The notes beneath the pieces were generated by a model. The model had not been told where the DNA came from, ran no database searches, and was given only the letters and a program-made list of their open reading frames with translations. Below are positions 1 to 64,000 of a stretch of DNA of 64,000 nt, one piece after another. Origin of the DNA: Escherichia phage vB_EcoS_ESCO30; the sequence record NC_106513.1. One strand, written 5' to 3'. Numbering within the stretch: position 1 is the first letter of the stretch; every line of letters begins with the position of its first letter. The position numbers and the translations under genes were made by a program.

Positions 1-1313
1 GCTTCTGCATCTGTAGAGTCCGCTCCAGTATCTGTCAATTTACCTGTTGGAGTTAAGCCAACATAATCAAACAGAAGAACACGCAGCTGCTTAACAGAGT
101 TTGGGTTAAACGCCTCGTTCTGGTCTTTTTCTAGCTGAACGACTTCTGGATAAGTATACAGTTTCTCACGAGCCTTATTCAGGTTATGGGTTAACTGGTA
201 CTGTGCTTCTTTCAAGCGATCAATAGAAATTGGTACACCACGATCTTCAACACGTTGCAGGAACACGCAACCAGGCATCAAAACATCGTAGTATAGACTG
301 CAAAGTTTTTCATTCTTCTCAATTTTTGGTAAGAAGAAGTTGTGCAAACGTATGGTTGCATCGGTATCTTTTGCAGCGTAAGGCCACATAATATCAAACG
401 GAATTAAATCATAGGTGAAATCTTCTTTCTTGATTTTATGTGCTTTGCAGTAATCATCCTTGAACTTATCTAGTTCAAAGTCATAGTCACCCATATCGGT
501 GTACTTCATTGCTAGAGATTTCAAGCCGTGAGTACCACGACGTTCATCTAGAACATAATGCTGCAACATTGTATCATGGAGCCTGCGTTCTTTATGTGCT
601 TTATCAAAAGTAAGTCCCAGATGGTACTTATAAAAGTGCATATCAAACTTCAAGTTGTGAAAAACAATAGTGTGGTTTTCACTATCCAGAATTTTCTGGA
701 GATAATATACTGCAACCTCTGTGAGACAATCAGAATCGATATACACACCCTGATACTCTTGGTGAGACATAGAAACACCAAGCAGATAACCATCTCGACA
801 GTATAGTGCTGAGGTTTCGGAGTCGAATGCTACAGGTCCGATAACCATATTATACACCATCTTGATATATTCTTCCGCCTCGTCAGGGTCAGTAATAGGG
901 CGGTAATCACCAGCTTTTGCAATCTTCTCGCGACCATTGATAATATCGTGGATATTCTCTACTGTTGCATCAAAAACTGGTTTCATTTCAGGCTTAAAGT
1001 GTAACTGGGCTGGGCTGATACTCGCAATCCAGTTAGCATATCCATTATACTCTACACGTTTACCAGTATAGTCACCAATGCCTTTCTTACCTGCGAAGTA
1101 CAGGAAAGGTTCAGCACCTACTAGTATAACAAAATCGTAATCATTCGGATCAAATGGGTTTTCTGGTGTTCCAATAGTAATATGCTTTTTAAGCAAACGA
1201 CCAGATAACTTCTCGTTACACATATGGAATACATCAACTTCCTCGCCGTATAGCTGGAAATGTTTATCGTAACGAGTGTTGTTTAGCGCTTTATCAACTA
1301 CTGCGATTTTCAA
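1..1313 (-). CDS. DNA polymerase, family A (T5-like), N-terminal part with 3'-5' exonuclease domain; gene continues beyond window start
   Basis: Minus-strand frame open from TTG at 1311-1313 (GAGGAG SD at 1321-1326) to window edge; translation starts MKIAVVDKALNN and contains FDSETSALY exonuclease motif; absent from ORF track because truncated. Confidence 0.8.
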   Translation of the reverse strand, partial: MKIAVVDKALNNTRYDKHFQLYGEEVDVFHMCNEKLSGRLLKKHITIGTPENPFDPNDYDFVILVGAEPFLYFAGKKGIGDYTGKRVEYNGYANWIASISPAQLHFKPEMKPVFDATVENIHDIINGREKIAKAGDYRPITDPDEAEEYIKMVYNMVIGPVAFDSETSALYCRDGYLLGVSMSHQEYQGVYIDSDCLTEVAVYYLQKILDSENHTIVFHNLKFDMHFYKYHLGLTFDKAHKERRLHDTMLQHYVLDERRGTHGLKSLAMKYTDMGDYDFELDKFKDDYCKAHKIKKEDFTYDLIPFDIMWPYAAKDTDATIRLHNFFLPKIEKNEKLCSLYYDVLMPGCVFLQRVEDRGVPISIDRLKEAQYQLTHNLNKAREKLYTYPEVVQLEKDQNEAFNPNSVKQLRVLLFDYVGLTPTGKLTDTGADSTDAE

Positions 1314-1375
1314 ATTTAATCTCCTCTTGGTAAGTAAGTATAACTTCAGTGTTTCTTCTCTAACTTACCAATATA

Positions 1376-2266
1376 TTATACCAAATCTTTAAGCGATTCA
1401 GCAACTAAAATTTCAATACGTTTTGCTAACATATCAATTTCATCTTTGTTTAAATCACCCGGATCTTTACCTTCAGGCAGAAGAAAGTTAGCAACTACAG
1501 GTATTAAACGCGTTTTTGTACGAATTAACTTGGCCAACGCTTGTGCAGCCTTATTACCAGAAGCATCATTATCTAGTAAGATAACAACAACTTTTACACC
1601 AGCAATAATATAAGGGCTGAACTTATCCGCAATGTTATCCGAAGTAAACTGATGTGTACCAAAGCAGCAAGAAGCGTAGTCTATACCACTATCTTCTAGA
1701 TTCAGCATATCAAAGATACCCTCAACTAGAATAAGAACTGGAGTATTATATCGTACAGGAAAAATTGGTGGTGAAACTTGTTTTGGTTTTACTAAGTATT
1801 TAGGAGGGGCAGAACTGTTTATAGAACGACCCAAAAATAGGATATTGCGTCCAACAGCATCTGTGATTGGGAATACAATTCTGCCTTCCCAGTCTGCTTG
1901 GTGTTGGAAAGCAAAATATTTCTTCAAGGTCTTAGAACTTATACCTCGGAAATCACCTTCGAAAAGGTAAGCAGATTCAGGAATTGCAAGATTCGTTGAT
2001 CCATTCCTAATCTCTGAAATCTTTTTACGTACTTGCGATAGCCTTGGGGACTGTCGGTACTGAGTCTCATTAAAATAATGGTAAATGCTCGGTATACCTT
2101 TACCGAAGCCACAACTCAAGCAGTGCATAATACCTGTTTCAGGGTCAATACGCAAACTTGGGTGTTTATCGTCATGATCTGGATTTAAGCAACAGATTAA
2201 AATATCTCCACCAGTATCTTTATACTCAATTCCCTTAAGATCAAGTAATTCTGTTATTCTACTCAT
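1376..2266 (-). CDS. DNA primase (zinc-binding domain + TOPRIM)
   Basis: CxxH...CxxC zinc motif near N-terminus; TOPRIM Glu (LVEGIFD) and DxD (LLDNDASG). Confidence 0.75.
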   Translation of the reverse strand: MSRITELLDLKGIEYKDTGGDILICCLNPDHDDKHPSLRIDPETGIMHCLSCGFGKGIPSIYHYFNETQYRQSPRLSQVRKKISEIRNGSTNLAIPESAYLFEGDFRGISSKTLKKYFAFQHQADWEGRIVFPITDAVGRNILFLGRSINSSAPPKYLVKPKQVSPPIFPVRYNTPVLILVEGIFDMLNLEDSGIDYASCCFGTHQFTSDNIADKFSPYIIAGVKVVVILLDNDASGNKAAQALAKLIRTKTRLIPVVANFLLPEGKDPGDLNKDEIDMLAKRIEILVAESLKDLV

Positions 2267-2793
2267 GAATTTAGCTCCTCCAGTGAAGGATACTTAGTTG
2301 GATCAAAGATCTCTTGAACAGCATTTTCTCCATGTAATTGTAGACGTAGTTCATTGGCTTTAGTGACTGCAAGCTTTAGATCTGCGTAATTAAAGAGCCC
2401 ACCGTGAACTTTTTCTCCCGTAGAATTTACTACTCTTACATGCCATTTGTGATCCCGCTTAAACCAGAAAACTCCCAAGTATCCAGATTTACTTCTAGCT
2501 GTTTTATTTCTACTATTTTCTTGCCGGGTGGATGGCCTAATATTAATCCATCTATTATCCCAAGTAATTCGATTAATATGGTCTACTTCCTCTGGCATAT
2601 ATCCTTCCATATATAGGAAGGCTAGTTGGTGTGCAAAGTATAATTTTCTATCTACCTTTATCCGTATGTATCCACTATCTAGAGTACCCGCAATACTACC
2701 AGCTTTCTGATTGCCTCTAGATACTTTTCTAGTAAACTCCCCAGTCTCTGGGGAGTAGTCAAACAGTTCTTTTAGTCGTTCCTGTGTTATCAT
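2263..2793 (-). CDS. HNH homing endonuclease (HNH_3 + AP2-like)
   Basis: HQLAFLYMEGY...DHINRI...NRW motif; paralog of ORFs at 10169, 26421, 41862, 53980, 57429. Confidence 0.75.
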   Translation of the reverse strand: MITQERLKELFDYSPETGEFTRKVSRGNQKAGSIAGTLDSGYIRIKVDRKLYFAHQLAFLYMEGYMPEEVDHINRITWDNRWINIRPSTRQENSRNKTARSKSGYLGVFWFKRDHKWHVRVVNSTGEKVHGGLFNYADLKLAVTKANELRLQLHGENAVQEIFDPTKYPSLEELNS

Positions 2794-4262
2794 ATATCGC
2801 TGGCCTGTTCACCTGTTGAATTTTCAGTTTTGTCTTTCTTAGCACGTTTAGGTTGAGCCGGCTTATCCTTCTCAATAGGGATAACGAACTCAGCTTCCAT
2901 TTGAGATATATCTTCCATTGCTAGGTTGGTAGTGTTATCCATTCGCAGAGTTTCCCAGTTCATCTTAGGCATAAACTTCACGCTATCAGAAGAACGAGTT
3001 TTAACGAAGTCAAACATAATAGCACCTTGGCCATTATCAGCTTTTGCAGCATTAAGATTAGCAGCCATGTCTGCAGAATCAAGAATCCCCTTTGACATAC
3101 GTGTTCTACCATCTTGATCGATCTGGTAAGGAGCTACGCCAGCCACGTTATGTTTCTGGCAGATAGATTTGAAAGACGAGCTAACAACCATCTGTTCTTT
3201 CCAGTCATACATATCAATGGTTTTAGAATCTGGAAGTCGGGTTTGGTTAATATAGTCCAGTAAAGCTACTGTAACTTTATCACCATATCTAGCAACTAAT
3301 TTATTTAGTTCTACGTCAACTGTTGTAATGGACAGCTCAGGATCATAAACAATAATCATAGGAGTATGTAGTTCATATCCCTCTATTAGCTTACTCTCCA
3401 TATCGTAGAAATCACTCATCTTAGCCATTGTGTACTGTTTAACGAAGTTATCAAAAAGCTCTTCACCTCCATTAAACATTCTAGCTCTAGTTCTGGCCAA
3501 TCTCAACAGAGCTGCACCTTCTAGAGTATTATTACGCATTGCTAATGCTGATACACCAGCTAACATGGCTAGATTACGTCTAAATACTTCATGTTCTTTC
3601 ATCTCAATTGAGAAGTATGGAGCAATATCTCCATTCAAATATTGCTGAACCTGTATGTTTGAACAGATAATGGATTTACCAGTACCACGCCAACCACCAA
3701 GCAGTAACGTTTCTGTGCGAGCTAAACCGATTTGAGCGTCGAACTCATTACAAATACCAAGAGCGATTAAGTTCAGTTTGGTATCTTCTTCTCTCTGGAA
3801 AATACGCATGTTATCTGCGTTGAATACTTTTCCAGTATTCGTTACTTTCTCTTCTAATTTTAAGTGAAGGGAGGCAACTCGGTTGAGAATTTCTCCCTGA
3901 TCCAGCATTGTTAAATCTTGAAGCACGTCTGTTTCTAGAAGCTTCAGGAATAAATCCTGTGTATATTCGGCTTCTAGGACTTCAAGTGCCTGTTCCATGC
4001 TCACTTCTGGAATTTGAGTGTTAGCTAAGACGACTAGAGCTTGAGAAAGGCGGGCGTTCCTATTAGCTTCAAGCATAAGTGCGTCAATGGACGGCATTGT
4101 GTTATATTTTTTATAATAATTCTGGACGGCTTGGTAAATTGAGGAGAAAGCGTCATTAAAATGATCTTTATGCAGTTTTGAGAATGTTTCCAATGCTATT
4201 TGCTTCTGTTCGGAAGCTAGAAGCATCTTCAACACTACAGCTTGCACGTTAAACAAGGTCAT
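2790..4262 (-). CDS. replicative DNA helicase (DnaB-like)
   Basis: Walker A GGWRGTGKS; ATG at 4260-4262 with AAGGAG SD; ORF track extends to 4313 but that start sits inside a GC hairpin. Confidence 0.7.
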   Translation of the reverse strand: MTLFNVQAVVLKMLLASEQKQIALETFSKLHKDHFNDAFSSIYQAVQNYYKKYNTMPSIDALMLEANRNARLSQALVVLANTQIPEVSMEQALEVLEAEYTQDLFLKLLETDVLQDLTMLDQGEILNRVASLHLKLEEKVTNTGKVFNADNMRIFQREEDTKLNLIALGICNEFDAQIGLARTETLLLGGWRGTGKSIICSNIQVQQYLNGDIAPYFSIEMKEHEVFRRNLAMLAGVSALAMRNNTLEGAALLRLARTRARMFNGGEELFDNFVKQYTMAKMSDFYDMESKLIEGYELHTPMIIVYDPELSITTVDVELNKLVARYGDKVTVALLDYINQTRLPDSKTIDMYDWKEQMVVSSSFKSICQKHNVAGVAPYQIDQDGRTRMSKGILDSADMAANLNAAKADNGQGAIMFDFVKTRSSDSVKFMPKMNWETLRMDNTTNLAMEDISQMEAEFVIPIEKDKPAQPKRAKKDKTENSTGEQASDI

Positions 4263-4291
4263 TCTCCTTTGCACGCTTTCGTGCCTTCTAA

Positions 4292-4326
4292 ATGCAAAAA
4301 GGGGAAGGAGCATAGCCCCCTCCCCT
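4292..4326 (-). terminator. rho-independent terminator/attenuator between DNA-binding gene and helicase gene
   Basis: GGGGAAGG...CCTCCCC stem followed on minus strand by TTTTTGCATTT. Confidence 0.5.
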
Positions 4327-4344
4327 TAGGTTTAATTTACCAGA

Positions 4345-5112
4345 TTATTCAGCAGCCGCAGCTTTTGCATCCAGTTTAGCACGCTTAGCGGCACCATCAT
4401 AGTCCTTAGCAACCAGACCACGACGAGACAGCATAGATTTAACACCGCGCTCAGATTTACCAGTTTTCTCAGCGATCTCAGCAACAGTCATGTTAACCAG
4501 ATCCAGGCCTTCTAACAGATCTTCACGAGTTTTAGCACTTGAGGTTTCCTGTACCGGCATAGCAGCGATACGACCTTCACGAAGCAGACTCAGAGCTTTA
4601 CCGCGGATCTGCTTGATATTACGACCGAAGTGAGCAGCGATAGCTTCAATAGTAGCACCAGCAACAACCTGATTAACAAAATCAGTTTCTTCATCCGGAG
4701 TGAAGGAACGAACAGCAGCAGCTTTTTCGGTTGGCTTAACAGAAGCGGTCATTTCCAGACTCAGGATCTTACCCTGTACCTGTTTAGCACCGAACTGACC
4801 ACCAGCTACAGCAGCAGCGATTTCAGCATAGGTATACTGACCAGCATGAGCATTCAGGAAATCAACCAGTTCAGCTTCCTGCTCAGGAGTCCACGGGGAT
4901 TTCTGTACTTCGTTAGCTTTTTGTACTTCGAAACCTTCTTTACGCAGCTTAGAGCCAACAGAGCGAGCGGTAACGTCTTTGCCAGTTTCAGCAGCCAGTT
5001 CAGCGGCGATAGCAGCTACTTGTTCTTGAGAGATTACATCAACACCCAGAGCAGTGGCTTTTGCTTTCAGAGACTCGGTTACACCTTCTACGTTCCAGTT
5101 CAGTTTAGACAT
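4345..5112 (-). CDS. Ala-rich DNA-binding protein with three tandem HTH-like repeats
   Basis: Three repeats of AEIAAxxG...K/RxxxG...LS; locally GC-enriched. Confidence 0.5.
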   Translation of the reverse strand: MSKLNWNVEGVTESLKAKATALGVDVISQEQVAAIAAELAAETGKDVTARSVGSKLRKEGFEVQKANEVQKSPWTPEQEAELVDFLNAHAGQYTYAEIAAAVAGGQFGAKQVQGKILSLEMTASVKPTEKAAAVRSFTPDEETDFVNQVVAGATIEAIAAHFGRNIKQIRGKALSLLREGRIAAMPVQETSSAKTREDLLEGLDLVNMTVAEIAEKTGKSERGVKSMLSRRGLVAKDYDGAAKRAKLDAKAAAAE

Positions 5113-5884
5113 TATTATTTTTCTCCAATAGTTCTTTAATCGACAGGATTTCTATCCCATTCGTTTCGGCTTTCTTATAAGATGAGGAAGAACGCTTCGA
5201 TTCATCCTCACAGATTAGGTATTTGACGTCTTTGGTAACGGATTTCTTAACCGTATATCCTAGACCTTCTAAATAGTTTGTTGCATCCGTTCTATTTGCA
5301 AAATCTTGCAAAGATCCGGTAATACACACCGTGATTCCATTTGGCTGGGCAACTAATTCATCTGTAATGATGTCAGCTTTAGCACCCTTAATACCATTTG
5401 AGAATTTCCACGGTAGTTCGATAACATCCTTGCCTTGTGGGGAACTTAGCCAGGCTTTATAATTTTCTCCAGCCTTGCCGTCAGCCTTCACATCGTGGAA
5501 GCTAGTGCAATTTTGGGATAATTTCTTTGCTGCAACCTCTCCAATTAGAGGGATTCCTAAAGAACCGAGAACTGAACCAAAGTCAATGTCTCCGCGAACT
5601 TTAGTATTTAATTCGCTAATTAACTTAGCGGCAACCTTGCTACCCACGGCTCTAACCAAATCTTCTTCGGTTAGGTAAAACAGTTCTGAAATCTTCGTCA
5701 GCTCCAGCTTCTCAATAGTTTTTGGGCCAAAGCCCTTTAACTTCATTTTTGAACAGAAGTTCTCAATTAACTTACTTGATTGCGCTGGACAGTTGGACTT
5801 ATTCCGACAGAATAATTGTCCGTTGACAAGATCTAGCTTAGAACCACAAGAGGGACATTGTGTTGGAATTTCGATTTTCATCAA
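5105..5884 (-). CDS. NAD-dependent DNA ligase, C-terminal subunit (Zn finger, HhH, BRCT-like)
   Basis: CPSCGS...C...C zinc finger near N-terminus, glycine-rich HhH-like segments, BRCT-like C-terminus. Confidence 0.75.
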   Translation of the reverse strand: MMKIEIPTQCPSCGSKLDLVNGQLFCRNKSNCPAQSSKLIENFCSKMKLKGFGPKTIEKLELTKISELFYLTEEDLVRAVGSKVAAKLISELNTKVRGDIDFGSVLGSLGIPLIGEVAAKKLSQNCTSFHDVKADGKAGENYKAWLSSPQGKDVIELPWKFSNGIKGAKADIITDELVAQPNGITVCITGSLQDFANRTDATNYLEGLGYTVKKSVTKDVKYLICEDESKRSSSSYKKAETNGIEILSIKELLEKNNNV

Positions 5885-5911
5885 ATTTCTTCCTTATCAA
5901 TTTATATAAAT

Positions 5912-5940
5912 ATTATAGCAAGTATTTAAGCATTTAGCAA
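5912..5940 (-). promoter_or_regulatory. sigma70-type promoter (minus strand) for ligase C-terminal subunit gene
   Basis: minus-strand -35 TTGCTA (5935-5940), 17 bp spacer, -10 TATAAT (5912-5917). Confidence 0.6.
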
Positions 5941-6083
5941 CTACAATTTTAACTAACTTTGCTTACCCTCGCCATAACTTTCTATCCCTCAACTGAATGA
6001 TAATAGTATATACCTAAGCGGCGAAAATGTCAATAACCACTTTATAATTCCGATATGGTAGATGGGTAGCAAAGGGTTATGTA

Positions 6084-7055
6084 TTAATCGTATACTCTCT
6101 CTACTATGCACGGGATTACACCACCAGCACGAATCACTCGAATCTGGCAACCGATCTCTAGATCAAGAGAGTTAATATAATCAACGTTATTAAGAGTCGC
6201 TTTAACAATTGTAGCATCATCAATAATTACCGGTTCGAAATAACCAACTGGAGTTACTTTACCAGAAGCCCCTACCTGCCATTCAACTTTAGTAAGAGTT
6301 GTAATCTCGCCTTCTTCATCCTCTTTAATAGCGAATGCCCCGCGAGGGAATTTATTAGTCCAGCCTTCTCGGAAGAATTTGTTGTTGTCATTAATACGAA
6401 CAACTTTACCATCCGTCGGAATCCATTTAAAGAAGGAACGCACATTAACAACTGTTAAGAAGTTCTCATTCTCTAGCCAGAGCATATCTTTTAAATACGA
6501 TTCTGTAATACCTACAGATTCAGCAGAACATTGGATACCGTATGCAACGAAGATTAAACCACCTTCCCCGATACGTTGTGCGAAATCATCGCTATCTTTG
6601 AGGTTAATAGCACCAGAGGCAAAGTTACGTTTATTTTCTACTTCTTTTGTAATTAGAACTTCACCAGTGATTTGAGTAGGTACTTTTTGGGAAATCTTTT
6701 TAGGGATGTTCAGCAATCTTACGTTGCTTGTGACATCATTCCCTAGAATACCATTACCACGAGTTAGCGCTTGAACAAATTCGCCATTAATATATAACAG
6801 AGAAATCGCACAACCATCTAACTTATCAGTTTCTACCTGACCTAATGGGTTAAACGGAGGTTTATCTCCACGATTATAATAAACTTTCTGTAAAGAATAC
6901 ATACGATACAGATGTGGAATATCACCCTTAGGCCCGATCTCTTCCTCTAATGGGAAGCGTTTTACCAGGCGATCATATTCTTCATCAGAGATTAAAGACA
7001 TGCCTTGATAATATGCTTCTTGACAGCGTTTAATAAATTCTTTTACATTGGTCAT
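6084..7055 (-). CDS. NAD-dependent DNA ligase, N-terminal adenylation subunit
   Basis: KxDG adenylation motif (TDKLDGCAIS) and OB-fold-like region; separate ORF from C-terminal half. Confidence 0.75.
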   Translation of the reverse strand: MTNVKEFIKRCQEAYYQGMSLISDEEYDRLVKRFPLEEEIGPKGDIPHLYRMYSLQKVYYNRGDKPPFNPLGQVETDKLDGCAISLLYINGEFVQALTRGNGILGNDVTSNVRLLNIPKKISQKVPTQITGEVLITKEVENKRNFASGAINLKDSDDFAQRIGEGGLIFVAYGIQCSAESVGITESYLKDMLWLENENFLTVVNVRSFFKWIPTDGKVVRINDNNKFFREGWTNKFPRGAFAIKEDEEGEITTLTKVEWQVGASGKVTPVGYFEPVIIDDATIVKATLNNVDYINSLDLEIGCQIRVIRAGGVIPCIVERVYD

Positions 7056-7086
7056 TTATTTATATCTCTCATTAATTTATATAAAT

Positions 7087-7115
7087 ATTATATAACAAAA
7101 CTGAGTTGAAAGCAA
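7087..7115 (-). promoter_or_regulatory. sigma70-type promoter (minus strand) for ligase adenylation subunit gene
   Basis: minus-strand -35 TTGCTT (7110-7115), 17 bp spacer, -10 TATAAT (7087-7092). Confidence 0.65.
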
Positions 7116-7121
7116 ATACAT

Positions 7122-7433
7122 TTATTCTTTTTCCGCCAGGCGTCTAGCTTCTTTTTCTACTTCTAATAAAACCTCACTATTAGACAATATTTTAGTAAAT
7201 GCCTTAAATAAATGAGATGTTGTTTCTAGAGTGTATGGCATACTGAATCCACTTTTTGTTGGAAACCATTCGCCTTCTATATCTTGGAGCCAGTACCTAA
7301 TTCCTAAGTATAGATTCCCCCTAAACTCAGATACAGTTAGCCTAACCTGTTGGCCATCTTCTCTTTCCCAGATAACTATGGACTGATCATCTACATGCCC
7401 AACATAATCCTGATTTACATTATCTCCCGACAT
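7122..7433 (-). CDS. hypothetical protein
   Basis: 103-aa ORF in operon context; no recognisable motif. Confidence 0.45.
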   Translation of the reverse strand: MSGDNVNQDYVGHVDDQSIVIWEREDGQQVRLTVSEFRGNLYLGIRYWLQDIEGEWFPTKSGFSMPYTLETTSHLFKAFTKILSNSEVLLEVEKEARRLAEKE

Positions 7434-8080
7434 TTTATTGCTCCCTGACTTAGGAGATATTCCTCTGCCTCCTCTGGTTGAATATTAAAAAACTCAGTAG
7501 AACCATCAAATATTGATTCTGTAAATATCTGTGTAGTACTAAAAAATCTATGAGCTTTATTTTCTAGATTATACGCTGACTCATCATAAGAGTATACTCC
7601 ATGTATACTCAAGTCCTCCAGATTAGAGTCTTTTTTGATCTCTAAAAGTCTTCTATCTGGACTTTTAGATGTTCCTATTTTTGTTCCTAACCGTGGACTA
7701 TAGAATATATACAAATAGCTTGTAGTTACACAAATAGGACAAGACCTTCCTGCATTTTTAACTTTATCCACGCTACTAGTCCACCTATGCCCCTCTGCAC
7801 ACTCGAATACTGCTTGACTATGTGCATTGATATAGGGAGGTATAAGTTTTATGCCTCTATTGGCTAATTGTTGATTTATTTGCTCTATAGTAAGTTTAGC
7901 TTTACCGCTACAATGTGGGCAACCACTGCCTTTTCTTATATTATTTAGGTATGCCTTCCACTGGTGGCCTTTTGAGCATCTAAATATGGCGGGTGTTCTT
8001 ATGTTAATCCACTCACTTACTATACTAAAACCTCGCGGCTCTAATTCTTTATTTATTTGCTTTACTGTTAACTTTTTCAC
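7415..8080 (-). CDS. T5orf172/GIY-YIG-like putative endonuclease with two zinc-ribbon repeats
   Basis: Two C..GH.W...GxGCPxC repeats, then YLYIFYSP..GTKIGTS..P..RL motif. Confidence 0.6.
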   Translation of the reverse strand: MKKLTVKQINKELEPRGFSIVSEWINIRTPAIFRCSKGHQWKAYLNNIRKGSGCPHCSGKAKLTIEQINQQLANRGIKLIPPYINAHSQAVFECAEGHRWTSSVDKVKNAGRSCPICVTTSYLYIFYSPRLGTKIGTSKSPDRRLLEIKKDSNLEDLSIHGVYSYDESAYNLENKAHRFFSTTQIFTESIFDGSTEFFNIQPEEAEEYLLSQGAIKCREIM

Positions 8081-8127
8081 TATAACCCATATACAGCAAA
8101 GGAGAGCCGAAGCTCTCCTTTTCTTTA

Positions 8128-8418
8128 TTATTTTTTGCCTACTGGCGTAGCTCTATCAAGTTCACTAGACAATGAAGTGATACGTTTCACCTTATTTACA
8201 GGAATAAATCGGAAGCTGTCATTAGTGCGACTAAACACTAGAATTTCGTCATCTTTTGGTTGACGGATACGCTCCTGAGCAAAACGTTTACTTAGGTACT
8301 TATCAGAAAAATCCATAGTACCCTGAAGGTACGTAGTACCTTTTTGGCGTAGTTTCTCATAATGAAGGTAGAACTCATTATGGGCTTCACATGCGGAGAT
8401 AATTTCTTGTTTGTTCAT
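8128..8418 (-). CDS. hypothetical protein
   Basis: 96-aa ORF; no motif recognised. Confidence 0.45.
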   Translation of the reverse strand: MNKQEIISACEAHNEFYLHYEKLRQKGTTYLQGTMDFSDKYLSKRFAQERIRQPKDDEILVFSRTNDSFRFIPVNKVKRITSLSSELDRATPVGKK

Positions 8419-8432
8419 GTATAATCTCCCTA

Positions 8433-8843
8433 TTACTTAGTGATAGCTCGGATCGCTTCTGCCAGATGAGCAGCCGCTTTACCGGTCAGTTTGTCGATAA
8501 TTGCATCATCCAGAAAATCTGGTGCTAAGCCAGCATCAGAGAATGCTGAACGAAGGTCGGCATGGGCTTGAGCTTTGGAGGTACGAGAGCCACCGGAAGC
8601 TTTTTCTCCAGTAGATGCGCTAGATTTAGAAGCAGAACCAGCAGCTTTCTTAATATACAAGCCCGCTTTAGTCAGCTTCATACGAAAACCGTTCGGAGTT
8701 ACACCATTTTCCTGGGCAATTTCGCTAACAATTTCCATGCTAACACTCGGACGTTCATCCTCTGGGAATTGCTCCATACGAGCAACGTATTCGGAAGACA
8801 TTTTTTCGAACAGTTCATCAGTCCACTGAGTTGGAGTAGTCAT
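8433..8843 (-). CDS. hypothetical protein
   Basis: 136-aa ORF with Ser/Ala-rich linker; no motif recognised. Confidence 0.45.
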   Translation of the reverse strand: MTTPTQWTDELFEKMSSEYVARMEQFPEDERPSVSMEIVSEIAQENGVTPNGFRMKLTKAGLYIKKAAGSASKSSASTGEKASGGSRTSKAQAHADLRSAFSDAGLAPDFLDDAIIDKLTGKAAAHLAEAIRAITK

Positions 8844-8949
8844 ATTTTATATTTCCTTAATTAAGAATTAAACAGAATAGTTCTTTCAAACTATGAGAAT
8901 ATTATATCAAGAATTGTAGGATTAAGCAACTGAAATTTTTCGGTAATTG

Positions 8950-9210
8950 CTACACGTCTAGCTCAACAATCTCCCAATCATCCGCTAGAGCTTCATCTAG
9001 AGTTAATTCAACCTCTTCATCACTGGGCAGCAGCGTAGTATCTGAAGGCATCCACACGTACTGGCGTACAGTATTGCTGTCTACGTCAAATTTCAATAGT
9101 ACAGTATACTCTCTATTATTTTCCCAGCTATCCCGCTGGAGATATTTTACTTCCCCATCTTTAAGTAAATCAGTTAGTCTACTCACGGCGTTTTCCTTTT
9201 TCTTTATCAA
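8950..9210 (-). CDS. hypothetical acidic protein
   Basis: 86-aa ORF; no motif recognised. Confidence 0.4.
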   Translation of the reverse strand: MIKKKENAVSRLTDLLKDGEVKYLQRDSWENNREYTVLLKFDVDSNTVRQYVWMPSDTTLLPSDEEVELTLDEALADDWEIVELDV

Positions 9211-9883
9211 GTTTCAAGGCGGCCTTAACAGCTTCGTTAATCAACGTAATGACTTCTTCCCGAGTCCACTTATACCCCAGAGACTTTACATCAACCCCTA
9301 ACTTTTCCAGGTGTTTAACAGAAGCCAGTTCATAATTCATATAATGAACGTTCTGTTGTTTGCCTTCTGATAGAAGCCATACACGGTAACAACCAACAGG
9401 GTTATCCATTGCTTTTTTGATTTCACCGATACACTGGTATCCAGGAACCCAAACAAGCTCACCTACCTCAAATTCTTCTGCTACAGCATCGTCAGGAATA
9501 ATTGGTGGATTCAATGGATCTACAATATCGTTCAAACGAAGTAGAGCACCATATCGTTCCAGAACAGATTTAACCATTGCTACAGAGCGATAATTACGAT
9601 CGGCAATCTCTTCAAAAGAATCACCAGATAAATACTGCTCAATAACGTTGGCTAACTCAATGCCTTCAATGAGTGTGCCACGTTTCTTTTTCTTCATCTC
9701 GGCAACTTGAATTTGGCGATCTTGCCACTCTTCAATCATCCTTTCCATAGTTGGATTGGAGGATACTCCGAGCATTTCACATGCTGCTTTCTTAGTACCA
9801 CCGTTCTCCAGATGCTCTATAACTTTTTTAAAGACTTCATCCGGGATTTCATGGATATGTTTCTTTCTGCGAGAACCAGCCAT
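9179..9883 (-). CDS. putative HTH DNA-binding protein
   Basis: N-terminal HTH-like segment GGTKKAACEMLGVSSNPT; own promoter. Confidence 0.5.
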   Translation of the reverse strand: MAGSRRKKHIHEIPDEVFKKVIEHLENGGTKKAACEMLGVSSNPTMERMIEEWQDRQIQVAEMKKKKRGTLIEGIELANVIEQYLSGDSFEEIADRNYRSVAMVKSVLERYGALLRLNDIVDPLNPPIIPDDAVAEEFEVGELVWVPGYQCIGEIKKAMDNPVGCYRVWLLSEGKQQNVHYMNYELASVKHLEKLGVDVKSLGYKWTREEVITLINEAVKAALKLDKEKGKRRE

Positions 9884-9914
9884 ATTTAAACTCCTCTCTC
9901 AAATTTATGAATCT

Positions 9915-9943
9915 ATTATACAGAAAAATTTTCCTGAAAGCAA
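9915..9943 (-). promoter_or_regulatory. sigma70-type promoter (minus strand)
   Basis: minus-strand -35 TTGCTT (9938-9943), 17 bp spacer, -10 TATAAT (9915-9920), GAGAGGAG SD before ATG at 9883. Confidence 0.65.
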
Positions 9944-9951
9944 ATAAATTT

Positions 9952-10185
9952 TTACGATTCCTTGAGCAAAGAAGAAAGTTCAGCATATACTTTATCTAAT
10001 TCAAACCCTATGCGAAGAGATACGTTAGTCCTCCGTTGTTTAAGTAACCACTCGGATATGTTAGGGATGCCAGCTAGTCTGTGTGGTACCACCCTACATA
10101 GCTTTTCCGAAGTATCGTAAGCAGGAACTTTACGCTCTTTTACTGGAAACTTCCTTGTTTCCCATTTTTTATTCTTCACTGTCAT
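9952..10185 (-). CDS. hypothetical protein (start uncertain)
   Basis: ATG at 10185 with GGAGAG SD; track ORF extends to 10293 but overlaps HNH gene. Confidence 0.35.
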   Translation of the reverse strand: MTVKNKKWETRKFPVKERKVPAYDTSEKLCRVVPHRLAGIPNISEWLLKQRRTNVSLRIGFELDKVYAELSSLLKES

Positions 10186-10699
10186 ATCTCTCCGAGGGAT
10201 TAAATTCACCAAACAGCTCTTTAACTCCCCTAAGGTATAGCTGATGGGCTTCTTCCGGGGTATCTCGTCTACCAAAAATATGCTGCTTTCCATCGCAGTA
10301 AGCGTAGGCCATATACCTATTACCTCGTTTTACAACTCCAGTGAATCCGGTAGAATTAGTAGAACACTTCTTATTCTTTCCATTTTCGGAATAGGTAGCC
10401 TTACGTAAATTATCCCACAAGTTATTTAAACTATCACCGTCTTTATGGTCGATAGTTTTATCTCCAGGATCTTCGCCTGTCTTTATAAACCAGATTATTC
10501 TATGGGCTAAGTAAGCTGTCCGCTCCCCATTTATCGTAAACTCTAGTTGTCTCCCAGTTTTCATTTTGGAGCCCGCTACCTTTCCCTTCCTTGGGCCAGA
10601 TAACCAAATTAAGTCCCCAGTACTTTCGTCATACCTAAGCTTTTCTAGGATAAATGCCATAGGAGGCATTGGTTTATGCGTCTTCATTAGTTGCTCCAA
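10169..10699 (-). CDS. HNH homing endonuclease
   Basis: AYLAHRIIWF...IDHKDGD...NNL...NL HNH-like motif; diverged paralog of other HNH ORFs. Confidence 0.65.
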   Translation of the reverse strand: MEQLMKTHKPMPPMAFILEKLRYDESTGDLIWLSGPRKGKVAGSKMKTGRQLEFTINGERTAYLAHRIIWFIKTGEDPGDKTIDHKDGDSLNNLWDNLRKATYSENGKNKKCSTNSTGFTGVVKRGNRYMAYAYCDGKQHIFGRRDTPEEAHQLYLRGVKELFGEFNPSERYDSEE

Positions 10700-13538
10700 G
10701 TTCTGACAGTACTTCTTCTGCCATAGCCTTCTCTTCCTCTGTCATGAATTTGAAAGGAATCGGCATACACTCGATTTTACAATAGGTTCTGTACCAGTCT
10801 ACTATATTTTCAGTGTTCATATCCTTACCAATACCCATCATACCAAGATACATTCTAGCATATTTTGGGTTAGCACTCTGACCTGTTTTAAGGAAGAAGT
10901 CTTTCTTCTTACCTTTCAGAGCTTCTATGAAGGGTTTAATGGTTACATTTGAACACTTCTTAATGTCTTCCCAGAACATCTCGTGCATCTTATGGAAGAA
11001 TGCAGCTCGATCGTTCGGCTTATCTTTGATATATTGTTCAACATGCTCAACTGTTACATCTTTAATAGACTCAAGATGATAATAGCGAACAAGAAGTAGT
11101 TTAGCTTCATACGCATCCGCATGACGTGGAGCACAATAATCTGGAGTTGAATGCAGAATAGCTTTGATTCGCTCTTCTGTGTACTCTTTACCAGCACCTT
11201 CGATAGTTCCCCAGCTTTCACTGAAAATATCAATAGTTGCACCTTGATCAAGTAAGTAATAACGTAAAGTACTAGTATAGTTCCTAGATTCCAGCTCCCT
11301 GCGACGTGCGTATAATTGCTGTGCTAATTCCAGCCAGCCTTCATCAATATTATATTGTTCAGAACCTGCGGAGAATCCACTCGTAGATTTATCAATAAAA
11401 TAATAGATGTTCTGGGCACCACGGTCGCGCCTGATTGCTTGGAAACGCATGTTCGGCGCTTGATTACTGGTTCTAGTAATAACAAATACGTTATCAAAAT
11501 AGTTGAAGTCAACGCCACTCGTTACGGATGGACTACATAATAAACAGTCAATCTGTTGGTCAATTAGCTCATTAGTTGTATAATCCAGAATACGTCGAAT
11601 ATCCACATCTGAGGTGGAGTTTGAATGGATTTCCTTAACTAACGCACCAGTATTACGACGTAGTGCCATACCCTTCTCATTCAGCTCATCAGGGCCACAA
11701 TCAGATACCAGAATAGATTTCTCACCCATCTCTAGAGAAGTCTGAAGTGCAACCCAAATACTGGATTCATCAGGGAACTCATAAGCATGAGCTTTTGACA
11801 GCATCTTACGGTGATGATTATAGAATGCAACTGGTTTATCGAACTCAATCAAAGAACCATATGCTTCAATTGTTTCCGCACTAATATCACCATCGGATAG
11901 TATAATGATTTTTGCAGTTGCAAGAATATCCCGAAGAACCTGAATACACTCGCGACGTTGCTTAACAACCGGGGCGAATAATAGGTCATTCATTACTGCA
12001 TCACATTCATCAATAAAGATTGCATCAATTTGACCAATAAAACTTTTGAACTTATGTAAAGAGTGAATAGTTGTGGACATACGATCAATAGCACCACGCT
12101 TGAAATTAAGCATATCTACAGACTTATCATATTGTCCTGCACTAAATTTCTTGGCATTTGAAGATACCAGTGCTCTAGTATTTGTAATTGCTAAGAAATT
12201 ACCTTTAATAACCCCTGAATCTAACCAACGCACAACCGCCGTGGTTTTACCTGTGCCTAGACTTGCTTTTACAAAAGTCATATGACCTTCTGGTGGCACA
12301 GTGTTTAATTTCAAGAAATTATCTGTTTCTAGAGAGTTAGTTTCTAGCTTTTTAAGTGGAATACCTTTTAAAACATCAGGTATATCACGTTTAGAATTAT
12401 TAACAAATGCTTTCAGAGCCTGTTTTCGACCGTTATTAAAGTAATCTTGAATATTACGACTATTATCTTTAGTTGCAATATACTCAGATAAAGCTGGGCG
12501 GATCTCCTTCTCTAGCCAACCAAAATCTACACCATCCTCTAACGCTCGGTGATAGAGTTTAGGAATAATACGTAGATACACTCCATCTTCAGCTTCTTCT
12601 AGTTCGCTGATAGTTTCCTCTACTTTATCAGAGGCAGCTTTTTTACCTTTAATTTGATCGAGTAAAGAGTAGAATTCCTCTTTAAACTCTCCTCTAGTTG
12701 TTTCATAGTCAACTAGATTATTAGGTAAATTTACTTTTGAGCCTTTAACAAATACCAGACGTGAAGCACCATCCGCTTTAAACGGATCAACTATACCATC
12801 AGTAAATAAAGGATCTGCAAAATAGTGGAGCTGTACTGAAGAGTAATAAGCTAAGTCGGCAATATCAAAACCATACTTTTGTCTACTACTTTCGTTGATA
12901 GATGTAAATAAGAACTTGATCTGACCCTGTGTAACTTTAACATTAGATTCTAGTATTAAGTGCATTCGGATACCTGGTTTTAGTCCAGCCGAAGACGATG
13001 CATGAGCAATAAACCCTGCATCAAGAGGAAACATATCCTCACTAATACTATTCAACATCCTAATAATATGACGCGCCATGCCAACAAGATCAAACTTGTT
13101 ACAACCTCCTGTATCTACAATACCATCCACATCCATTGCGATTATATGACTTGGATTAGATACATTAAAGTTGCCCTTCTTACGTCGCACATTATTTTTA
13201 GGTGCAAGACATCGACCTCGTACCACAACGATATGAGGGTCAGACGTTAAACGTCTCATAAGAGGAAGCATTTCTACTAGGGTTTGAGGATCAACTTCAT
13301 CAATTACATCAAACTTGAAGGGCATTGAAGCTGGTTTACCTTCAGGATGCTTTGAGGAAAATCTTTTAGCAAAAAGATAATCTTCTGCTTTAACTTCTCG
13401 CCAATTGCCTGTGGCTAAATCGCGATGAAATCCTGCATGACCTTGTAGGATTGAAAACACAACAATACTCCTGTGTTGGAAATGAAATAAATTTTCTTTA
13501 GGACTATTCAGAAAGAATAGAACAACTGTTACTGTCAA
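10674..13538 (-). CDS. putative primase-helicase / replication initiation NTPase (start uncertain)
   Basis: Walker A SLGTGKTT and Walker B IFIDECD; N-terminal DxD-containing region; track ORF starts at TTG 13538, alternative ATG at 13325. Confidence 0.6.
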   Translation of the reverse strand: MTVTVVLFFLNSPKENLFHFQHRSIVVFSILQGHAGFHRDLATGNWREVKAEDYLFAKRFSSKHPEGKPASMPFKFDVIDEVDPQTLVEMLPLMRRLTSDPHIVVVRGRCLAPKNNVRRKKGNFNVSNPSHIIAMDVDGIVDTGGCNKFDLVGMARHIIRMLNSISEDMFPLDAGFIAHASSSAGLKPGIRMHLILESNVKVTQGQIKFLFTSINESSRQKYGFDIADLAYYSSVQLHYFADPLFTDGIVDPFKADGASRLVFVKGSKVNLPNNLVDYETTRGEFKEEFYSLLDQIKGKKAASDKVEETISELEEAEDGVYLRIIPKLYHRALEDGVDFGWLEKEIRPALSEYIATKDNSRNIQDYFNNGRKQALKAFVNNSKRDIPDVLKGIPLKKLETNSLETDNFLKLNTVPPEGHMTFVKASLGTGKTTAVVRWLDSGVIKGNFLAITNTRALVSSNAKKFSAGQYDKSVDMLNFKRGAIDRMSTTIHSLHKFKSFIGQIDAIFIDECDAVMNDLLFAPVVKQRRECIQVLRDILATAKIIILSDGDISAETIEAYGSLIEFDKPVAFYNHHRKMLSKAHAYEFPDESSIWVALQTSLEMGEKSILVSDCGPDELNEKGMALRRNTGALVKEIHSNSTSDVDIRRILDYTTNELIDQQIDCLLCSPSVTSGVDFNYFDNVFVITRTSNQAPNMRFQAIRRDRGAQNIYYFIDKSTSGFSAGSEQYNIDEGWLELAQQLYARRRELESRNYTSTLRYYLLDQGATIDIFSESWGTIEGAGKEYTEERIKAILHSTPDYCAPRHADAYEAKLLLVRYYHLESIKDVTVEHVEQYIKDKPNDRAAFFHKMHEMFWEDIKKCSNVTIKPFIEALKGKKKDFFLKTGQSANPKYARMYLGMMGIGKDMNTENIVDWYRTYCKIECMPIPFKFMTEEEKAMAEEVLSELGATNEDA

Positions 13539-13959
13539 TTTCTCAACAAATTAATCGCAAATACTGAAGTGGGGTGGCAACTTCCACTTTCACGCTACAC
13601 TGCCGCTTCACTATACCGCACAAATCCTTGAGGATGGCCGCTAAGCCAGATTTGCTCACCTAATGCTTCATGTACTAGCTCATACTAGATGTAGTATACC
13701 TTACGTCATCACTTCTCAGAGTTTTTCACTCTTCCCGTCTCACTTCACAACCACCTCACACTAGGTTGCTTCGAGGCCTTACCAGGGTTCCTACGGGATG
13801 TAGATCGCTAAGTATTCTATTAATTATTTGTTTAAAAACTAACACGTAACAGTTAAAACAACCCTTAATGGGGCAGCCTAACTGTTCCGTATCGCGGATT
13901 GTAAACAAGAAAAATTAGCAAAATCAATTTTTACTAATGTCTCTCAATTCAATATAAAT

Positions 13960-13988
13960 ATTATATCAAGATTTTGAGCATCGTGCAA
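13960..13988 (-). promoter_or_regulatory. sigma70-type promoter (minus strand)
   Basis: minus-strand -35 TTGCAC (13983-13988), 17 bp spacer, -10 TATAAT (13960-13965). Confidence 0.55.
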
Positions 13989-14030
13989 GTAAATTTTTAA
14001 AGAGAATGCTATCATTGGTCTTGAGTACGG

Positions 14031-14058
14031 ATAAAACCGAGCCAAAATGACTCGGTTA
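14031..14058 (-). terminator. rho-independent terminator (minus strand)
   Basis: AACCGAG...CTCGGTT stem followed on minus strand by TTTTAT. Confidence 0.5.
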
Positions 14059-14064
14059 CGTGGA

Positions 14065-14262
14065 TTAGACACTTAAAATACTTCTAATCTCTTCTATATA
14101 CTTATCTACTTTTTTAGCATCTACTTTGCTTAGTTTTTCTATATCAAAATTAGGATCAGTAAACATTCTAGCTATCTCTATCTCTAGAGACTTACTAATT
14201 TTCCCTGTAGTATTCCACTTAGAAATCTTCCCTTTTATTTTCCAAAATTCCTTATTCATCAT
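14065..14262 (-). CDS. hypothetical protein
   Basis: 65-aa ORF, last gene of minus-strand operon. Confidence 0.4.
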   Translation of the reverse strand: MMNKEFWKIKGKISKWNTTGKISKSLEIEIARMFTDPNFDIEKLSKVDAKKVDKYIEEIRSILSV

Positions 14263-14644
14263 TTAATCCCGGAACATAAATCCCAACACGATTTAATTGT
14301 TCTTTAGCTTCTGCGAGAATATCTGGAGTGTACTCCCAAATATCATTTTCCACCTGTAAAAGATGGGGCGAACAACCGTCATCAGGCACACGACATATGG
14401 CCAAACCACGTGGATGGAACAAAGAGAAATTTAGTGCAACAATTAAACCCATAGCAGACAACTCATTCCAATCCAATTCCCATTCCCTAGCGTAGCCTGA
14501 TAGGAAAACACCAATACAGGGATAGTCTATTTGCTGCTTCGGAAAAGTGAAGGAAGCTTGTCTTACCCCCAACCAACGTTGTAGCAGCTTCTCCGCACGC
14601 TTCACCAAACTAGGATCAATCTGACGCCAATATACTTGTTCCAT
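14252..14644 (-). CDS. hypothetical protein, paralog A
   Basis: Shares PCIG...W.ELD.MGL..ALN..LF.P...GxxxPGL pattern with adjacent ORF 14654-15082. Confidence 0.5.
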   Translation of the reverse strand: MEQVYWRQIDPSLVKRAEKLLQRWLGVRQASFTFPKQQIDYPCIGVFLSGYAREWELDWNELSAMGLIVALNFSLFHPRGLAICRVPDDGCSPHLLQVENDIWEYTPDILAEAKEQLNRVGIYVPGLNDE

Positions 14645-14653
14645 TGTGCCCCC

Positions 14654-15082
14654 TTAGGCAGTTAAACCAGGAATCTGATAACCAAAACGACGAAGTTTCT
14701 GGATACCATCATTTACCTCTTCCGGCGAGTAAGACCAACCGTAGTGTTCATTAACTTGAAAGCCCGGAGATTCACTGGTTTTATAATTAACAACAATACG
14801 GTGTTTATTGGGCATAAATAGCTTATAGTTTAATGCAAAAACCAATCCCATTTCATCCAGCTCTTTCCATCCGACAATCTCTTCAAGACCATCCTCTACC
14901 TGCACAATTAAACCAATACAGGGAGCCTCTTCAATCTCACCTTTAAAAGCAAAGGAGATTTCATTATTCTCACACCATATTTTCAGAGCATTAATAGCCT
15001 CGTTGTACAGGTTGGCTGGAAGAGTACGCCAAAAATTAACCAATATTGGGTTAGCTTCTTTAGAAAATACATTATTGAACAT
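14654..15082 (-). CDS. hypothetical protein, paralog B
   Basis: Same conserved pattern as 14252-14644; tandem paralogs. Confidence 0.5.
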   Translation of the reverse strand: MFNNVFSKEANPILVNFWRTLPANLYNEAINALKIWCENNEISFAFKGEIEEAPCIGLIVQVEDGLEEIVGWKELDEMGLVFALNYKLFMPNKHRIVVNYKTSESPGFQVNEHYGWSYSPEEVNDGIQKLRRFGYQIPGLTA

Positions 15083-15084
15083 AT

Positions 15085-15591
15085 TTACACCTTAAATTGT
15101 TGTAGGGCTTTACACATTTCAAGATCTGGACTAAATTCTAACATATAGCTAACAGCTCTTAAATCTTGAAGATTTATTCCAGTCCTACCGTTGACTATAA
15201 CCGTTGGATACTGATACATCATAGCACCCGCATCATCAAGCACACACCAATGTTTGAGCTTATGCTTTTCAACGAAACGAAGAACAGAATTACCCCTAGA
15301 TAATCCACCCCCAGTAAAATCCGTTGTACCAAGAAAACGATCGATAAGACCTAATCCGGTCATAATCTGAACGTTCTCCATCTCATTTCTGACAGAGAAC
15401 CAAGATGATACTCCAACAATCATTATCGGAGAAGGACGAATAAAGTCCTGAAAAGCCTTGAGAAGCGGTTTAAAAACCCAGTCACTTCCAAAGAAAATCT
15501 TTTCATCATCAGGTGCATGGTGATGAGAGATGCTCGAGTTGAGTACCCCATCAATATCTAGAAAAATAATTGGAGTATTACTTATTTCCAT
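15085..15591 (-). CDS. HAD-superfamily phosphatase (possible 5'-nucleotidase)
   Basis: HAD motif I FLDIDGVL near N-terminus. Confidence 0.6.
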   Translation of the reverse strand: MEISNTPIIFLDIDGVLNSSISHHHAPDDEKIFFGSDWVFKPLLKAFQDFIRPSPIMIVGVSSWFSVRNEMENVQIMTGLGLIDRFLGTTDFTGGGLSRGNSVLRFVEKHKLKHWCVLDDAGAMMYQYPTVIVNGRTGINLQDLRAVSYMLEFSPDLEMCKALQQFKV

Positions 15592-15760
15592 TTTTGTCCC
15601 TTTCTAAGAACGTATCATACTCAACCGTATCAACATATATGACACCATAGTCATCAGATTTATAGTCCATTTCCCATAGCTCACATCGATAACACCAACT
15701 ACCATCCGCCCATACAAATATATCATCGGGATGTGTATATACAGATTTAACTATGGACAT
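15578..15760 (-). CDS. hypothetical protein
   Basis: 60-aa ORF overlapping neighbours by a few codons. Confidence 0.35.
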   Translation of the reverse strand: MSIVKSVYTHPDDIFVWADGSWCYRCELWEMDYKSDDYGVIYVDTVEYDTFLERDKNGNK

Positions 15761-16583
15761 ATCTGTTTCCCCTCATCTCCGGTACATAAGGTCTACCCTC
15801 TAGATGGGCTTCTACACGAGCAATAAAATCAGGGTCACTGAAAGCATCTACCGCACCTTTACTCCAGTAAGGGATACCGCGTTCTTCCAACTGGTACATC
15901 TCACTACGAGTCATACCTTGATAGCCTGGTTCCGCCGCTAGGGCACTATCGTAGTAGTTAACTACCATAAGTTTCGCAGCAGTACGATTAAGAGTAGGAA
16001 ATAGTTCCCAGTAGAAGTTAATTACTTGGTTAGAGCAACCAACTACAACGATCATATCTTGACTGGTAATACCATCAAAAATATTGTACATTTCTGCGTA
16101 CGCTGGAGCATGCTCACCAAAGAAGATTACATTAGGTTTAACCCATTTATAATCATCTGGGTCAATAGAGTTATACCCAACATCAATAACTCGTTTATTA
16201 CTACTATTGTAGCTGTCAGCTACAACAACCTCTTTTAAATATCCGTGAATGTGCAGAATGTCACTATGTGGAACACCAGCACGCTCAATAAGATCATCAA
16301 CGTTAGTAGTCAAATTTACTACTTGACCCGGATATTTCTTATACCATTCACCAATACGCAGGTGTGCAAGATTGGGTTCAACAGTTTCTAACTCTTCACG
16401 ACGTTTGTTGTAAAACGTGTGGGTTTTATGATAAAAATTACCACGAAAGGCATGAATATTACATATCTCTTCTAAGTCATAATCATCCCACAATGCTTTA
16501 CCACTAGCAGTATCAGTACGGAAGGCTCGTACACCACTTTCAACACTCAAACCTGCACCGCTAATAATAATTAATCTACGCAT
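15747..16583 (-). CDS. SIR2-family (sirtuin-like) NAD-binding protein
   Basis: GAGLSVESGVRAFR, TTNVDDL, LHIHG, NVIFFGE and VVVGCS motifs in sirtuin order; no zinc-ribbon Cys pairs. Confidence 0.7.
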   Translation of the reverse strand: MRRLIIISGAGLSVESGVRAFRTDTASGKALWDDYDLEEICNIHAFRGNFYHKTHTFYNKRREELETVEPNLAHLRIGEWYKKYPGQVVNLTTNVDDLIERAGVPHSDILHIHGYLKEVVVADSYNSSNKRVIDVGYNSIDPDDYKWVKPNVIFFGEHAPAYAEMYNIFDGITSQDMIVVVGCSNQVINFYWELFPTLNRTAAKLMVVNYYDSALAAEPGYQGMTRSEMYQLEERGIPYWSKGAVDAFSDPDFIARVEAHLEGRPYVPEMRGNRYVHS

Positions 16584-16797
16584 TTTTCACCTGTTCTCTG
16601 AAGTTTTTACTAAGGTTATGGAGTATATCAGATACTTCTGGATGGGCTTTCCCAACTACAGAATTAGCCATAATATCCATTATTTTTGCACAAGATTCAA
16701 CCCCATCCTTATACCCAGCCTCCCACTGCTGCATCAATGCATTTTCCAGCGCAGCATTTAAGCCGTTATCGGGTAGCATCGGCTTCGAGAATGCCAT
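16576..16797 (-). CDS. hypothetical protein
   Basis: 73-aa ORF in operon. Confidence 0.4.
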   Translation of the reverse strand: MAFSKPMLPDNGLNAALENALMQQWEAGYKDGVESCAKIMDIMANSVVGKAHPEVSDILHNLSKNFREQVKNA

Positions 16798-16969
16798 AAA
16801 GTTTCTCCTCTAGTTCCATAATACGACTTTCATAAGAAGCACGCAACTTTTCAATTGCTAGCGCACGCACCATAACCTCATTAGAGTTAATAGCTAATTG
16901 AGCTAGCTCTTCAGTTTCCATACGTCCGTTATAGATTAAGCGATATTTAAGGTGTTTTACGTTTTTCAT
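16766..16969 (-). CDS. hypothetical protein
   Basis: 67-aa ORF in operon. Confidence 0.4.
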   Translation of the reverse strand: MKNVKHLKYRLIYNGRMETEELAQLAINSNEVMVRALAIEKLRASYESRIMELEEKLYGILEADATR

Positions 16970-17178
16970 TCTATGTCCTCAAACAATTCAATTTCTGCAT
17001 TTGCAATTAAAAGAGCTGGTTCCGATAAGCATATGCCTGATCTAGGGTCAATCTTCTCCTTATCCATCCAAGTATTTATTAAGCAAAATTTAGTAACATC
17101 TTCTCTTAGAATAGATCCATATGCTCCTGAGTCCATAACAAAATAGATACGATCTTTATCTACCTTATGAATCCTCAT
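16966..17178 (-). CDS. hypothetical protein
   Basis: 70-aa ORF, first gene after promoter. Confidence 0.4.
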   Translation of the reverse strand: MRIHKVDKDRIYFVMDSGAYGSILREDVTKFCLINTWMDKEKIDPRSGICLSEPALLIANAEIELFEDIE

Positions 17179-17206
17179 ATCTTTCTCCTCTCAAATTTAT
17201 AAATCT

Positions 17207-17235
17207 ATTATACATATATTTTTAGCTGAAAGCAA
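17207..17235 (-). promoter_or_regulatory. sigma70-type promoter (minus strand) for SIR2/HAD operon
   Basis: minus-strand -35 TTGCTT (17230-17235), 17 bp spacer, -10 TATAAT (17207-17212). Confidence 0.65.
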
Positions 17236-17277
17236 ATAAAATAAAAGCCAGGTCGACTAGCAACCTGGCTGATTATC

Positions 17278-19104
17278 TTACTTAAGATTTAAGTGTTTTA
17301 CTCTACCAAGCACTTCTTTTTGTTTCCCAGAATTGAAAGGCCTACTGCCCGGGGATCCCAGGTACCCGCAAACCCTACGTGTAACCTCTATTTCTTCAGA
17401 CCCACAACTTGGACATACAAACCCACGCTCAGAGGCAATAGATTCACCCATATATCCGCAGTTGAAACACTCGTCAATCGGTATATTAACACCGATATAA
17501 TGGCTACACTCTAGTCCCTTATCTACTACGTATTCAAGAGCTTTATGGAATTTTTTCATTTGTGGTAATTCCACAAACGATATATTACCCCCATTAGCTA
17601 TTTTGGTAAAATGAGCTTCGTACTCAAATTTAGTATCTGGGGCTACCTTCTCTCTTACGTCCAAATGGTGACTATTAGTAAGATAGCCTTTGTCTGTTAA
17701 CCAAGAATACTCTGGGAATCTACGTTCTAGTAATTTATTAAAACGATTACATAGAGACTCACTAGGAGTAGCGTATAAGCTAAATCCAAGATTAGTCTCA
17801 TTAGCTTTAACTTCGCAACGATTTTTTAAGTGAGTGAGAACTTCCTCTGTAAATTCAATACAGTCCCTATGAGTCTGTGGTAAACTAAACATTATTTGGC
17901 ACATCTCATAGACTCCAATATACCCAAGAGATACAGAAGATCTACCCTCAAAAATAGGCCATACATATTCTTCCCCCTCTAAACGTACACCAAAACCACC
18001 GTGCATATAAAGAATAGGGGCTTGTTTAGCCTTCACTTTCTTAAGTCTATCCAAGAAAAAATCATGAGCTTCAAAAGCCTCATCCACATATTTGTCCAGA
18101 ATATCCCAGAAATCTTCAAAAACCCCATCTGCCTCAGCAGCAACCATAGGTAGATTAATAGACACTACACCTAAATTATTGCGCCCTGCAATTTCTCCGG
18201 AGGGGATAGCAGATAAAAAGCTACGACAACCCATAGGGGCTTTAAAATCACCAGTAACAGCTACAACTTTCTCATAGCTTAAATAGTCTGGGTACATACG
18301 GGTAGCAGAACACTCAAGTGCTAGCTGTTTTATATCGTAGTTAGGATCGCCTGGATTTTTATTTAACCCTTCTTTAACTGAGAATACTAGTTTAGGGAAG
18401 ATAGGGGTTGACTCAGCAGCACCTAAACCTTTAATACGATTTTGGAGGATGGCTTTCTGAATCATCCTTTCCTCCCACTCCTGACCTAATCCAAAGCCAA
18501 GCGTAACAAAAGGGGTCTGCCCATTAGAGTTAAATAATGAATTAGTTTCATACTCTAGAGCTTGGAATGCATCATAACACTCTTTTTCAGTAAGCTCAGT
18601 GGCATACACAGCAGCTTTTCTTTCATCCTTGAGCCAACGTAGCCCACGACCCAGATGTTTATTGTAAGACTTTCTGACATACGGGGCTAGAACCTCGTCG
18701 ATACGATCAATAGAGGTGCCACCATACTGAGCACCAGATACTTGGGCAATAATCTGAGCAGTGATTGCACATGCAGTAGTTATGGATTTAGGAGTTTCAA
18801 TATTTGCATTACCAATTTTAGTACCATTCTTCAGCATGCCACCAAGGTCTACTAAGCAACAGTTAGTGTACCCCTGCGCCCTGTAATCCATATCATGAAT
18901 GTGTATCTTACCTAGATTATGGGCGTCTAATAGATGTTTGGGTAATTCCTGCGATACTAAATACTTGTTGATTTCTCCGGCCAATAAGTCTCTTTGAGTA
19001 TGGAACATCTCACTAGGCTTATTAGCATTATTATGTTGTAAGTCTTTATCCGCAGTTAGAGTGAGCAGACCTTTGCAATTCTCAATTAATTCATTCTCTG
19101 TCAT
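17278..19104 (-). CDS. nrdD: anaerobic ribonucleoside-triphosphate reductase (class III)
   Basis: C-terminal glycyl-radical motif RRVCGYLG and CxxC...CPSC zinc ribbon; 608 aa. Confidence 0.85.
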   Translation of the reverse strand: MTENELIENCKGLLTLTADKDLQHNNANKPSEMFHTQRDLLAGEINKYLVSQELPKHLLDAHNLGKIHIHDMDYRAQGYTNCCLVDLGGMLKNGTKIGNANIETPKSITTACAITAQIIAQVSGAQYGGTSIDRIDEVLAPYVRKSYNKHLGRGLRWLKDERKAAVYATELTEKECYDAFQALEYETNSLFNSNGQTPFVTLGFGLGQEWEERMIQKAILQNRIKGLGAAESTPIFPKLVFSVKEGLNKNPGDPNYDIKQLALECSATRMYPDYLSYEKVVAVTGDFKAPMGCRSFLSAIPSGEIAGRNNLGVVSINLPMVAAEADGVFEDFWDILDKYVDEAFEAHDFFLDRLKKVKAKQAPILYMHGGFGVRLEGEEYVWPIFEGRSSVSLGYIGVYEMCQIMFSLPQTHRDCIEFTEEVLTHLKNRCEVKANETNLGFSLYATPSESLCNRFNKLLERRFPEYSWLTDKGYLTNSHHLDVREKVAPDTKFEYEAHFTKIANGGNISFVELPQMKKFHKALEYVVDKGLECSHYIGVNIPIDECFNCGYMGESIASERGFVCPSCGSEEIEVTRRVCGYLGSPGSRPFNSGKQKEVLGRVKHLNLK

Positions 19105-19954
19105 TGATTATTTCCTCGATAAACTTTATAGCTACTTTTGGTTCAATATTGAAGAATTCCGTAGCGCCGTCAAAATCTTTGTACTGGCAATTCTGCTCTT
19201 TAAAGTAGTTATGGGCTAATTTTTCTATTCGAACTGCACTACTATATTCTCCAATTTCAAATACTTTAATTATTTCCAAATCAGTAAGGTGGCTACTAGA
19301 TCTAATTTGTAGAAGCCTACGCTCTGGGTTGTTAGATCTACCTATTTTAACCCCATGTGAGGGGCTATGCATAATATATATCCTAGTACTTTCTAAATCT
19401 CTATAATTACAGTAAGGACAACCGTTCCCTCTTAATACAGATCCTGGAGTAGCTTCCCACCTATGCCCTGCACCACAAAGAAAGGCGGTCTTAGTATTCG
19501 CGTTACTATACTCACCCACTATTCTGATATTTCTGGCAGCAAGACGATCATTTATAGTATTAACACTAAGTTTTTGTTTATTAGTAGCACAAGATGGGCA
19601 GCCACTACCTCTATTAATTATACTATTAAGTGTAGTAGCCCACTCATGACCACAAACACACCTAAATTTAGTATTTATATCGGCACTATTTTTATAGCCG
19701 TTCAACAATGTAATACCTCTGTCCTGTAATACAGTATTAATTCTATCAATATCTAGTTTACGGCTACTAATAGAGCAAGTAGGACAATTGGTCTTTCCAT
19801 TCCTAATAGCGTCAAATTTAGCTGTCCATTGGTGACCGTATTCACACTGATACGTATGCCTATACCTAGAATTTTGATATGGCTTATCCACCATAGTAAA
19901 ACCACGCTCGGCTAGGCATTTATCTACTTCTTCTTGAGTTAATTTTTTCGGCAT
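19091..19954 (-). CDS. T5orf172/GIY-YIG-like putative endonuclease with three zinc-ribbon repeats
   Basis: Three C..GH.W...G.GCPxC repeats, then IYIMHSP..GVKIGRS..P..RL motif; ATG at 19952-19954 with GGAGAAG SD; track start is GTG at 19996. Confidence 0.6.
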   Translation of the reverse strand: MPKKLTQEEVDKCLAERGFTMVDKPYQNSRYRHTYQCEYGHQWTAKFDAIRNGKTNCPTCSISSRKLDIDRINTVLQDRGITLLNGYKNSADINTKFRCVCGHEWATTLNSIINRGSGCPSCATNKQKLSVNTINDRLAARNIRIVGEYSNANTKTAFLCGAGHRWEATPGSVLRGNGCPYCNYRDLESTRIYIMHSPSHGVKIGRSNNPERRLLQIRSSSHLTDLEIIKVFEIGEYSSAVRIEKLAHNYFKEQNCQYKDFDGATEFFNIEPKVAIKFIEEIINDRE

Positions 19955-20007
19955 TCCACTTCTCCACAGAATTTTTACGGCATTCCACTTCTCCACAGAA
20001 TTTTTAC
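19950..20007. repeat. perfect 2 x 29 bp tandem direct repeat (GGCATTCCACTTCTCCACAGAATTTTTAC)
   Basis: Identical copies at 19950-19978 and 19979-20007; each carries SD + ATG of the downstream minus-strand gene. Confidence 0.9.
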
Positions 20008-20011
20008 ACCT

Positions 20012-20040
20012 ATTATACTAAACATTATCCACTATGTCAA
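20012..20040 (-). promoter_or_regulatory. sigma70 consensus promoter (minus strand) for endonuclease/nrdD unit
   Basis: minus-strand -35 TTGACA (20035-20040), 17 bp spacer, -10 TATAAT (20012-20017). Confidence 0.6.
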
Positions 20041-20177
20041 TTAAAATTTTCTTTCGTCATCTAATACTGTAATATTTCGCATATAAATAAATGATTATCT
20101 AGTATCATATTTCTACCTTTATAAGCAAGTAAATTTTTTACTTAAAAGCAATATCATAGGTTTATTTAAAATTATAC

Positions 20178-20206
20178 TTGCTTTTTGCTGTAAACCTTGT
20201 TATAAT
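20178..20206 (+). promoter_or_regulatory. strong early promoter (TTGCTT-17-TATAAT)
   Basis: -35 TTGCTT 20178-20183, -10 TATAAT 20201-20206, AT-rich upstream. Confidence 0.7.
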
Positions 20207-20282
20207 ATATTTGTAAGTTGATAAACAAGATCTCTTTGTTGATCCTCTGTTAGAAGCGAAGTACACTATAGGAGTGTTATTT

Positions 20283-21035
20283 ATGGGAAAAGCACGTCAA
20301 AAAAGAGAGAACCGCAATGGTTCAAGAAAGCGTGGCAACAAATATGAGAATAACGTAATTCAGGCTGATTTTTCTAATGATTACGCTAATCCAGTTGCTA
20401 AATCCCTAGTAGGTAAAAACCGCGAGCAAAAATCATATATCAATATGATCAAGAACAACACAGTGACTGTGGGTATTGGTGAGCCAGGTACAGGTAAAAC
20501 CTTTATTCCGTCTGTTCTTGCAGCTCAGGAACTCGTAGACATTCACTCAGATATTGAGCAAGTGATCCTCGTACGTCCTAATGAACCTCTAGGTAAGTCT
20601 CTTGGTATGCTTCCTGGTGATCTAGCGGAAAAGCTAGAGCCTTGGTTAGAGCCAATAGCTGATGGTATGAAATGGGCCATCGGTGATCATGCCTATAAGG
20701 GATATGTCGAACGTCAGAAAATTAAATTTTTGGCTATAGAACATGCTCGTGGCAGAACTTTCAACAACTCCTATGTAATTGTCGATGAAGCTCAGAATAT
20801 TTCCGTTGAGGCAATGGTTTGTCTCCTAACTCGTGTAGGACAAGACTGCCGTTTAATTATCTGCGGAGATATAGCTCAGAAAGACATTAAAGGTGACTCA
20901 GGTCTAGCACTACTTATGGAAGTCTATGAGAAATACGAAAATGCCCCATTCTCAATGATCGAATTGATTGATAACGTTCGTTCTGTTGAGTCTAAAGCAT
21001 TCTATGATATTTTTAAAGACATGGGGAAGGTGTAA
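20283..21035 (+). CDS. phoH: PhoH-like ATPase
   Basis: Walker A GEPGTGKTF, Walker B VIVDEAQN; ATG 20283 with AGGAG SD (track starts at GTG 20274). Confidence 0.75.
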   Translation: MGKARQKRENRNGSRKRGNKYENNVIQADFSNDYANPVAKSLVGKNREQKSYINMIKNNTVTVGIGEPGTGKTFIPSVLAAQELVDIHSDIEQVILVRPNEPLGKSLGMLPGDLAEKLEPWLEPIADGMKWAIGDHAYKGYVERQKIKFLAIEHARGRTFNNSYVIVDEAQNISVEAMVCLLTRVGQDCRLIICGDIAQKDIKGDSGLALLMEVYEKYENAPFSMIELIDNVRSVESKAFYDIFKDMGKV

Positions 21036-21037
21036 TA

Positions 21038-21234
21038 TGGGAAACGTCGTACATCTACACCGTAAAACTAAAATACATCGTACTTCACTGAGTGCTGCTA
21101 ATATGATTACACGTAAGGAAGGGGAAGAAAGTCCTAAGACTACCCTAGCGTGGAAAATTGTAACCTCAAATCCAAATCGGCCCTTCAATTATAATGAACT
21201 AAGTACCTCAATAGATATTCTGCTGAGAACTTAA
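21038..21234 (+). CDS. hypothetical protein
   Basis: ATG overlapping phoH stop (TAATATG), GGGAAGG SD; 65 aa. Confidence 0.4.
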
Positions 21235-21261
21235 GTGGCCAAAAACTAGACTGACAACACA

Positions 21262-21296
21262 GAAGGCCTGGGTATGAAAATACTCGGGCCTTTTCT
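21262..21296 (+). terminator. rho-independent terminator
   Basis: AAGGCC...GGCCTT stem followed by TTTTCT. Confidence 0.5.
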
Positions 21297-21379
21297 ATCA
21301 GAAAATTTTATTTGCCAAATGACTGAGAATAAAGTAAACTATTTCCTAAATCCCGATAACCATAAAAAAGGAAAACCAA

Positions 21380-23710
21380 ATGAGCCATCGCATTGAAAAA
21401 GTAATTAAACGTGACGGTACTGTAGAAGACTTTGCTCCTGAAAAACTCAATGGTTGGGCAGAGTATGGTTGCAAAACAGTTGATGTAAGTTGGTCAGCCA
21501 TTACTATGGCTGCTCAAAAAACTCTGCCTAAAGGGGTTGTAGATTCCGATACTCTGATGGATGCGTTAATTAAAGCTGCTGAAAGTCTTATCAAAGATAA
21601 TCCAGCATACGACGTACCAGCAAAGGAACTACGTCTTGCGCAGATGCGTAAACGTCTTTATGATTCCTTCGAACCACCTTCTCTACGCTTCTTCCACGAT
21701 CATATGGTTAGTGTAGGTGCATGGGAAGACATGAGTGCATGGATTACCGATGAGCAGTTTGAGGCTTTGAATCAGGTTATTGACCATGATCGCGACCGAC
21801 TTTTTACTAGTGGTGGACTGAAGCAGTTCTTTGATAAGTATTCCCGTCGTAACATAGCCACTGGTGAAATTTATGAAACTCCGCAGTTTGCCTACATGGG
21901 TATGGCAATGGCGATGCTATCTCAACCTAACTGGACAATTCTAGATGCAATCGACCTCTACAACGCAATGTCACTCCACAAAATCAACGTTCCTACGCCG
22001 CCACTGGTTGGTCTGCGCTCTAGTGACCGTGGATTTGCTAGTTGTTGCCTCGTTGATTCCACTGACACATTGGATTCAATCGACACAGCCGAGCACATCG
22101 TCTTCAAAATGGTCGCAGCCAGAGCGGGAATCGGGTATCATCTTGAAAGCCGATCAATTGCTGATCCGGTGCGAAATGGGGCATTCCCGCATTCCGGAAA
22201 ACTGCCATATTATCGACACATTGACCGCTCAGTAAAGGCCAATACTCAGCAAACTCGTGGTGGTTCTGCTACAGTGTCTTATTCATACTTTGACCCTGAA
22301 ATCATTCAATTGATGCAGGTTAAGCAGCAACGTGCTACAGATGAGAATAAAATCGATAAGATGGATTATTCTCTGAGCTTCAACAATCTTTTGTTAAAAC
22401 GTTATCTGAAAAATGAAGATATTACGCTAATGTCATACTTCTATGCTCCAGAAGTTCATGAAGCGTTTTATAGTGATGACGAGGCTAAATTTGAAGAAAT
22501 CTATGTGGCAGCGGAGAAACGTGTGGCATCTCTTACAAAGATCGACCACGAAGGAAAAACAGTTCCAGCAGCTCCTAAAGTCTCTGCAAAAGAAATCCTA
22601 GATACTTGGCTACGTATCCGAATGGAAACAGGACGTATGTATGCCCACCACATCGGGGAATCTAATCGTCACGGTAACTTCCTTGATCCGATCCGTATGA
22701 CAAACCTTTGTGTTGAGATTACTCAGCCTACACGCCCGTTCCATCATATCACGGAACTGTATAAAACAAAAGAACAACTTGATCAAATGAAGCCGGAGGA
22801 TATTGGTGAAGTATCTCTGTGTAACTTAGGTGGTGTTGTACTTGGACGCATGGAATCTCTGGCTGAGTGGGAAAAAACTTGCTACATCCTTCTGAAATTC
22901 GTTGATACAATTATCGAAATTCAGGATTATCCGTTCCCAACTATGGAATATACGGCTAAGAAACGTCGTAATGTTGGTATTGGCCTAATGAACGCAGCAG
23001 GTGCAATGGCCGCAGAAGGTCTGGCTTACGAAGGTATTGAAGCCCGTAACTGGATTCACCGTGAGGCTGAAAAACTGTCCTACTTCCTGCATAAAGCCTC
23101 TGTACGCCTAGCTAAAGAACAGGGTGCATGTGAGTGGTTTGATCGTACTAAACCATCTAAAGGAATTCTGGTAATCGACACGTACAAGAAAACTGTTGAT
23201 GAACTGGTATCCGTAGGTCTAGAAATGGATTGGGAGTCTCTACGTGCAGATATTCTGAAATATGGTATGCGTAACTCTGTTCTGACTGCTCAGATGCCGG
23301 GAGAAAGTTCTTCTGTTCTGTTAGGTGTTACTAACTCTATCGAACCACCACGTAAGATTGTATCTATCAAGGGTAGTGCAGTAAATAAAGTAATTGCAAT
23401 TGCTCCAGGTGCAACCGATTGGGAAACGTTAATGAGCTATAAACTGGCTTATGATGTAGATCGTATCGAGTGGATCAAATGGGTAGCAACTATGCAGAAA
23501 TTCTTCAGTCAGTCTATCAGTACGAATATGTACTATGACTACACCAAGTTTGAGAATGAAATCATTCCTGGCCCAGTAGTAGTTCGTGATTTCATGACTG
23601 CTGTTAAGTATGGGTGGAAAACCTTCTACTACGCAAACTTCAACACCGAAAATGGTGGGGGTGCTGGAGAAGAAGCAGCCGGTTGTGCATCCGGTGGTTG
23701 TACTATTTAA
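21380..23710 (+). CDS. nrdA: ribonucleoside-diphosphate reductase large subunit (class Ia)
   Basis: 776 aa; N-terminal ATP-cone, NLCVEITQP catalytic motif, C-terminal CASGGC pair. Confidence 0.9.
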   Translation: MSHRIEKVIKRDGTVEDFAPEKLNGWAEYGCKTVDVSWSAITMAAQKTLPKGVVDSDTLMDALIKAAESLIKDNPAYDVPAKELRLAQMRKRLYDSFEPPSLRFFHDHMVSVGAWEDMSAWITDEQFEALNQVIDHDRDRLFTSGGLKQFFDKYSRRNIATGEIYETPQFAYMGMAMAMLSQPNWTILDAIDLYNAMSLHKINVPTPPLVGLRSSDRGFASCCLVDSTDTLDSIDTAEHIVFKMVAARAGIGYHLESRSIADPVRNGAFPHSGKLPYYRHIDRSVKANTQQTRGGSATVSYSYFDPEIIQLMQVKQQRATDENKIDKMDYSLSFNNLLLKRYLKNEDITLMSYFYAPEVHEAFYSDDEAKFEEIYVAAEKRVASLTKIDHEGKTVPAAPKVSAKEILDTWLRIRMETGRMYAHHIGESNRHGNFLDPIRMTNLCVEITQPTRPFHHITELYKTKEQLDQMKPEDIGEVSLCNLGGVVLGRMESLAEWEKTCYILLKFVDTIIEIQDYPFPTMEYTAKKRRNVGIGLMNAAGAMAAEGLAYEGIEARNWIHREAEKLSYFLHKASVRLAKEQGACEWFDRTKPSKGILVIDTYKKTVDELVSVGLEMDWESLRADILKYGMRNSVLTAQMPGESSSVLLGVTNSIEPPRKIVSIKGSAVNKVIAIAPGATDWETLMSYKLAYDVDRIEWIKWVATMQKFFSQSISTNMYYDYTKFENEIIPGPVVVRDFMTAVKYGWKTFYYANFNTENGGGAGEEAAGCASGGCTI

Positions 23711-23718
23711 TAAAAACA

Positions 23719-23746
23719 AGGAGATCTTCGGGTCTCCTTTTTCTTT
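23719..23746 (+). terminator. rho-independent terminator
   Basis: GGAGATC-TTCG-GGTCTCC hairpin followed by TTTTTCTTT. Confidence 0.7.
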
Positions 23747-23756
23747 GAAATTTTAC

Positions 23757-23785
23757 TTGCTAATCGCTATCAGATTTGCTATAAT
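23757..23785 (+). promoter_or_regulatory. strong early promoter
   Basis: -35 TTGCTA 23757-23762, 17 bp spacer, -10 TATAAT 23780-23785. Confidence 0.7.
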
Positions 23786-23816
23786 ATTCCTGAAATAGTG
23801 AGAAAGAGGAAAATCA

Positions 23817-24962
23817 ATGACTACTTTACTAAACCTGAATTGGGATCATACTAACGCTGACCTTTTCCTGGGAGATTCTCTCGGTATCGCAGATTATGTA
23901 CGTGTAGCACATCCAGAACTAGAACGTCTGGCACTTCTGCAACGCTCTCAATTTTGGACTGAGACAGAAATCAGTCTGGAGGCAGATAAGAAACAATGGC
24001 CTAATCTCCCGCGTGAAATTCAGGAAATTACACTCCTGAACTTAGCATGGCAGACTCAAACTGATTCCTTTATCAGTCGTGCCCCTGAAGCAGCTATTAT
24101 GCCACTTGTAAGTCGTCCAGAATTGGAAGGTATGCTCAAACAGTGGAGCTATTTTGAAGACCTGCATAGTCGTGCTTATAGCAATATTATTCGTAATGTG
24201 CTGACTGATCCAGCAGAATTTATTGATTCTGTAACCAAAAACCAAGAAGCATTCGCGCGCATCGCTGATTCTGTTGAACTATTCGATGAACTGTACCAGT
24301 TAGGTCAGTATTTCATCGCAGTACGCGATCATCGTGGCGACAATACATACCCAGAAACGGAGTTCCCTGAAGTTAAACGTGAAACTCAGGCTAAACTATT
24401 AGACGCTTACTTTGCGATCTATGGTCTGGAAGCAATGCAGTTTTACGCATCCTTTGCATGTACCTTTGCATTAGCAGAGAACGATATTCTGCAAGGTATT
24501 GCTAAAAATCTGCAATTAATCGCTAAAGATGAAGCTCTGCACACTCAGATGTCAAAAGCAATCATCCAGATTATGTTTCAGCAATTTGACAAAGATCTGG
24601 TAGATGAGGCAGTGGCTAAAGCACCAGCACAGCTCCTGAAAACTCTGAAAACTGAAATTGAATGGGGTCATTTCATTTTCAAAGGTCGTAGTCTGATTGG
24701 CTTGAATGCAGAACTTCTAGAAGAATATCTGTACTTTGTGGGGCGCAATGCATTTATGCACATCGGTATAGAATGGCCAAGTAATCTGCCGGTAATCACC
24801 AAAAACCCTATTCCGTGGATCATGAACTGGTTGGATACTACTTCTCTACAGCCTGCTCCGCAAGAAATCCAGATTGGTGCAGCTTACCGTGTAGGTCAGG
24901 TAACTGAGACCTCTACTGATACTCTGAAAGATCTGGGCAATGAATTTGGAGATTTCCTATGA
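23817..24962 (+). CDS. nrdB: ribonucleoside-diphosphate reductase small subunit
   Basis: 381 aa; di-iron/tyrosyl-radical family pattern (E...H pairs); follows nrdA. Confidence 0.85.
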   Translation: MTTLLNLNWDHTNADLFLGDSLGIADYVRVAHPELERLALLQRSQFWTETEISLEADKKQWPNLPREIQEITLLNLAWQTQTDSFISRAPEAAIMPLVSRPELEGMLKQWSYFEDLHSRAYSNIIRNVLTDPAEFIDSVTKNQEAFARIADSVELFDELYQLGQYFIAVRDHRGDNTYPETEFPEVKRETQAKLLDAYFAIYGLEAMQFYASFACTFALAENDILQGIAKNLQLIAKDEALHTQMSKAIIQIMFQQFDKDLVDEAVAKAPAQLLKTLKTEIEWGHFIFKGRSLIGLNAELLEEYLYFVGRNAFMHIGIEWPSNLPVITKNPIPWIMNWLDTTSLQPAPQEIQIGAAYRVGQVTETSTDTLKDLGNEFGDFL

Positions 24963-25492
24963 TTACAGCAATGTATGCAGTTGGGCCGAATGGGGAGTTC
25001 GGCCTCCGAGGTAAGCTTCCCTGGGGTTCTTTTAAAGAAGAACTAGATGCTTTTTATTCACAATTAGATGTACTAAATCCTGATAATATTATTATTGGGG
25101 CGGGTACTTATTTAGCTCTTCCATATGCCGTTAGGGAACGTATGATTGGAGCTTCTGACCTATTTATTCGTGCTGATCGTCCACTGCCAGACGATATTAC
25201 ACATGATATTTACACCCCAATTTCTAAGATTGGGGATACATTGCCCACGTTCTTAAAAGATCAACAGACAGTGGTTTTAGGTGGCGCAACATTACTGTAC
25301 GAAATGTATATTCATGGTCATATTGAAAGTGCTTTCGTATCCACAATCTTTAGTAATCAAAAACTAGAGGCAGATGTACATCTGGATAATACGATTCTAG
25401 ATTACAACTATGAATCTACTCGTTTAGTTTACGCAACTGGCGCAAACAGTGATAACAGCCTGCGATTTGTACAGGAATTGGTTACTTATTAA
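24959..25492 (+). CDS. folA: dihydrofolate reductase
   Basis: N-terminal GxxGxLPW motif (GLRGKLPW); 177 aa; ATGA overlap with nrdB. Confidence 0.7.
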
Positions 25493-26346
25493 TGGATCAG
25501 TATATCGAAGTTGGAAAACGTATTCTATCAGAGGGTCAGTGGGTAACGAATCCTAGAACAGGGGTTCGTTGCCTCACTATTATTGACGCAGACTTTACTT
25601 TTAACGTAGGTGCAGGGGAATTCCCCCTTATTACTACTCGTAAGGCGTTTGCAAAACAAGCAATAATGGAAATGATTGGGTATCTACGTGGGTATGACTC
25701 AGCAGCACAATTCCGCGCTATTGGTGTTAACACATGGAATGCTAATGCAAATGAAAACTTAGCTTGGCTAGACAATCCATACCGTAAAGGTGAGGATGAT
25801 ATGGGACGAGTCTATGGTGTTCAAGGACGTCAGTGGACTAATTCCGATGGTCTTATGTTTGACCAATTAGCCAAGATTTATCATAATCTGAAAAAGGGCA
25901 TTGATGATCGTGGGGAAATTCTAACCTTCTGGAATCCTGGAGAGTTCTCGAAAGGTTGCTTACGTCCATGTATGCATACTCATCAGTTCTCTATTTTGGG
26001 GGGTACATTATACCTGAACTCTTTCCAGAGATCTAATGACTTCCTGTTAGGCCAAGTATTTAACATGGTTCAGTGCTATACGCTTCTAGCATTAATGGCA
26101 CAGATTACGGGCCTTAAACCAGGAATTGCACGCCAGAAGATTATCAATCTTCATATCTATGAGGATCAGTATAATGTTTTGATGGAGCACAAGCAATTCG
26201 ATCGTGAACCTTTTGCACTCCCAACTCTAGAAATTAATCCAAATATTAAGACTTTAGATGACGTATTGACTTGGGTAAGTAAGGATGATTTTACTGTTCA
26301 AGGTTATGAACATCATCCAGCTATTGCATATCCATTCACTGTTTAA
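25492..26346 (+). CDS. thyA: thymidylate synthase
   Basis: [12 protein letters not shown] active-site Cys region and QRSND motif; 284 aa. Confidence 0.8.
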
Positions 26347-26359
26347 TTTAAAATATTAT

Positions 26360-26389
26360 TTGCTTTAATCCCAGTACTTATAGTATAAT
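26360..26389 (+). promoter_or_regulatory. strong early promoter
   Basis: -35 TTGCTT 26360-26365, 18 bp spacer, -10 TATAAT 26384-26389. Confidence 0.65.
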
Positions 26390-26420
26390 ATCTCCTATAT
26401 ACATTATAGGAGATATATTT

Positions 26421-26975
26421 ATGATCGTACAAGAGGGGTGGACAAAAGAATCCGCACGTAATAGGTTTATCTATAATCCTCTTACTGGGGAGATTTTAAA
26501 TAGAATTAACAGTGGTAGGGCTAAGAAAGGACAGACAGCCGGGTACCTCGACAAGTCTACTGGATATATTCGGGTAACATTGGCAGGAAAAAGAATGAAA
26601 GGACATCAGTTAGCCTTCTTATACATGGAAGGATATATACCTGATACTATAGATCACATCAACAGAATAAAATCTGATAATAGATGGTGTAATTTAAAGG
26701 AATCTTCACCCCAAGAGAATGCTAGAAATATTAAAGCAAGAAGTAAATCTGGTTATTTAGGGGTTGGGTGGCATAAGCCAAGTCAAAAATGGTGGGTATA
26801 TACTAAAGATGTAAAAGGAGCGCAGATTAATGGTGGTTACTTTGATTATACGAAATTAGAGGAAGCAGTCAATAAAGCTAATGAACTCCGTCAGCAATTA
26901 CATGGACATACTGCTATTTTAGAAGTTTTTAATCCTGATCAACCAATACCTACCATAGAGGAACTTAATAAATGA
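26421..26975 (+). CDS. HNH homing endonuclease
   Basis: HQLAFLYMEGY...DHINRI...NRW motif; inserted between thyA and RNase H. Confidence 0.8.
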   Translation: MIVQEGWTKESARNRFIYNPLTGEILNRINSGRAKKGQTAGYLDKSTGYIRVTLAGKRMKGHQLAFLYMEGYIPDTIDHINRIKSDNRWCNLKESSPQENARNIKARSKSGYLGVGWHKPSQKWWVYTKDVKGAQINGGYFDYTKLEEAVNKANELRQQLHGHTAILEVFNPDQPIPTIEELNK

Positions 26976-27448
26976 GTGTTTTCCACATTTACACAGATGG
27001 TGCTTGTAAGTCTAATCCAGGTCCAGGTGCTTGGGGTTTTATTGTCTATGATGATAACGACGATCGTTTAGGTTCTAAATCTGGTTATAATCCTAAAACC
27101 ACAAATAACGAGATGGAACTCACAGCTATTGTAGAAGCTCTACGTTGGTCCGTTAAAAAAGATAATAGACCAATTGCTATCTATACTGACTCTGCTTATT
27201 GCAAAAATGGTATGGAAAGTTGGATGTTTTCTTGGCAAAAGAAAGGCTGGAAGAAAGCAGATGGTGAAATCCCTCTTAATCTAGAACTTTGGCAAGAAGC
27301 ATTTAAATTAACTCAGCAATACATTAACTTCCACAATACTAATCCTACTTTTATTAAAGTAAAAGGGCACTCAGGAATTAGTGGTAATGAAGCTGTAGAT
27401 GCACTATGTAATACAGTTATTACTGAAGCTGAAATGGCTGAGATGTGA
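26972..27448 (+). CDS. rnh: ribonuclease H
   Basis: YTDGAC...NNEMEL...YTDS...KGHSG...NE.VD catalytic pattern; 158 aa. Confidence 0.8.
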   Translation: MSVFHIYTDGACKSNPGPGAWGFIVYDDNDDRLGSKSGYNPKTTNNEMELTAIVEALRWSVKKDNRPIAIYTDSAYCKNGMESWMFSWQKKGWKKADGEIPLNLELWQEAFKLTQQYINFHNTNPTFIKVKGHSGISGNEAVDALCNTVITEAEMAEM

Positions 27449-27469
27449 TAAATAAATTAAAAATTTTCT

Positions 27470-27497
27470 TGCTTAAAGCCCTTTAATTTAGTATAAT
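27470..27497 (+). promoter_or_regulatory. strong early promoter
   Basis: -35 TTGCTT 27470-27475, -10 TATAAT 27492-27497. Confidence 0.65.
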
Positions 27498-27523
27498 ATT
27501 CGTATTGAAAGTGAGGGGGCTTT

Positions 27524-27802
27524 ATGCGAATTTATAACTCAAATTCATTAGGATTTAAACCGTTGAGAAAACGTGCGCAATCACCTCGTCAAATAAGAAA
27601 GGCTAATATTGGTGAACCAGAAACACGTCTTCCACCTCCCCCAGAACAACGTTTAGTTTATCTGGATGAAGAATTAGCTGAACGCGAAAGAAAAGCTCAA
27701 GAAGAGATTGAGCGTAAGAAAATGTGTACTGCTCCAGCGTATAATAAAGGAGCGTATCAATACGTTTCTGATGAAGAACAAGCTAAGCTGGTCGGCAGAT
27801 AA
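27524..27802 (+). CDS. hypothetical protein
   Basis: 92-aa ORF with own promoter and SD; no motif. Confidence 0.5.
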   Translation: MRIYNSNSLGFKPLRKRAQSPRQIRKANIGEPETRLPPPPEQRLVYLDEELAERERKAQEEIERKKMCTAPAYNKGAYQYVSDEEQAKLVGR

Positions 27803-27818
27803 TTTTTAAAAAATTCAT

Positions 27819-27847
27819 TTGCTAAACGCTTCAAATTCTCGTATAAT
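27819..27847 (+). promoter_or_regulatory. strong early promoter
   Basis: -35 TTGCTA 27819-27824, 17 bp, -10 TATAAT 27842-27847. Confidence 0.7.
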
Positions 27848-27885
27848 ATACTTCATAAATTGATAAACAAAAAGGAAAACAAATA

Positions 27886-28401
27886 ATGGCTAAGCAGAAA
27901 AACGCAAAAACTCAAGCAGCTACTACAGTTAAAACTTTCCCGCAGACTGAGGCTAACCGCAAAGCTCGTCTGGAACGCCACCTACGCAAGCACCCTACTG
28001 ATGCTCAGGCTGCACAGGCACTGAATCGTCCGGCCCCGATTCGTCAAAAGCCGAAGGCTAAGAATGCTACTCGTTCTGTAGCCCGCCTTGTGACCTATGT
28101 ACAGGGTTATGGTCACAAATCTGTTCCAGTAACACTGAGTTTCAATGCTGGAGCTGAATTGTTCTCTCGTAATGGCATGGCCATGAAAGATTATGAGAAA
28201 GCAGTTAACCAGAAACGTAAACCAACGGCAGATGTACTGCGTGATACTCGTGGCCAGTTTGGTTCTGTTAAGCCAAATATCTTTGGCGTAGAATATAGCA
28301 AGGATAATGTTCGTGCTCTGTGTTACGGTGTGGGTATTAAATTCACAGGCGATTCTGCTCGTAAATCTGCTAAACCAGCTCGCAAACGTAAAGTGAAGTA
28401 A
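27886..28401 (+). CDS. hypothetical basic protein
   Basis: 171-aa Lys/Arg-rich ORF with AAAGGAAAA SD. Confidence 0.5.
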   Translation: MAKQKNAKTQAATTVKTFPQTEANRKARLERHLRKHPTDAQAAQALNRPAPIRQKPKAKNATRSVARLVTYVQGYGHKSVPVTLSFNAGAELFSRNGMAMKDYEKAVNQKRKPTADVLRDTRGQFGSVKPNIFGVEYSKDNVRALCYGVGIKFTGDSARKSAKPARKRKVK

Positions 28402-28460
28402 TAGATAGGGGCGAAAGCCCCTACAGTCAACTAATTCTCTAACCAATCAAGGATATTTTT

Positions 28461-28676
28461 ATGTTCTCTAAGAAACCACGTTCCGTTACTGAAATCGTTG
28501 CTTCCTTTACTACTATTACTGATGAACTTCAAGCTCGTATTGAGGCTGATCAGAAAATTGCTGCTGATATTCAGAAACAACAGGAAGAACTTGCCCTGAA
28601 ACTGGCCGAAACTACTAAGAGTGAAAAATCTGCCCAAACTATTATGGAAAATATCCTTAAACTGCTGGGCAAGTAA
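28461..28676 (+). CDS. hypothetical protein (coiled-coil-like)
   Basis: 71-aa ORF. Confidence 0.45.
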   Translation: MFSKKPRSVTEIVASFTTITDELQARIEADQKIAADIQKQQEELALKLAETTKSEKSAQTIMENILKLLGK

Positions 28677-28718
28677 TTTAAGTTAGGGGGCGAAAGCCCC
28701 TCTTAGTTTGGAGAAACT

Positions 28719-28955
28719 ATGCGTAATTTTGTAGCAAAGAATGATTTTAACCGTGCTAGCACTCATAAGTCCGCTAGAGATTATACACGACTTTCTAGTC
28801 ATGAGGTAATGGATACCTGTTATGAAGAGCTGGAAGATAACTGGAATGAATGGCCAGACTTTTCTATGGAAGAAAACTGGGATGTCAGTGAGGATATGCT
28901 TCCTAGTTTTAAAGACCCCAAGAAGTGGGAGTCTATTAAAGAGACAGCTCTTTAA
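28719..28955 (+). CDS. hypothetical acidic protein
   Basis: 78-aa ORF. Confidence 0.45.
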   Translation: MRNFVAKNDFNRASTHKSARDYTRLSSHEVMDTCYEELEDNWNEWPDFSMEENWDVSEDMLPSFKDPKKWESIKETAL

Positions 28956-28983
28956 TAGTTTTCTACACAATAAAGGATAAGTT

Positions 28984-29685
28984 ATGAAAGTAAAACCATT
29001 TGGTATGTTAGATATTGAATCTCTAGGAACCCCAGGAGATTGTGGTACTACTCATATCGTAATGCCTTCTTTCGCTTTTGTGGCTATGCATGGAATTGAT
29101 AAAGATCCTGATCTAGTGTTTGTTACTTTGGATGTACAAGATCAGCTTAATTCTGGAGCCAAAGTTACGGCATCTACTCTAGCATTCTGGATGGATCAAG
29201 CTAAAAATAGCCCATCAGCTCTCCATATTATGGAAGCTATGAAGGAATGCAATCCAAAGCTGATTGCTTTTCAAGATGGTAAACATCACTGTACTAATAA
29301 GCTTGGCTCTAACTATGCAGCTTATTCTATGGCTAAAAACATTATGGAGTTGGCTCTAGGCGAAAATACTTTGTATTATGGCAATGGCCCAGAATTTGAT
29401 ATGACTATCTATTCTGCAAATACGTTCCATGCTGGAACCAATGAAGAGGTAATTCCGTGGAAATTCTGGAATTTGGGTAATGTTCGATCTCTTCGTAATC
29501 TCTGGATGCAAGCTGGATATAGTTACAAAGACCTAGAAGCTGAGGGGATTAGCTGGGCAAAAGCTAAGATGGAGAAGATGGACACCATTCGTTATGGGAT
29601 CTATCCGGTTAAGCATGATCCTGCATTTGATGCCTTAGTTGAAAGCTATTGTGTTGCAGCTATGATCGAAAAAATGAAAATTTGA
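28984..29685 (+). CDS. putative DEDDh-type 3'-5' exonuclease
   Basis: DIESLG (Exo I D-x-E) near N-terminus and H-x4-D (HDPAFD) near C-terminus. Confidence 0.45.
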   Translation: MKVKPFGMLDIESLGTPGDCGTTHIVMPSFAFVAMHGIDKDPDLVFVTLDVQDQLNSGAKVTASTLAFWMDQAKNSPSALHIMEAMKECNPKLIAFQDGKHHCTNKLGSNYAAYSMAKNIMELALGENTLYYGNGPEFDMTIYSANTFHAGTNEEVIPWKFWNLGNVRSLRNLWMQAGYSYKDLEAEGISWAKAKMEKMDTIRYGIYPVKHDPAFDALVESYCVAAMIEKMKI

Positions 29686-29686
29686 T

Positions 29687-29715
29687 TTGCTTCCGGCTCC
29701 AAAATTCTGTATAAT
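29687..29715 (+). promoter_or_regulatory. strong early promoter
   Basis: -35 TTGCTT 29687-29692, 17 bp, -10 TATAAT 29710-29715. Confidence 0.7.
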
Positions 29716-29755
29716 ATATTCATAAATTTGAGAAAACAATAAAAGGAAAACAAAT

Positions 29756-29938
29756 ATGCCAGTATCTAAAAATGTTCGTAAAAATGGTAAGAAAGCTACT
29801 CGTAATCTTGGTATCCGTCGTATGGCTGAACGTCAATCAGGTATCCAGAAAATCTTTGATCTGTTAAATCGTGCTAATCCTAAAATTGATAACAGTAATG
29901 ATACTGTTCTGCGCACTCTGCTGGCAATTGGTCTGTAA
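29756..29938 (+). CDS. hypothetical small basic protein
   Basis: 60-aa ORF after promoter. Confidence 0.45.
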   Translation: MPVSKNVRKNGKKATRNLGIRRMAERQSGIQKIFDLLNRANPKIDNSNDTVLRTLLAIGL

Positions 29939-29991
29939 TAGATCAAATTTAAACAAATTCAAATCTCAAACTTCATATAAGGAAGCAAATA

Positions 29992-30630
29992 ATGACTACT
30001 CGTATTTCTAAAACTCGCGCTCTGGCAACTATCAAATCTCTGGAAGCTAAAATCCGTAAAGCTACTGAACAACAGCTTCTGATCGCTGTTGGTGAAGGTA
30101 AGGATAAAAATAAGGTTGTAGTTGGCGCTGCAATCGAAGTAGACGATCTGTCTAATCGTATTAGGACAGATTTCCAGTCTCTGCTGGATATGATGTCCCA
30201 GCGTGACCGAATCAAAGCAGCTTTGATTAAGAGCAATGCGGAAACAATCGTTGAGATTGGTTCTCGTAAAATGACTGTTGCAGAAGCAATTGAAGCTAAA
30301 CGTTCTATGGAGCTTAAAGCTCAGTTGCTGGCTAATATGCGTAAGCAGTTCCATGCCGCTACGGTTAAGTTTAATACGCAGAAAGCACAGTTTGATGCTA
30401 AATATGAGCGTTTGCAGGATAGCATGGCTACCCGCGATAAGAAAACTTCCGAAGATGAAGTTAAAATGCAGCTCAACCTGCTGGAACTCAAGAATACTCC
30501 ATTCTTGATTGATCCGCTGGAACTGGAGAAGCTGATTAAACAGCATGACGAGGAATACCAGGACTTTGCAACAAATGTTGACTTTGTTCTGTCCGAGTCT
30601 AACGCCTCTACTTTCATTGAAGTAGAGTAA
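29992..30630 (+). CDS. hypothetical protein
   Basis: 212-aa ORF with AAGGAAG SD; antisense ORF 29959-30771 judged spurious. Confidence 0.5.
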   Translation: MTTRISKTRALATIKSLEAKIRKATEQQLLIAVGEGKDKNKVVVGAAIEVDDLSNRIRTDFQSLLDMMSQRDRIKAALIKSNAETIVEIGSRKMTVAEAIEAKRSMELKAQLLANMRKQFHAATVKFNTQKAQFDAKYERLQDSMATRDKKTSEDEVKMQLNLLELKNTPFLIDPLELEKLIKQHDEEYQDFATNVDFVLSESNASTFIEVE

Positions 30631-31013
30631 TAATTTAAAAGCTAGTAAATCGGTAGACGAAAGCCCAAGCATCTTACCTCGCAGCAGCGGTTGAAATACG
30701 AGGTTAAATAAGACCGCTGACCATACTATAAAGTATAATCTATTGGAGATTATGTTTATTACATCAGACATTTAATCTGACACGTAAAAACAAAGCGTCG
30801 TTGATATTACCGACACAACTTCAAAGATCAACATTTAAGTATGAAAGCTGAAAAGTTTAAAGAACTCAAACTTCTAAACTTCTAAAGCTAAAAGATGCAA
30901 AGTATTCGTTGATGATTCAAACCCTAGATCAAAGGTACATGGCTCGTAAGATATGGCCTGTGGCGCCTCTAGGCTGTTTATCGGTTTACTAGTTTCACAA
31001 TTTAAAAATGTAT

Positions 31014-31042
31014 TTGCTAATTTATTAAGTTTTCTGTATAAT
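31014..31042 (+). promoter_or_regulatory. strong early promoter
   Basis: -35 TTGCTA 31014-31019, 17 bp, -10 TATAAT 31037-31042. Confidence 0.7.
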
Positions 31043-31072
31043 ATATTTTTAAATTGATGAAACGAGGCTATT

Positions 31073-31390
31073 ATGACTTTTCATATTTTGATTGATGATG
31101 TGCGTAATCTTCACGGAATGGACATTATCATTCGAACCCCAGAAGCCGCTGTCGAGTTTCTGAATAAAACTGATACCACAGGCCACTTCGTTTATATGGA
31201 TAATGACTTGGCTGTAGATGGTATGGAAGGTTATCAAATTCTTCGTTTACTCTTAGAATTTGGGCAGAGACCAAAGAAAGTGGTACTAGTAACCTCGAAT
31301 CCCGTAGCTAAGCAAACTATGCGTAATGATTTGCTTGACTTGGGATACAAAGAAAACCCCAATCGTATTGAATATGATTGGCAGGAGTAA
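31073..31390 (+). CDS. hypothetical protein
   Basis: 105-aa ORF. Confidence 0.5.
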   Translation: MTFHILIDDVRNLHGMDIIIRTPEAAVEFLNKTDTTGHFVYMDNDLAVDGMEGYQILRLLLEFGQRPKKVVLVTSNPVAKQTMRNDLLDLGYKENPNRIEYDWQE

Positions 31391-31395
31391 AAAGA

Positions 31396-31845
31396 ATGAA
31401 GGCAGCTTTGCTTTTAGTAGCTGCCCTTACCTTCAGCTTTAGTAGTCAGGCATCGCACGATGCAAAAGAAATAGATTGCATTGCTAAAAATATCTATTTC
31501 GAAAGTCGTGGTGAGGGCATAAAGGGAATGACGGCGATTGCACATGTTACTAAAAACCGTGTAAACTCCGGTAAATTCCCAGATTCCTACTGTAAAGTAG
31601 TATATCAGTCTAACCAGTTCTCTTGGGTATCTAAGAGACCAAAAGTTGATAAAACTGATGAGGCTTGGCAAACCGCTAAGAATTTAGCTAGAGTGATATA
31701 CTACGTTGATTTACCACAAGATCCTACATATGGAGCACTTTACTTCCATAGTGGTAAAGATAAACCTTACTGGACAAAGAAGTTTAAGAAAACAACTAAG
31801 ATTAAGGGACATACGTTTTATAAACCTGTTGTCACTAAAACTTAA
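31396..31845 (+). CDS. secreted SleB-like cell wall hydrolase
   Basis: Signal peptide MKAALLLVAALTFSFSSQA; SleB-like pattern AKNIYFESRGE...AHVTKNRV...YCKVVYQ..QFSW; alternative start 31378. Confidence 0.6.
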   Translation: MKAALLLVAALTFSFSSQASHDAKEIDCIAKNIYFESRGEGIKGMTAIAHVTKNRVNSGKFPDSYCKVVYQSNQFSWVSKRPKVDKTDEAWQTAKNLARVIYYVDLPQDPTYGALYFHSGKDKPYWTKKFKKTTKIKGHTFYKPVVTKT

Positions 31846-31853
31846 AAATTTAC

Positions 31854-31882
31854 TTGCTTAAATACTTAAATTTCCGTATAAT
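31854..31882 (+). promoter_or_regulatory. strong early promoter
   Basis: -35 TTGCTT 31854-31859, 17 bp, -10 TATAAT 31877-31882. Confidence 0.7.
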
Positions 31883-31913
31883 ACTTCCATAAATTAATGA
31901 GAGGAAGCGAAAT

Positions 31914-32084
31914 ATGAAATCAGTTGTAATTATTGGTGTTAACACTCGCGGTATTCGTACTACGAAAACTGTTAAAACTTCTAACGTTGCTGAGATCACT
32001 ACGAACCCTAAAAAGTTTGATTTCGCCAAAGTCTCAGCAGTTATGACAGAACAATCTTTTAACCAAGCGTTAGGAATGAAATAA
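31914..32084 (+). CDS. hypothetical small protein
   Basis: 56-aa ORF below track cut-off; GAGGAAG SD; TAATG overlap with next gene. Confidence 0.4.
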   Translation: MKSVVIIGVNTRGIRTTKTVKTSNVAEITTNPKKFDFAKVSAVMTEQSFNQALGMK

Positions 32085-32527
32085 TGGAAGAGAATATTTT
32101 AGATGTTTTGCGTAGAGCTTTGCAGGATTCTAAGTTTAATGGTTCTGATAAAGAAGTCGCTAAAAGCTATCAGACCATAATCGGGGATCTTCAGCGTATT
32201 GATAAAGATTTCATCACTTCTGAACAATTTGTGTCTTATCTCAAAGCTCAACTAAAAAGCATTAACCAGATGAAAGCTAAACTTCATGGTCAAGATCTTG
32301 ATAGTTATAGCTTGCAGTCCGCTCAGTATGAATACATTCTAAATAAGTGGTTGCAGGAGTATCTGCCTCCTCAGTTATCTGATACTGAGATTCGTAAATA
32401 CTTTGCAGAATTAGTTAAGCTAAACCCTGGAATTACAAAAGGTATGCTGATGAAAGCGATTAAGGAAGAATTTCCTGGGCGTTATGATGGTGGTACTGCT
32501 GCTCAGATTGCTGGCGAATTTAATTAA
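32084..32527 (+). CDS. hypothetical protein with YqeY/GatB-like C-terminal region
   Basis: C-terminal ...ITKGMLMKAIKEEFPGRYDGGTAAQIAGEF resembles YqeY-type domain (low certainty). Confidence 0.45.
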   Translation: MEENILDVLRRALQDSKFNGSDKEVAKSYQTIIGDLQRIDKDFITSEQFVSYLKAQLKSINQMKAKLHGQDLDSYSLQSAQYEYILNKWLQEYLPPQLSDTEIRKYFAELVKLNPGITKGMLMKAIKEEFPGRYDGGTAAQIAGEFN

Positions 32528-32535
32528 AAATTTAT

Positions 32536-32564
32536 TTGCTAAATGCTTATAAATTCTGTATAAT
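32536..32564 (+). promoter_or_regulatory. strong early promoter driving ORF-free RNA region
   Basis: -35 TTGCTA 32536-32541, 17 bp, -10 TATAAT 32559-32564; no SD/ORF downstream. Confidence 0.65.
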
Positions 32565-33361
32565 ATATTCATAAATTAGAGAACAGCGAGCCGATTACGC
32601 TGAGTGCAGAATCCCAACCGGAGCGCATTGAATAGAGTCGGTGGGTTAGTTGGAAAACTAGTACACAGGGGGCGGCAATCCCGGTTAGTGGCTAGAACGT
32701 GTAAAATGAGGCGTCTGAAACCTCTCCCCTAAACTCTTCTCTAATTTACTGATAGTGGGGTGTGGAAATCACTTATGTAGTAACACTGCCGATCTAGTAT
32801 AAACGGTATTATCAAGCCGTAACTGGTGGAAGATGTAGGTTCGAATCCTACGGTCGGTAAGAACTGGATAACTGGTGCTTTTAACGTAAAAGCTTCCGAG
32901 GTTAGTTGCGCACTGCCTAAACCACGCGGTAGTTGGTTCCAGACTAACCAACCAGTCTGCTGAATAGTTTTATTACGATTTAACTATGTCCAGGCATAAA
33001 GAAGAACTTTAGAAGGTATTCTAGGTAGTGAAGTTTTTCCTCCATATCGGAGTAGTTTTTCAAGCTATCCACAAAGTGGGAAATGATGGCATGAGAGATG
33101 CCACTAATGGTGCACAATAGCACAGGTAATTCGCGATAACCCCTGTTGAGTAGCAGCAAAAAGGTGGGGAGTCATGACCCTAACCTAACCGAGTCCTCAG
33201 TATACCGCAGGACATAACCACTAAGTCACCTTGACTTAAACTGGAAAATAATAGACGTTACTGTATTTTGTCTTGAAATACTTAATGAGTGAGACTTATG
33301 ACTCTCCCGGTATCGTCTGTATTTTTAAGAGTTTTTACGAGAGTTCTTAAAAATACTTAAA

Positions 33362-33436
33362 CGGGGTGTAGTCTAAGGGAGAGGCAGGAGTCTTCTAAAT
33401 TCCTTTATGCAGGTTCGAATCCTGTCACCTCGGCCA
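33362..33436 (+). tRNA. tRNA-Arg (anticodon TCT)
   Basis: Hand-folded: acceptor CGGGGTG/CACCTCG, D-stem GTCT/AGGC, anticodon loop CTTCTAA, T-arm GCAGG-TTCGAAT-CCTGT, CCA encoded. Confidence 0.65.
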
Positions 33437-33470
33437 ATTTTATTAACTGTAACTAAGACAAAGGAAATAT

Positions 33471-34418
33471 ATGTTTAATACTAAAAATATGAAAGAACTG
33501 ACTTCTGAGCAAAAAGTAATTCGCACTATTAAACGTTGGGGTATTGGTGCTGTAGTTGGTTTAGCAGGTTTAATCCTAGCTTTTAATTCATATACTATTG
33601 TTTCTGATGGTACGGTTAAAACCCAAACATTTCTGGGTAAAGTAGATCCTAACCCAGTATTACCTGGTTTCCATCTTGTAAACCCATTTGCATCTTTCGA
33701 TACTTTTAGTACAAAAGATATTGCTGTAAAATTAGATAAACTTCAGGTTCCTAGCCAGGATAAGTTTAAATCCACTGTTGACCTGACTGTTATGTTACAA
33801 TTTGATGGTTCTAAGGCACCGATCAACCGTATTAACGCAGGTACTCAGGATCAGGCGTTAGATAAGTATGTAACTGAGAAATTGCTATCTACTATTCGTG
33901 AATTTGGTAAGTCTGTTCCTAAAGCACAAGATTTGTTTGACGCTAAAATTCAGGCACAATTGCAAACCGCAATTCAACAGGAAGTTGAAGAGTATGCACG
34001 CCCCTATGGTTACACAGTTAAGCAAGTATTCCTTCAGGATATTACATTGCCACCGGTAATTATGGAACAGGTACAGAATACCAAAGTTCGTGAAGAACAA
34101 GTTAATGCTGCGAAAGCTGAATTGGCTCGTGTTGAACAAGAAGCACAGCAGAAGGTTAAACAAGCAGAAGCAGATCGTGAAGCTCGTAACAACCAAGCTA
34201 TTGCAAACGAACGTGATGCAGATGCTAAACTGTACGCAGCTAAGAAAGAAGCTGAAGCTAACGCTGCTCTGCAACGTACTATTACTCCTGAGATGATTCG
34301 TTGGAAACAACTAGAAGTTGAAATGATTCGTGCTCAGAAATATCAAGGTGGTGTACCGCAAACAGTAGTTGGCACTGGTTACGATGGCCAGATGATTATG
34401 GATATGCGTAACAAGTAA
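33471..34418 (+). CDS. SPFH/band-7 domain membrane protein
   Basis: N-terminal TM helix, SPFH-like core and long Ala/Gln/Glu coiled-coil tail. Confidence 0.65.
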   Translation: MFNTKNMKELTSEQKVIRTIKRWGIGAVVGLAGLILAFNSYTIVSDGTVKTQTFLGKVDPNPVLPGFHLVNPFASFDTFSTKDIAVKLDKLQVPSQDKFKSTVDLTVMLQFDGSKAPINRINAGTQDQALDKYVTEKLLSTIREFGKSVPKAQDLFDAKIQAQLQTAIQQEVEEYARPYGYTVKQVFLQDITLPPVIMEQVQNTKVREEQVNAAKAELARVEQEAQQKVKQAEADREARNNQAIANERDADAKLYAAKKEAEANAALQRTITPEMIRWKQLEVEMIRAQKYQGGVPQTVVGTGYDGQMIMDMRNK

Positions 34419-34442
34419 TACCCACATGTAATATTCGAAGTA

Positions 34443-34477
34443 AGCCCTGCGTTCCCTGGAGAGCGCAGGGCTTTTCT
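34443..34477 (+). terminator. rho-independent terminator
   Basis: AGCCCTGCG...CGCAGGGCT 9-bp stem followed by TTTTCT. Confidence 0.75.
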
Positions 34478-34488
34478 GTATTTAAGGT

Positions 34489-34532
34489 AAAAGAAAAGCC
34501 CCTAAGTCTTTCGACTAGGGGCTTTATTGTTT
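34489..34532. terminator. bidirectional rho-independent terminator between convergent units
   Basis: GCCCCTA...TAGGGGC stem flanked by AAAAGAAAA upstream and TTTATTGTTT downstream. Confidence 0.6.
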
Positions 34533-34742
34533 GGTTCTTTAGAACCATATACTCTTATTACAGCAACCACCCATACGGGAGGCCAATCTTGACTGAAAAT
34601 CTACTCTAGGGGGCAGGATAAGAGTAGGCTTAAAGGCAAAGGGATTGAACGCCGGTATTTGTGTAAACATTGCTGGAGAGCAACAACGTGCTACAGGCAT
34701 TGGGCAGCACGAAACAGATTTTCTGCAACACATAATTCCTCC

Positions 34743-35159
34743 TTAGGAGTTATTATCACCATTTTGAGCTTTTGCAACTTGGCTTTGGCAGAAGCTATTA
34801 AACTTACCCATAAGTGATACAAGCTGTTTCCCATCCTCTGTCTTTGCGAAGTCTTCGAAAAGGGCTAGTACTGCCTGTCCTTCCGCAGAAACCTGCGGTT
34901 GTTGGGTTTGTTGCTGAACTTGCTGCTGAGCCACCTGTTGCTGCATTTGTTGAGGCATTTGCGACTGCCCGCTCATTTGCTGCATCATTTGCATAGGACT
35001 CACACTTCCAGGGTTTTGCTGGAGTTGTTGCTGCATCTGTTGCGCTTCTGCTAAACGCTGTTGCAACTGTTGTAGGTAAGGGTTATCCAGTCCCGGAACG
35101 GGCTGCTGGGAGCCCATTTGTTGATTAAATCCGTTGTTTACAAAACCATATTTACTCAT
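34743..35159 (-). CDS. glutamine-rich low-complexity protein
   Basis: 138-aa ORF, about 30% Gln with QQMQQQ repeats; convergent to neighbours. Confidence 0.5.
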   Translation of the reverse strand: MSKYGFVNNGFNQQMGSQQPVPGLDNPYLQQLQQRLAEAQQMQQQLQQNPGSVSPMQMMQQMSGQSQMPQQMQQQVAQQQVQQQTQQPQVSAEGQAVLALFEDFAKTEDGKQLVSLMGKFNSFCQSQVAKAQNGDNNS

Positions 35160-35180
35160 AATGGGCTCCTCCCCTTAATT

Positions 35181-36161
35181 TTAAGCCGGCAGTTTAGCCT
35201 GCAGACCAGCCAGAGTCTGAGTGATAGCACCAAGACTTACAGCGATTTGGTTGATTACCTGACCGTTTGCACCACTACCTGCAGCGATTGCTTCGCGCAG
35301 ACGGCATTCATTCAGTTCGTCCTGGATACGTGCAGTAGTTACACCAGCGATTGCAGTCTGAAGCTCACAGCAACATTCAGCAAGCTGACGTTCGATAGCG
35401 TTCTGGTTAGCACACATCTGAGCCTGAACAGCGGCAAACTGGTTGTTGGTCTGAATAGACTGCTGGAAAGCAATCTGAGCAGAGTCAAACTTATCTTGAG
35501 CACGTGCTATCTGGTTAGCAGCGAAAGACTGATCCATCTGACGAGAAAGATCGAACTGACCCTGAATAACGTTACGAGTTTCAGCACAGATCTGATTTGA
35601 CAGATTAGCACCTGTACCATAGATAGTAGTCAGAACTTGCTGAGTGCTAGCAGCTTGAGCAGCTCCCACACCGTTTACTGCGCTTAGAACAGCCCCAGTG
35701 CCCTGGTTAGCTTCTGTACGAGTAGTATTGATTGCAGCTAGAATACTTGCAGTATCTTGGTTAGAAAGGATCGCGTCCACAGCAGTTCCTTCAGCGGCAA
35801 CACCAACACCGCGACCAAAACCACCAAAACCACCAAATCCGCCTGTTAATAGAGCACCGATTAGGATAGCTCCGAATAGACCCATACCTTCTCCACCGAA
35901 AGCACTTGCGTTAGCTGGGAATGCACCCATGCCAGGGAAGCCGTTAGTAAATACGTTTACTGGTTCTTGCATTTTATGTTTTCCATATTTATGACAATGT
36001 TCATCATCGTCATCTTCTTCATCTTTATCATCGTGTTCACGATGTTCTTCTTCGTAGGCTTTGACTTTCTCCCACTTTTTCTTATCTGATTCCTCGTGAC
36101 GATGCAGTTCTGCTGCTACGCTAGCGACGGTTTCAGGACTCTTAGCTACTTCTTCTGTCAT
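35181..36161 (-). CDS. Gly/Gln/Ala-rich protein with acidic N-terminus and hydrophobic GGFGGFGGFG segment
   Basis: ATG at 36159-36161 with AGGAGGTG SD; acidic DEEDDDDEH stretch, hydrophobic MGLFGAILIGALLTGGFGGFGGFG, long Q/A/N-rich tail with CCC motif. Confidence 0.5.
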   Translation of the reverse strand: MTEEVAKSPETVASVAAELHRHEESDKKKWEKVKAYEEEHREHDDKDEEDDDDEHCHKYGKHKMQEPVNVFTNGFPGMGAFPANASAFGGEGMGLFGAILIGALLTGGFGGFGGFGRGVGVAAEGTAVDAILSNQDTASILAAINTTRTEANQGTGAVLSAVNGVGAAQAASTQQVLTTIYGTGANLSNQICAETRNVIQGQFDLSRQMDQSFAANQIARAQDKFDSAQIAFQQSIQTNNQFAAVQAQMCANQNAIERQLAECCCELQTAIAGVTTARIQDELNECRLREAIAAGSGANGQVINQIAVSLGAITQTLAGLQAKLPA

Positions 36162-36223
36162 TTTTTGACACCTCCTAGTATATAGAAAATGTGTGTCTCT
36201 TTGATCACTCATCCATAACATAT

Positions 36224-36252
36224 ACTTTACACTACCCCGGCGAAAATGTCAA
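36224..36252 (-). promoter_or_regulatory. candidate promoter (minus strand) for low-complexity gene pair
   Basis: minus-strand -35 TTGACA (36247-36252), 17 bp, -10 TAAAGT (36224-36229), weaker -10. Confidence 0.35.
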
Positions 36253-36368
36253 GGGGTCTTTAAAAATTGCCCCCGGATTTTTAGTGGGGTCACAAATTTT
36301 GGTCCTCACCACTTATCTGCTACCCTTAAGTGCCCTATGATTTTCCCCTAAAAAGTTAAAAAATTTGA

Positions 36369-36397
36369 TTGCTTGAATGCTAAATTCTCTGTATAAT
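36369..36397 (+). promoter_or_regulatory. strong early promoter
   Basis: -35 TTGCTT 36369-36374, 17 bp, -10 TATAAT 36392-36397. Confidence 0.7.
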
Positions 36398-36427
36398 ATA
36401 TCTATAAATTTGAGAGAGGAACCAAAT

Positions 36428-36946
36428 ATGAATGTTGATGAGCTAACACAGCACCTCTTATCTAGGGGATTTGATACTGATAAATATCATTGCTGGTTAA
36501 GTCCGGAAGGATGGCTAACAGTCCCGTTGTATGATTTCTCTGGGATGTTGAGGGGCTATCAAACTTATAATCCTTCTGCTCCAAAAGGTCATGGTAAGTG
36601 CCCCCTTGAAGCTAAATACTTTACTTATTCTACCACCCAGTGTGTATGGGGACTAGAAACTCTCAATGGAGATGAAAAAGTAGTATTGATCGCTGAATCT
36701 GTATTTAAGGCAGTTGCGTTACATAACGCTGGTTATCCAGCCATAGCAATGTTGGGTTCTTCTCCAGGAAAAGCGTTATTAAAGCAACTAAAATTACTAC
36801 CTTTTAAATTGGTAGCTGTTGGTGATAATGATCCTGCTGGTGAAAAATTTGCTAGAAAATTAAACGGTTTTGTTTCTCCCGTAGATGTGGATGAGATGTC
36901 TACCGAAAACTTGAAAAATTTTCTTGCTATGAAGCTAAATTTCTAA
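36428..36946 (+). CDS. small TOPRIM-domain protein
   Basis: ATG 36428 after GAGAGAGGAA SD; TOPRIM-like Glu (VLIAES) and DxD (VGDNDPAG); track start 36377 lies inside promoter. Confidence 0.5.
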   Translation: MNVDELTQHLLSRGFDTDKYHCWLSPEGWLTVPLYDFSGMLRGYQTYNPSAPKGHGKCPLEAKYFTYSTTQCVWGLETLNGDEKVVLIAESVFKAVALHNAGYPAIAMLGSSPGKALLKQLKLLPFKLVAVGDNDPAGEKFARKLNGFVSPVDVDEMSTENLKNFLAMKLNF

Positions 36947-36967
36947 TATAATATATCTTATAAATTC

Positions 36968-37056
36968 GGAAGAATAGCATAACGGTATTGCAGCAGATTG
37001 CTAATCTGTCGGTTTGAAATATAGCCTTGTGGGTTCGATTCCCACTTCTTCCGCCA
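36968..37056 (+). tRNA. tRNA-Ser (anticodon GCT), class II
   Basis: Acceptor GGAAGAA/TTCTTCC perfect, anticodon loop TTGCTAA, long variable arm, T-arm GTGGG-TTCGATT-CCCAC, CCA encoded. Confidence 0.75.
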
Positions 37057-37062
37057 GATTTT

Positions 37063-37140
37063 GGTTCTCAAGCTCATATGGTATGAGCACCCGGCTCATA
37101 ACCGGAAGGTACGTAGGTTCGAATCCTCGGGGAGCCACCA
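37063..37140 (+). tRNA. tRNA with anticodon CAT (Met or Ile-lysidine type)
   Basis: Acceptor GGTTCTC/GGGAGCC, D-stem GCTC/GAGC, anticodon loop CTCATAA, T-loop TTCGAAT but T-stem only 3 bp; CCA encoded. Confidence 0.5.
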
Positions 37141-37160
37141 ACTTAATTAGGGGATTACAA

Positions 37161-37349
37161 GTGGAATTATACATAGTTTATGTTGTGTTCATTCAAGATA
37201 GAGAATACCCTGATGAATATAAAAAAGGATATAGATTAGCCAGAGCTACCTCTGAAGCCCAAGCTATGGATAAAGTGGCAGATTATATGATTACGGTAGA
37301 AAACGTACACTATATCGACTACCTTGAAGCCTCAAAAGTAATTGACTAG
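37161..37349 (+). CDS. hypothetical protein (GTG start)
   Basis: Track ORF 37014-37349 overlaps two tRNAs; trimmed to GTG 37161 after AGGGGA SD. Confidence 0.3.
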   Translation: MELYIVYVVFIQDREYPDEYKKGYRLARATSEAQAMDKVADYMITVENVHYIDYLEASKVID

Positions 37350-37358
37350 GGAGACTAT

Positions 37359-37544
37359 ATGTCTAAGTTTCAAGAACTCAAGCAAGAGCTAGAAGAATGT
37401 GCCTGCCCTGAATGTCTGGGGATTGGAGAAAGTTCTGATGCAGAAGCAGGAGATACTTTTTGCAATATCTGGGTTTGCCCAAATTGCAATGGTACAGGTA
37501 TTAATCCTAACTGTGGTATTTCTCTAGATATTGAAAGAGGATAA
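37359..37544 (+). CDS. hypothetical zinc-ribbon protein
   Basis: CACPECLG...CPNCNGTG Cys pairs; 61 aa. Confidence 0.45.
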   Translation: MSKFQELKQELEECACPECLGIGESSDAEAGDTFCNIWVCPNCNGTGINPNCGISLDIERG

Positions 37545-37646
37545 TACCTGTGAAACTAAAAGATTATTATATTGGTTGGTTTGTGGGACTAGTAGTAGGA
37601 TTTTCACTAGGCTATAATATGTATCAACTAATAAACTGATTACACG

Positions 37647-37723
37647 GGGGGTGTAATCGAATTGGCATAGGTACTGGACTTAAAATTCAGGTTTTGTGGG
37701 TTCGAATCCCACCACCCCTACCA
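37647..37723 (+). tRNA. tRNA, anticodon TAA (Leu-like), type uncertain
   Basis: Acceptor GGGGGTG/CACCCCT, anticodon stem CTGGA/TTCAG with loop CTTAAAA, T-arm GTGGG-TTCGAAT-CCCAC, CCA encoded; D-stem only 3 bp. Confidence 0.5.
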
Positions 37724-37738
37724 AATTAAGGAAATAAG

Positions 37739-37906
37739 ATGTATAGACATCCACCTCCGCCAACACGTCGTTCTAGGGAAGTCATCCTTATGGAATTGAC
37801 TAAAAACTTCAAGGCAACTCTTGAAGATAGAGATCTAGGCACGGATGAAGATATTGATTTTATTTGTAGACTATTAAAGATGAAACTGGAGAAACAACAT
37901 GGCTAA
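37739..37906 (+). CDS. hypothetical small protein
   Basis: 55-aa ORF below track cut-off, AAGGAAATAAG SD. Confidence 0.35.
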   Translation: MYRHPPPPTRRSREVILMELTKNFKATLEDRDLGTDEDIDFICRLLKMKLEKQHG

Positions 37907-38105
37907 TCCTGAAATTACCGCACAACGTTTCATGCTTAAAGGCATGATTGCTGAGGCAGGTATAACTCAAGAGGTTGCAGATTTTCATAAGCAATTTCTT
38001 GACATTATAACTCTAGCTAAAGAGACTGGAGAAAAAGAACATGGAGCGGCAATTATGGCTATATCTCTTATTAGTCTAGACTTGGCTGAAGAATCTGGAG
38101 TTTAG
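37899..38105 (+). CDS. hypothetical protein
   Basis: 68-aa ORF. Confidence 0.45.
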   Translation: MANPEITAQRFMLKGMIAEAGITQEVADFHKQFLDIITLAKETGEKEHGAAIMAISLISLDLAEESGV

Positions 38106-38135
38106 CTCCTCCAAACAGAATTTTTAAAAATGTAC

Positions 38136-38165
38136 TTGCCTTTTGCTTTAAATTTCTGATATAAT
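38136..38165 (+). promoter_or_regulatory. early promoter
   Basis: -35 TTGCCT 38136-38141, 18 bp, -10 TATAAT 38160-38165. Confidence 0.6.
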
Positions 38166-38195
38166 AGTTATATAAATTGATGAAGGAGTTAACGA

Positions 38196-38471
38196 ATGCA
38201 AAATCGTGTTATAGCAGCTGGTATTGAAAGTGCAATCTGTAAATCCTGGGAAGGCTGGGAAGGTGAGATTGAATGGCTTTATTTCTATGATGTAGAACTT
38301 CTGCCGGAAGTTAAAGCTAAATGTGTTAAAGCTGGCATGGCTCCGGATGCAAAAGCTGATATTGATATTTCAATGTCTGAACTTAAAGGTCGTGTAGTTA
38401 CCGTTAGTAATGAGGGGGAAGAAGTTTTCGAACTTCCATTCTCCTTAACTGTCACTCCTAAGTTCGACTAA
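38196..38471 (+). CDS. hypothetical protein
   Basis: 91-aa ORF with AAGGAG SD. Confidence 0.5.
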   Translation: MQNRVIAAGIESAICKSWEGWEGEIEWLYFYDVELLPEVKAKCVKAGMAPDAKADIDISMSELKGRVVTVSNEGEEVFELPFSLTVTPKFD

Positions 38472-38507
38472 CTAATACAGCACTGAGCAAGTTCTTTAAA
38501 ATTTGAC

Positions 38508-38536
38508 TTGCTCAGTGCCTTAAAACTTGGTATAAT
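38508..38536 (+). promoter_or_regulatory. early promoter upstream of tRNA-Tyr, overlapped by 12-bp inverted repeat
   Basis: -35 TTGCTC 38508-38513, 17 bp, -10 TATAAT 38531-38536; palindrome GCACTGAGCAAG...CTTGCTCAGTGC spans 38479-38518. Confidence 0.6.
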
Positions 38537-38601
38537 AGTTATCTAATTTGGAAACATATTTAAAAGTGTTTAAATTAGAATTTTTGAATACTTCTAAATA
38601 T

Positions 38602-38689
38602 GGGCGTTTATTCCGTAAGTGGTAGCGGAGGGGATTGTAAATCCCTGGTCATTGCGACTCGAGTGGTTCGACTCCATTAACGCCCACCA
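38602..38689 (+). tRNA. tRNA-Tyr (anticodon GTA), class II
   Basis: Acceptor GGGCGTT/AACGCCC perfect, anticodon stem GGGGA/TCCCT with loop TTGTAAA, variable arm hairpin, T-arm AGTGG-TTCGACT-CCATT, CCA encoded. Confidence 0.75.
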
Positions 38690-38706
38690 AATTAAAGGTA
38701 AAGGAT

Positions 38707-39198
38707 ATGTATATTGATCGGATAATTCAAGAAGCTGCAAATAGAGGTATTATACAGTTGGGTTCACCAGCTGATATAAATAAAGATCTAATATTAGAAA
38801 GCCTCACATTTGGTACAGCTAACTTTGGTCGCGATAGTAATCGTCGATATAGCTTGAAGTTATCTGCACTATCTTTTATCAAGTATAACAAAAGTATTGG
38901 AGAAAAATCCAGCTGTGGTTTTATTTACGCAATAACTAACCCAGCTTGGGATAACTATGTAAAAATTGGTATGTCTTCTGATCCTAAAACAAGATTAAGA
39001 AATTACCAAACCTATTCTCCTTTACGTGATTATAAGTTAATACATTGGTCATTTTGGTTTAATGCTAGAGAAGCGGAGAAAATGCTTCATAATAGCTTTC
39101 CTGAACGGCTTAATGAATGGGTAGTGTTAGACAGAGGTGTAGACGAAATACTTTCCGAGTTTAACAATTTATCCAATAAGCAATTTAAGTCCTGTTAG
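38707..39198 (+). CDS. T5orf172/GIY-YIG-like putative endonuclease
   Basis: GFIYAITNPAWDNYVKIGMSSDPKTRL motif; 3' end overlaps tRNA-Glu. Confidence 0.6.
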   Translation: MYIDRIIQEAANRGIIQLGSPADINKDLILESLTFGTANFGRDSNRRYSLKLSALSFIKYNKSIGEKSSCGFIYAITNPAWDNYVKIGMSSDPKTRLRNYQTYSPLRDYKLIHWSFWFNAREAEKMLHNSFPERLNEWVVLDRGVDEILSEFNNLSNKQFKSC

Positions 39199-39265
39199 AC
39201 AAACTGGTAAAGTCACTACCCTTTCAAGGTAGGATTTGCGGGTTCGATCCCCGCACAGGACGCCA
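39189..39265 (+). tRNA. tRNA-Glu (anticodon TTC)
   Basis: Acceptor GTCCTGT/ACAGGAC perfect, anticodon stem CTACC/GGTAG with loop CTTTCAA, T-arm GCGGG-TTCGATC-CCCGC, CCA encoded. Confidence 0.75.
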
Positions 39266-39273
39266 ATTTCTGC

Positions 39274-39350
39274 ATTCCTAGAGTGTTACTGGACAGCATG
39301 TCGGTCTCCAAAACCGTACGGTCTAGGTTCGAGTCCTAGTAGGTTTGCCA
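39274..39350 (+). tRNA. tRNA-Trp (anticodon CCA), acceptor stem imperfect
   Basis: Anticodon stem-loop TCGGT-CTCCAAA-ACCGT, T-arm CTAGG-TTCGAGT-CCTAG, CCA encoded; acceptor has two U-U mismatches. Confidence 0.5.
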
Positions 39351-39356
39351 AAATTT

Positions 39357-39431
39357 GCACCTTTAGCTGAGATGGATTAGCGCTTGCCTGAAGAGCTTGA
39401 GAGGTTCGTTCGATTCGAACAGGGTGCACCA
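39357..39431 (+). tRNA. tRNA-Phe (anticodon GAA), anticodon stem imperfect
   Basis: Acceptor GCACCTT/AGGGTGC, anticodon loop CTGAAGA, T-arm GTTCG-TTCGATT-CGAAC, CCA encoded. Confidence 0.55.
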
Positions 39432-39433
39432 AT

Positions 39434-39721
39434 TTGAAGGAGATGCTGATGCATCCTGAAAACTTCTTTATTTACTGCGCGGATAAGTCGCTGAAACGTA
39501 GAATTAATAAAGTCTATCATTATCGTGCTAGTCAACAGCCTTATGTATATGCTTTTGACGGTGATCACATCCCACTAGAACAATTATCTTGTGATTACAT
39601 GATATTGAAGAACTTTGACGAGACGAAGATCTCAAGCGTTCATAATCGACAGAATCCTTTAACGTGGAAATATAAGAGGAAAAAGAAAGGCATCAAATTC
39701 TTAAAAAATGTAGTTGCTTAG
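39434..39721 (+). CDS. hypothetical protein
   Basis: 95-aa ORF directly after tRNA-Phe. Confidence 0.45.
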   Translation: MKEMLMHPENFFIYCADKSLKRRINKVYHYRASQQPYVYAFDGDHIPLEQLSCDYMILKNFDETKISSVHNRQNPLTWKYKRKKKGIKFLKNVVA

Positions 39722-39742
39722 TTTCCAAAAGTTCTGTATAAT
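39714..39742 (+). promoter_or_regulatory. strong early promoter
   Basis: -35 TTGCTT 39714-39719, 17 bp, -10 TATAAT 39737-39742. Confidence 0.7.
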
Positions 39743-39771
39743 AATTACATAAATTGAACTGGAGAAGCGAC

Positions 39772-39996
39772 ATGACAGAACAAGAATTGAATGAACGTAA
39801 GTTGGTAATGCTTCGCTTACTAAATATTTTCTCTGGTATGGATGGTGGAATTGACTTTGTTCATCTACGTTCTTTCGTAGAAGAAGCCGAGGGCGAATCT
39901 ATCACTAAAATCCTTAAACACATGGGATTACTTTTAGACGCTGCTAATGTGGCTACTGAATATAAACTAGAAGATCTACCAGAGCGTGTTAAATGA
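39772..39996 (+). CDS. hypothetical protein
   Basis: ATG 39772 after GGAGAAG SD (track start 39754). Confidence 0.5.
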   Translation: MTEQELNERKLVMLRLLNIFSGMDGGIDFVHLRSFVEEAEGESITKILKHMGLLLDAANVATEYKLEDLPERVK

Positions 39997-40184
39997 AACG
40001 ATTAGTTAGATTTAAGTGTTGTGGTTCCGAGCACATTTTCACACATCTTCGTGAATTTAAAATGTGCGATTGTGGTAAATCAGGCTATGACTCAGGAGAT
40101 GGGTTCTACACCCGTACTCTAGGGAACTTCAATGATCTAGAATTTGAAGATCTCGAAAAACAAGATAAATCGACCGTTGGCTGA
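39993..40184 (+). CDS. hypothetical Cys-containing protein
   Basis: 63-aa ORF with CCGS...CDCG Cys pairs. Confidence 0.45.
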   Translation: MKRLVRFKCCGSEHIFTHLREFKMCDCGKSGYDSGDGFYTRTLGNFNDLEFEDLEKQDKSTVG

Positions 40185-40246
40185 ATGGCTTAGGCGAAGG
40201 ATTGCAAATCCTTTTTATGTGAGTTCAAATCTCATGCGGTCGTCCA
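40171..40246 (+). tRNA. tRNA-Cys (anticodon GCA)
   Basis: Acceptor CGACCGT/GCGGTCG, anticodon stem AAGGA/TCCTT with loop TTGCAAA, T-arm GTGAG-TTCAAAT-CTCAT, CCA encoded. Confidence 0.7.
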
Positions 40247-40398
40247 ATTTGCTGAAAGAATTGTTAAATCAATTCAGGCACGCGTAGGAACACTGTCTCC
40301 GTAATTGAAAGATGAGGCACGGTTTGGAGAGGTATGCCGCTACACGCTACGGTGCTAACTCCGTCTAGGTGAAAATCCTAGTCAGCAATATAAATTTA

Positions 40399-40481
40399 GG
40401 GTCGTTAGCCAAGCGGTTTGGCGGTGGACTGTTAATCCATGTCGAAAGACAACGTAGGTTCGAATCCTACACGGCCCGCCA
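40399..40481 (+). tRNA. tRNA-Asn (anticodon GTT) with extended variable arm
   Basis: Acceptor GGGTCGT/ACGGCCC, D-stem GCCA/TGGC, anticodon loop CTGTTAA, T-arm GTAGG-TTCGAAT-CCTAC, CCA encoded. Confidence 0.65.
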
Positions 40482-40583
40482 AATTCTGTGTAGAGTTAAG
40501 TAAACCGGTAGCCAACCAGCTATCATTGCTGACATCGAATTCAGCCACAGATACCATTTTCATTAATAATTGAGGAAACAAGC

Positions 40584-40769
40584 ATGTCCAAGAATGTAAT
40601 TGCACAGCTAGAAGTTCATCGTGATAGCACTATCAACAATATTGAAGTTGAGAAGAAATACATCGAAGAACTTAAACATGATATACTAGTAAGTCTCAAT
40701 CGTCTTAATGTACGAAAAGAGTTTCTTAAAGAACTTAATGCAGCTATTGAAAAACTCAAAGCTGAGTAA
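40584..40769 (+). CDS. hypothetical protein
   Basis: 61-aa ORF with GAGGAAA SD. Confidence 0.45.
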   Translation: MSKNVIAQLEVHRDSTINNIEVEKKYIEELKHDILVSLNRLNVRKEFLKELNAAIEKLKAE

Positions 40770-40778
40770 ATAAATTAT

Positions 40779-40855
40779 GCGACCGGGGCTGGCTTGGTAA
40801 TGGTACTCCCCTGTCACGGGAGGGAATGTGGGTTCAAATCCCATCGGTCGCGCCA
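40779..40855 (+). tRNA. tRNA-Asp (anticodon GTC)
   Basis: Acceptor GCGACCG/CGGTCGC perfect, anticodon stem CTCCC/GGGAG with loop CTGTCAC, T-arm GTGGG-TTCAAAT-CCCAT, CCA encoded. Confidence 0.75.
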
Positions 40856-40880
40856 AATTAATTTAGTATGAGAATATACT

Positions 40881-41228
40881 ATGCGTAATGCCAAAGAAGA
40901 GTTGTTACTTGCCTTAAAAAATACTAATTCTGAAGTTAAGTGTATTAAAATAGAATTCGGGTATTATGGGGATAAAAAAGTTTGGGTATTACCTTTAGGT
41001 TATACAGAAGAAGACATTGAGGATTTTCTTAATAACCTAGACTTTGAATATGATTCTGGATATGGTGGACAATTACTTTATGGTAATGTATGGTTTGCCG
41101 ACGGAACTTGGCTAGAACGTGGGGAATATGACGGTGCTGAGTGGTGGGAATACAAGGCCACCCCGGCAATCCCAGAGGAATGCCGAACAATTAATGGTGA
41201 AGTAGACAATACTTTACGGTTAAACTAA
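40881..41228 (+). CDS. hypothetical protein
   Basis: 115-aa ORF. Confidence 0.5.
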   Translation: MRNAKEELLLALKNTNSEVKCIKIEFGYYGDKKVWVLPLGYTEEDIEDFLNNLDFEYDSGYGGQLLYGNVWFADGTWLERGEYDGAEWWEYKATPAIPEECRTINGEVDNTLRLN

Positions 41229-41236
41229 TAAAATTT

Positions 41237-41312
41237 CAGTGCGTAGCGCAGTTGGTAGCGTGGGATCCTTGGATGATTCGGGTCGCAGGTTCGAGTCCTG
41301 CCGCACTGACCA
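41237..41312 (+). tRNA. tRNA-Pro (anticodon TGG)
   Basis: Acceptor CAGTGCG/CGCACTG perfect, D-stem GCGC/GCGT, anticodon loop CTTGGAT, T-arm GCAGG-TTCGAGT-CCTGC, CCA encoded. Confidence 0.8.
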
Positions 41313-41318
41313 AACAAT

Positions 41319-41394
41319 TGCGGGTGGGAGGCATAGAGTTCTTCTTAGTCTCATAAGCTAAGTAAGTCCAGGGCAGTACTGGAACCCGCTACCA
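41319..41394 (+). tRNA. tRNA-like gene with anticodon CAT and non-canonical T-loop
   Basis: Anticodon stem-loop TTAGT-CTCATAA-GCTAA, T-arm TCCAG-GGCAGTA-CTGGA (no TTC), CCA encoded; one U-U mismatch at acceptor end. Confidence 0.45.
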
Positions 41395-41412
41395 ATTTCA
41401 AGAAAAACGCAG

Positions 41413-41441
41413 TTGCTTAATGCTTAATTTCTTGTTATAAT
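41413..41441 (+). promoter_or_regulatory. strong early promoter
   Basis: -35 TTGCTT 41413-41418, 17 bp, -10 TATAAT 41436-41441. Confidence 0.7.
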
Positions 41442-41679
41442 ATTTATATAAATTGATGAGGAGAAATCCTCATCATAGTTCACTAAGGTATTAGCTCGAC
41501 CTAGGACTGGCTGCCAAAAAGCACGATCCCTACTATTTGGGAGAAGTTCTAGATTAGTCCACTAGATTCAGCGGCAACTGAATAGTGTATTGGGTTTGCG
41601 AGATGACGCAGTTCCTTCCGCTCGAAGCGAAGGTGCTGTAGTTACGCCGAGCTAATAGCCTTAGTAAACTAAAGAATTT

Positions 41680-41754
41680 GGGCGAATAGTGTCAGCGGGA
41701 GCACACCAGACTTGCAATCTGGTAGGGAGGGTTCGAGTCCCTCTTTGTCCACCA
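41680..41754 (+). tRNA. tRNA-Ala (anticodon TGC)
   Basis: Acceptor GGGCGAA/TTTGTCC, anticodon stem CCAGA/TCTGG with loop CTTGCAA, T-arm GAGGG-TTCGAGT-CCCTC, CCA encoded. Confidence 0.75.
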
Positions 41755-41759
41755 AATTC

Positions 41760-41844
41760 GGGGCTATGCTGGAACTGGTAGACAATACGGCCTTAGATTC
41801 CGTAGCTTAAATGCGTGGGAGTTCGAGTCTCCCTAGCCCCACCA
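41760..41844 (+). tRNA. tRNA-Leu (anticodon TAG), class II
   Basis: Acceptor GGGGCTA/TAGCCCC perfect, anticodon stem TACGG/CCGTA around ...CTTAGAT..., long variable arm, T-arm GGGAG-TTCGAGT-CTCCC, CCA encoded. Confidence 0.65.
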
Positions 41845-41861
41845 ACTCATAGGATTTATGT

Positions 41862-42446
41862 ATGCAGTTTGTACCAGTAAAAGATGCACCAGGGTATTTA
41901 GTAAATGAGGCGGGGGATGTGTTCTCTACATTTACTAATAAAGTTTTATCAAGATATATAGTTGATGGATACCCTGCTGTAAAATTACAGATAAATGGTA
42001 AACAAACCTCTGTACTTATACACCGAATTATTTCTCATGTATTTGGGGACTTATATAATCTATTTGACCCTGAATTAGAGGTAGATCATAAGGATAGAGA
42101 TAGACTGAATCTATCTAAAGATAATCTTCAAGTCCTATCAAAAATAGAACATCAGAGGAAAACTAATAAAGATAATGGGTGGTCTGACAGTAGAGTACCT
42201 TGCCCCCTATGTGGGAGTCTAATGCTTCAGAGATCTGTAACATGTACAAATTGTAAGCCAAAACCTACAGGAAGGTTGATAAAACCAGAATTGTCTTTAG
42301 ACGACATAACTGAAAAGGTTTTATTAATGGGGTGGGTTAAGGCAGCTAAAGAGTTAGAAGTATCAGAGTCCACTTTGCGCAGGAGGTATACTAAACTAAC
42401 TGGATTAAGCCCAAAAGTATTAACAGAACAACGGAAAAGCAAATAG
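41862..42446 (+). CDS. HNH endonuclease
   Basis: HRIISHVFG...EVDHKDRDRLNLSKDNL HNH motif; 3' end overlaps tRNA-Ser 5' end. Confidence 0.7.
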   Translation: MQFVPVKDAPGYLVNEAGDVFSTFTNKVLSRYIVDGYPAVKLQINGKQTSVLIHRIISHVFGDLYNLFDPELEVDHKDRDRLNLSKDNLQVLSKIEHQRKTNKDNGWSDSRVPCPLCGSLMLQRSVTCTNCKPKPTGRLIKPELSLDDITEKVLLMGWVKAAKELEVSESTLRRRYTKLTGLSPKVLTEQRKSK

Positions 42447-42526
42447 ACTGGCGACTAAACCCGATTGGAAATCGGTTGAGTAATAGCAATATTGCCTTAT
42501 GGGTTCAACTCCCATCTTTTCCGCCA
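42433..42526 (+). tRNA. tRNA-Ser (anticodon GGA), class II
   Basis: Acceptor GGAAAAG/CTTTTCC perfect, anticodon stem CCGA/TCGG with loop TTGGAAA, long variable arm, T-arm ATGGG-TTCAACT-CCCAT, CCA encoded. Confidence 0.65.
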
Positions 42527-42533
42527 AACAAAT

Positions 42534-42623
42534 GGAAGATAGGACGTAGTGGTACGTAACTGGTCTTGAAAACCAGCCCGCTGTAGTGATACGGTGATGG
42601 TTCGACTCCATTATCTTCTGCCA
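42534..42623 (+). tRNA. tRNA-Ser (anticodon TGA), class II
   Basis: Acceptor GGAAGAT/ATCTTCT, D-stem ACGT/ACGT, anticodon stem CTGGT/ACCAG with loop CTTGAAA, long variable arm, T-arm GATGG-TTCGACT-CCATT, CCA encoded. Confidence 0.7.
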
Positions 42624-42639
42624 ACTTATAGGGTAATAT

Positions 42640-42822
42640 ATGTCTTTAACGAAAACTGTGAAGGTTACACTAACTGATGGCACAGAGTTTAGTGCACAAA
42701 TAACCTTACTAGAAGACGGTTATTGGGAAGTATATCTTCCACACGTTAATTCTACTGGTAGAGGATGGACTCAACAACAGGCTATTGTTGATGCTTTAAA
42801 TGAGGCTTCCGCTGGTTTATAA
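42640..42822 (+). CDS. hypothetical protein
   Basis: 60-aa ORF. Confidence 0.45.
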   Translation: MSLTKTVKVTLTDGTEFSAQITLLEDGYWEVYLPHVNSTGRGWTQQQAIVDALNEASAGL

Positions 42823-43189
42823 AAATTCTTGGAATATGCCGGAATTGGTAGACGGGACTGCCCAATAGGTTTACTAGGAACATCCACTCCTAGAAATATA
42901 CCTTAAAAGCGGTTGAGTTAAATGGTCTAACTCATGAAGGTTCAAGTCCTTCTGCTTCTTGATACATCTATGGCTCAAAGTGTAACGGTGCTATTTGATG
43001 CTCTTGGAAAGACTTTCCCGACAGGCGTTCGGGGGTAAGCTTCTGAGGCTAGAATAGAAGAGTTTCTGAGAGCCGCCACAATTGAAAATTCGTACTCGTC
43101 TTGAGCTGCGTGCAATAGGAGATAACTTGATTAGTATTCTAGAACATGCTAATTGAGGATGGTTTCGCTAACCCTGCGAGTTTTCAATT

Positions 43190-43266
43190 GTGGCTATATC
43201 ATAATTGGTTAATGATCCTGATTGTGAATCAGGCCTATGTGGATTCGAATTCCACTAGCCACCCCA
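43190..43266 (+). tRNA. tRNA-His (anticodon GTG)
   Basis: Acceptor GTGGCTA/TAGCCAC perfect, D-stem TCAT/ATGA, anticodon stem CCTGA/TCAGG with loop TTGTGAA, T-arm GTGGA-TTCGAAT-TCCAC, CCA encoded. Confidence 0.8.
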
Positions 43267-43291
43267 AATTAACTTAAATAGGAAATAAAAT

Positions 43292-43489
43292 ATGGCTGAT
43301 TTCTGCAAACAATGCTCCATTGATATGTGGGGCAGAGATACTGGTGATCTTTCTGGTTTGATTACAGAAGCCGAAGTCAAAGAAGGTTATGGTGCAGTTG
43401 TGATTTGCGAAGGATGCGGAGTTATTCGAGTAGATCATGAAGGCAAACGTTTAGAAGAACCGGAAAATTTAGGAGAAACAAATGAGTAA
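43292..43489 (+). CDS. hypothetical Cys-containing protein
   Basis: 65-aa ORF with CKQC...CEGC pairs. Confidence 0.45.
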   Translation: MADFCKQCSIDMWGRDTGDLSGLITEAEVKEGYGAVVICEGCGVIRVDHEGKRLEEPENLGETNE

Positions 43490-43718
43490 TGCTTTAATTA
43501 GTGAAATTATGTTAACACGTCTTGCAGAACTGCAAACTCTTCGAGATGAATCTCAGAATAACTTAGCCTATCATAAACAGATGGTAGATACTCTTACTAC
43601 TCGTATTGAAACTTACGAGCGTGATATTGCAGCATTACAAGCTCTTTTCTCTGTATCAGCACCAGATACATTAGAACAGCCTGCCGTATCTCAGCCGGTA
43701 GAAACAGCATCTAGTTAA
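43482..43718 (+). CDS. hypothetical protein
   Basis: 78-aa ORF. Confidence 0.45.
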   Translation: MSNALISEIMLTRLAELQTLRDESQNNLAYHKQMVDTLTTRIETYERDIAALQALFSVSAPDTLEQPAVSQPVETASS

Positions 43719-43727
43719 TAGCATTCT

Positions 43728-43803
43728 TGGAGTGTAGATCAATTGGCAGATCGTCGGCCTCTGACTCCGAAGGTTCCTGGTTCGATCCCAGGCACTCCAG
43801 CCA
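43728..43803 (+). tRNA. tRNA-Gln (anticodon CTG)
   Basis: Acceptor TGGAGTG/CACTCCA perfect, D-stem GATC/GATC, anticodon loop CTCTGAC, T-arm CCTGG-TTCGATC-CCAGG, CCA encoded. Confidence 0.7.
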
Positions 43804-43809
43804 AACAAT

Positions 43810-43885
43810 TGGAGAGTAGTGTAACGGTTAGCACAACGGCCTTTGACTCCGTTAATGGTAGGTTCGATTCCTCCTTCTCCAGCCA
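43810..43885 (+). tRNA. tRNA-Gln (anticodon TTG)
   Basis: Acceptor TGGAGAG/TTCTCCA, anticodon loop CTTTGAC, same architecture as adjacent Gln tRNA, T-loop TTCGATT, CCA encoded. Confidence 0.7.
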
Positions 43886-43893
43886 AACAATAA

Positions 43894-43969
43894 GCGGTTA
43901 AGCACACGGGTTGTGTCGCAGGCCTTCCAAGCCTCGCTGAGTAGGGTTCGATTCCCTCTAGCCGCTCCA
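43894..43969 (+). tRNA. tRNA-Gly (anticodon TCC)
   Basis: Acceptor GCGGTTA/TAGCCGC, D-stem CACA/TGTG, anticodon stem AGGC/GCCT with loop CTTCCAA, T-loop TTCGATT, CCA encoded. Confidence 0.7.
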
Positions 43970-43985
43970 ACTTTAAGGAAACGTT

Positions 43986-44207
43986 ATGCACGTTTTTGAG
44001 TTTCGTAATAAAAGTACCAATAAACGAGTTATTGTTATTGGGGAAACATATCGAGCATATGAACAAACTGACGGCTCTGTTATCTTGAATGATGAGAAAG
44101 GGGGTTTTAGCTTTTATCCAGAAGAAACGTATGAGGGGTTTCGTACTAAGTTTCTTTTACCAGACTGGCTAGCAGTAGCCGAGCAACGAGAATCCGAAGA
44201 TGGCTGA
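43986..44207 (+). CDS. hypothetical protein
   Basis: 73-aa ORF after tRNA-Gly. Confidence 0.45.
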   Translation: MHVFEFRNKSTNKRVIVIGETYRAYEQTDGSVILNDEKGGFSFYPEETYEGFRTKFLLPDWLAVAEQRESEDG

Positions 44208-44364
44208 TAACCTAAAATTAAGAGTTGACAAACAAAAGAAATACGTTGAGGTTGAATTAGGCGAAGAACGCTTAAAGCTAACTTTCGAGTTTCTTCAGCA
44301 GTTGGCTATGACAGTTATGACTGATAAGTCTCCTGTTATTGAAAAAGAAATCCCGTTGAAATAA
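44200..44364 (+). CDS. hypothetical small protein
   Basis: 54-aa ORF below track cut-off; ATGGCTGA overlap with upstream stop. Confidence 0.3.
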   Translation: MADNLKLRVDKQKKYVEVELGEERLKLTFEFLQQLAMTVMTDKSPVIEKEIPLK

Positions 44365-44374
44365 CGGGATTATC

Positions 44375-44449
44375 GCTCCTAAAGCATTGCTGGCGATGCA
44401 GCTGCCTTGTAAGCATCTGAACCGGGTTCGATTCCTGGTGGGAGCACCA
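44375..44449 (+). tRNA. tRNA-Thr (anticodon TGT)
   Basis: Acceptor GCTCCTA/TGGGAGC, D-stem GCAT/ATGC, anticodon loop CTTGTAA, T-arm CCGGG-TTCGATT-CCTGG, CCA encoded. Confidence 0.75.
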
Positions 44450-44464
44450 AATTTAAAAATTCAT

Positions 44465-44493
44465 TTGCCTTCTCTCTTATTTCTTGTTATAAT
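44465..44493 (+). promoter_or_regulatory. early promoter
   Basis: -35 TTGCCT 44465-44470, 17 bp, -10 TATAAT 44488-44493. Confidence 0.65.
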
Positions 44494-44523
44494 ATTTATA
44501 TAAGTTAATGAGAGGGAAACCAA

Positions 44524-44817
44524 ATGAAACGTTATCTTTCTGTTGTGTTCCAAACTGGTGGTCAACGCTATACCTATGAATTTCCTAGCTCTTGGAAGAT
44601 CAAAGAAGGTGATCAAGTAGTAGTGTTAACACCGCGTGAGGGTTTCAAGGTAGTAACGGTTAAGCAAGTATTTCCAAAAGAGCATGAACCAGCTAAAGGC
44701 ATTCGCTATAAGATGATTCATGGTGTAGTTCGTCAAGTACCACGAGTGGAGGTCGAAATCAAAGTAGATAAAGATGGTAAACTTAAATATACCTCTTGCT
44801 TAGACGAGTTGCTATAA
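44524..44817 (+). CDS. hypothetical protein
   Basis: 97-aa ORF with GAGAGGGAAA SD. Confidence 0.5.
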   Translation: MKRYLSVVFQTGGQRYTYEFPSSWKIKEGDQVVVLTPREGFKVVTVKQVFPKEHEPAKGIRYKMIHGVVRQVPRVEVEIKVDKDGKLKYTSCLDELL

Positions 44818-45023
44818 TGAGGATTACTTTTACAGAAAAGATCATGAGTAATGGTGTTATGATCATTACCGCATGGGATGGCAATCAGTGGTGTAGTGTT
44901 TCAGGTATTAAGCCTGAAAAACAAACACTAGAAAATATCTCAAAGATTAAGCGAAGAATGGCAGAACGTGCACGACTTCCAGGTGCACCTAGAAATGGCA
45001 AACGTTCTGCTGTAAAATGTTAA
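44817..45023 (+). CDS. hypothetical protein
   Basis: ATG 44817 overlapping upstream stop (TAATG); track start 44796. Confidence 0.4.
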   Translation: MRITFTEKIMSNGVMIITAWDGNQWCSVSGIKPEKQTLENISKIKRRMAERARLPGAPRNGKRSAVKC

Positions 45024-45024
45024 T

Positions 45025-45101
45025 GCTTCGGTAGCTTAGCGATCTAAAGCACTCGGCTGATAACCGAGAGATCGGGGGTTTAAATCCCTCCCGGAGTACC
45101 A
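45025..45101 (+). tRNA. tRNA-Ile (anticodon GAT)
   Basis: Acceptor GCTTCGG/CCGGAGT, D-stem GCTT/AAGC, anticodon stem CTCGG/CCGAG with loop CTGATAA, T-arm GGGGG-TTTAAAT-CCCTC, CCA encoded. Confidence 0.7.
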
Positions 45102-45197
45102 AATTTAGGAATTAAGACTATGCGTCCAGGAAAGTTTAAAAAAGCTAATTGGACTAAAGAGTATAAAGAATACTTACTTAGCCTAATAAAACATAAT

Positions 45198-45270
45198 AGT
45201 TAGTTGGCAGAGTGGTTATGCACCTCCTTCATACGGAGCGACTACAGTGGTTCAAATCCACTACTAACTA
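45198..45270 (+). tRNA. tRNA with anticodon CAT (Met or Ile-lysidine type), no encoded CCA
   Basis: Acceptor AGTTAGT/ACTAACT perfect, D-stem GCA/TGC, anticodon loop TTCATAC, T-arm AGTGG-TTCAAAT-CCACT. Confidence 0.6.
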
Positions 45271-45310
45271 TCATTAAAAGAGCTAGAGATAGCTAACTTT
45301 AGGAGCAGCT

Positions 45311-45505
45311 ATGTTAACAATTAAAATAATGTCAGCCAAGAATGGGGAACAGATTCATACAGGCAAAAGTGTAAGCTTTAATCCTAGAAATAAAAGATTG
45401 GCTATAGTTGGAGTAGACCAAGCCATCTTTTTAAAAGAAGATGAAGTAGCATATGTCATGAACCAAACTGGTAAGACAGTTTCCGTATACTATGGAAAAG
45501 TATAA
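45311..45505 (+). CDS. hypothetical protein
   Basis: 64-aa ORF with AGGAG SD. Confidence 0.45.
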   Translation: MLTIKIMSAKNGEQIHTGKSVSFNPRNKRLAIVGVDQAIFLKEDEVAYVMNQTGKTVSVYYGKV

Positions 45506-45547
45506 AGAATAAATAGCTGAGCCAAATTCTAACATCGGGGAGATCTA

Positions 45548-45916
45548 ATGAAAGCATATCAAAATCTTAAATCTGGCGTAATTAACCTTGTTCATGAAAA
45601 TCAGATTATTCAGCTATACTCCGACAATGGTGAACTTAAACAGAAAGTTCTAGTTGAAGATCTAGAAGGTATCACACCACAATTCGATCCAGAAGCCTTC
45701 CGTGAAGTCAAAGTGGAAGTCGCCCCTCAAATCGAAGGTGGTCAGCACCTAAATGTCAATGTATTAAGCCGTGATCAGCTTTTGGATGCACAGAAACATC
45801 CTGAAAAATACCCTCAATTAACTATCCGTGTTTCAGGGTACGCTGTACGTTTTAATGCACTGACTCGTGAACAGCAGAACGACGTTATTAGTCGTACATT
45901 TACTCAGGCGATGTAA
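45548..45916 (+). CDS. grcA: autonomous glycyl-radical cofactor (GrcA/YfiD-like)
   Basis: C-terminal [11 protein letters not shown]...[21 protein letters not shown]...[12 protein letters not shown] matches the glycyl-radical domain pattern. Confidence 0.8.
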
Positions 45917-45997
45917 TGGGGTTTGGATACGATTTCTCCGAACTACGTGAGGTAGTCGAGCAAATTCCATTTATCTCCCAAGTTTTAGGAGAAATGT

Positions 45998-46303
45998 GTG
46001 GATCGAGCATTAAGACGCCATCATCGGCAACGTGTGAAGAACAACCGCAAGAAGTATTGGACAGTCTTCCCACATGAAGAAAGCCCTAAGCGGTTAGGTA
46101 TTATCACTACTACTCCTTGCATTTGTTCTTGTTGGATGTGTGGGAACCCTCGCAAATACTATAAAAATAGTAAAGCAGGTATGAAAACCTCGGAGATCAG
46201 GAAAATGGAAGCGATGATTGCGGACATCACCTATACTGGTGGTATTTCAAATGATGAATTTGATGGCTTCGTAGCGTTCGAAGATGAACGTCCCGATCTG
46301 TAA
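45998..46303 (+). CDS. hypothetical protein
   Basis: 101-aa ORF, basic N-terminus. Confidence 0.4.
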   Translation: MDRALRRHHRQRVKNNRKKYWTVFPHEESPKRLGIITTTPCICSCWMCGNPRKYYKNSKAGMKTSEIRKMEAMIADITYTGGISNDEFDGFVAFEDERPDL

Positions 46304-46312
46304 TTAATAACA

Positions 46313-46349
46313 AACCCCAGCTATTGAATAAGTAGTCTGGGGTTTTTCT
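46313..46349 (+). terminator. rho-independent terminator
   Basis: AACCCCAG...CTGGGGTT stem followed by TTTTTCT. Confidence 0.7.
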
Positions 46350-46424
46350 GTATACAGGAAAATAGTTTATGTATAATAAAATTCATCCACATTAGGTTAA
46401 TTTAAAAGACTTAATGGAGGTAAT

Positions 46425-46772
46425 ATGAGCCGTACTTATCGTAGACAATCTGGTGATCAGTGGTGGAAGTCTAAAGAACAATTCTCTCAAGAATATTCTT
46501 TCCTTAAAGAAAATGGCTACTGGATTCGTGTTATTTATGCTAAATCCTGGGATGATGTAGAACAGGAAATGAAGGAAGCAACCATTCGTAATGAGAAAAA
46601 GGATGGTTATAACTGGAATTCTATTAGTAAGAATGTTAAGTGGCATTCTAATAAAATGGTTCGTCAAGGGAATCGTCAAGAACTCCACCGCGTGATGAAA
46701 GATCCAGAAAATGATGATTATAATCGCGATCATGACATGCGTAAGCGTGGGTTATGGTGGCGCTATGACTAA
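46425..46772 (+). CDS. hypothetical protein
   Basis: 115-aa Trp-rich ORF with GGAGG SD. Confidence 0.5.
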   Translation: MSRTYRRQSGDQWWKSKEQFSQEYSFLKENGYWIRVIYAKSWDDVEQEMKEATIRNEKKDGYNWNSISKNVKWHSNKMVRQGNRQELHRVMKDPENDDYNRDHDMRKRGLWWRYD

Positions 46773-46789
46773 ATTCTGAAATAATTCAT

Positions 46790-46818
46790 TTGCTAAACCT
46801 CTCTTTTCTTGCTATAAT
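46790..46818 (+). promoter_or_regulatory. strong early promoter
   Basis: -35 TTGCTA 46790-46795, 17 bp, -10 TATAAT 46813-46818. Confidence 0.7.
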
Positions 46819-46848
46819 ATGTTTATAAATTGATGAGAGAGGTTTGAA

Positions 46849-47130
46849 ATGAAAACTCGTCTAGACTGTGCTGTTCATGTTCTTGAACATGATGTTGCGG
46901 GAACCTGTATGTCTTACCACGAAGCAGGTCGTTTAATTAAAGAACGTGTGGCAGATGTGTGCGGATTGAAGATTACTGCTGAGGAAGCTGATGATCTTTT
47001 AGGTCAAGCACTGGAGAAAACCGAAATGTTTCTCTGCGATTCTTGTTCTTGGTGGTGTGAAGCTCACGAACGTTCTTTCAACGATTATGATGTATGTCGT
47101 GATTGTAGTGGGGAGGATGAAGATGAATAA
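46849..47130 (+). CDS. hypothetical Cys-rich protein with acidic tail
   Basis: 93 aa, ends ...CRDCSGEDEDE. Confidence 0.5.
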   Translation: MKTRLDCAVHVLEHDVAGTCMSYHEAGRLIKERVADVCGLKITAEEADDLLGQALEKTEMFLCDSCSWWCEAHERSFNDYDVCRDCSGEDEDE

Positions 47131-47422
47131 GTTTATTATTGCACTGATGATCTCCGCAGTTAGTTTCGGTTCTCTGGCGTCTACCAAAGTTTCTATGAAA
47201 AATGGTAATGTTAAAGTCCAACAGAACGGCATTATTACAGAGTATGGTAAAGTTCGTGATGTTAAGGAACGTAATGGTAAAGTAGAAATATATACTAATA
47301 AAAACTTCTCTACTCCGGCTGTTACTGTTAGCAAACGTGGTGAGATAACTACTCAACGTACTAATAGCTCTAGTTCTTTTACTTGTCGTTATGATTGCGA
47401 CTTCGAAGGTGAAGATGAATAA
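47123..47422 (+). CDS. hypothetical secreted protein
   Basis: ATG 47123; signal peptide MNKFIIALMISAVSFGSLAS; ends ...CDFEGEDE (track start 47057). Confidence 0.5.
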   Translation: MNKFIIALMISAVSFGSLASTKVSMKNGNVKVQQNGIITEYGKVRDVKERNGKVEIYTNKNFSTPAVTVSKRGEITTQRTNSSSSFTCRYDCDFEGEDE

Positions 47423-47810
47423 TTTAGATCCTAGAATTAAATTTGCAATTACAGAAATCCAAGATCAAATTGATGAGGACTTCACTGTTTGGTCAAGGTC
47501 CGGTAATGGGGAATACTGCCAGCTTTATAGCATGAAAATGGGCATTTCAATCGAGCTTAACATTAACTCTGAAGGTAGAGTAGAAGCCCAACCACTATTC
47601 AGTGTTCCAGGCTTCTCTGGATTTGTTGCAGGTATGAAATTGTGTCTACCAAATAACCATCTTCATCGAGTTATTTGTCAGCTAGAGACTATTAAACATT
47701 TCTTGCCAGAAGGTAACATTAATGACTACTACCATGAAGTTGTAGCAGCTCATATGATGAAAGAACGCAAACGTCGGAGAGAAGAACGTGAAAAAGCTAA
47801 ACATCAATAG
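47415..47810 (+). CDS. hypothetical protein
   Basis: ATG 47415 in a GAAGATGAATAA junction like the previous gene (track start 47391). Confidence 0.45.
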   Translation: MNNLDPRIKFAITEIQDQIDEDFTVWSRSGNGEYCQLYSMKMGISIELNINSEGRVEAQPLFSVPGFSGFVAGMKLCLPNNHLHRVICQLETIKHFLPEGNINDYYHEVVAAHMMKERKRRREEREKAKHQ

Positions 47811-48084
47811 CACAGTGCAGATTCCAGCAACTAAGGACATCTTAACATTCCTGCGTAGTGAGAATACACAATTTTGGCATGACTATATTCAGGAAAATAA
47901 AAATAATCCAGATATAGTGGCTTTTGCCAAAACCCGTATTGGGGAATACAAAGATCCAGAAATTAAAGATGGCATGATTACTATGCAGTTATGGATAGCC
48001 ATGAAAACATTTGGACCTACTATGAGTTTAGGATTTGCCCCTCTGTTTACTAATATTCTAATTAATGAAAAGGATCTGAAATGA
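47788..48084 (+). CDS. hypothetical protein
   Basis: 98-aa ORF, GTG start. Confidence 0.4.
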   Translation: MKKLNINSTVQIPATKDILTFLRSENTQFWHDYIQENKNNPDIVAFAKTRIGEYKDPEIKDGMITMQLWIAMKTFGPTMSLGFAPLFTNILINEKDLK

Positions 48085-48365
48085 TTGTTTCTCCATTTGC
48101 TCTTTGGTTCGTCATCGGCTCTGTGGTTGCTATTTATAGTCTAATAGATGATTTATTCATCTCCAAGAATAGAGATGTGATCTTATATGTTGTACATAAA
48201 ACACGTCCATCAGACCTAGCACCTCTTGATGATAAAACGTTGCTCAGGTGTGCTAGATCTGCAATATTTATTATAGACATTCTTTTAGGCCCAACATCTG
48301 TATTTTTCTATTACCGAAAAACTCGTAATATGAAAAAATTTAAAGCAGAAATGCAGAATAACTAA
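48081..48365 (+). CDS. hypothetical membrane protein
   Basis: N-terminal hydrophobic helix. Confidence 0.45.
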   Translation: MIVSPFALWFVIGSVVAIYSLIDDLFISKNRDVILYVVHKTRPSDLAPLDDKTLLRCARSAIFIIDILLGPTSVFFYYRKTRNMKKFKAEMQNN

Positions 48366-48475
48366 AGAACTCGCGTAGGACCGAGTTGCGTCACCTGCAA
48401 CTGTTACGGATAAGGGAGTCGTGCCCCTTAGTGCGGTAAGTGGTGAGTTGGTCGCTGACCTTAACTGGAGATGAT

Positions 48476-48820
48476 ATGACTATAGTATTAATTCTTGTTA
48501 CCACTTGGTTTTTAATTGGTGCTGGGTATGCAGTAGCCATACTTAGACACTTAGATGAATATTCTGCTGAATGGTTCATTAAACACCTTCGTATAGACAA
48601 CAAGGATCACGAGTTTGAAAACGAAAAACAAAGAAAAGCAGTTGAAGAAATGACAGGCGAAGAATGTTTATTCTATATGCGTGCAATAGGATTCTTAGGA
48701 TTATTTAGTGCTGGCCCACTAGGTTTTACCATAGCTCCTTATAAAGAAACAGTAGACGATATTAAGTTATGGAGAAATGCAGGGGTACTACGCAAAGCTA
48801 GAGAAACTAATATTACATAA
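48476..48820 (+). CDS. hypothetical membrane protein
   Basis: ATG 48476 after GGAGATG; two hydrophobic helices (track start 48440). Confidence 0.45.
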   Translation: MTIVLILVTTWFLIGAGYAVAILRHLDEYSAEWFIKHLRIDNKDHEFENEKQRKAVEEMTGEECLFYMRAIGFLGLFSAGPLGFTIAPYKETVDDIKLWRNAGVLRKARETNIT

Positions 48821-48864
48821 GATTGACACTAAGTCAACTTACTAGCAAAAGCAAATAATGACAA

Positions 48865-48899
48865 AGCCCAGCCTGCACTTTTGCGACTGGGCTATTTTT
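48865..48899 (+). terminator. rho-independent terminator
   Basis: AGCCCAG...CTGGGCT stem followed by ATTTTTG. Confidence 0.55.
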
Positions 48900-48914
48900 G
48901 TAATAAAATTTTAG

Positions 48915-48943
48915 TTGCATAGATGCCCAAACTTTTGTATAAT
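48915..48943 (+). promoter_or_regulatory. early promoter
   Basis: -35 TTGCAT 48915-48920, 17 bp, -10 TATAAT 48938-48943. Confidence 0.65.
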
Positions 48944-48974
48944 ATATTCATAGATTGAGGCAAGAGGATTAAAT

Positions 48975-49673
48975 ATGAGGATCATTTCTAAATTCGCAGA
49001 TGTGTATGATTTGCAGAACAGTTTGTTTGACCCCGATCGTGTTTGGGAGCGTAAAACTGAAGAGTTACTGGTTAAGGTAACTGATGACGCAGAAAAGAAC
49101 ATTGTACATACTCGCCAAGTATTTCGTGAAGGTTCACTATCTTTCCGTGGCGACTTCGAATACTTTGTAAACCCACTGTTTGTTGCAGGTGAAGTTTACT
49201 GGCTACACGAGTTGTACTGCCGGCATCCAGCGTTTAGCTTTAAAACGTTCGACCTCGACACTATGTTCGATAAAATGGAAGAGATGGGGTTGCATGCTCG
49301 CTCCTACTTAATGGATAAGAGTCGTGGAGATGTTCGTGAAACAATGCGTGATTTGCTCGTTGAAGCAAAACCTAAAGCAGAACGTATCTTGTCCGAACTG
49401 CGTGTACCGATTGCATATGTGAAAGGTATCAAGAAGAACGATAACGATGATGTTCGTAACTTCGTGATTCAGACTAACATTCGTTTCCATCAGTCAGGTA
49501 TTCCGTGGCAGGAAATTGAAAGTAACTTATACCGTTTGCACCAAGTTCTCGAACAGTATATCTTCGGTGTACTAGGAACTGGTGAGCCTGATATGATTAC
49601 TGTATCAGATAAAGACCGCCTAGCAGCACATGGATTTGATACGGTTACGTCATTCAGGAATATGAAAAGATGA
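48975..49673 (+). CDS. hypothetical protein
   Basis: 232-aa ORF with GAGGATTAAAT SD. Confidence 0.5.
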   Translation: MRIISKFADVYDLQNSLFDPDRVWERKTEELLVKVTDDAEKNIVHTRQVFREGSLSFRGDFEYFVNPLFVAGEVYWLHELYCRHPAFSFKTFDLDTMFDKMEEMGLHARSYLMDKSRGDVRETMRDLLVEAKPKAERILSELRVPIAYVKGIKKNDNDDVRNFVIQTNIRFHQSGIPWQEIESNLYRLHQVLEQYIFGVLGTGEPDMITVSDKDRLAAHGFDTVTSFRNMKR

Positions 49674-50113
49674 TAAAAAACTTTATTAGTTCTCTATGGC
49701 AAGGTAAATGGTATATCCTGGGAGCTGGTTTGGCGATAGGCATCGGATTCGGTGCTTATCACCTAGTAAATAAGGTTGAGACTCTATCAGGTGATCTTGC
49801 AGTAGCTACTAAAAAGATCTCTTCTCTAGAAACCTCCTTAAACAAGATTAAAGTTGAAAGTGAACAACGTGAAACACGTATGAATCAATATTTCACTTTC
49901 CATAATATTTCTCAACAAGATCTTGATAAGAAGATCTCCCAGCTTGATAAAGCACTTAGTCGTCAAGATATTATAGCTGCAAAGCCTGGATTGGTAACAT
50001 TAATTGCTAAAAAGCAGAGTAAAGAGTTCGAGGAAAGATTAGCATGTTTAACTGGAAGCTTGGAATACTGCTCGCAGCCGCAATCACCGTCACAGGCTGT
50101 GCAGAAACGGTAG
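49670..50113 (+). CDS. candidate i-spanin (Rz-like)
   Basis: N-terminal TM helix YILGAGLAIGIGFGAY then coiled-coil-like periplasmic part; 3' end overlaps next ORF. Confidence 0.45.
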   Translation: MIKNFISSLWQGKWYILGAGLAIGIGFGAYHLVNKVETLSGDLAVATKKISSLETSLNKIKVESEQRETRMNQYFTFHNISQQDLDKKISQLDKALSRQDIIAAKPGLVTLIAKKQSKEFEERLACLTGSLEYCSQPQSPSQAVQKR

Positions 50114-50397
50114 TACCAGAGCCGTCACATGAGTTAAAGCAAGCCCATGTGGATTGGCCTAAAGGACTTCAGCCTTGTAGCTTTGATTTCAAATTCGAAA
50201 AGAAATTAGCTACAAATGGCGAAGATGGCGTAGTAGTTGTTGTACCATATAAAGACTGGAATATGTTGGCAAAATGCCGTGAGGCAGAATATTCATATAT
50301 CTCACGATTGACTAGTATGGTTTGCTTCTATCGCCAAGATTTACAAGAAAAACGTTGCTTAATTTACTATCCACCCATTAACAATAGGAAAGATTAA
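50044..50397 (+). CDS. candidate o-spanin (Rz1-like lipoprotein)
   Basis: Lipoprotein signal LLAAAITVTGC (lipobox Cys); starts inside 3' end of previous ORF in another frame. Confidence 0.45.
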   Translation: MFNWKLGILLAAAITVTGCAETVVPEPSHELKQAHVDWPKGLQPCSFDFKFEKKLATNGEDGVVVVVPYKDWNMLAKCREAEYSYISRLTSMVCFYRQDLQEKRCLIYYPPINNRKD

Positions 50398-51149
50398 TGT
50401 CAGTATTAGTAGGTTTACATGGCGAGGCAGGTGCAGGAAAAGACACTGTTGCAAAATTAATTATCGATTGGTGTAATGACACGTATCCAACGTGTTTACC
50501 TCGTCGTTACAGTTTTGCTAAGCCCGTTTATGAACTTGCATCCGTAATCCTCGGTGTAACTCCAGAGTTTCTAGGAGAGCGCAGGGGGAAAGAGATTAAC
50601 CAATGGTTTACGGTCACACAATCTCAATTGGAGCGAGCTAGAGACGTATGGTTTAAATACGGTATCGATAAGTTTGAAGACTTCTCGTACGTTTGGCCGA
50701 TTTTTGAGGAAAAATATCTTAATCCTCAACAACTTATCTCAGAGAATAAAGAAGACGGACTTTATAGTTTATTTATTTCTCCGAGAAAAATGTTACAGCT
50801 CGTAGGAACAGAGCTAGGAAGGCAGCTGGTACATGAACGCATTTGGCTCATAATTCTGGAGCAATCCATCGCTAAAGACGACCCAGATGTCGCCGTAATA
50901 ACAGATGTGAGATTCCCCAATGAAGGAGAGTTACTCAGAGAAACGAACCATTTAGATATGGATTCTTTACTAGTAAATGTAGTGCCCGCTGAGCAGAAGT
51001 TCACTATTAAATCAGATCATCCATCTGAAAGTGGTATTCCTGCAAAATATATCACTCACGAATTAGTTAATAAATTCGATGGTATCAATAACCTTAAACT
51101 AGAAGTGTATAACTTCTGTGACTTAGAGCTAGAACCACTAGTTGGATAA
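50397..51149 (+). CDS. dnk: deoxynucleoside monophosphate kinase (P-loop)
   Basis: P-loop GLHGEAGAGKDTVA at N-terminus; 250 aa. Confidence 0.6.
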   Translation: MSVLVGLHGEAGAGKDTVAKLIIDWCNDTYPTCLPRRYSFAKPVYELASVILGVTPEFLGERRGKEINQWFTVTQSQLERARDVWFKYGIDKFEDFSYVWPIFEEKYLNPQQLISENKEDGLYSLFISPRKMLQLVGTELGRQLVHERIWLIILEQSIAKDDPDVAVITDVRFPNEGELLRETNHLDMDSLLVNVVPAEQKFTIKSDHPSESGIPAKYITHELVNKFDGINNLKLEVYNFCDLELEPLVG

Positions 51150-51161
51150 TCAAGGATCGCT

Positions 51162-51761
51162 ATGACTAATAAAAAAGAAGAAAAGACTAACCTGTTTCAC
51201 TCCATTCGCCAATCTAACGAGTATACCTTTTTCTTTGATGAAGAACTTGGTCCGCCGGATGAATACCGTGATTTATCAATGGTACTTATGCAGGCAAATG
51301 AGGACGACGAAATTAATCTGATGATTAATGGCCCTGGTGGTTATGTTGATACTGCTGCACAGTTATCTAACTTAATTGCTAATTGCCGTGGAACAGTTAT
51401 AGGACACCTGATTGGTCCTAGTGCTTCTGCTTACTGCACAATTTTCCTATCTTGTCATGGATGGGTAGTACATCCACATGCTACGCTAATGGGACATACG
51501 TTCTCTGGCGGGTTCTGTGAGAAAGGTCAAGAAATCAAGAAAGCCTATGAATCTTACAACAAGTTCGTAGAAGATATGATGCTAGATGTCTACTATCCGT
51601 TCTTCTCAATAGATGAAATCGACGAGATGGTAAAAGACAACAAAAATATCTATCTAGATAGCAAGGAAATTCATAAGCGTATTGAAATCTTGGCAAAATA
51701 TCGATCTGAGCAATATAATAAAACGCAGTTACCTCAATCCGAGGAGCACAACGAAGAGTAA
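51162..51761 (+). CDS. ClpP-like serine peptidase family protein
   Basis: INGPGG motif and GPSASAY Ser region. Confidence 0.5.
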   Translation: MTNKKEEKTNLFHSIRQSNEYTFFFDEELGPPDEYRDLSMVLMQANEDDEINLMINGPGGYVDTAAQLSNLIANCRGTVIGHLIGPSASAYCTIFLSCHGWVVHPHATLMGHTFSGGFCEKGQEIKKAYESYNKFVEDMMLDVYYPFFSIDEIDEMVKDNKNIYLDSKEIHKRIEILAKYRSEQYNKTQLPQSEEHNEE

Positions 51762-51770
51762 GTAATTTTA

Positions 51771-51802
51771 AGCCAGGGTTTAACGACCCTGGCTTTTCTT
51801 TT
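51771..51802 (+). terminator. rho-independent terminator
   Basis: AGCCAGGGT...ACCCTGGCT 9-bp stem followed by TTTTCTTTT. Confidence 0.75.
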
Positions 51803-51864
51803 ATCTAAAATTCTTCTTGACAACGACATAATTTTATGCTCCAAATGTAACATTTAAAAACCCA

Positions 51865-51893
51865 TTGAAATTTTCCTCCAAAATTAGTATAAT
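51865..51893 (+). promoter_or_regulatory. promoter of lysis cassette
   Basis: -35 TTGAAA 51865-51870, 17 bp, -10 TATAAT 51888-51893. Confidence 0.6.
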
Positions 51894-51918
51894 GGTACTG
51901 GTTAGAGGAGGTTACAAA

Positions 51919-52575
51919 TTGGAAAAGTTCTTACAATTATTAACAGTACTGCTCCAAGAAGCGAAAGACCCAGCATCGCTTCTTAAACGTCTGCTAACTA
52001 TCTTAGTTGCTGTCATTATTTTCTTATTTGTTAGTAATACTAGTGAAGTGATGTCATTCTTAAAGACTTTTTCCACGTCTGCAGTTTTACAGGATTTACA
52101 AACCCAGAGGATAGATAACTTCCCTAATGTGGCGAGGGAAAAGAGCATGGTTCTCTTCTCTCAGACGGGTGCAGATGCTGTTTTTGTAGTCAAGTATAAA
52201 CCAGATGCTATCAATGATTATTCCAATATTATTGCATGGGAAAGTAATGCGCAATTAGATAGGGCTGACTTGGCCGATAAAGCGGTAAATAAAACGTCTG
52301 AATTATACAGACGTCATTTAGAGGGCTTTAACTACGCATCGGATTTAAGTGTAAGAGTAAATAAATATATGGGGTTAAATATACCTGCGTTTAAAAACGT
52401 TACTTTTAATTACATATACACTTGTCCATACTTCAATCTAAAAAATATCTATGCTGGGTACATTGGTATTGCTTGGAAAGATAATCCGGTAGATACAGCT
52501 GATTCCGAACAGTTCAAGGAATATTTAGCAAAGCTCTGTTCCCCACAACAGAGATCTTTAGGTAGGTCAATATGA
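51919..52575 (+). CDS. putative holin
   Basis: TTG start at 51919 after GAGGAGG SD; TM segment LTILVAVIIFLFV; stop overlaps endolysin start (track start 51865 lies in promoter). Confidence 0.5.
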   Translation: MEKFLQLLTVLLQEAKDPASLLKRLLTILVAVIIFLFVSNTSEVMSFLKTFSTSAVLQDLQTQRIDNFPNVAREKSMVLFSQTGADAVFVVKYKPDAINDYSNIIAWESNAQLDRADLADKAVNKTSELYRRHLEGFNYASDLSVRVNKYMGLNIPAFKNVTFNYIYTCPYFNLKNIYAGYIGIAWKDNPVDTADSEQFKEYLAKLCSPQQRSLGRSI

Positions 52576-52985
52576 GTTTTAAATTTGGTAAAAATAGTGA
52601 AAAACAATTAGCTACCGTTAAGCCCGAGCTACAAAAAGTAGCTCGTAGGGCTTTAGAACTATCTCCGTATGATTTCACAATCGTGCAAGGTATTCGTACA
52701 GTAGCACAAAGTGCCCAGAACATTGCTAATGGTACTTCATTTCTAAAAGATCCTAGTAAAAGCAAACATATTACTGGGGATGCTATTGATTTTGCTCCAT
52801 ATATTAATGGCAAAATTGATTGGAATGACTTAGAAGCATTTTGGGCAGTTAAAAAGGCTTTTGAACAAGCTGGTAAAGAGCTAGGCATTAAACTTCGTTT
52901 TGGTGCTGATTGGAATGCTTCGGGAGACTATCACGATGAAATAAAACGTGGTACCTATGATGGCGGTCATGTCGAACTAGTTTAA
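52572..52985 (+). CDS. lys: endolysin, L-alanyl-D-glutamate peptidase type
   Basis: 137 aa; HITGDAIDF and GGHVELV metal-binding His/Asp pattern; follows holin. Confidence 0.75.
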   Translation: MSFKFGKNSEKQLATVKPELQKVARRALELSPYDFTIVQGIRTVAQSAQNIANGTSFLKDPSKSKHITGDAIDFAPYINGKIDWNDLEAFWAVKKAFEQAGKELGIKLRFGADWNASGDYHDEIKRGTYDGGHVELV

Positions 52986-52996
52986 TTAATAACTTA

Positions 52997-53019
52997 GGCG
53001 GGAATATTCCCGCCTTTTT
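52997..53019 (+). terminator. rho-independent terminator
   Basis: Perfect palindrome GGCGGGAATATTCCCGCC followed by TTTTT. Confidence 0.8.
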
Positions 53020-53062
53020 AGGCAAAGGGGGCTTTAATAATTTTTGAAGATAGGAGAAAGCC

Positions 53063-53479
53063 ATGTTTGCAGAACTATTCACTATGATGCTGCTAGGTAT
53101 CTGGAAAATAAGTCTAGTAGTATTCGTTTTAATGATAGTCTTTACTATCATTGCATTAACTACCCGAAATAGCTTATTAATAAAGGTTATTCACGGACTA
53201 GAGTATATAATTATGGGTTCATTCGGCGTTTGTAAATGCAATTGCCATAGAGATACGAAATATTGTTGGTTATGGATGGAACTAGAGAATCCTATATCCA
53301 TAGCTTTGGCTGTTTCATTCGGTATGATTCTTATGGCCCTTACTCTAGCATTAATACCTTTGATGTTAGCTGGGGGAGTTACAGCGTATTTCACCCTTTT
53401 CTCCCCGATACTTATGTACTCAATTTACCCAATAACTATGTATCTAGTTAGGAAAAGATTTATACATGCAGTAGATTAA
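53063..53479 (+). CDS. hypothetical polytopic membrane protein
   Basis: 138 aa, several hydrophobic helices. Confidence 0.45.
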   Translation: MFAELFTMMLLGIWKISLVVFVLMIVFTIIALTTRNSLLIKVIHGLEYIIMGSFGVCKCNCHRDTKYCWLWMELENPISIALAVSFGMILMALTLALIPLMLAGGVTAYFTLFSPILMYSIYPITMYLVRKRFIHAVD

Positions 53480-53492
53480 GATAAAAAAGTAG

Positions 53493-53521
53493 TTGACTTT
53501 TAGCCCTAGTTATTGTATAAT
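53493..53521 (+). promoter_or_regulatory. near-consensus sigma70 promoter
   Basis: -35 TTGACT 53493-53498, 17 bp, -10 TATAAT 53516-53521. Confidence 0.7.
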
Positions 53522-53554
53522 ATATACATAAATTAGTTAAGAGAGGTATATAAT

Positions 53555-53983
53555 ATGTCTGATCGTTTCTACACTCAAATGGCGGAACATTTTCGTATAC
53601 CACATTACGAGCTAAACATTGCACTCCGCGATCATGATTCTCCTGAGTACAAAAAGCTCGAAAAGAAAGCGGAAAAATCTATTGATACAAAGGTAGGTGC
53701 TCCTATGTCTAAAGGCAAAAAGTTAACTCGTCTTGATCTTAATAAAATTTTAACTGAACTTTTGGGTACTGATATTGAAGGTGCTAAATTACCACTTCTA
53801 GTACTAGAGACTATGATTAAAAAGGTCAAAAATAAAGAGTATAAGAAGGTAGAAGTCCCAGAAGGCAGATTAAAGGCTCCTTATCAGGAAGCATTAACCG
53901 AGTGTTTGGGTGTAAATCTTGATCTGAGCACCGCAACTGTTAAGTGCATGAAAAATTTCTTAGAAGCTATTAATAAACTATGA
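53555..53983 (+). CDS. hypothetical protein
   Basis: 142-aa Lys-rich ORF. Confidence 0.5.
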   Translation: MSDRFYTQMAEHFRIPHYELNIALRDHDSPEYKKLEKKAEKSIDTKVGAPMSKGKKLTRLDLNKILTELLGTDIEGAKLPLLVLETMIKKVKNKEYKKVEVPEGRLKAPYQEALTECLGVNLDLSTATVKCMKNFLEAINKL

Positions 53984-54510
53984 TTACACAGGATACTCTT
54001 AAACAGATGTTCAATTACGACCCTGAAACGGGAATCTTTACATGGAAAGTAAGTAGAGGACCGAAAAAGAAGGGCGATATAGCAGGAACACTCACTAAAG
54101 ATGGATACATTAGAATAACCGTTAATAAACGCCCTTATTATGCGCAGCAATTAGCATGTCTATACATGACTGGAGAATGGCCAGAGCATGAGATGGACCA
54201 TGAAAATCGCATAACCTATGATAATAGGTGGTGTAATATTCGTAATGCTACTAAACAGGAAAATCTAAGAAATAGGAAAGCATGGAGTAAATCCGGCTAT
54301 TTAGGAGTTTCATGGAATCGAGGTAAGTGGCAAGTCTACGTCGTGAACTCAAATGGAGAAAGTATATCAGGCGGGCGTTTTGAACATAAAGATTTAGAAT
54401 TGGCAGTTAAATCAGCCAATACTTTAAGACAAAAACTACACGGAGAGCGTGCTGTTTTAGAGGTATTTAATGGAGTTATTCCAAGTATTGAGGATTTAAA
54501 TAATGAGTAA
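53980..54510 (+). CDS. HNH homing endonuclease
   Basis: AQQLACLYMTGEW...DHENRI...NRW motif. Confidence 0.8.
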   Translation: MITQDTLKQMFNYDPETGIFTWKVSRGPKKKGDIAGTLTKDGYIRITVNKRPYYAQQLACLYMTGEWPEHEMDHENRITYDNRWCNIRNATKQENLRNRKAWSKSGYLGVSWNRGKWQVYVVNSNGESISGGRFEHKDLELAVKSANTLRQKLHGERAVLEVFNGVIPSIEDLNNE

Positions 54511-54796
54511 TAAATTAGTATATCTATTGAAAGGTTCTACTTGCAATCCTTGCAAAATGTTTGAGCCAGTATTTGATAAAGTAGTCAGTGACTATAATTT
54601 GGAAATCCATAAAGAGACTGATAATACAGAATTAATGCAGAAATTTGGTGTGCGCCAAGTTCCTGTAGTAGTTCTGGCGGATCGCTTACCTAATGGTCGA
54701 GTAGAAGCTAATCATATTTTGATTGGACGTCAGCTTCGTAAAGAAACTATGCACGAAGCTATTAAAAATTTCCTGGATGATAATCCAGAGGACTAA
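54503..54796 (+). CDS. thioredoxin/glutaredoxin-like protein (CxxC)
   Basis: CNPC redox motif near N-terminus; 97 aa. Confidence 0.55.
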   Translation: MSNKLVYLLKGSTCNPCKMFEPVFDKVVSDYNLEIHKETDNTELMQKFGVRQVPVVVLADRLPNGRVEANHILIGRQLRKETMHEAIKNFLDDNPED

Positions 54797-54802
54797 TAAA
54801 CA

Positions 54803-54835
54803 AAGCCTGATCTTAGCTGATCAGGCTTTTATTTT
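54803..54835 (+). terminator. rho-independent terminator
   Basis: AAGCCTGATC...GATCAGGCTT 10-bp stem followed by TTTATTTT. Confidence 0.8.
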
Positions 54836-54837
54836 AC

Positions 54838-54866
54838 TTGCTTTTTGCTAAAAATTTTGGTATAAT
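54838..54866 (+). promoter_or_regulatory. strong early promoter
   Basis: -35 TTGCTT 54838-54843, 17 bp, -10 TATAAT 54861-54866. Confidence 0.7.
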
Positions 54867-54893
54867 AGTTATATAAATTGATTGGAGGATTAA

Positions 54894-55139
54894 ATGTTAG
54901 CGGAACAAGCAAAACGTTTAGCCAGGATAAATAGAGCCGCGTCCCTTAAGAGCCGAAAGAAAACGTATAGATGGGTTAAGCGGAGGATAGTATCTTCTGT
55001 AGAGATTGGGGGTTCTTTTGTACAGCTTAATCGTGACGAAATTAGTTATGAAGCTATAAAAGCCCTCTATAAAGAGGGTTATACTCTCCAACTATCTAAT
55101 GATTATGGCACAACTATTTTAACTGTTATTTGGGAATAA
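54894..55139 (+). CDS. hypothetical protein
   Basis: 81-aa ORF with GGAGG SD. Confidence 0.45.
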   Translation: MLAEQAKRLARINRAASLKSRKKTYRWVKRRIVSSVEIGGSFVQLNRDEISYEAIKALYKEGYTLQLSNDYGTTILTVIWE

Positions 55140-55141
55140 TT

Positions 55142-55993
55142 ATGAAAAAAGAATTTAATGTACATAAAACTCTAGTAGTGCCGGATGACGCTAACTTGTT
55201 TTTCGTTGGTGATATTCATGGATGCAATGATTTGCTAGAAGATGCGTTGAAATTAGCTGGGTATAATAGCAAAAAAGATTGCGTAGTATGTGTTGGTGAC
55301 TTAATTGATCGAGGCACGCAGAACCTACAAGTTCTAGCTAAATTCCTGTATAACCCACGTTTTATCAGTGTCCGTGGTAATCATGATCAATTTATGATTG
55401 TGGGAGATTGGGCTAATTGGATGTATAATGGTGGTATGTGGGCCATGAATGAACTAGATGCTGACACCATTAAAAATATTGCCGAAGATATGGCTGAAAA
55501 AATGCCAGTATTCCTAACTGTTAGACATCGTGGTAAGAAGTTTGGTGTTGTTCATGGTGCGGTTCCCTACAGGCATAAAGGGGATAATAACGTATCTAAA
55601 ATCCCAAATTGGGACACTCTTATTCTGGAGGCAGAGCAGGCCAAAGGGCTTGATTTAGCAGATATTATAGACGATGCTCTATGGGATAGGGATGTGATCC
55701 AAGATGTATTTTCCCATATGTCTGAGGATGCTGACCACCCATATTTTCAAAGATATGCTGGACTTCCAGAAAACTTAATTAATCCCATTCCTAAGGTAGA
55801 AGGAGTAGAATTCGTATTTCACGGGCATACTGGAGTTCCTTACCCAATATTACATAAGAACCGTGTCTATCTTGATACTGGCGGTGTTTTCAACGGGCAG
55901 TTGACGGTTGCGCAAGTTAATGATGAAACTGGCAAAATCACAACATTTACCACGCTTCGAGAAGATAGCTGTGGCATACAGAGGATTCTTTAA
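55142..55993 (+). CDS. serine/threonine protein phosphatase (PPP-family metallophosphatase)
   Basis: GDIHGC, GDLIDRG and RGNHD motifs in order; ATG 55142 (track start 55130). Confidence 0.8.
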   Translation: MKKEFNVHKTLVVPDDANLFFVGDIHGCNDLLEDALKLAGYNSKKDCVVCVGDLIDRGTQNLQVLAKFLYNPRFISVRGNHDQFMIVGDWANWMYNGGMWAMNELDADTIKNIAEDMAEKMPVFLTVRHRGKKFGVVHGAVPYRHKGDNNVSKIPNWDTLILEAEQAKGLDLADIIDDALWDRDVIQDVFSHMSEDADHPYFQRYAGLPENLINPIPKVEGVEFVFHGHTGVPYPILHKNRVYLDTGGVFNGQLTVAQVNDETGKITTFTTLREDSCGIQRIL

Positions 55994-56514
55994 TGAAAGT
56001 CTGCTTTTGGAGTGATCTCCACTTAGGACATGCAAATATTACTAAATTCAGACCAATCTTCTCTACTATGGAAGAGCATGATGAATTTATTATGGATACT
56101 ATTACATCCATGAAAGATAAGCGTACAGTATTTTATATTTTAGGAGATGCATTTGTATCTAGAAATGGTTTGGAGAAGTTTGAAAAACTCTTTAGTAATG
56201 TTAGAACTACATTAGTTTTGGGGAACCACGACTTAGAGCGAGAAGGATTATCTTTCAAAGACTTAGTAGGAGTTGTGGATAACGTACAATCACTAGTTAA
56301 ATATAAAAACTTTTGGCTTTCCCATGCTCCAGTACACCCAGAGGAGCTGAGGGGTAAAAAGAACTTACATGGGCATACCCACTTTGAGTTAATGGGAGAC
56401 CCTCGTTATATTAACGTTTGTGTTGAGTACGCAAAATCACCAGTACGACTGGAAGACATCATGAGTGGTAGGTATACTTCCCATGATAAAACTAGCTGGA
56501 TGTTAAATGTCTAA
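55993..56514 (+). CDS. calcineurin-like metallophosphoesterase
   Basis: SDLHLGH, ILGDAF, GNHD and GHTH motifs. Confidence 0.65.
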   Translation: MKVCFWSDLHLGHANITKFRPIFSTMEEHDEFIMDTITSMKDKRTVFYILGDAFVSRNGLEKFEKLFSNVRTTLVLGNHDLEREGLSFKDLVGVVDNVQSLVKYKNFWLSHAPVHPEELRGKKNLHGHTHFELMGDPRYINVCVEYAKSPVRLEDIMSGRYTSHDKTSWMLNV

Positions 56515-56614
56515 TCACGGATATTATTAAACGTATCATACAAACAGTAGCAATACTTATAATCATTTGTATTGCTATTGGTACAGGATTGGGCATTTTA
56601 ATTAAAAGTTTTAT

Positions 56615-56643
56615 TTGCTAAAATGCTTAAGTTTCTGTATAAT
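56615..56643 (+). promoter_or_regulatory. strong early promoter
   Basis: -35 TTGCTA 56615-56620, 17 bp, -10 TATAAT 56638-56643. Confidence 0.7.
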
Positions 56644-56673
56644 TACTTTATAAATTGATGAGAAGGAATAAAA

Positions 56674-57105
56674 ATGAACAAAGTTGATAAAGCTCTAGTT
56701 TTTGCAGCAGCAGATAAGTTTGAACAAGTTAAAGCTACTTTCCGAACCCTGTTTCAGTCCTACGTTCAGGATAAGTCTAATCCTATCTCTGAACGATTGA
56801 TGGTTTGGGAGTGTCATGCTTGCAATGCCTTGCTAATTGCTGATTACCGCAGTGATATAGATAAAGATCTTTGTGAAACCCTTATCCCCGAGGAAGCAGA
56901 ACGTTATCAGCTAATCTCTTTCCAAGATTTGGCAGAGCACATCATCCCTGACGATCTTTGGGACAGATATTACGGTGATCCTGAAGATGAAGGAATGACT
57001 CCAGAAGCATGTATTGAGTTAATCTGTAAAGATCATCCTGAAATTGCAGAAAAATTTGAGAAAGTTTTTGCTTCTGAGTTCTCTGGTGTTGTTAACGATT
57101 GGTAA
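56674..57105 (+). CDS. hypothetical protein
   Basis: 143-aa acidic ORF. Confidence 0.5.
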   Translation: MNKVDKALVFAAADKFEQVKATFRTLFQSYVQDKSNPISERLMVWECHACNALLIADYRSDIDKDLCETLIPEEAERYQLISFQDLAEHIIPDDLWDRYYGDPEDEGMTPEACIELICKDHPEIAEKFEKVFASEFSGVVNDW

Positions 57106-57121
57106 GGAATTAAAAAATTCA

Positions 57122-57150
57122 GTTGCTTTAAGCCTTAAAATTCTGTATAA
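57122..57150 (+). promoter_or_regulatory. strong early promoter
   Basis: -35 TTGCTT 57122-57127, 17 bp, -10 TATAAT 57145-57150. Confidence 0.7.
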
Positions 57151-57183
57151 TAAGTTCATAAATTAATGAGAGAGGAAATTCTA

Positions 57184-57432
57184 ATGGAAAACATGACTAA
57201 AAATGAAATGGCTAACGTTCTGGCAATTCTCCTCGACATGCAAGGATTTGAGGGGCAACTGATGAAAATGTCTATTCCGGCGATGAAGAAGATGTACGAT
57301 TCTCTTAACAAGAACGCTATGGCCTTTAACTTAGCGAAACAAGAGGCACGATTTGCTAAGGAGCATCAAGCAGTGGCAGAACGCCGAGCAGCTAGCTTTG
57401 AGCGCGAAGTCAAGCAATTAAAGAAAAAATGA
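57184..57432 (+). CDS. hypothetical protein
   Basis: ATG 57184 after GAGAGAGGAAA SD (track start 57166). Confidence 0.45.
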   Translation: MENMTKNEMANVLAILLDMQGFEGQLMKMSIPAMKKMYDSLNKNAMAFNLAKQEARFAKEHQAVAERRAASFEREVKQLKKK

Positions 57433-57965
57433 TAACACAAGAAAGATTAAAAGAATTATTTGAATACCGCCCGGAAACGGGCGAGTTTATAAGGAAAGTC
57501 AGTAGGGGGCGAGGTAAAGCAGGTAGTATTGCTGGCAGTCCTGATAAGGATGGTTATATATTTATTGGAATAAATAGAAAAAGATATGCAGCCCATAGAT
57601 TAGCCTTTTTGTACATGGAGGGGTATATTCCAAATCTAGTACACCACTTAAACAATATAAGAAAAGATAATAGATGGTGTAATTTAAAAGATTGTACGTC
57701 CCAAGAGAATAATCGTAGCAAAATCGCTCAATCTAATTCGGGGTACTTAGGAGTTACCTGGAAAAAAGATCGACAACAATGGAGAGTCCAGGTCAGAAGC
57801 GCCGAAAGTATTACAGTACACGGAGGCTACTTTAGGTATTTAGATTTAGAGTTAGCAGTTCAAAGAGCTAATGAACTACGTTTAGAACTACATGGGTCTA
57901 ACGCTGTTATAGAAACTTTTGATCATACAAAACCATTACCTACTTTAGAGGAATTAAATAAATGA
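57429..57965 (+). CDS. HNH homing endonuclease
   Basis: AHRLAFLYMEGY...NRW motif. Confidence 0.8.
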   Translation: MITQERLKELFEYRPETGEFIRKVSRGRGKAGSIAGSPDKDGYIFIGINRKRYAAHRLAFLYMEGYIPNLVHHLNNIRKDNRWCNLKDCTSQENNRSKIAQSNSGYLGVTWKKDRQQWRVQVRSAESITVHGGYFRYLDLELAVQRANELRLELHGSNAVIETFDHTKPLPTLEELNK

Positions 57966-58243
57966 TTACAGAAATTCTTATTGGGTTACTAGTTCTTACT
58001 ACGCTAGTAGCGATTGGTGGGGTTATTGGTATTGTAAGCATGCGAAAAAATATAGAGAGTATGCTTACTACTAATAGTGGACTTCACTGCCGCTTAATAG
58101 AACAAGAACAAGATATTGAACTAGCACAAAGACGCTCAGATATTCTAAAAGAAAAACTAAACAATATTGAAGCAATAGCTGGGAATAATAAATTACCTGC
58201 TAAAGTAATGCGTACACAGATAATCACGGAGATTAAAAAATGA
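57962..58243 (+). CDS. hypothetical membrane protein
   Basis: N-terminal TM helix. Confidence 0.45.
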   Translation: MITEILIGLLVLTTLVAIGGVIGIVSMRKNIESMLTTNSGLHCRLIEQEQDIELAQRRSDILKEKLNNIEAIAGNNKLPAKVMRTQIITEIKK

Positions 58244-58485
58244 TGATGTTTATTCTAGCATTTTATCTAATCGTGGTGGGAGTTCTAGTTACCAAGCACC
58301 ACACATGGGCACCAAAGAATATAGCTAAGGTAGCATTATTTGTTATTCCAGTCCCACTTATTATACTTTCTATGTTACTGGTGATGTTAATCGGTAAAGT
58401 GACGAAGACCGATGTTAAGCGCATTGTTGACGAATTGCAACAGTCCTGTGATATGATTGAGGATATTCTTAAAGATGAAACTTAA
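58240..58485 (+). CDS. hypothetical membrane protein
   Basis: Two hydrophobic helices. Confidence 0.45.
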   Translation: MMMFILAFYLIVVGVLVTKHHTWAPKNIAKVALFVIPVPLIILSMLLVMLIGKVTKTDVKRIVDELQQSCDMIEDILKDET

Positions 58486-58801
58486 TTTTAGCGAATTAAA
58501 TACTTTGCATGAGTTGTTACAGTTTGTAAATAATAATATTAGTATTCCAGATGACACACTAGAAGTTCTCTTGTTAATTGAGAAAAAGGTAGGGATTGAA
58601 ATTGAGGACTCTTGGAAACCACTTTCTGTATTAACGCCCCTTAATATGAAAGTGATTGTTAAAAATATCAATACCGGAGAAGAACGTGAGATGGTTCGTA
58701 CAGAACTGGCGGATAGTTACTCTCCAACGTCTGTAGTGATGAAACATGATGATGTTTCCGAAGTTCTACAGACAGCTAATTACGTATGGCGTCTCCCATG
58801 A
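58475..58801 (+). CDS. hypothetical protein
   Basis: ATG 58475 (track start 58457). Confidence 0.45.
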   Translation: MKLNFSELNTLHELLQFVNNNISIPDDTLEVLLLIEKKVGIEIEDSWKPLSVLTPLNMKVIVKNINTGEEREMVRTELADSYSPTSVVMKHDDVSEVLQTANYVWRLP

Positions 58802-58944
58802 TTGATTTAGTACCAATTACTGCGGGACTAATAGCACTATTAGTGCTCGCAGTTTTCATTATTGTGGAGCAGGCCAAAGTAATAAGGAGACTTAAAAACA
58901 ATGATAAAACGTCTTGTTTATCAGGCACCAAAGATTGTAACTGA
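58798..58944 (+). CDS. hypothetical small membrane protein
   Basis: 48-aa ORF below track cut-off, ATGA overlap with upstream stop. Confidence 0.3.
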   Translation: MIDLVPITAGLIALLVLAVFIIVEQAKVIRRLKNNDKTSCLSGTKDCN

Positions 58945-59101
58945 GTATTTTGTATTACTGCCTCAGATTGTATTTCTAACAGCATTATTTAATATACTTT
59001 TTCGACATCTAGGAATAACGGAAAATATATTCTATACTTCTGGGTTACTTCCCTTTATGTACGAAGGCATCATTATGGCGATTAACGGGGTTCGTAAATG
59101 A
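58901..59101 (+). CDS. hypothetical membrane protein
   Basis: AAGGAGA SD; hydrophobic 66-aa ORF. Confidence 0.4.
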   Translation: MIKRLVYQAPKIVTEYFVLLPQIVFLTALFNILFRHLGITENIFYTSGLLPFMYEGIIMAINGVRK

Positions 59102-59559
59102 CAGCACTACAACAACTACAGAATTACTGGTTTGATAACCAATTTAACGATCTTTTCATCCAGTTGTTTGTCGAAACGAACGGACGCTTCAACTACCGAT
59201 TCTTTAATAAGTTTCATGAAACAAAATTCTCGCATACAGAAATTAATGCAGCGATCCAAGACCTAACTGGTTCTAAGGTAATTCAGTATCGCGAAGTAGA
59301 CTTTACACCAGATTGTTTTGGATTTGAATTGTTTAAGAAAGCGTATAAATTTGGTAAGTTTGAAGACGCTCGTCAATGGGTTCACGATTTTTGGTATAAC
59401 ACCGATATTGTTCCTAGTCGCGTGCTGATTCTTAACTGGATTGCTAAACAACATCCGCCTAAAACGCAATCATCCTTCTTACCGACTGACACAGGAAACC
59501 TCTACCATGACAGAAAAGAAAAATCCATTATTGGAGCAGATGAAGGAGTGGGAGAGTAA
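59098..59559 (+). CDS. hypothetical protein
   Basis: 153-aa ORF. Confidence 0.5.
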   Translation: MTALQQLQNYWFDNQFNDLFIQLFVETNGRFNYRFFNKFHETKFSHTEINAAIQDLTGSKVIQYREVDFTPDCFGFELFKKAYKFGKFEDARQWVHDFWYNTDIVPSRVLILNWIAKQHPPKTQSSFLPTDTGNLYHDRKEKSIIGADEGVGE

Positions 59560-59878
59560 TATTGAAACTGGTCTAATAGACGGTGAAGATATTGTCAACT
59601 CCATGCTAGAAGTAACAGTAGATAATATTAATCCTATTTTGGCTGGAGAAACCTCAGATCTTATAGGACTCTCTAGCACATTTGATTCTTTGGCTAAATT
59701 AGCTTTAGACGATGAAGAGATAACCAAAGAAGATCTCGCTACAGCTATGAATATGGCTATTAACGCTTACATTGGTAAACGTACCGATGAACTTGGTAAA
59801 CAGATCAATAAGCGTGATACTACGCTAGGTCTTATGGAAACGGCCACTATGTTAAGAAGTGGTAAACAACTTCATTAA
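59507..59878 (+). CDS. hypothetical protein
   Basis: ATG 59507 (track start 59441); overlaps 3' end of previous ORF. Confidence 0.4.
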   Translation: MTEKKNPLLEQMKEWESNIETGLIDGEDIVNSMLEVTVDNINPILAGETSDLIGLSSTFDSLAKLALDDEEITKEDLATAMNMAINAYIGKRTDELGKQINKRDTTLGLMETATMLRSGKQLH

Positions 59879-59884
59879 TTTTAG

Positions 59885-59920
59885 GAGGCCAGGACTTAAT
59901 TGTTCTGGCCTTTTGTGTTT
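59885..59920 (+). terminator. rho-independent terminator
   Basis: AGGCCAG...CTGGCCT stem followed by TTTTGTGTTTT. Confidence 0.7.
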
Positions 59921-59934
59921 TCAAGGAACTTCAA

Positions 59935-60138
59935 ATGCAAGTATATGTCCTTACCAGAGATATAACTGAGTATAATCAGGATGGTGAGTATTTTGTAAAA
60001 GTATTCGCTGAAAAGCCAAGTAAACAACAATTATTAGATGTTGGAGTACCGGAAGACCAAGCTAAGTGTTTACTACAAGATAAAGAGTTTACTGGAGATG
60101 CTTACGAATGTTTCTACCTTAACTGTGAGACTATTTAA
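59935..60138 (+). CDS. hypothetical protein
   Basis: 67-aa ORF. Confidence 0.4.
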   Translation: MQVYVLTRDITEYNQDGEYFVKVFAEKPSKQQLLDVGVPEDQAKCLLQDKEFTGDAYECFYLNCETI

Positions 60139-60139
60139 T

Positions 60140-60586
60140 ATGAGAGAGAAAGTAAATGAATTATTAATCGAGGAAGCTAACAACTTTCCAATAAATAGGT
60201 TCATAAAATCGGATGGGTCTATTAATAGAACTAAAATTAAGCAACTACATCCCGACTTTCAACAAGAAGCACTAAACCTTATATTTATCAAGAAAGCTGT
60301 TGCAGCTCATGGAGCTTTCTTCGGGTATGAGCGTGTAAATTATAAGACAATGCAGCAGCAAGTCGAGATCTATTGCCCAGATCACGATGGTTATTACTGG
60401 CAAACTGCTAGATCTCATTTAGAAGGGCATGGATGTCGACTGTGTGCACACAAGGTTGTGCAGCGTGTCACGGATTATGGAACTTATACCATACCAGCAT
60501 GTTACCATAAATTTGTAATTGACGATAATCACATAGTTTGGTATAATAAGTTTTCAAAGCTAAGAATGGAGATAAGTAGTGAGTAG
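60140..60586 (+). CDS. hypothetical Cys/His-rich protein
   Basis: ATG 60140; CPDHDGYYW...HLEGHGCRLCAH cluster. Confidence 0.45.
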   Translation: MREKVNELLIEEANNFPINRFIKSDGSINRTKIKQLHPDFQQEALNLIFIKKAVAAHGAFFGYERVNYKTMQQQVEIYCPDHDGYYWQTARSHLEGHGCRLCAHKVVQRVTDYGTYTIPACYHKFVIDDNHIVWYNKFSKLRMEISSE

Positions 60587-60869
60587 CTATATTGTATGGT
60601 CAAATCCACTAGCAGCACTTAGTAACAAACTATTTAAAACAACTTGGGGATATAATGAGATAGACTTAGGTAGTCGTCCAATACCAAACAAACACCCTTT
60701 AGTTCCAGAGCTGTATAGGGTAGTGATAAATGGCGCGGAGTATTTGGTTGATAAATTTGACAGAAAACGTTTACTAGAGGGTATCTACGATAATTCTACA
60801 TCGATAAATGAATTAGTAGAACATGCCCAAATATATGATAAAAGCTGGATGTTAATATGGAGATCATAG
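60579..60869 (+). CDS. hypothetical protein
   Basis: 96-aa ORF. Confidence 0.45.
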   Translation: MSSYIVWSNPLAALSNKLFKTTWGYNEIDLGSRPIPNKHPLVPELYRVVINGAEYLVDKFDRKRLLEGIYDNSTSINELVEHAQIYDKSWMLIWRS

Positions 60870-61090
60870 TAATTATTTTAGCAGTTATGTTATTTATTGT
60901 AACATTTGTATCATTTGCTATTATGCGCAGAGCTAGAGAACTAGCGGAAGATATAACAAAATTACGTGGTGAGTTGGCTGCTCTTAAATTACAGCGAGAG
61001 GCTTTAAAGCTGTTTGTGGTTCAGGGTAGCGTAGAACATACAACAGAAGACTTCATCATATACCTCAAACGCTATATGGGAATTAAATAA
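60857..61090 (+). CDS. hypothetical membrane protein
   Basis: N-terminal TM helix. Confidence 0.4.
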   Translation: MEIIVIILAVMLFIVTFVSFAIMRRARELAEDITKLRGELAALKLQREALKLFVVQGSVEHTTEDFIIYLKRYMGIK

Positions 61091-61275
61091 TGGAAACTCT
61101 TTTTCTTTTAATGCTCGTAGGTTCGTTAGTAGTTATATTAGCACTTCTATTAATCTGTAGTATTCTTAATAAGGAGAACCTAGAACTAAAGTGTGAGAAC
61201 CAAATCCTTAATCGTGAACTCAAACAATATAATCTAGCAGCCCATAAACTGTTAGACAAACTGGAGAATAAATAA
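61090..61275 (+). CDS. hypothetical membrane protein
   Basis: N-terminal TM helix. Confidence 0.4.
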   Translation: METLFLLMLVGSLVVILALLLICSILNKENLELKCENQILNRELKQYNLAAHKLLDKLENK

Positions 61276-61877
61276 TGTTTACACAACAACCTATTCAAGT
61301 AGTACCAGACCATGAACTGAACACATGGGATTATAGCTTTAAAGATTTAACTGCTACTGTACAATTCAAATCTATGAAGCTAACCTTTGCACACACTAAT
61401 ATTAGAGCATGTAAAGGTTTTGAAGGTAGGCTCAACAACGCTCGTGAGATTTTTGGCAAGGCTCGCATTCCAGCTGATAACCTTATTAACGCATTAATAG
61501 ATGCTGGCTATAAACTCGTGAAGACTGAGGTGAACCGTCCTAGTACTCCTGTGACTGTTGGAGGTTCCTGGACCAAAAGTGGTATCGCATTTAATCCTAA
61601 AATAACGTCGGAAATGCACAATGTTCCATGCGGTGGCACTATAGAAAATAGTTCCTCATATCGAGTTGGTGAAGATTATGGACCTTCTGCACAGTTGAAA
61701 CATACTCAAGAAGCTTTTGAATCTGATATGCGAAGCGTAGCACCTGCGGATGCTGGAGTTTCTAGGAGTTCTGTTTGTACTATTCATTTTAATAATCCTA
61801 GTAAACATGGAAGTTTAGAAGATGCTATTATGGAGGCATTGGGAGCTGCTATTAACGAGAGTAAAAAAGATCAATAA
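61275..61877 (+). CDS. hypothetical protein
   Basis: 200-aa ORF. Confidence 0.5.
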   Translation: MFTQQPIQVVPDHELNTWDYSFKDLTATVQFKSMKLTFAHTNIRACKGFEGRLNNAREIFGKARIPADNLINALIDAGYKLVKTEVNRPSTPVTVGGSWTKSGIAFNPKITSEMHNVPCGGTIENSSSYRVGEDYGPSAQLKHTQEAFESDMRSVAPADAGVSRSSVCTIHFNNPSKHGSLEDAIMEALGAAINESKKDQ

Positions 61878-61948
61878 AGATCGTTAACTAATTTATAGGT
61901 CTACGCCTCTCCAGACCTTTTAATAGGAGAGGCATATTAGGAGAATTT

Positions 61949-62338
61949 ATGTTACATTATATTATTGCTATAAATCGTCAAATTACTAGCCAAACTCGTG
62001 TTACTGTTCGTAAAGTGGATGCAGGTTATCTTTATCCTGAAGAAACTACTGGAGAGGTAATTGTAGTCGCTTTAGTTACTAACGGAGTTGAGGAAATAAT
62101 CTATGAATCCCCAGTCTTTGAGGTTGATTATATAGATGATGCAGTAGAATTAATCGATGAGCTTATTAACCAACTGATAGAACTAAAACCTAACCGTAAG
62201 ATCTTCAAGGAATCCTTTATTAATGAATTAAGATACATTCAAAAGACAGCATCAGATTGCCTGTCTTTTGAATTCTTTACATTACATTATCAAGCTACCG
62301 AAGATTTCTATACAGAAGATAAAGCTCAGGAGGTTTAA
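61949..62338 (+). CDS. hypothetical protein
   Basis: 129-aa ORF with AGGAG SD. Confidence 0.5.
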   Translation: MLHYIIAINRQITSQTRVTVRKVDAGYLYPEETTGEVIVVALVTNGVEEIIYESPVFEVDYIDDAVELIDELINQLIELKPNRKIFKESFINELRYIQKTASDCLSFEFFTLHYQATEDFYTEDKAQEV

Positions 62339-62340
62339 CA

Positions 62341-63051
62341 ATGAATAAAGCAGAAAAACTAAAGCACCTTATTGCGCTAGCAAAAGAATCAAACCAGAAA
62401 TGTTTCTCCGAGCTAACAGATGAACAAAAATATGCGGTAATGTTCCTATCAGATTATCGTCCTGCACGTTGGGAAGCTCATAAAATTAAATATGATAGGA
62501 ATAGCTCAAAGGTAGTATTAGCAGGCTCCTACGTTGAAACTAATAAAGCATTAAAATCTTTAGATCCTAGTGCGAAAGGTATTAATGCTAGTTCTATTCT
62601 AGTATTGATTGATGAAGTGCTCCCAGCCTATGAAGAAACAGATTTCTTAACAGCATTACTTAGTGATGATAAGATTCCGAGAAAGAAGGGAGAATTTGCA
62701 CATCTTCCTGAGCTAGAGAAACAGAAACCTTCTCTTAATAAGGAAGAAACGTATCGTGGAATTGGCATGACTATAGCGAGTTTGCACGTAGCCATTACCA
62801 AAGATCTAGAATTAACTCCTACAGAGAAAGCCATTCACTATGCGATTCATAGAGATAAAGAAGCATTCAAATCATTATGTAATTCGCTAGGATTGCCAAG
62901 TACTACGATTATTAATCTAGAGCCAGAATATAAGAGGTACGTGAAAGGAACTCTCTCTTACGAAGAGACAGGATCTGCTATGTCCTATTTAGCAACTTAT
63001 ATCTACTTCGCATCTCTTGGTATCAAACTCAAAGCCAAAGTAAAAGAATAA
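62341..63051 (+). CDS. hypothetical protein
   Basis: 236-aa ORF, last coding gene before repeat region. Confidence 0.5.
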   Translation: MNKAEKLKHLIALAKESNQKCFSELTDEQKYAVMFLSDYRPARWEAHKIKYDRNSSKVVLAGSYVETNKALKSLDPSAKGINASSILVLIDEVLPAYEETDFLTALLSDDKIPRKKGEFAHLPELEKQKPSLNKEETYRGIGMTIASLHVAITKDLELTPTEKAIHYAIHRDKEAFKSLCNSLGLPSTTIINLEPEYKRYVKGTLSYEETGSAMSYLATYIYFASLGIKLKAKVKE

Positions 63052-63058
63052 ACGTTAC

Positions 63059-63087
63059 TTGACGTTCATCCATCTGCATGTTATAAT
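63059..63087 (+). promoter_or_regulatory. near-consensus sigma70 promoter with no ORF downstream
   Basis: -35 TTGACG 63059-63064, 17 bp, -10 TATAAT 63082-63087; about 200 nt downstream has no SD/ORF. Confidence 0.55.
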
Positions 63088-63356
63088 AATCACATAGATT
63101 AAAAACAACTCTTGTTTTGAACTCTAGGGGCGATGATTATTACACGAGACTTCGTTAACTCTTTGCGACCGAGCAACAGGGGTATGACAGTCGAGGACTT
63201 ACGTAATTAATCACGCGCCCCACGAGTAAGCACACATGTAATGGGGGCTACTTTACTTTTAATTTACCTTATAATATTTAAAGGCAATATCTGTGTTCAA
63301 GATGATACACCTGTTGCCGCTCTTCTGCTAGGATGGCACAACACTTTCTTCTAGAC

Positions 63357-64000
63357 TCCTAAGTTTCTAGGAATACTCACTCTTTCTAGGGCGGTTCTCC
63401 TAAGTTTCTAGGAACATATACTAGGCGGTTAATACAGGGCGGTTATAGGGAGGGCGGTTATTTCTAGGAGACATTTTTTGAAAACACATTCCCAGAAATT
63501 ACTGTCGGATTTGCACACTGACAAGAGTTTAAAAACTGGTCGGATTTGCACAAACGCCTAAGTTTTTAGGAACTCTTACTCTCCTGAAAATAGCAGCATT
63601 ATTTCGGGCCGAAGGCCCATGATTGCCTGAGTTTTTAGAGCCACAAGAATTTTCACTTGTCAAGCTATTTTGCCCCGTTTTGCTAATAAAATTTTACTTT
63701 TTCTGCACCTATCTCAAATCTTCCCAAATTATCTCAACTCTTCCCCAAAATCCCCGCAAATCAGGTGCTCCGCACCAATCCTGCGCCCACATCCTTCTAG
63801 CCTCCCAAATTTTTCTCGCTCTCTCATCTTCTCCTCAAACCTATACAATCACACACCCTCTCATCGAAGTCACAAAAATCTTGTCGGATTCGCACATCCC
63901 ACCACATGTCGGATTTGCACATACTCTAGCTAATTCCACAGGATTGATGCGCAGCATCGGATTGCTGGAGTTTTTGGGAAAATTCATTGTCGGATTTGCA
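63357..64000. repeat. non-coding array of short direct repeats (continues beyond window end)
   Basis: TGTCGGATTTGCACA x5 (63503, 63540, 63881 variant, 63908, 63986), CCTAAGTTTCTAGGAA x3-4 (63358, 63399, 63557, degenerate 63626), GGGCGGTT x4 (63389-63460), GGGCCGAAGGCCC palindrome, pyrimidine-rich tract 63700-63870. Confidence 0.8.

What the first reader, a model, noticed from the sequence alone, without database searches (positions are those of the whole stretch)
34486..36360. Convergent two-gene island encoding Gln-rich and Gly/Gln/Ala-rich low-complexity proteins
Two minus-strand genes (34743-35159, 35181-36161) sit inside an otherwise plus-strand tRNA/early region, bounded by a bidirectional terminator and a candidate promoter. 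One product is about 30% glutamine with QQMQQQ repeats. The other has an acidic DEEDDDDEH N-terminus, a hydrophobic GGFGGFGGFG segment and a long Q/A/N-rich tail with a CCC motif. The DNA is visibly GC-enriched versus neighbours. I cannot match either protein to any family I know; the architecture would fit a membrane-active or aggregation-prone effector.
Basis: partly seen in the sequence, partly recalled or inferred. Interest (0 to 1): 0.7.

Follow-up and report, generated by a model that had tools for sequence, protein, structure and literature searches.

The report
Mobile three-gene cysteine-motif phage operon
The flagged region is a real but uncharacterised three-gene accessory operon of T5-like phages (T5.077-079) that also occurs in unrelated phages, is dispensable in the laboratory, and encodes a probably membrane-anchored protein with an invariant Cys-Cys-Cys motif plus two small cysteine-bearing partners.

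Summary
They are the homologues of T5.077 (35181-36161), T5.078 (34743-35159) and a missed 64-aa gene rich in Cys-Cys pairs, T5.079 (34539-34733). All lie on the minus strand between a sigma-70 promoter (36224-36252) and a bidirectional terminator (about 34484-34527). All three are under purifying selection.

The same A-B-C cassette, each copy with its own terminator, occurs in distant T5-like phages, an N4-like contig, two lambdoid contigs and Pseudomonas phage RSP. About half of the T5-like records lack it. Phage bastian keeps deletion scars of gene C, so it lost the cassette.

Protein A belongs to a phage and metagenome family (348 cluster representatives) with one Gly-rich hydrophobic segment and an invariant CCC. 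Pfam, NCBIfam, PADLOC, PDB and fold searches give no match. The Gln-rich tract of B is a non-conserved linker, Pro-rich in other lineages, so the aggregation reading is weak.

A published CRISPRi-ART screen scores all three T5 genes "Not Fit". The neighbouring gene is the anti-retron Rad.

My best guess, at low confidence, is a membrane-anchored, cysteine-dependent module used in competition between phages (exclusion). The rivals are anti-defence, metal or redox handling, and lysis timing.

The parts
36224..36252 (-). Sigma-70-type promoter of the operon (TTGACA, 17 nt, TAAAGT); equivalent to T5 P12 / T5P21
   Evidence: Consensus scan. Annotated as a promoter in NC_005859 and AY587007. The hexamers are kept in distant T5-like loci L028 (TTGACA..TAAAGT) and L003 (TTGACA..TAGAGT) although the flanks have diverged.
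36162..36223 (-). 5' untranslated leader with Shine-Dalgarno sequence AGGAGGT (36170-36176), 8 nt before the ATG
   Evidence: Read directly from the sequence.
35181..36161 (-). Gene A (T5.077 homologue, 326 aa). In order: N-terminal helix (residues 12-44; 36030-36128); acidic and His-rich disordered stretch; Gly-rich hydrophobic segment (residues 92-116; 35814-35888); long predicted helices; invariant CCC (residues 263-265; 35367-35375).
   Evidence: ORF and translation. 100% identical to the vB_EcoS_ESCO30 protein. PHROG 8119, E 1e-197. pN/pS 0.19. CCC invariant in 16-, 37- and 49-sequence alignments. AlphaFold2 secondary structure. Hydropathy.
34743..35159 (-). Gene B (T5.078 homologue, 138 aa). 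In order: conserved N-terminal helix YLQQLQQRLAEAQ; variable Gln-rich linker (residues about 44-92; 34884-35030); conserved C-terminal domain T-x-[DE]-G-K...K-F-x-x-[FY]-C-Q (residues 93-131; 34767-34883).
   Evidence: PHROG 7894, E 1e-79. pN/pS 0.16. Alignment of seven cassette copies. No kinase domain despite the 'kapc' annotation.
34539..34733 (-). Gene C (T5.079 homologue, 64 aa). The Met-Cys-Cys start is shared by five of the seven aligned copies; the other two begin with variant Cys clusters (MCGCC, MSCNCGCGG). It has four Cys-Cys doublets and is rich in Pro and Phe. It has no hydrophobic segment or lipobox. Its Shine-Dalgarno sequence AAGGAGGA overlaps the stop codon of gene B.
   Evidence: An ORF of 49-91 aa with an N-terminal Cys cluster and an internal CC follows gene B directly in all seven divergent cassettes, often overlapping or abutting B's stop codon. 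It is annotated in T5 and in phage RSP. pN/pS 0.30, with 12 of 22 variable sites at the third codon position.
34484..34527 (.). Bidirectional intrinsic terminator that ends the operon. On the minus strand it reads AAAGCCCCTAGTCGAAAGACTTAGGGGCTTTTCTTTT.
   Evidence: Sequence. Annotated as an 'efficient bidirectional rho-independent transcription terminator' in T5. Every cassette copy in other phages also ends in a hairpin plus T-run directly after gene C.

Best explanation
SHOWN:
- The region is a self-contained three-gene accessory (moron-type) operon, promoter-A-B-C-terminator, transcribed against the surrounding tRNA and early genes.
- It has been exchanged over evolutionary time among unrelated phages: T5-like, N4-like, lambdoid and Pseudomonas phage RSP.
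- It has been lost by deletion in many T5-like lineages.
- It is not needed for T5 growth on laboratory E. coli.

INFERRED:
- Protein A inserts into the inner membrane through its single Gly-rich hydrophobic segment.
- Its charged N-terminal domain, with a well-predicted helix, stays in the cytoplasm, and a long helical domain carries the invariant Cys-Cys-Cys.
- B (helix, flexible Gln- or Pro-rich tether, small Cys-bearing domain) and C (a micro-protein rich in Cys-Cys doublets) have no signal peptide. They bind A and form a complex held together by cysteines or bridged by a metal.

PROPOSED FUNCTION (the least certain step):
- The complex alters the infected or lysogenic cell envelope to exclude or abort competing phages (superinfection exclusion or phage-borne defence).
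- It would be expressed early from a host-RNA-polymerase promoter in lytic carriers.
- In lambdoid carriers it would be expressed from the prophage, where it lies antisense to the late transcript between Q and the lysis genes.
For: Operon anatomy:
- Promoter, three strong Shine-Dalgarno sequences and a terminator.
- All three genes are under purifying selection.

Same gene order in other phages, each copy with its own terminator:
- Distant T5-like loci L003 and L028; N4-like L029, which carries the giant virion RNA polymerase; lambdoid L031 and L032, between the Q antiterminator and holin-lysozyme-Rz on the opposite strand; L030 and Pseudomonas phage RSP.

Accessory status:
- 216 of 436 T5-like records carry the island.
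- AKFV33 shows a clean absence.
- Bastian keeps deletion scars of gene C.
- CRISPRi-ART scores T5.077, T5.078 and T5.079 'Not Fit' (PMC11879866 supplementary files 8 and 16).

Protein features:
- A has exactly one hydrophobic stretch above 1.6 on the Kyte-Doolittle scale, with invariant Gly and Leu. B and C have none.
- Cysteines are invariant in all three products.
- The A family is essentially confined to phages and metagenomes: one hit in 185,579 species genomes and none in 5,426 E. coli genomes.

Background knowledge (not tested here):
- Opposite-strand cassettes with their own promoter that encode membrane proteins in both lytic and temperate phages are typically exclusion or defence functions, for example T4 imm/sp, T5 llp, lambda rexAB/sieB and mycobacteriophage prophage-mediated defence pairs.
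Against: - There is no homology to any known exclusion or defence protein. PADLOC, Pfam, NCBIfam and PHROG annotation are all empty.
- Topology is unresolved. Short family members have a negatively charged N-tail and an Arg after the hydrophobic core, which suggests C-in. The T5-type has a 90-aa highly charged N-domain, which suggests N-in.
- AlphaFold2 does not model the Gly-rich segment as a helix, and overall confidence is low (pLDDT 46-59).
- There is no heptad signal above shuffled controls.
- Distant A relatives occur in phages of Gram-positive anaerobes (L036), where a periplasmic disulfide mechanism cannot apply.
- Physical interaction of A, B and C is inferred only from co-inheritance.
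- No transcript-timing data were found.
- The neighbourhood is an anti-defence island, not an exclusion locus.
Confidence: 0.3

Rival explanations
1. Anti-defence module. The three proteins neutralise a host immune system, possibly a membrane-associated or effector-pore type, as part of the T5 anti-defence island.
For: - The divergent neighbouring gene (36428-36946) is the homologue of T5.076/Rad, the anti-retron protein. The adjacent tRNA genes also counter retrons.
- This tRNA/Rad neighbourhood includes a spontaneously deletable 8-kb 'Anti-Defense Island' in T5 and SP15.
- A dispensable, patchily distributed, horizontally exchanged cassette fits the pattern of anti-defence genes.
Against: - The ADI fragments that rescued phage from retrons were F6-F8 (tRNA-Tyr, ORF71/72, Rad). 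No activity was reported for a fragment holding these genes, and whether the 8-kb deletion even includes them is not stated.
- Known anti-defence proteins are mostly single small cytosolic proteins, not three-gene operons with a membrane anchor.
- In lambdoid carriers the cassette is oriented for expression from the prophage and lies antisense to late transcription.
Confidence: 0.2
2. Metal or redox handling. The proteins form a thiolate- and His-based metal-binding or redox-sensing assembly at the membrane. It would sequester, deliver or sense a metal such as Zn, Cu, Ni or Fe during infection.
For: - The CCC in A and the single Cys in B are invariant, and C always carries an N-terminal Cys cluster (Met-Cys-Cys in five of seven copies) plus an invariant internal CC doublet.
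- The N-domain of A is His- and acid-rich in the T5 lineage: 7 His and 23 Asp+Glu in 70 residues. Relatives carry HHYHHHHHEH or HKHKHKH runs.
- B and C lack export signals, so their thiols should be reduced.
- In three distant A-family loci the neighbouring gene is a roughly 180-aa protein, one copy of which matches archaeal ferritin at E 0.0013.
Against: - The His-rich stretch is absent from many cassette copies (L003, L028, L029) and from the short-form family.
- Only two Cys doublets of C are conserved. This is far below metallothionein density.
- The ferritin lead fails with a three-sequence profile, and the ferroxidase residues are not conserved.
- No metal-regulator operator was identified.
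Confidence: 0.12
3. Lysis-timing control. A acts as a T4-T-like holin or holin modulator (one membrane segment with a large soluble domain), and B and C act as antiholin-like regulators.
For: - The cassette abuts holin-lysozyme-Rz in both lambdoid contigs.
- A distant A homologue lies next to a Peptidase_M15 endolysin gene (L033).
- A SleB-type cell-wall hydrolase gene lies 2-3 kb away in T5-like phages.
- The architecture of one membrane protein plus two small partners recalls T4 T/RI/RIII. This comparison is from memory and was not tested.
Against: - The cassette is on the opposite strand to the lysis genes, under its own sigma-70 promoter that is annotated as early.
- There is no holin, antiholin or spanin family hit, and C has no lipobox.
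- Knock-down has no fitness effect in T5.
- T5, lambdoid and other carriers already have complete lysis cassettes.
Confidence: 0.08
4. One reading: a Gln-rich, aggregation-prone or membrane-toxic effector pair.
For: - B is 28% Gln.
- The A family is rich in Asn and Gln, with a Gly-zipper-like hydrophobic segment.
Against: - The Gln tract of B varies in length (130-146 aa variants) and is replaced by Pro-rich sequence in other lineages. The flanking helix and C-terminal domain are what is conserved.
- Strong purifying selection acts over the whole length of A, which indicates specific structure.
- No toxicity data exist.
Confidence: 0.05

Closest known systems
Phage morons and lytic- or lysogenic-conversion cassettes (for example T5 llp, lambda bor/rexAB/sieB, T4 imm/sp)
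   Same: - It has an autonomous promoter and terminator and is oriented against the local transcription flow.
- Its presence is patchy among close relatives.
- It is dispensable in the laboratory.
- It encodes a probable membrane protein.
- It is carried by both lytic and temperate phages.
   Different: - There is no sequence or fold similarity to any of these.
- It has three genes with invariant cysteine motifs, whereas the known examples are one- or two-gene units.
- No exclusion phenotype has been demonstrated.
T5/SP15 Anti-Defense Island (Rad, tRNA-Tyr, ORF71/72; Azam et al. 2023)
   Same: It lies in the same hypervariable tRNA region and is immediately divergent from the Rad (T5.076) homologue. 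Both are accessory.
   Different: The cassette was not among the fragments that showed anti-retron activity. Its products are membrane-type and Cys-rich rather than nucleases or tRNAs.
PHROG families 8119, 7894, 9288 and 16490 (all 'unknown function')
   Same: A and B are full-length members of PHROG 8119 and 7894. Distant A relatives also hit PHROG 9288 and 16490.
   Different: These families carry no functional annotation. Gene C is a PHROG singleton and is unmatched.
T4 holin T with antiholins RI and RIII, and Rz/Rz1 spanins
   Same: There is a superficial resemblance in architecture: a protein with a single membrane segment and a large helical soluble domain containing Cys, plus small partner proteins, sometimes next to lysis genes.
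   Different: - There is no homology.
- Strand and promoter differ from those of the lysis genes.
- C has no lipoprotein signal.
- The carrier phages already have complete lysis cassettes.
- Knock-down gives no fitness effect.

Membership tests
Phage moron / accessory cassette | Own promoter and own terminator, independent of the flanking operons | tested here: met
   TTGACA-17-TAAAGT at 36252-36224(-), which corresponds to annotated P12/T5P21. The bidirectional terminator lies at about 34484-34527. All seven cassette copies end in a terminator.
Phage moron / accessory cassette | Present or absent among otherwise collinear relatives; found in unrelated phages | tested here: met
   216 of 436 T5-like records carry it. 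AKFV33 and bastian lack it, and bastian keeps scars. It also occurs in N4-like, lambdoid and Pseudomonas RSP phages.
Phage moron / accessory cassette | Base composition or codon usage distinct from the host phage | tested here: inconclusive
   GC is 0.46-0.47 against a mean of 0.393 (sd 0.031) for ORFs of at least 110 aa. However, GC3 of gene A (0.33) equals the window mean (0.325). Only gene B (0.45) is a GC3 outlier.
Phage moron / accessory cassette | Dispensable for lytic growth | tested here: met
   This rests on the literature, not on my own experiment. CRISPRi-ART scores T5.077, T5.078 and T5.079 'Not Fit' (PMC11879866 supplementary file 16). Natural deletions exist.
Known anti-phage defence systems (PADLOC-DB 2.0) | HMM match of at least one component | tested here: not met
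   No hit at E<=0.1 for A, B or C, or for their lambdoid-copy homologues.
Holins / antiholins / spanins | Match to a holin, antiholin or spanin family; o-spanin lipobox; co-transcription with an endolysin | tested here: not met
   No Pfam or PHROG lysis family hit. C has no hydrophobic signal or lipobox. The cassette is on the strand opposite to holin-lysozyme-Rz in L031 and L032.
Superinfection-exclusion proteins (Imm, Sp, SieA/B, Llp, Cor, HK97 gp15) | Blocks DNA entry or adsorption of a second phage | not testable with these tools
   This needs plating and competition assays. There is no sequence similarity in Pfam or PHROGs.
cAMP-dependent protein kinase catalytic subunit ('kapc' annotation of T5.078 in AY587007, ESCO40, EH3 and others) | Protein kinase catalytic domain | tested here: not met
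   There is no Pkinase hit at all for the 138-aa product. The best Pfam E-value is 0.023, to unrelated families, and all are below their cut-offs. The annotation is spurious.
Poly-Gln / prion-like aggregating proteins | A conserved Gln/Asn-rich tract that is the functional element | tested here: not met
   The tract is the least conserved part of B. It is shortened in L003 and L028 and is Pro-rich in L029, L031 and L032.
Metallothionein-like / metal-binding Cys proteins | High, conserved Cys density in CxC/CxxC/CC arrays; bound metal | tested here: inconclusive
   The window copy of C has 8 Cys in 64 aa, but only the N-terminal Cys cluster and one internal CC are conserved. The CCC in A is invariant. 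Metal binding cannot be tested here.
PHROG 8119 / PHROG 7894 | Full-length HMM match | tested here: met
   E 1.4e-197 over residues 1-326 and E 1e-79 over residues 1-138. Both families are of unknown function.

The most novel reading that the evidence does not exclude
A-B-C is the first described example of a new, phage-borne, cysteine-dependent membrane system. An invariant Cys-Cys-Cys helix protein is joined by a tethered Cys-domain partner and a micro-protein with an N-terminal Cys cluster. It would mediate phage-phage exclusion or counter a host defence by a mechanism unrelated to any catalogued system. The wider CCC family of several hundred sequence clusters (348 representatives at E<=0.001) would mark a widespread but unrecognised phage function.
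Probability: 0.3. Interest if true: 0.7.

Novelty: new variant of a known kind. Interest (0 to 1): 0.5.

Why it matters
T5 is a model phage, yet this conserved operon has had no function assigned since the genome was published. Three results make it a defined, testable target:
- It is a three-gene unit that moves between T5-like, N4-like, lambdoid and Pseudomonas phages.
- Its main protein belongs to a large phage-only family marked by an invariant CCC.
- It sits next to the anti-retron gene in the phage's conflict hot spot.

If it proves to be an exclusion or anti-defence device, it would add a mechanistically new class, with membrane-anchored, thiol-based chemistry, to the phage-host arms-race repertoire. 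It would also allow hundreds of metagenomic phage genes to be annotated.

Tried and rejected
- Family libraries. Pfam, NCBIfam and PADLOC scans of A, B, C and their homologues gave no significant hit. PHROGs gave only families of unknown function.
- PDB sequence search. A profile of A gave nothing.
- Structure. AlphaFold2 of A with 16 and then 49 sequences gave low confidence (pLDDT 46 and 59) and extended helices. Foldseek against PDB and BFVD gave no hit better than E 0.1. The third fold-search job was not used because the model is too weak.
- Coiled coil. The heptad test on A residues 136-322 was no better than shuffles, so I do not call it a coiled coil.
- Gln-rich genes beside distant A homologues (L004, L033) as B homologues. 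Rejected by hhalign, probability below 1%.
- Ferritin-like neighbour in distant loci. One sequence hit at E 0.0013, but the profile found nothing and the catalytic residues are not conserved. I kept it only as a weak lead.
- Non-coding RNA. Rfam found only the flanking tRNAs at the gathering threshold. The idea that the 079 stretch is an RNA rather than a gene was dropped because the ORF and its Cys motifs are kept in cassettes with unrelated nucleotide sequence.
- Prophage copies. One hit in 185,579 species genomes (a Ruminiclostridium MAG) and none in 5,426 E. coli genomes.
- Literature. No paper mentions T5.077-079 in its main text. Only the CRISPRi-ART supplements list them. HIDEN-SEQ does not cover T5.
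- Expression timing. The Bas33 RNA-seq dataset could not be used because that phage seems to lack the cassette at this locus.
- Scan failure. The search for related loci with the 49-sequence alignment failed because it had no conserved stretch.
Full report
**Identity of the window**

The region is 96-98% identical to T5, BF23 and related Tequintavirus genomes, in reverse orientation to the T5 reference. The large protein is 100% identical to a protein of Escherichia phage vB_EcoS_ESCO30. In T5 (NC_005859) the corresponding stretch reads as follows in window orientation:
- T5.080, an SPFH/band-7 membrane protein.
- A major nick site.
- An 'efficient bidirectional rho-independent terminator'.
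- T5.079, T5.078 and T5.077 on the opposite strand.
- Promoter P12.
- Promoter P15a, then T5.076.

The second T5 record calls the same promoter 'putative early promoter T5P21'. It mis-splits T5.077 and labels T5.078 'cAMP-dependent protein kinase catalytic subunit'.

**Check of the observation**

- The 138-aa product is 28.3% Gln.
- The 326-aa product has the acidic and His-rich stretch, the GGFGGFGGFG segment, the Ala/Gly/Gln-rich tail and CCC at residues 263-265.
- GC is 0.46-0.49 across the island against 0.389 for the window.
- A TTGACA-17-TAAAGT promoter lies at 36252-36224 on the minus strand.
- Plus-strand tRNA genes surround the island.

Two corrections apply.

First, a third minus-strand gene (34539-34733, 64 aa, T5.079) lies between the Gln-rich gene and the terminator. 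Its AAGGAGGA ribosome-binding site overlaps the preceding stop codon. Its product is MCCRKSVSCCPMPVARCCSP...GGCCNKSIWF, with four Cys-Cys doublets.

Second, the high GC of the large gene reflects Ala and Gly codons. Its GC3 is 0.33 against a window mean of 0.325. Only the Gln-rich gene has raised GC3, at 0.45.

**Are the genes real?**

I compared the window with 15 T5-like loci.

| Gene | pN/pS | Variable sites by codon position (1st, 2nd, 3rd) |
|---|---|---|
| A (077) | 0.19 | 60, 36, 177 |
| B (078) | 0.16 | 19, 12, 53 |
| C (079) | 0.30 | 5, 5, 12 |

Gene C is too conserved among T5-like phages for this test alone to be decisive. However, an ORF of 49-91 aa follows gene B directly in every divergent copy of the cassette, although the nucleotide sequence is unrelated. 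It begins M-C-C in five of the seven copies. The other two begin MCGCC and MSCNCGCGG, which are variant N-terminal Cys clusters. All seven have an invariant internal CC. The ORF often abuts or overlaps B's stop codon. It is therefore a protein-coding gene.

**The unit is a mobile cassette**

Homologues of A at 35-45% identity were traced to their contigs.
- Two are distant T5-like phages (L003, L028).
- One is an N4-like phage that carries the 3,440-aa virion RNA polymerase (L029).
- One has a Mu-type portal and terminase (L030). It corresponds to Pseudomonas aeruginosa phage RSP, where all three genes are annotated as RSP_0092, RSP_091 and RSP_0090.
- Two are lambdoid phages (L031, L032). There the cassette lies between the Q antiterminator with NinG/NinB and the holin-lysozyme-Rz genes, on the opposite strand.

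In each case the order is A-B-C and an intrinsic terminator follows C. In L029-L032 a small divergent gene sits just upstream of A. It encodes a Zn-ribbon protein with a basic tail (MxRRYCPxCG...CPECG...CRPRCRQRK). T5-like phages lack it.

**Patchy distribution among T5-like phages**

Of 436 phage records that match the 2-kb query, only 216 carry at least 80% of it.
- AKFV33 goes straight from the SPFH gene's terminator to the T5.076 homologue.
- Salmonella phage bastian keeps the last 29 nt of gene C, a perfect 16-mer from inside gene C (window 34679-34694), and then resumes at window 36318.

So the cassette was ancestral at this locus and was deleted, rather than newly inserted in T5.

A is found in 221 GenBank phage records: T5-like phages plus three Pseudomonas phages. 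It was found in only one of 185,579 species-representative bacterial genomes, on a phage-like contig with an integrase in a Ruminiclostridium MAG. The lambdoid-type cassette was not found in 5,426 complete E. coli genomes.

**The proteins**

A:
- Residues 12-44 form a confidently predicted helix (pLDDT above 90) with a conserved AELxxHExxD signature.
- Residues 45-91 are acidic and His-rich and are predicted disordered. The His-rich character is lineage-specific.
- Residues 92-116 are the only hydrophobic stretch (Kyte-Doolittle 19-residue maximum 1.72). G92, L104, G111 and G113 are invariant.
- The rest is predicted as long helices, but confidence is low (mean pLDDT 46 with 16 sequences, 59 with 49) and no heptad signal exceeds shuffles.

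An exhaustive profile search found 348 cluster representatives at E<=0.001, of which 62 are at E<=1e-10. Most are 240-300 aa, lack the charged N-domain, and share motifs such as NFTTLSSINGLGRD and MAECCCEIKxxIxxDGxATRALINDLNVQNL. The CCC is the only invariant position in the 37- and 49-sequence alignments.

B has three parts:
- A conserved N-terminal helix (YLQQLQQxLAEAQxLQxQL).
- A variable linker. It is Gln-rich in the T5 lineage, short in L003 and L028, and Pro-rich in L029, L031 and L032.
- A conserved C-terminal domain of about 40 aa with invariant T107, G110, K111, K119, F120, C124 and Q125.

C is described above. B and C have no hydrophobic segment or signal sequence.

**Searches against known families and folds**

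Nothing matched a characterised family.
- Pfam, NCBIfam and PADLOC gave no hit.
- The only PHROG hits are families of unknown function: 8119, 7894, 9288 and 16490.
- A PDB profile search gave no hit.
- Foldseek against PDB and BFVD gave nothing below E 0.1.
- The 'kinase' label on T5.078 is not supported.

**Literature**

No paper in the searched library discusses these genes in its text. The CRISPRi-ART study (PMC11879866) lists T5.077, T5.078 and T5.079 as 'unknown function' in its supplementary tables. All three scored 'Not Fit' in a transcriptome-wide knock-down screen. The same table annotates the neighbour T5.076 as anti-defence ('subverts retron-mediated defense').

That annotation refers to Azam et al. 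(bioRxiv 10.1101/2023.03.15.532788). They describe an 8-kb, spontaneously deletable Anti-Defense Island in T5 and SP15 that holds Rad (ORF75, 189 aa), tRNA-Tyr and ORF71/72. Whether their ninth fragment or the deletion includes this cassette is not stated.

**Interpretation**

Well supported:
- This is an autonomous three-gene accessory operon, co-inherited as a unit across at least four unrelated phage lineages.
- It is conditionally dispensable.
- Cysteines are the most constrained residues in all three products.

Inferred:
- A is anchored in the inner membrane by its Gly-rich segment.
- B and C assemble on A.

The proposed function is the least certain step. Three facts fit a role in competition between phages (exclusion or phage-borne defence) better than a role in virion assembly or replication:
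- The cassette uses a host-type promoter.
- It is carried by both lytic and temperate phages.
- In lambdoid carriers it is oriented against late transcription, which favours expression from the prophage.

I give this reading about 0.3.

Rivals:
- Anti-defence, 0.2. It is favoured by the neighbourhood.
- Metal or redox handling, 0.12. It is favoured by the His-rich and Cys motifs and by a weak ferritin-like neighbour in distant loci.
- Lysis timing, 0.08. It is favoured by proximity to lysis genes in some carriers.
It is weakened because the Gln tract is not conserved.

Two facts argue against any mechanism that relies on periplasmic disulfides:
- Topology is unresolved. Short-form relatives look N-out/C-in by charge, while the T5 form looks N-in.
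- Relatives occur in phages of Gram-positive anaerobes.

**Verdict**

It has been annotated as hypothetical genes since the T5 genome was published, so the ORFs themselves are not new. What is new here:
- The definition of the three-gene unit.
- Its spread across phage families.
- The deletion scars.
- The large family marked by the CCC motif.
- The observation that the eye-catching Gln tract is only a linker.

Interest is moderate, at 0.5.

Noticed in passing
window 36377/36428-36946 (+): The gene divergent from the cassette is the homologue of T5.076, a Toprim-domain protein (Pfam Toprim_2, E 1.8e-5). It is published as Rad, the retron anti-defence protein. The ATG at 36377 lies inside the TTGCTT..TATAAT promoter, so the Shine-Dalgarno-preceded ATG at 36428 (MNVDEL..., 172 aa as in T5) is the likelier start.
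   Followed up: partly
window 34442-34473 (+): The terminator hairpin of the SPFH gene contains GAGCGC (about 34461-34466). This matches the consensus annotated in T5 as the major single-strand nick at 32.6% of the genome. The nick site therefore sits between the two convergent terminators.
   Followed up: no
window 33471-34418 (+): A 315-aa SPFH/band-7 membrane protein (Pfam Band_7, E 2e-17; T5.080) is convergent with the cassette. It is split into two ORFs in Salmonella phage bastian.
   Followed up: no
L007 (Salmonella phage bastian) 2985-3300; window 34539-34567, 34679-34694, 36318 onward: Bastian keeps two fragments of gene C and then jumps to the region upstream of the next gene. Short repeats (AGCAAC, TGCTAC) lie at the junctions, which is consistent with microhomology-mediated deletion of the cassette. 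Bastian carries NadR-like and PnuC genes where T5 has Rad.
   Followed up: yes
L029 3256-3411(-), L030 3246-3392(-), L031 3244-3417(-), L032 3216-3419(-): In the non-T5 carriers a small gene (48-67 aa) is transcribed divergently, immediately upstream of gene A. It encodes a Zn-ribbon protein with a basic tail (CPxCG...CPECG...CRPRCRQRK). It may be a fourth, regulatory member of the cassette.
   Followed up: partly
L031 about 3440-3470: A perfect palindrome, CCACGGTGCTAA-TAC-TTAGCACCGTGG, lies between the putative promoter and the start of gene A. It is partly kept in L032. It could be an operator or a leader hairpin. No equivalent was seen in the window.
   Followed up: no
L004 9179-9748, L033 7337-7864, L034 966-1526: Distant A-family genes have a conserved neighbour of about 180 aa with a GFKRxxRY motif. 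The L004 copy matches archaeal ferritin 1S3Q at E 0.0013. A three-sequence profile finds nothing in the PDB, and the ferroxidase residues are not conserved. A second recurrent neighbour is a roughly 97-aa protein (QNTGxxxIYxxKQ).
   Followed up: partly
L037 (Pseudomonas phage RSP, MK803322) 3075-4675; AY587007; ESCO40; EH3: Public annotations appear to be wrong. Gene C is labelled 'alpha/beta hydrolase like protein' in RSP. Gene B is labelled 'cAMP-dependent protein kinase catalytic subunit' in several T5-like records. AY587007 splits gene A into two ORFs.
   Followed up: yes
L036 (Ruminiclostridium MAG contig) 5701-7331: The only A-family hit in bacterial genome assemblies lies on a phage-like contig with an integrase. 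That protein ends in a Cys-rich tail (GCACNNGCGC). A 128-aa Cys-rich protein (MSCKPVCKLCNN...CC...CC) lies two genes downstream. Cys-rich partners may therefore recur outside the enterobacterial cassette.
   Followed up: no

What the first reader, a model, noticed from the sequence alone, without database searches (positions are those of the whole stretch)
40249..40389. tRNA-like frame enclosing about 110 nt: perfect 7-bp acceptor pairing plus 3' T-arm
TTGCTGA (40249-40255) is the exact reverse complement of TCAGCAA (40382-40388), and immediately 5' of the latter is a T-arm-like hairpin CTAGG-TGAAAAT-CCTAG. Together they mimic the acceptor/T-arm minihelix of a tRNA, but the interior is far too long for a normal tRNA and has no clean anticodon arm. 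Candidates are an interrupted or degenerate tRNA, or a tmRNA-like structured RNA.
Basis: seen in the sequence. Interest (0 to 1): 0.55.

Follow-up and report, generated by a model that had tools for sequence, protein, structure and literature searches.

The report
Unannotated tRNA-shaped RNA gene in phage
A 140-base stretch between two tRNA genes of a T5-like phage is a conserved non-coding RNA gene that keeps the outer frame of a tRNA but carries a branched structured domain in place of the anticodon loop; it adds a new family to the old, still unexplained class of small RNAs found in phage tRNA clusters.

Summary
TTGCTGA (40249-40255) pairs with TCAGCAA (40382-40388), and the hairpin CTAGG-TGAAAAT-CCTAG (40365-40381) abuts the latter. 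Such a frame alone is not rare: about 1.2 are expected per window by chance. This one is real for other reasons. It fills a tRNA slot in a 22-tRNA array of a T5-like phage, 2 nt after the CCA of tRNA-Cys and 10 nt before tRNA-Asn. It recurs in 218 phage records, including unrelated Klebsiella myoviruses (Mydovirus), where homology stops at the ends of the frame. In 13 distinct sequences, 15 of 37 proposed base pairs change on both sides while staying paired (99.4% of cells paired).

The fold is a cloverleaf: a 7-bp acceptor-like stem, a D-like hairpin, a 5-bp stem in the anticodon-stem position, an 8-nt variable region and a T-like arm. A 71-nt, nearly invariant three-way-junction domain replaces the anticodon loop.

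It is not a tRNA, an intron-containing tRNA, a tmRNA or any Rfam family. It has no sequence homologue among the small RNAs annotated in T4 or T5.

Most likely it is a stable tRNA-mimic RNA cut out of the tRNA transcript by RNase P. Expression, processing and function are untested.

The parts
40249..40389 (+). Whole element: a 140-nt tRNA-shaped RNA gene plus the discriminator-like T at 40389
   Evidence: Model R1 matches 40247-40392 at 184.6 bits. BLAST homology to Sugarlandvirus and Mydovirus ends at about 40244/40240 and 40390. No ORF spans it.
40249..40255 (+). P1 5' strand (acceptor-like stem, 7 bp) UUGCUGA
   Evidence: Pairs with 40382-40388. Four of 7 pairs change on both sides, and 100% of cells are paired.
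40258..40275 (+). P2, D-like hairpin: GAAUUG / loop UUAAAU / CAAUUC. It follows a 2-nt AA linker, as in tRNA positions 8-9.
   Evidence: Five of 6 pairs change on both sides. The loop has no G18G19 equivalent.
40277..40287 (+). P3 5' strand: GGCAC (P3a, in the anticodon-stem position), bulged G40282, CGUAG (P3b)
   Evidence: Pairs with 40347-40356. P3a has 2 pairs changed on both sides (C-G to G-C, A-U to U-G in Mydovirus); P3b is invariant. This helix replaces the GGCA/UGCC helix of the single-sequence MFE fold, which is not conserved in Mydovirus.
40295..40318 (+). P4 hairpin: GUCUC / 14-nt loop / GAGGC. The loop core UGARAGWU is conserved.
   Evidence: Three of 5 pairs change on both sides. 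The U-G to U-A change in metagenome variant L061 fits this register.
40320..40339 (+). P5 hairpin: CGGU / 12-nt purine-rich loop UUGGAGAGGUAU / GCCG
   Evidence: The stem is invariant, so covariation neither supports nor contradicts it. It is predicted by RNAalifold.
40340..40346 (+). Junction strand CUACACG, invariant in all clades
   Evidence: Alignments A1, A3 and A6. It is part of the 19-nt invariant block ATGCCGCTACACGCTACGG.
40347..40356 (+). P3 3' strand CUACG GUGCU
   Evidence: helix 3.
40357..40364 (+). Variable-region-like linker AACUCCGU. CUCC (40359-62) may form a pseudoknot with GGAG (40326-29) of the P5 loop.
   Evidence: One compensatory event (A-U to G-C in Mydovirus); the outer pair is lost there. 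Tentative.
40365..40381 (+). T-like arm CUAGG / UGAAAAU / CCUAG, stacked directly on P1
   Evidence: One pair changes on both sides (A-U to U-A in Mydovirus). The loop is invariant apart from one record with UGAAAAC.
40382..40388 (+). P1 3' strand UCAGCAA
   Evidence: helix 1.
40171..40246 (+). Upstream tRNA-Cys(GCA); its encoded CCA ends 2 nt before P1
   Evidence: ARAGORN, Rfam, sequence.
40399..40481 (+). Downstream tRNA-Asn(GUU), starting 10 nt after the element
   Evidence: ARAGORN, Rfam.

Best explanation
Positions 40249-40388 on the + strand are a gene for a small non-coding RNA of about 140 nt with the outer architecture of a tRNA. The frame has a 7-bp acceptor-like stem, a 2-nt linker, a D-like hairpin, a 1-nt linker, a 5-bp stem where the anticodon stem would be, an 8-nt variable region, and a 5-bp/7-nt T-like arm stacked on the acceptor stem. 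The anticodon loop is replaced by a 71-nt, almost invariant three-way-junction domain (P3b, P4, P5).

Shown here: the structure, its conservation, its strand, its modular boundaries, and its placement in a tRNA slot.

Inferred: it is transcribed by host RNA polymerase as part of the early polycistronic tRNA transcript. RNase P recognises the acceptor/T-arm minihelix and cuts at 40248/40249, which also frees the 3' end of tRNA-Cys. RNase P cleavage at tRNA-Asn followed by 3' exonuclease trimming then defines the 3' end. The product accumulates as a stable RNA, like T4 species 1/2 and the T5 RNAs annotated in AY692264.

More speculative: the tRNA frame provides processing, stability and access to tRNA-binding machinery, while the invariant inner domain is the working part. 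That part would bind or decoy a host or phage factor, for example a tRNA-directed nuclease or enzyme, or the ribosome via its exposed GGAG-rich loop.
For: Location: the element lies on the same strand as, and inside, an array of 22 tRNA genes, 2 nt after a CCA and 10 nt before the next tRNA.

Non-coding: no ORF spans it.

Conservation: 218 phage records hold it, whereas 468 hold the surrounding region. It occurs in E. coli/Salmonella T5-like phages, Sugarlandvirus, Yersinia phiR201 and, at 75% identity, in seven unrelated Mydovirus (Vequintavirinae) records.

Modularity: the upstream neighbour differs between groups (tRNA-Cys, tRNA-Asn, tRNA-Ser), yet the element always starts 2-3 nt after a CCA, except in BIS47, which has a different upstream junction. 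Homology stops at the stem ends.

Covariation on 13 distinct sequences: 99.4% of cells are paired and 15 of 37 pairs change on both sides. Slid controls give at most 2 such pairs, and 0 of 500 shuffles reach the observed values. Per helix the counts are P1 4/7, P2 5/6, P3 2/10, P4 3/5 and T arm 1/5.

Strand: the invariant G.U pairs (40277/40356 and 40323/40336), and further G.U pairs in other clades, would be C.A mismatches on the other strand.

Precedent: T4 rnaC (139 nt) and rnaD, and T5 RNA1, RNAI, RNAIII, RNAIV, rna2 and RNA2H, are annotated small RNAs inside tRNA clusters. T5 RNA1 and rna2 fold with an acceptor stem plus a T arm around long inserts. Four of the T5 RNAs have homologues elsewhere in this window. 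RNase P is known to separate closely spaced polycistronic tRNA transcripts in E. coli (PMC2190699, from its abstract).
Against: There are no expression or end-mapping data for this element. No CCA is encoded, unlike the neighbouring tRNAs, which weakens RNase P binding and requires extra 3' processing. The first base is U, not the G that RNase P prefers.

The T loop (UGAAAAU) and the D loop lack the canonical tRNA elbow residues, so an L-shape is not guaranteed.

The covariation comes from only three to four lineages, on an alignment fitted to the model. P5 and P3b are invariant and therefore unproven.

Single-sequence folding is only marginally better than shuffles (z = -1.8).

The element is dispensable in some relatives. 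T5 has a T5orf172-domain gene in its place, and one phage has lost the 5' half.

Nothing computed here points to a specific target.
Confidence: 0.65

Rival explanations
1. A cis-acting processing or stability element only. The tRNA-shaped fold would act as punctuation that helps mature or stabilise the neighbouring tRNAs in the polycistronic transcript, and the released RNA would have no role of its own.
For: It sits exactly in a tRNA slot, with tRNA-like spacing to both neighbours. It can be lost without losing the flanking tRNAs.
Against: Other tRNAs in the same array are separated by 6-8 nt without any such element. Punctuation would not need a 71-nt inner domain with a 19-nt invariant block conserved across two phage families. 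The element keeps its identity while its neighbours change.
Confidence: 0.15
2. A decaying tRNA pseudogene that picked up an insertion in its anticodon loop and now has no function.
For: The complete cloverleaf frame, with tRNA-like linker lengths (2, 1, 8 and 0 nt), suggests descent from a tRNA gene. The element is absent or truncated in some relatives.
Against: Compensatory changes occur in five helices, with 99.4% of cells paired. The inner domain is near-invariant between phage families that share no flanking homology. A neutral remnant would not show this.
Confidence: 0.07
3. A DNA-level element, such as a homing-endonuclease target or recombination site of the mosaic tRNA region, conserved for that reason rather than as RNA.
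For: The tRNA regions of T5 and T4 carry homing endonuclease genes, and T4 SegB recognises the T-arm motif of tRNA genes (PMC2330249). In T5 a T5orf172/MUG113-domain gene occupies the site, and about 13 nt of the element's 5' end remain beside it. Recombination junctions coincide with the element's borders.
Against: DNA target sites do not require compensatory, strand-specific changes that tolerate G.U pairs across five helices. This idea can explain turnover of the element but not its internal conservation pattern.
Confidence: 0.05
4. An intron-containing tRNA gene that yields a functional tRNA after removal of about 63 nt, for example an amber suppressor with anticodon CUA.
For: With thresholds relaxed to 80-90% and introns allowed, ARAGORN models 40249-40389 as tRNA-Pyl(cta) with a 63-nt intron.
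Against: Nothing is found at default stringency. The Mydovirus homologue gets a different, incompatible model and the Sugarlandvirus homologue none. The resulting loop CGCUACG lacks U33 and R37, and the D and T loops are non-canonical. From general knowledge: 63 nt is too short for a group I intron, and bacteria have no protein-based tRNA splicing. The 'intron' is also the most conserved part.
Confidence: 0.04
5. A miniature tmRNA-like or peptide-coding RNA. A GGAG-rich loop precedes ATG 40334, which opens a 12-codon ORF (MPLHATVLTPSR) ending at the TGA in the T loop.
For: The mini-ORF is open in the window and in Mydovirus, and a Shine-Dalgarno-like GGAGAGG/GGGAGG lies just upstream.
Against: ATG is AAG in three independent Sugarlandvirus isolates, Boggle, Shiner and Sealy. 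Three of the four codon differences between clades change the amino acid, and helix compensation explains three of the four differences. The spacing between the Shine-Dalgarno-like sequence and the ATG is very short. There is no G3.U70 and no CCA, and ARAGORN's tmRNA mode and Rfam are negative.
Confidence: 0.03

Closest known systems
T4 species 1 and species 2 RNAs (rnaC, 139 nt; rnaD, 119 nt)
   Same: They are small RNA genes on the tRNA strand inside a phage tRNA cluster. rnaC is almost the same size as this element and has a T arm (CCGGG-UUCGAAU-CCCGG) next to a terminal stem. Their function is still unknown (PMC3014915; PMC9697503).
   Different: There is no detectable sequence or model similarity: blastn gives E > 1, and R1 finds nothing in the T4 locus. 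rnaC has a canonical T loop and a different inner architecture of long hairpins rather than a three-way junction. T4 belongs to a different phage family.
T5 small RNAs annotated in AY692264 (RNA1 144 nt, RNAI 107 nt, RNAIII 106 nt, RNA2H 172 nt, RNAIV 103 nt, rna2 125 nt)
   Same: They come from the same phage group, the same tRNA region and the same strand, and fall in the same size range. RNA1 and rna2 fold as an acceptor stem plus a T arm around long inserts. RNA1, RNAI, RNAIII and RNA2H have homologues in this very window at 42828-42968, 42972-43078, 43083-43188 and 41489-41660.
   Different: None is homologous to this element. T5 itself lacks the element. In wild-type T5 the site holds ORF065, a T5orf172-domain gene, and in T5 st0 the region is deleted. 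The element is not annotated in any of the records listed.
Canonical tRNA (Rfam RF00005)
   Same: It shares the four-way cloverleaf with tRNA-like linker lengths, a 7-bp acceptor stem, a 5-bp stem at the anticodon-stem position, and a 5-bp/7-nt T arm stacked on the acceptor stem. It occupies a tRNA slot in the array.
   Different: It is 140 nt long and has no anticodon loop. The D stem has 6 bp and its loop lacks GG. The T loop is UGAAAAU. No CCA is encoded. Rfam and ARAGORN find nothing at normal thresholds.
tmRNA (tRNA-like domain plus a coding segment)
   Same: It combines an acceptor/T-arm tRNA-like frame with a non-tRNA interior, and it contains a short ORF.
   Different: It is far smaller than tmRNAs as I recall them. 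It has no G3.U70 and no CCA, the ORF start is not conserved, and ARAGORN and Rfam are negative.

Membership tests
tRNA (RF00005) | Reaches the detection threshold of tRNA covariance or heuristic models | tested here: not met
   ARAGORN default finds no gene at 40247-40398. Rfam finds no tRNA match there at E<=1 over 18 kb or at E<=10 over 161 nt.
tRNA (RF00005) | 7-bp acceptor stem with a 5-bp/7-nt T arm stacked directly on it | tested here: met
   Pairs 40249-55/40382-88 and 40365-69/40377-81 are contiguous, and both are kept by covariation.
tRNA (RF00005) | 5-bp anticodon stem closed by a 7-nt loop with U33 and a purine at 37 | tested here: not met
   The stem GGCAC/GUGCU is present, but it encloses 71 nt. 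Even ARAGORN's relaxed 'spliced' loop is CGCUACG.
tRNA (RF00005) | Conserved elbow residues: D-loop G18G19 and T-loop U54-U55-C56 | tested here: not met
   The D-like loop is UUAAAU and its variants, and the T-like loop is UGAAAAU.
tRNA (RF00005) | 3' CCA encoded, as in the other tRNA genes of this array | tested here: not met
   The sequence after the stem is T-ATA. tRNA-Cys and tRNA-Asn on either side end in encoded CCA.
Intron-containing tRNA | A consistent exon model (same anticodon, same intron position) in all homologues | tested here: not met
   ARAGORN in intron mode finds nothing at default stringency. When relaxed, it gives Pyl(cta) in the window, a different frame (Cys(aca)) in Mydovirus, and none in Sugarlandvirus.
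tmRNA | Detection by tmRNA models, G3.U70 alanine identity, and a conserved tag reading frame | tested here: not met
   ARAGORN tmRNA search is negative even at 70% threshold, and Rfam is negative. Pair 3 is G-C or A-U. The mini-ORF ATG is lost in three isolates.
Small stable RNAs of phage tRNA clusters (T4 rnaC/rnaD, T5 RNA1/I/III/IV/2/2H) | Non-coding gene of about 100-170 nt inside a phage tRNA cluster, on the tRNA strand | tested here: met
   compared with the annotations.
Small stable RNAs of phage tRNA clusters (T4 rnaC/rnaD, T5 RNA1/I/III/IV/2/2H) | Accumulates as a discrete stable RNA in infected cells | not testable with these tools
   No transcript data are available here. For T4 RNAC and RNAD this was shown by Northern blot (PMC9697503).
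Small stable RNAs of phage tRNA clusters (T4 rnaC/rnaD, T5 RNA1/I/III/IV/2/2H) | Sequence or structure homology to one of the described members | tested here: not met
   blastn with 7-nt words gives only chance-level hits. Model R1 finds nothing in T4, T5 st0 or T5 wild-type loci, nor elsewhere in the window. It is the same kind of RNA but not the same family.
Any Rfam 15 family | A covariance-model match | tested here: not met
   The only hit is a 15.9-bit chance match to HIV-1_SL3 on the opposite strand. Rfam also finds nothing in the Mydovirus and Sugarlandvirus copies.

The most novel reading that the evidence does not exclude
The element founds a new class of phage tRNA mimics. In this reading a tRNA chassis supplies RNase P processing, stability and access to tRNA-binding proteins. 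It carries an exchangeable effector domain, the invariant three-way junction with an exposed GGAG-rich loop and a possible internal pseudoknot. The module moves horizontally between unrelated virulent phage families because it neutralises or decoys a host factor, such as a tRNA-targeting defence nuclease, a tRNA-modifying or processing enzyme, or the ribosome's anti-Shine-Dalgarno site. This would finally give a function to the 50-year-old class of unexplained small RNAs in phage tRNA clusters.
Probability: 0.15. Interest if true: 0.8.

Novelty: new member of a known kind. Interest (0 to 1): 0.47.

Why it matters
Phage tRNA clusters have been known since the 1970s to encode extra small RNAs (T4 species 1 and 2, several T5 RNAs). 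None of them has a known function. This element adds an unannotated family that is not in Rfam.

Compared with what these tools showed for the classic examples, it has three advantages. Its fold is backed by covariation. It has an almost invariant inner domain. It also occurs in two unrelated phage families with different neighbours, which argues for selection on the RNA itself.

It is present in easily available E. coli K-12 phages, with copies identical or 99.4% identical in Escherichia phages IrisVonRoten and HildyBeyeler. About half of the T5-like records that share the surrounding region lack it, so natural plus/minus comparisons and clean deletions are feasible.

Phage tRNAs have recently been shown to counter tRNA-cleaving defences: PARIS (PMC11464382) and retron Eco7 (as cited in PMC10644984). 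A tRNA-shaped RNA with no anticodon is therefore a reasonable candidate for a related role, but that is untested.

In practice, 218 phage records should carry a misc_RNA feature here. In several of them spurious 'hypothetical protein' or 'DNA ligase' CDS overlap the element.

Tried and rejected
- Known families. Rfam was run at E<=1 on 18 kb and at E<=10 on the 161 nt, plus on two homologous loci, and gave nothing.
- ARAGORN. Default, intron, relaxed and tmRNA modes gave nothing or mutually inconsistent models.
- Homology to known phage small RNAs. No match to T4 rnaC/rnaD or to the six T5 misc_RNAs by blastn or by model R1. No paralogue in the window.
- Host origin. No match in 5,426 complete E. 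coli genomes. A pattern scan of 185,579 species genomes gave 23 loci, none matching the model.
- More distant relatives. Three IMG/VR pattern scans and one metagenome scan returned only T5-like, Sugarlandvirus-like and Mydovirus copies, plus chance hits in protein genes. Phylogenetic depth therefore stayed at three to four lineages.
- Single-sequence MFE fold. Its GGCA/UGCC helix was rejected because Mydovirus cannot form it. It was replaced by P3a, which covaries.
- Pseudoknot ACGG x CCGU. There is no two-sided change, 6 of 13 outer pairs are broken, and it conflicts with P5. It was rejected in favour of the still tentative GGAG x CUCC pairing.
- Mini-ORF or tmRNA-like coding. Rejected because of the ATG to AAG change in three isolates.
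- Promoter and terminator scan. Counts around the element are at chance level, so it says nothing about an independent transcription unit.
- Literature. Searches for T5 or T5-like small RNAs found no description of this element. A 2023 catalogue of about 10,000 viral structured-RNA candidates (PMC10690425) could not be checked for it.

Full report
**Context.** The window is a T5-like phage of the family Demerecviridae. A 901-nt stretch around the finding is 98.3% identical to Escherichia phage slur09 and matches 468 phage records. ARAGORN finds 22 tRNA genes on the + strand between 32.8 and 45.3 kb, and Rfam confirms them. The finding lies between tRNA-Cys (40171-40246) and tRNA-Asn (40399-40481). 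In the 152 nt between them neither ARAGORN nor Rfam reports anything, and no ORF spans the stretch.

**The observation.** The sequence is as described. TTGCTGA at 40249-40255 is the reverse complement of TCAGCAA at 40382-40388, and CTAGG-TGAAAAT-CCTAG at 40365-40381 abuts the latter. I scanned the window for the same kind of frame and found 8, against 1.2 expected from shuffles. Three of the 8 are class II tRNAs and one is this element. A single such frame could therefore arise by chance, and the case has to rest on other evidence.

**Conservation and modularity.** The 161 nt around the element match 218 phage records.
- Most are E. coli, Salmonella or Shigella T5-like phages at 97-100% identity.
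- About 25 are Klebsiella Sugarlandvirus phages, plus Yersinia phiR201, at 88-90%.
- Enterobacter phage KKP_3711 matches at 90%.
- Seven are Klebsiella myoviruses of the genus Mydovirus (Vequintavirinae) at about 75%. These are unrelated to T5.

In none of the records listed is the element annotated as an RNA. Some carry spurious CDS over it, including one labelled 'DNA ligase' in BIS47.

The upstream neighbour is tRNA-Cys in the window, tRNA-Asn in Sugarlandvirus and tRNA-Ser in Mydovirus. The element nevertheless starts 2-3 nt after that tRNA's CCA, and BLAST homology ends at the two ends of the 7-bp stem. BIS47 is an exception to the CCA spacing, because it has a different upstream junction at the element's 5' border.

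**Structure.** RNAalifold on seven sequences replaced the central helix of the single-sequence fold with a long-range helix, GGCAC-g-CGUAG / CUACG-GUGCU. I wrote a full model with these parts:
- P1, 7 bp, acceptor-like
- AA linker
- P2, 6 bp, D-like hairpin
- A linker
- P3, 5 + 5 bp with a bulged G
- P4, 5 bp, with a 9-14-nt loop
- P5, 4 bp, with a 12-nt purine-rich loop
- the 7-nt junction CUACACG
- an 8-nt variable-like linker
- the T-like arm, 5 bp with a 7-nt loop

From this I built covariance model R1 and realigned 13 distinct sequences to it.

| Measure | Result |
|---|---|
| Cells forming standard pairs | 99.4% |
| Pairs with changes on both sides | 15 of 37 |
| Same count with partners slid by 1-3 columns | 0-2 |
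| Shuffles reaching the observed values | 0 of 500 |
| Two-sided changes in P1 / P2 / P3 / P4 / T arm / P5 | 4 of 7 / 5 of 6 / 2 of 10 / 3 of 5 / 1 of 5 / 0 of 4 |

P5 is invariant, so its pairing is unproven. Examples of the changes: the acceptor stem reads UUGCUGA/UCAGCAA, UUACUGA/UCAGUAA and UUGUCUA/UAGACAA in three clades, and the T stem reads CUAGG/CCUAG or CUUGG/CCAAG. Invariant and variable G.U pairs fix the + strand as the functional one.

There are two caveats. The changes come from only three or four lineages, and the alignment was fitted to the model.

A pseudoknot between GGAG in the P5 loop and CUCC in the variable linker has one compensatory event and stays tentative. An alternative pseudoknot has none.

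**What it is not.**
- It is not a tRNA. The T loop, the D loop and the absence of an anticodon loop and of an encoded CCA all fail.
- It is not an intron-containing tRNA. ARAGORN in intron mode finds nothing at default stringency. When relaxed, it gives a 'tRNA-Pyl(cta) plus 63-nt intron' in the window, a different frame in Mydovirus and nothing in Sugarlandvirus. That output does independently draw the same cloverleaf frame I derived.
- It is not a tmRNA.
- It does not encode a conserved peptide. A 12-codon mini-ORF (MPLHATVLTPSR) preceded by GGAGAGG is open in two clades. Its ATG is AAG in Boggle, Shiner and Sealy. Three of its four codon differences between clades change the amino acid, and three of the four lie in covarying stem positions.
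- It is not of host origin.

**What it is like.** T4 carries rnaC (139 nt) and rnaD in its tRNA cluster. The T5 st0 record AY692264 annotates six misc_RNAs in the tRNA region. T5 RNA1 and rna2 fold as an acceptor stem plus a T arm around long inserts. The window itself contains homologues of T5 RNA1, RNAI, RNAIII and RNA2H.

The present element is homologous to none of these and is missing from T5 itself. In wild-type T5 the CCA of tRNA-Cys is followed by AATTACTAAAGGAAAG, which looks like a remnant of the element's first 13 nt. Next comes ORF065, a T5orf172/MUG113-domain protein, which runs into a different tRNA-Asn gene. In one IMG/VR phage the 5' half of the element is deleted.

The element is therefore accessory and subject to the cassette turnover typical of these tRNA regions, where homing endonuclease genes are common (PMC2330249). 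The roles of T4 RNAC and RNAD were still described as unknown in 2010 and 2022 (PMC3014915; PMC9697503).

**Mechanism.** Shown here: a conserved, strand-specific, modular RNA structure with a tRNA-like outer frame, sitting in a tRNA slot.

Inferred from established tRNA processing: the element is co-transcribed with the early tRNA operon. RNase P cleaves at 40248/40249 using the stacked acceptor/T-arm helix. RNase P is known to separate closely spaced polycistronic tRNAs in E. coli (PMC2190699). The 3' end is then formed by RNase P cleavage at tRNA-Asn and exonuclease trimming.

Speculative: the near-invariant three-way junction is an effector domain that binds or decoys a host or phage factor. 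The fact that phage tRNAs counter tRNA-cleaving defences makes a decoy role attractive (PMC11464382; retron Eco7 as cited in PMC10644984). Nothing computed here points to a particular target.

**Verdict.** This is a real, unannotated structured RNA gene. It is a new sequence family of a known but functionally unexplained kind. It is moderately interesting and readily testable in available phages.

Noticed in passing
window 41489-41660, 42828-42968, 42972-43078, 43083-43188 (+): Homologues (94-100% identity) of the T5 small RNAs RNA2H, RNA1, RNAI and RNAIII annotated in AY692264. Like the studied element, they lie in gaps of the tRNA array that ARAGORN and Rfam leave empty. RNAIV and rna2 of T5 have no full homologue here.
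   Followed up: partly
window 40399-40481 (+); L001 1947-2031: The tRNA-Asn(GUU) next to the element is 83 nt long, with what reads by eye as a long, class II-like variable arm (GTCGAAAGACAAC), which is unusual for tRNA-Asn. Mydovirus VLCpiM5a also has an 85-nt tRNA-Asn, whereas T5 has a different, shorter tRNA-Asn gene.
   Followed up: no
L009 (T5 wild type AY587007) about 5928-6467, minus strand: In T5 the element's slot holds ORF065, a T5orf172/MUG113-domain protein (Pfam E = 5.5e-16 and 2.5e-12). About 13 nt resembling the element's 5' end remain right after the CCA of tRNA-Cys, which suggests replacement by a mobile-gene cassette. The tRNA coordinates in this record also appear shifted relative to the sequence.
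   Followed up: partly
L019 (IMGVR_UViG_2706796127_000001) about 926-1009, minus strand: A T5-like genome in which only the 3' 84 nt of the element survive. The junction falls at window position about 40303, and the upstream side carries small ORFs and tRNA-Met/tRNA-Ser instead of tRNA-Cys. This is a natural deletion variant.
   Followed up: partly
L068 (Klebsiella phage Shiner) 459-529 (+), same in L069: Between the element and tRNA-Cys, Sugarlandvirus phages have a further stretch of about 70 nt that folds as an 8-bp terminal stem plus a T-like hairpin (CCGG-UGGAACU-CCGG). It may be another degenerate tRNA-like RNA. ARAGORN and Rfam are negative, and the folding z-score is -1.5.
   Followed up: partly
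window 3703-3846, 16159-16329, 45750-45902 (+); 19516-19656 (-): Four further frames of the type '7-bp stem plus abutting 5-bp/7-nt hairpin' turned up in my scan. About 1.2 are expected by chance, and they were not examined.
   Followed up: no
phage records OR847827.1, PP355768.1, MG969413.1: Some database records holding the element look problematic. There is a 1,517-bp 'Listeria phage' fragment with a 100% identical copy (OR847827.1). There is a 261-kb 'Straboviridae' Klebsiella phage, AM_K6, with a Sugarlandvirus-type tRNA region, possibly a mixed assembly (PP355768.1). An 'UNVERIFIED' Salmonella phage record has indels inside the element (MG969413.1).
   Followed up: no
L002 (Klebsiella phage BIS47) 1538-1759, minus strand: A 73-aa CDS annotated as 'DNA ligase' overlaps the element and the adjacent tRNA on the opposite strand. 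It is almost certainly a mis-annotation.
   Followed up: no
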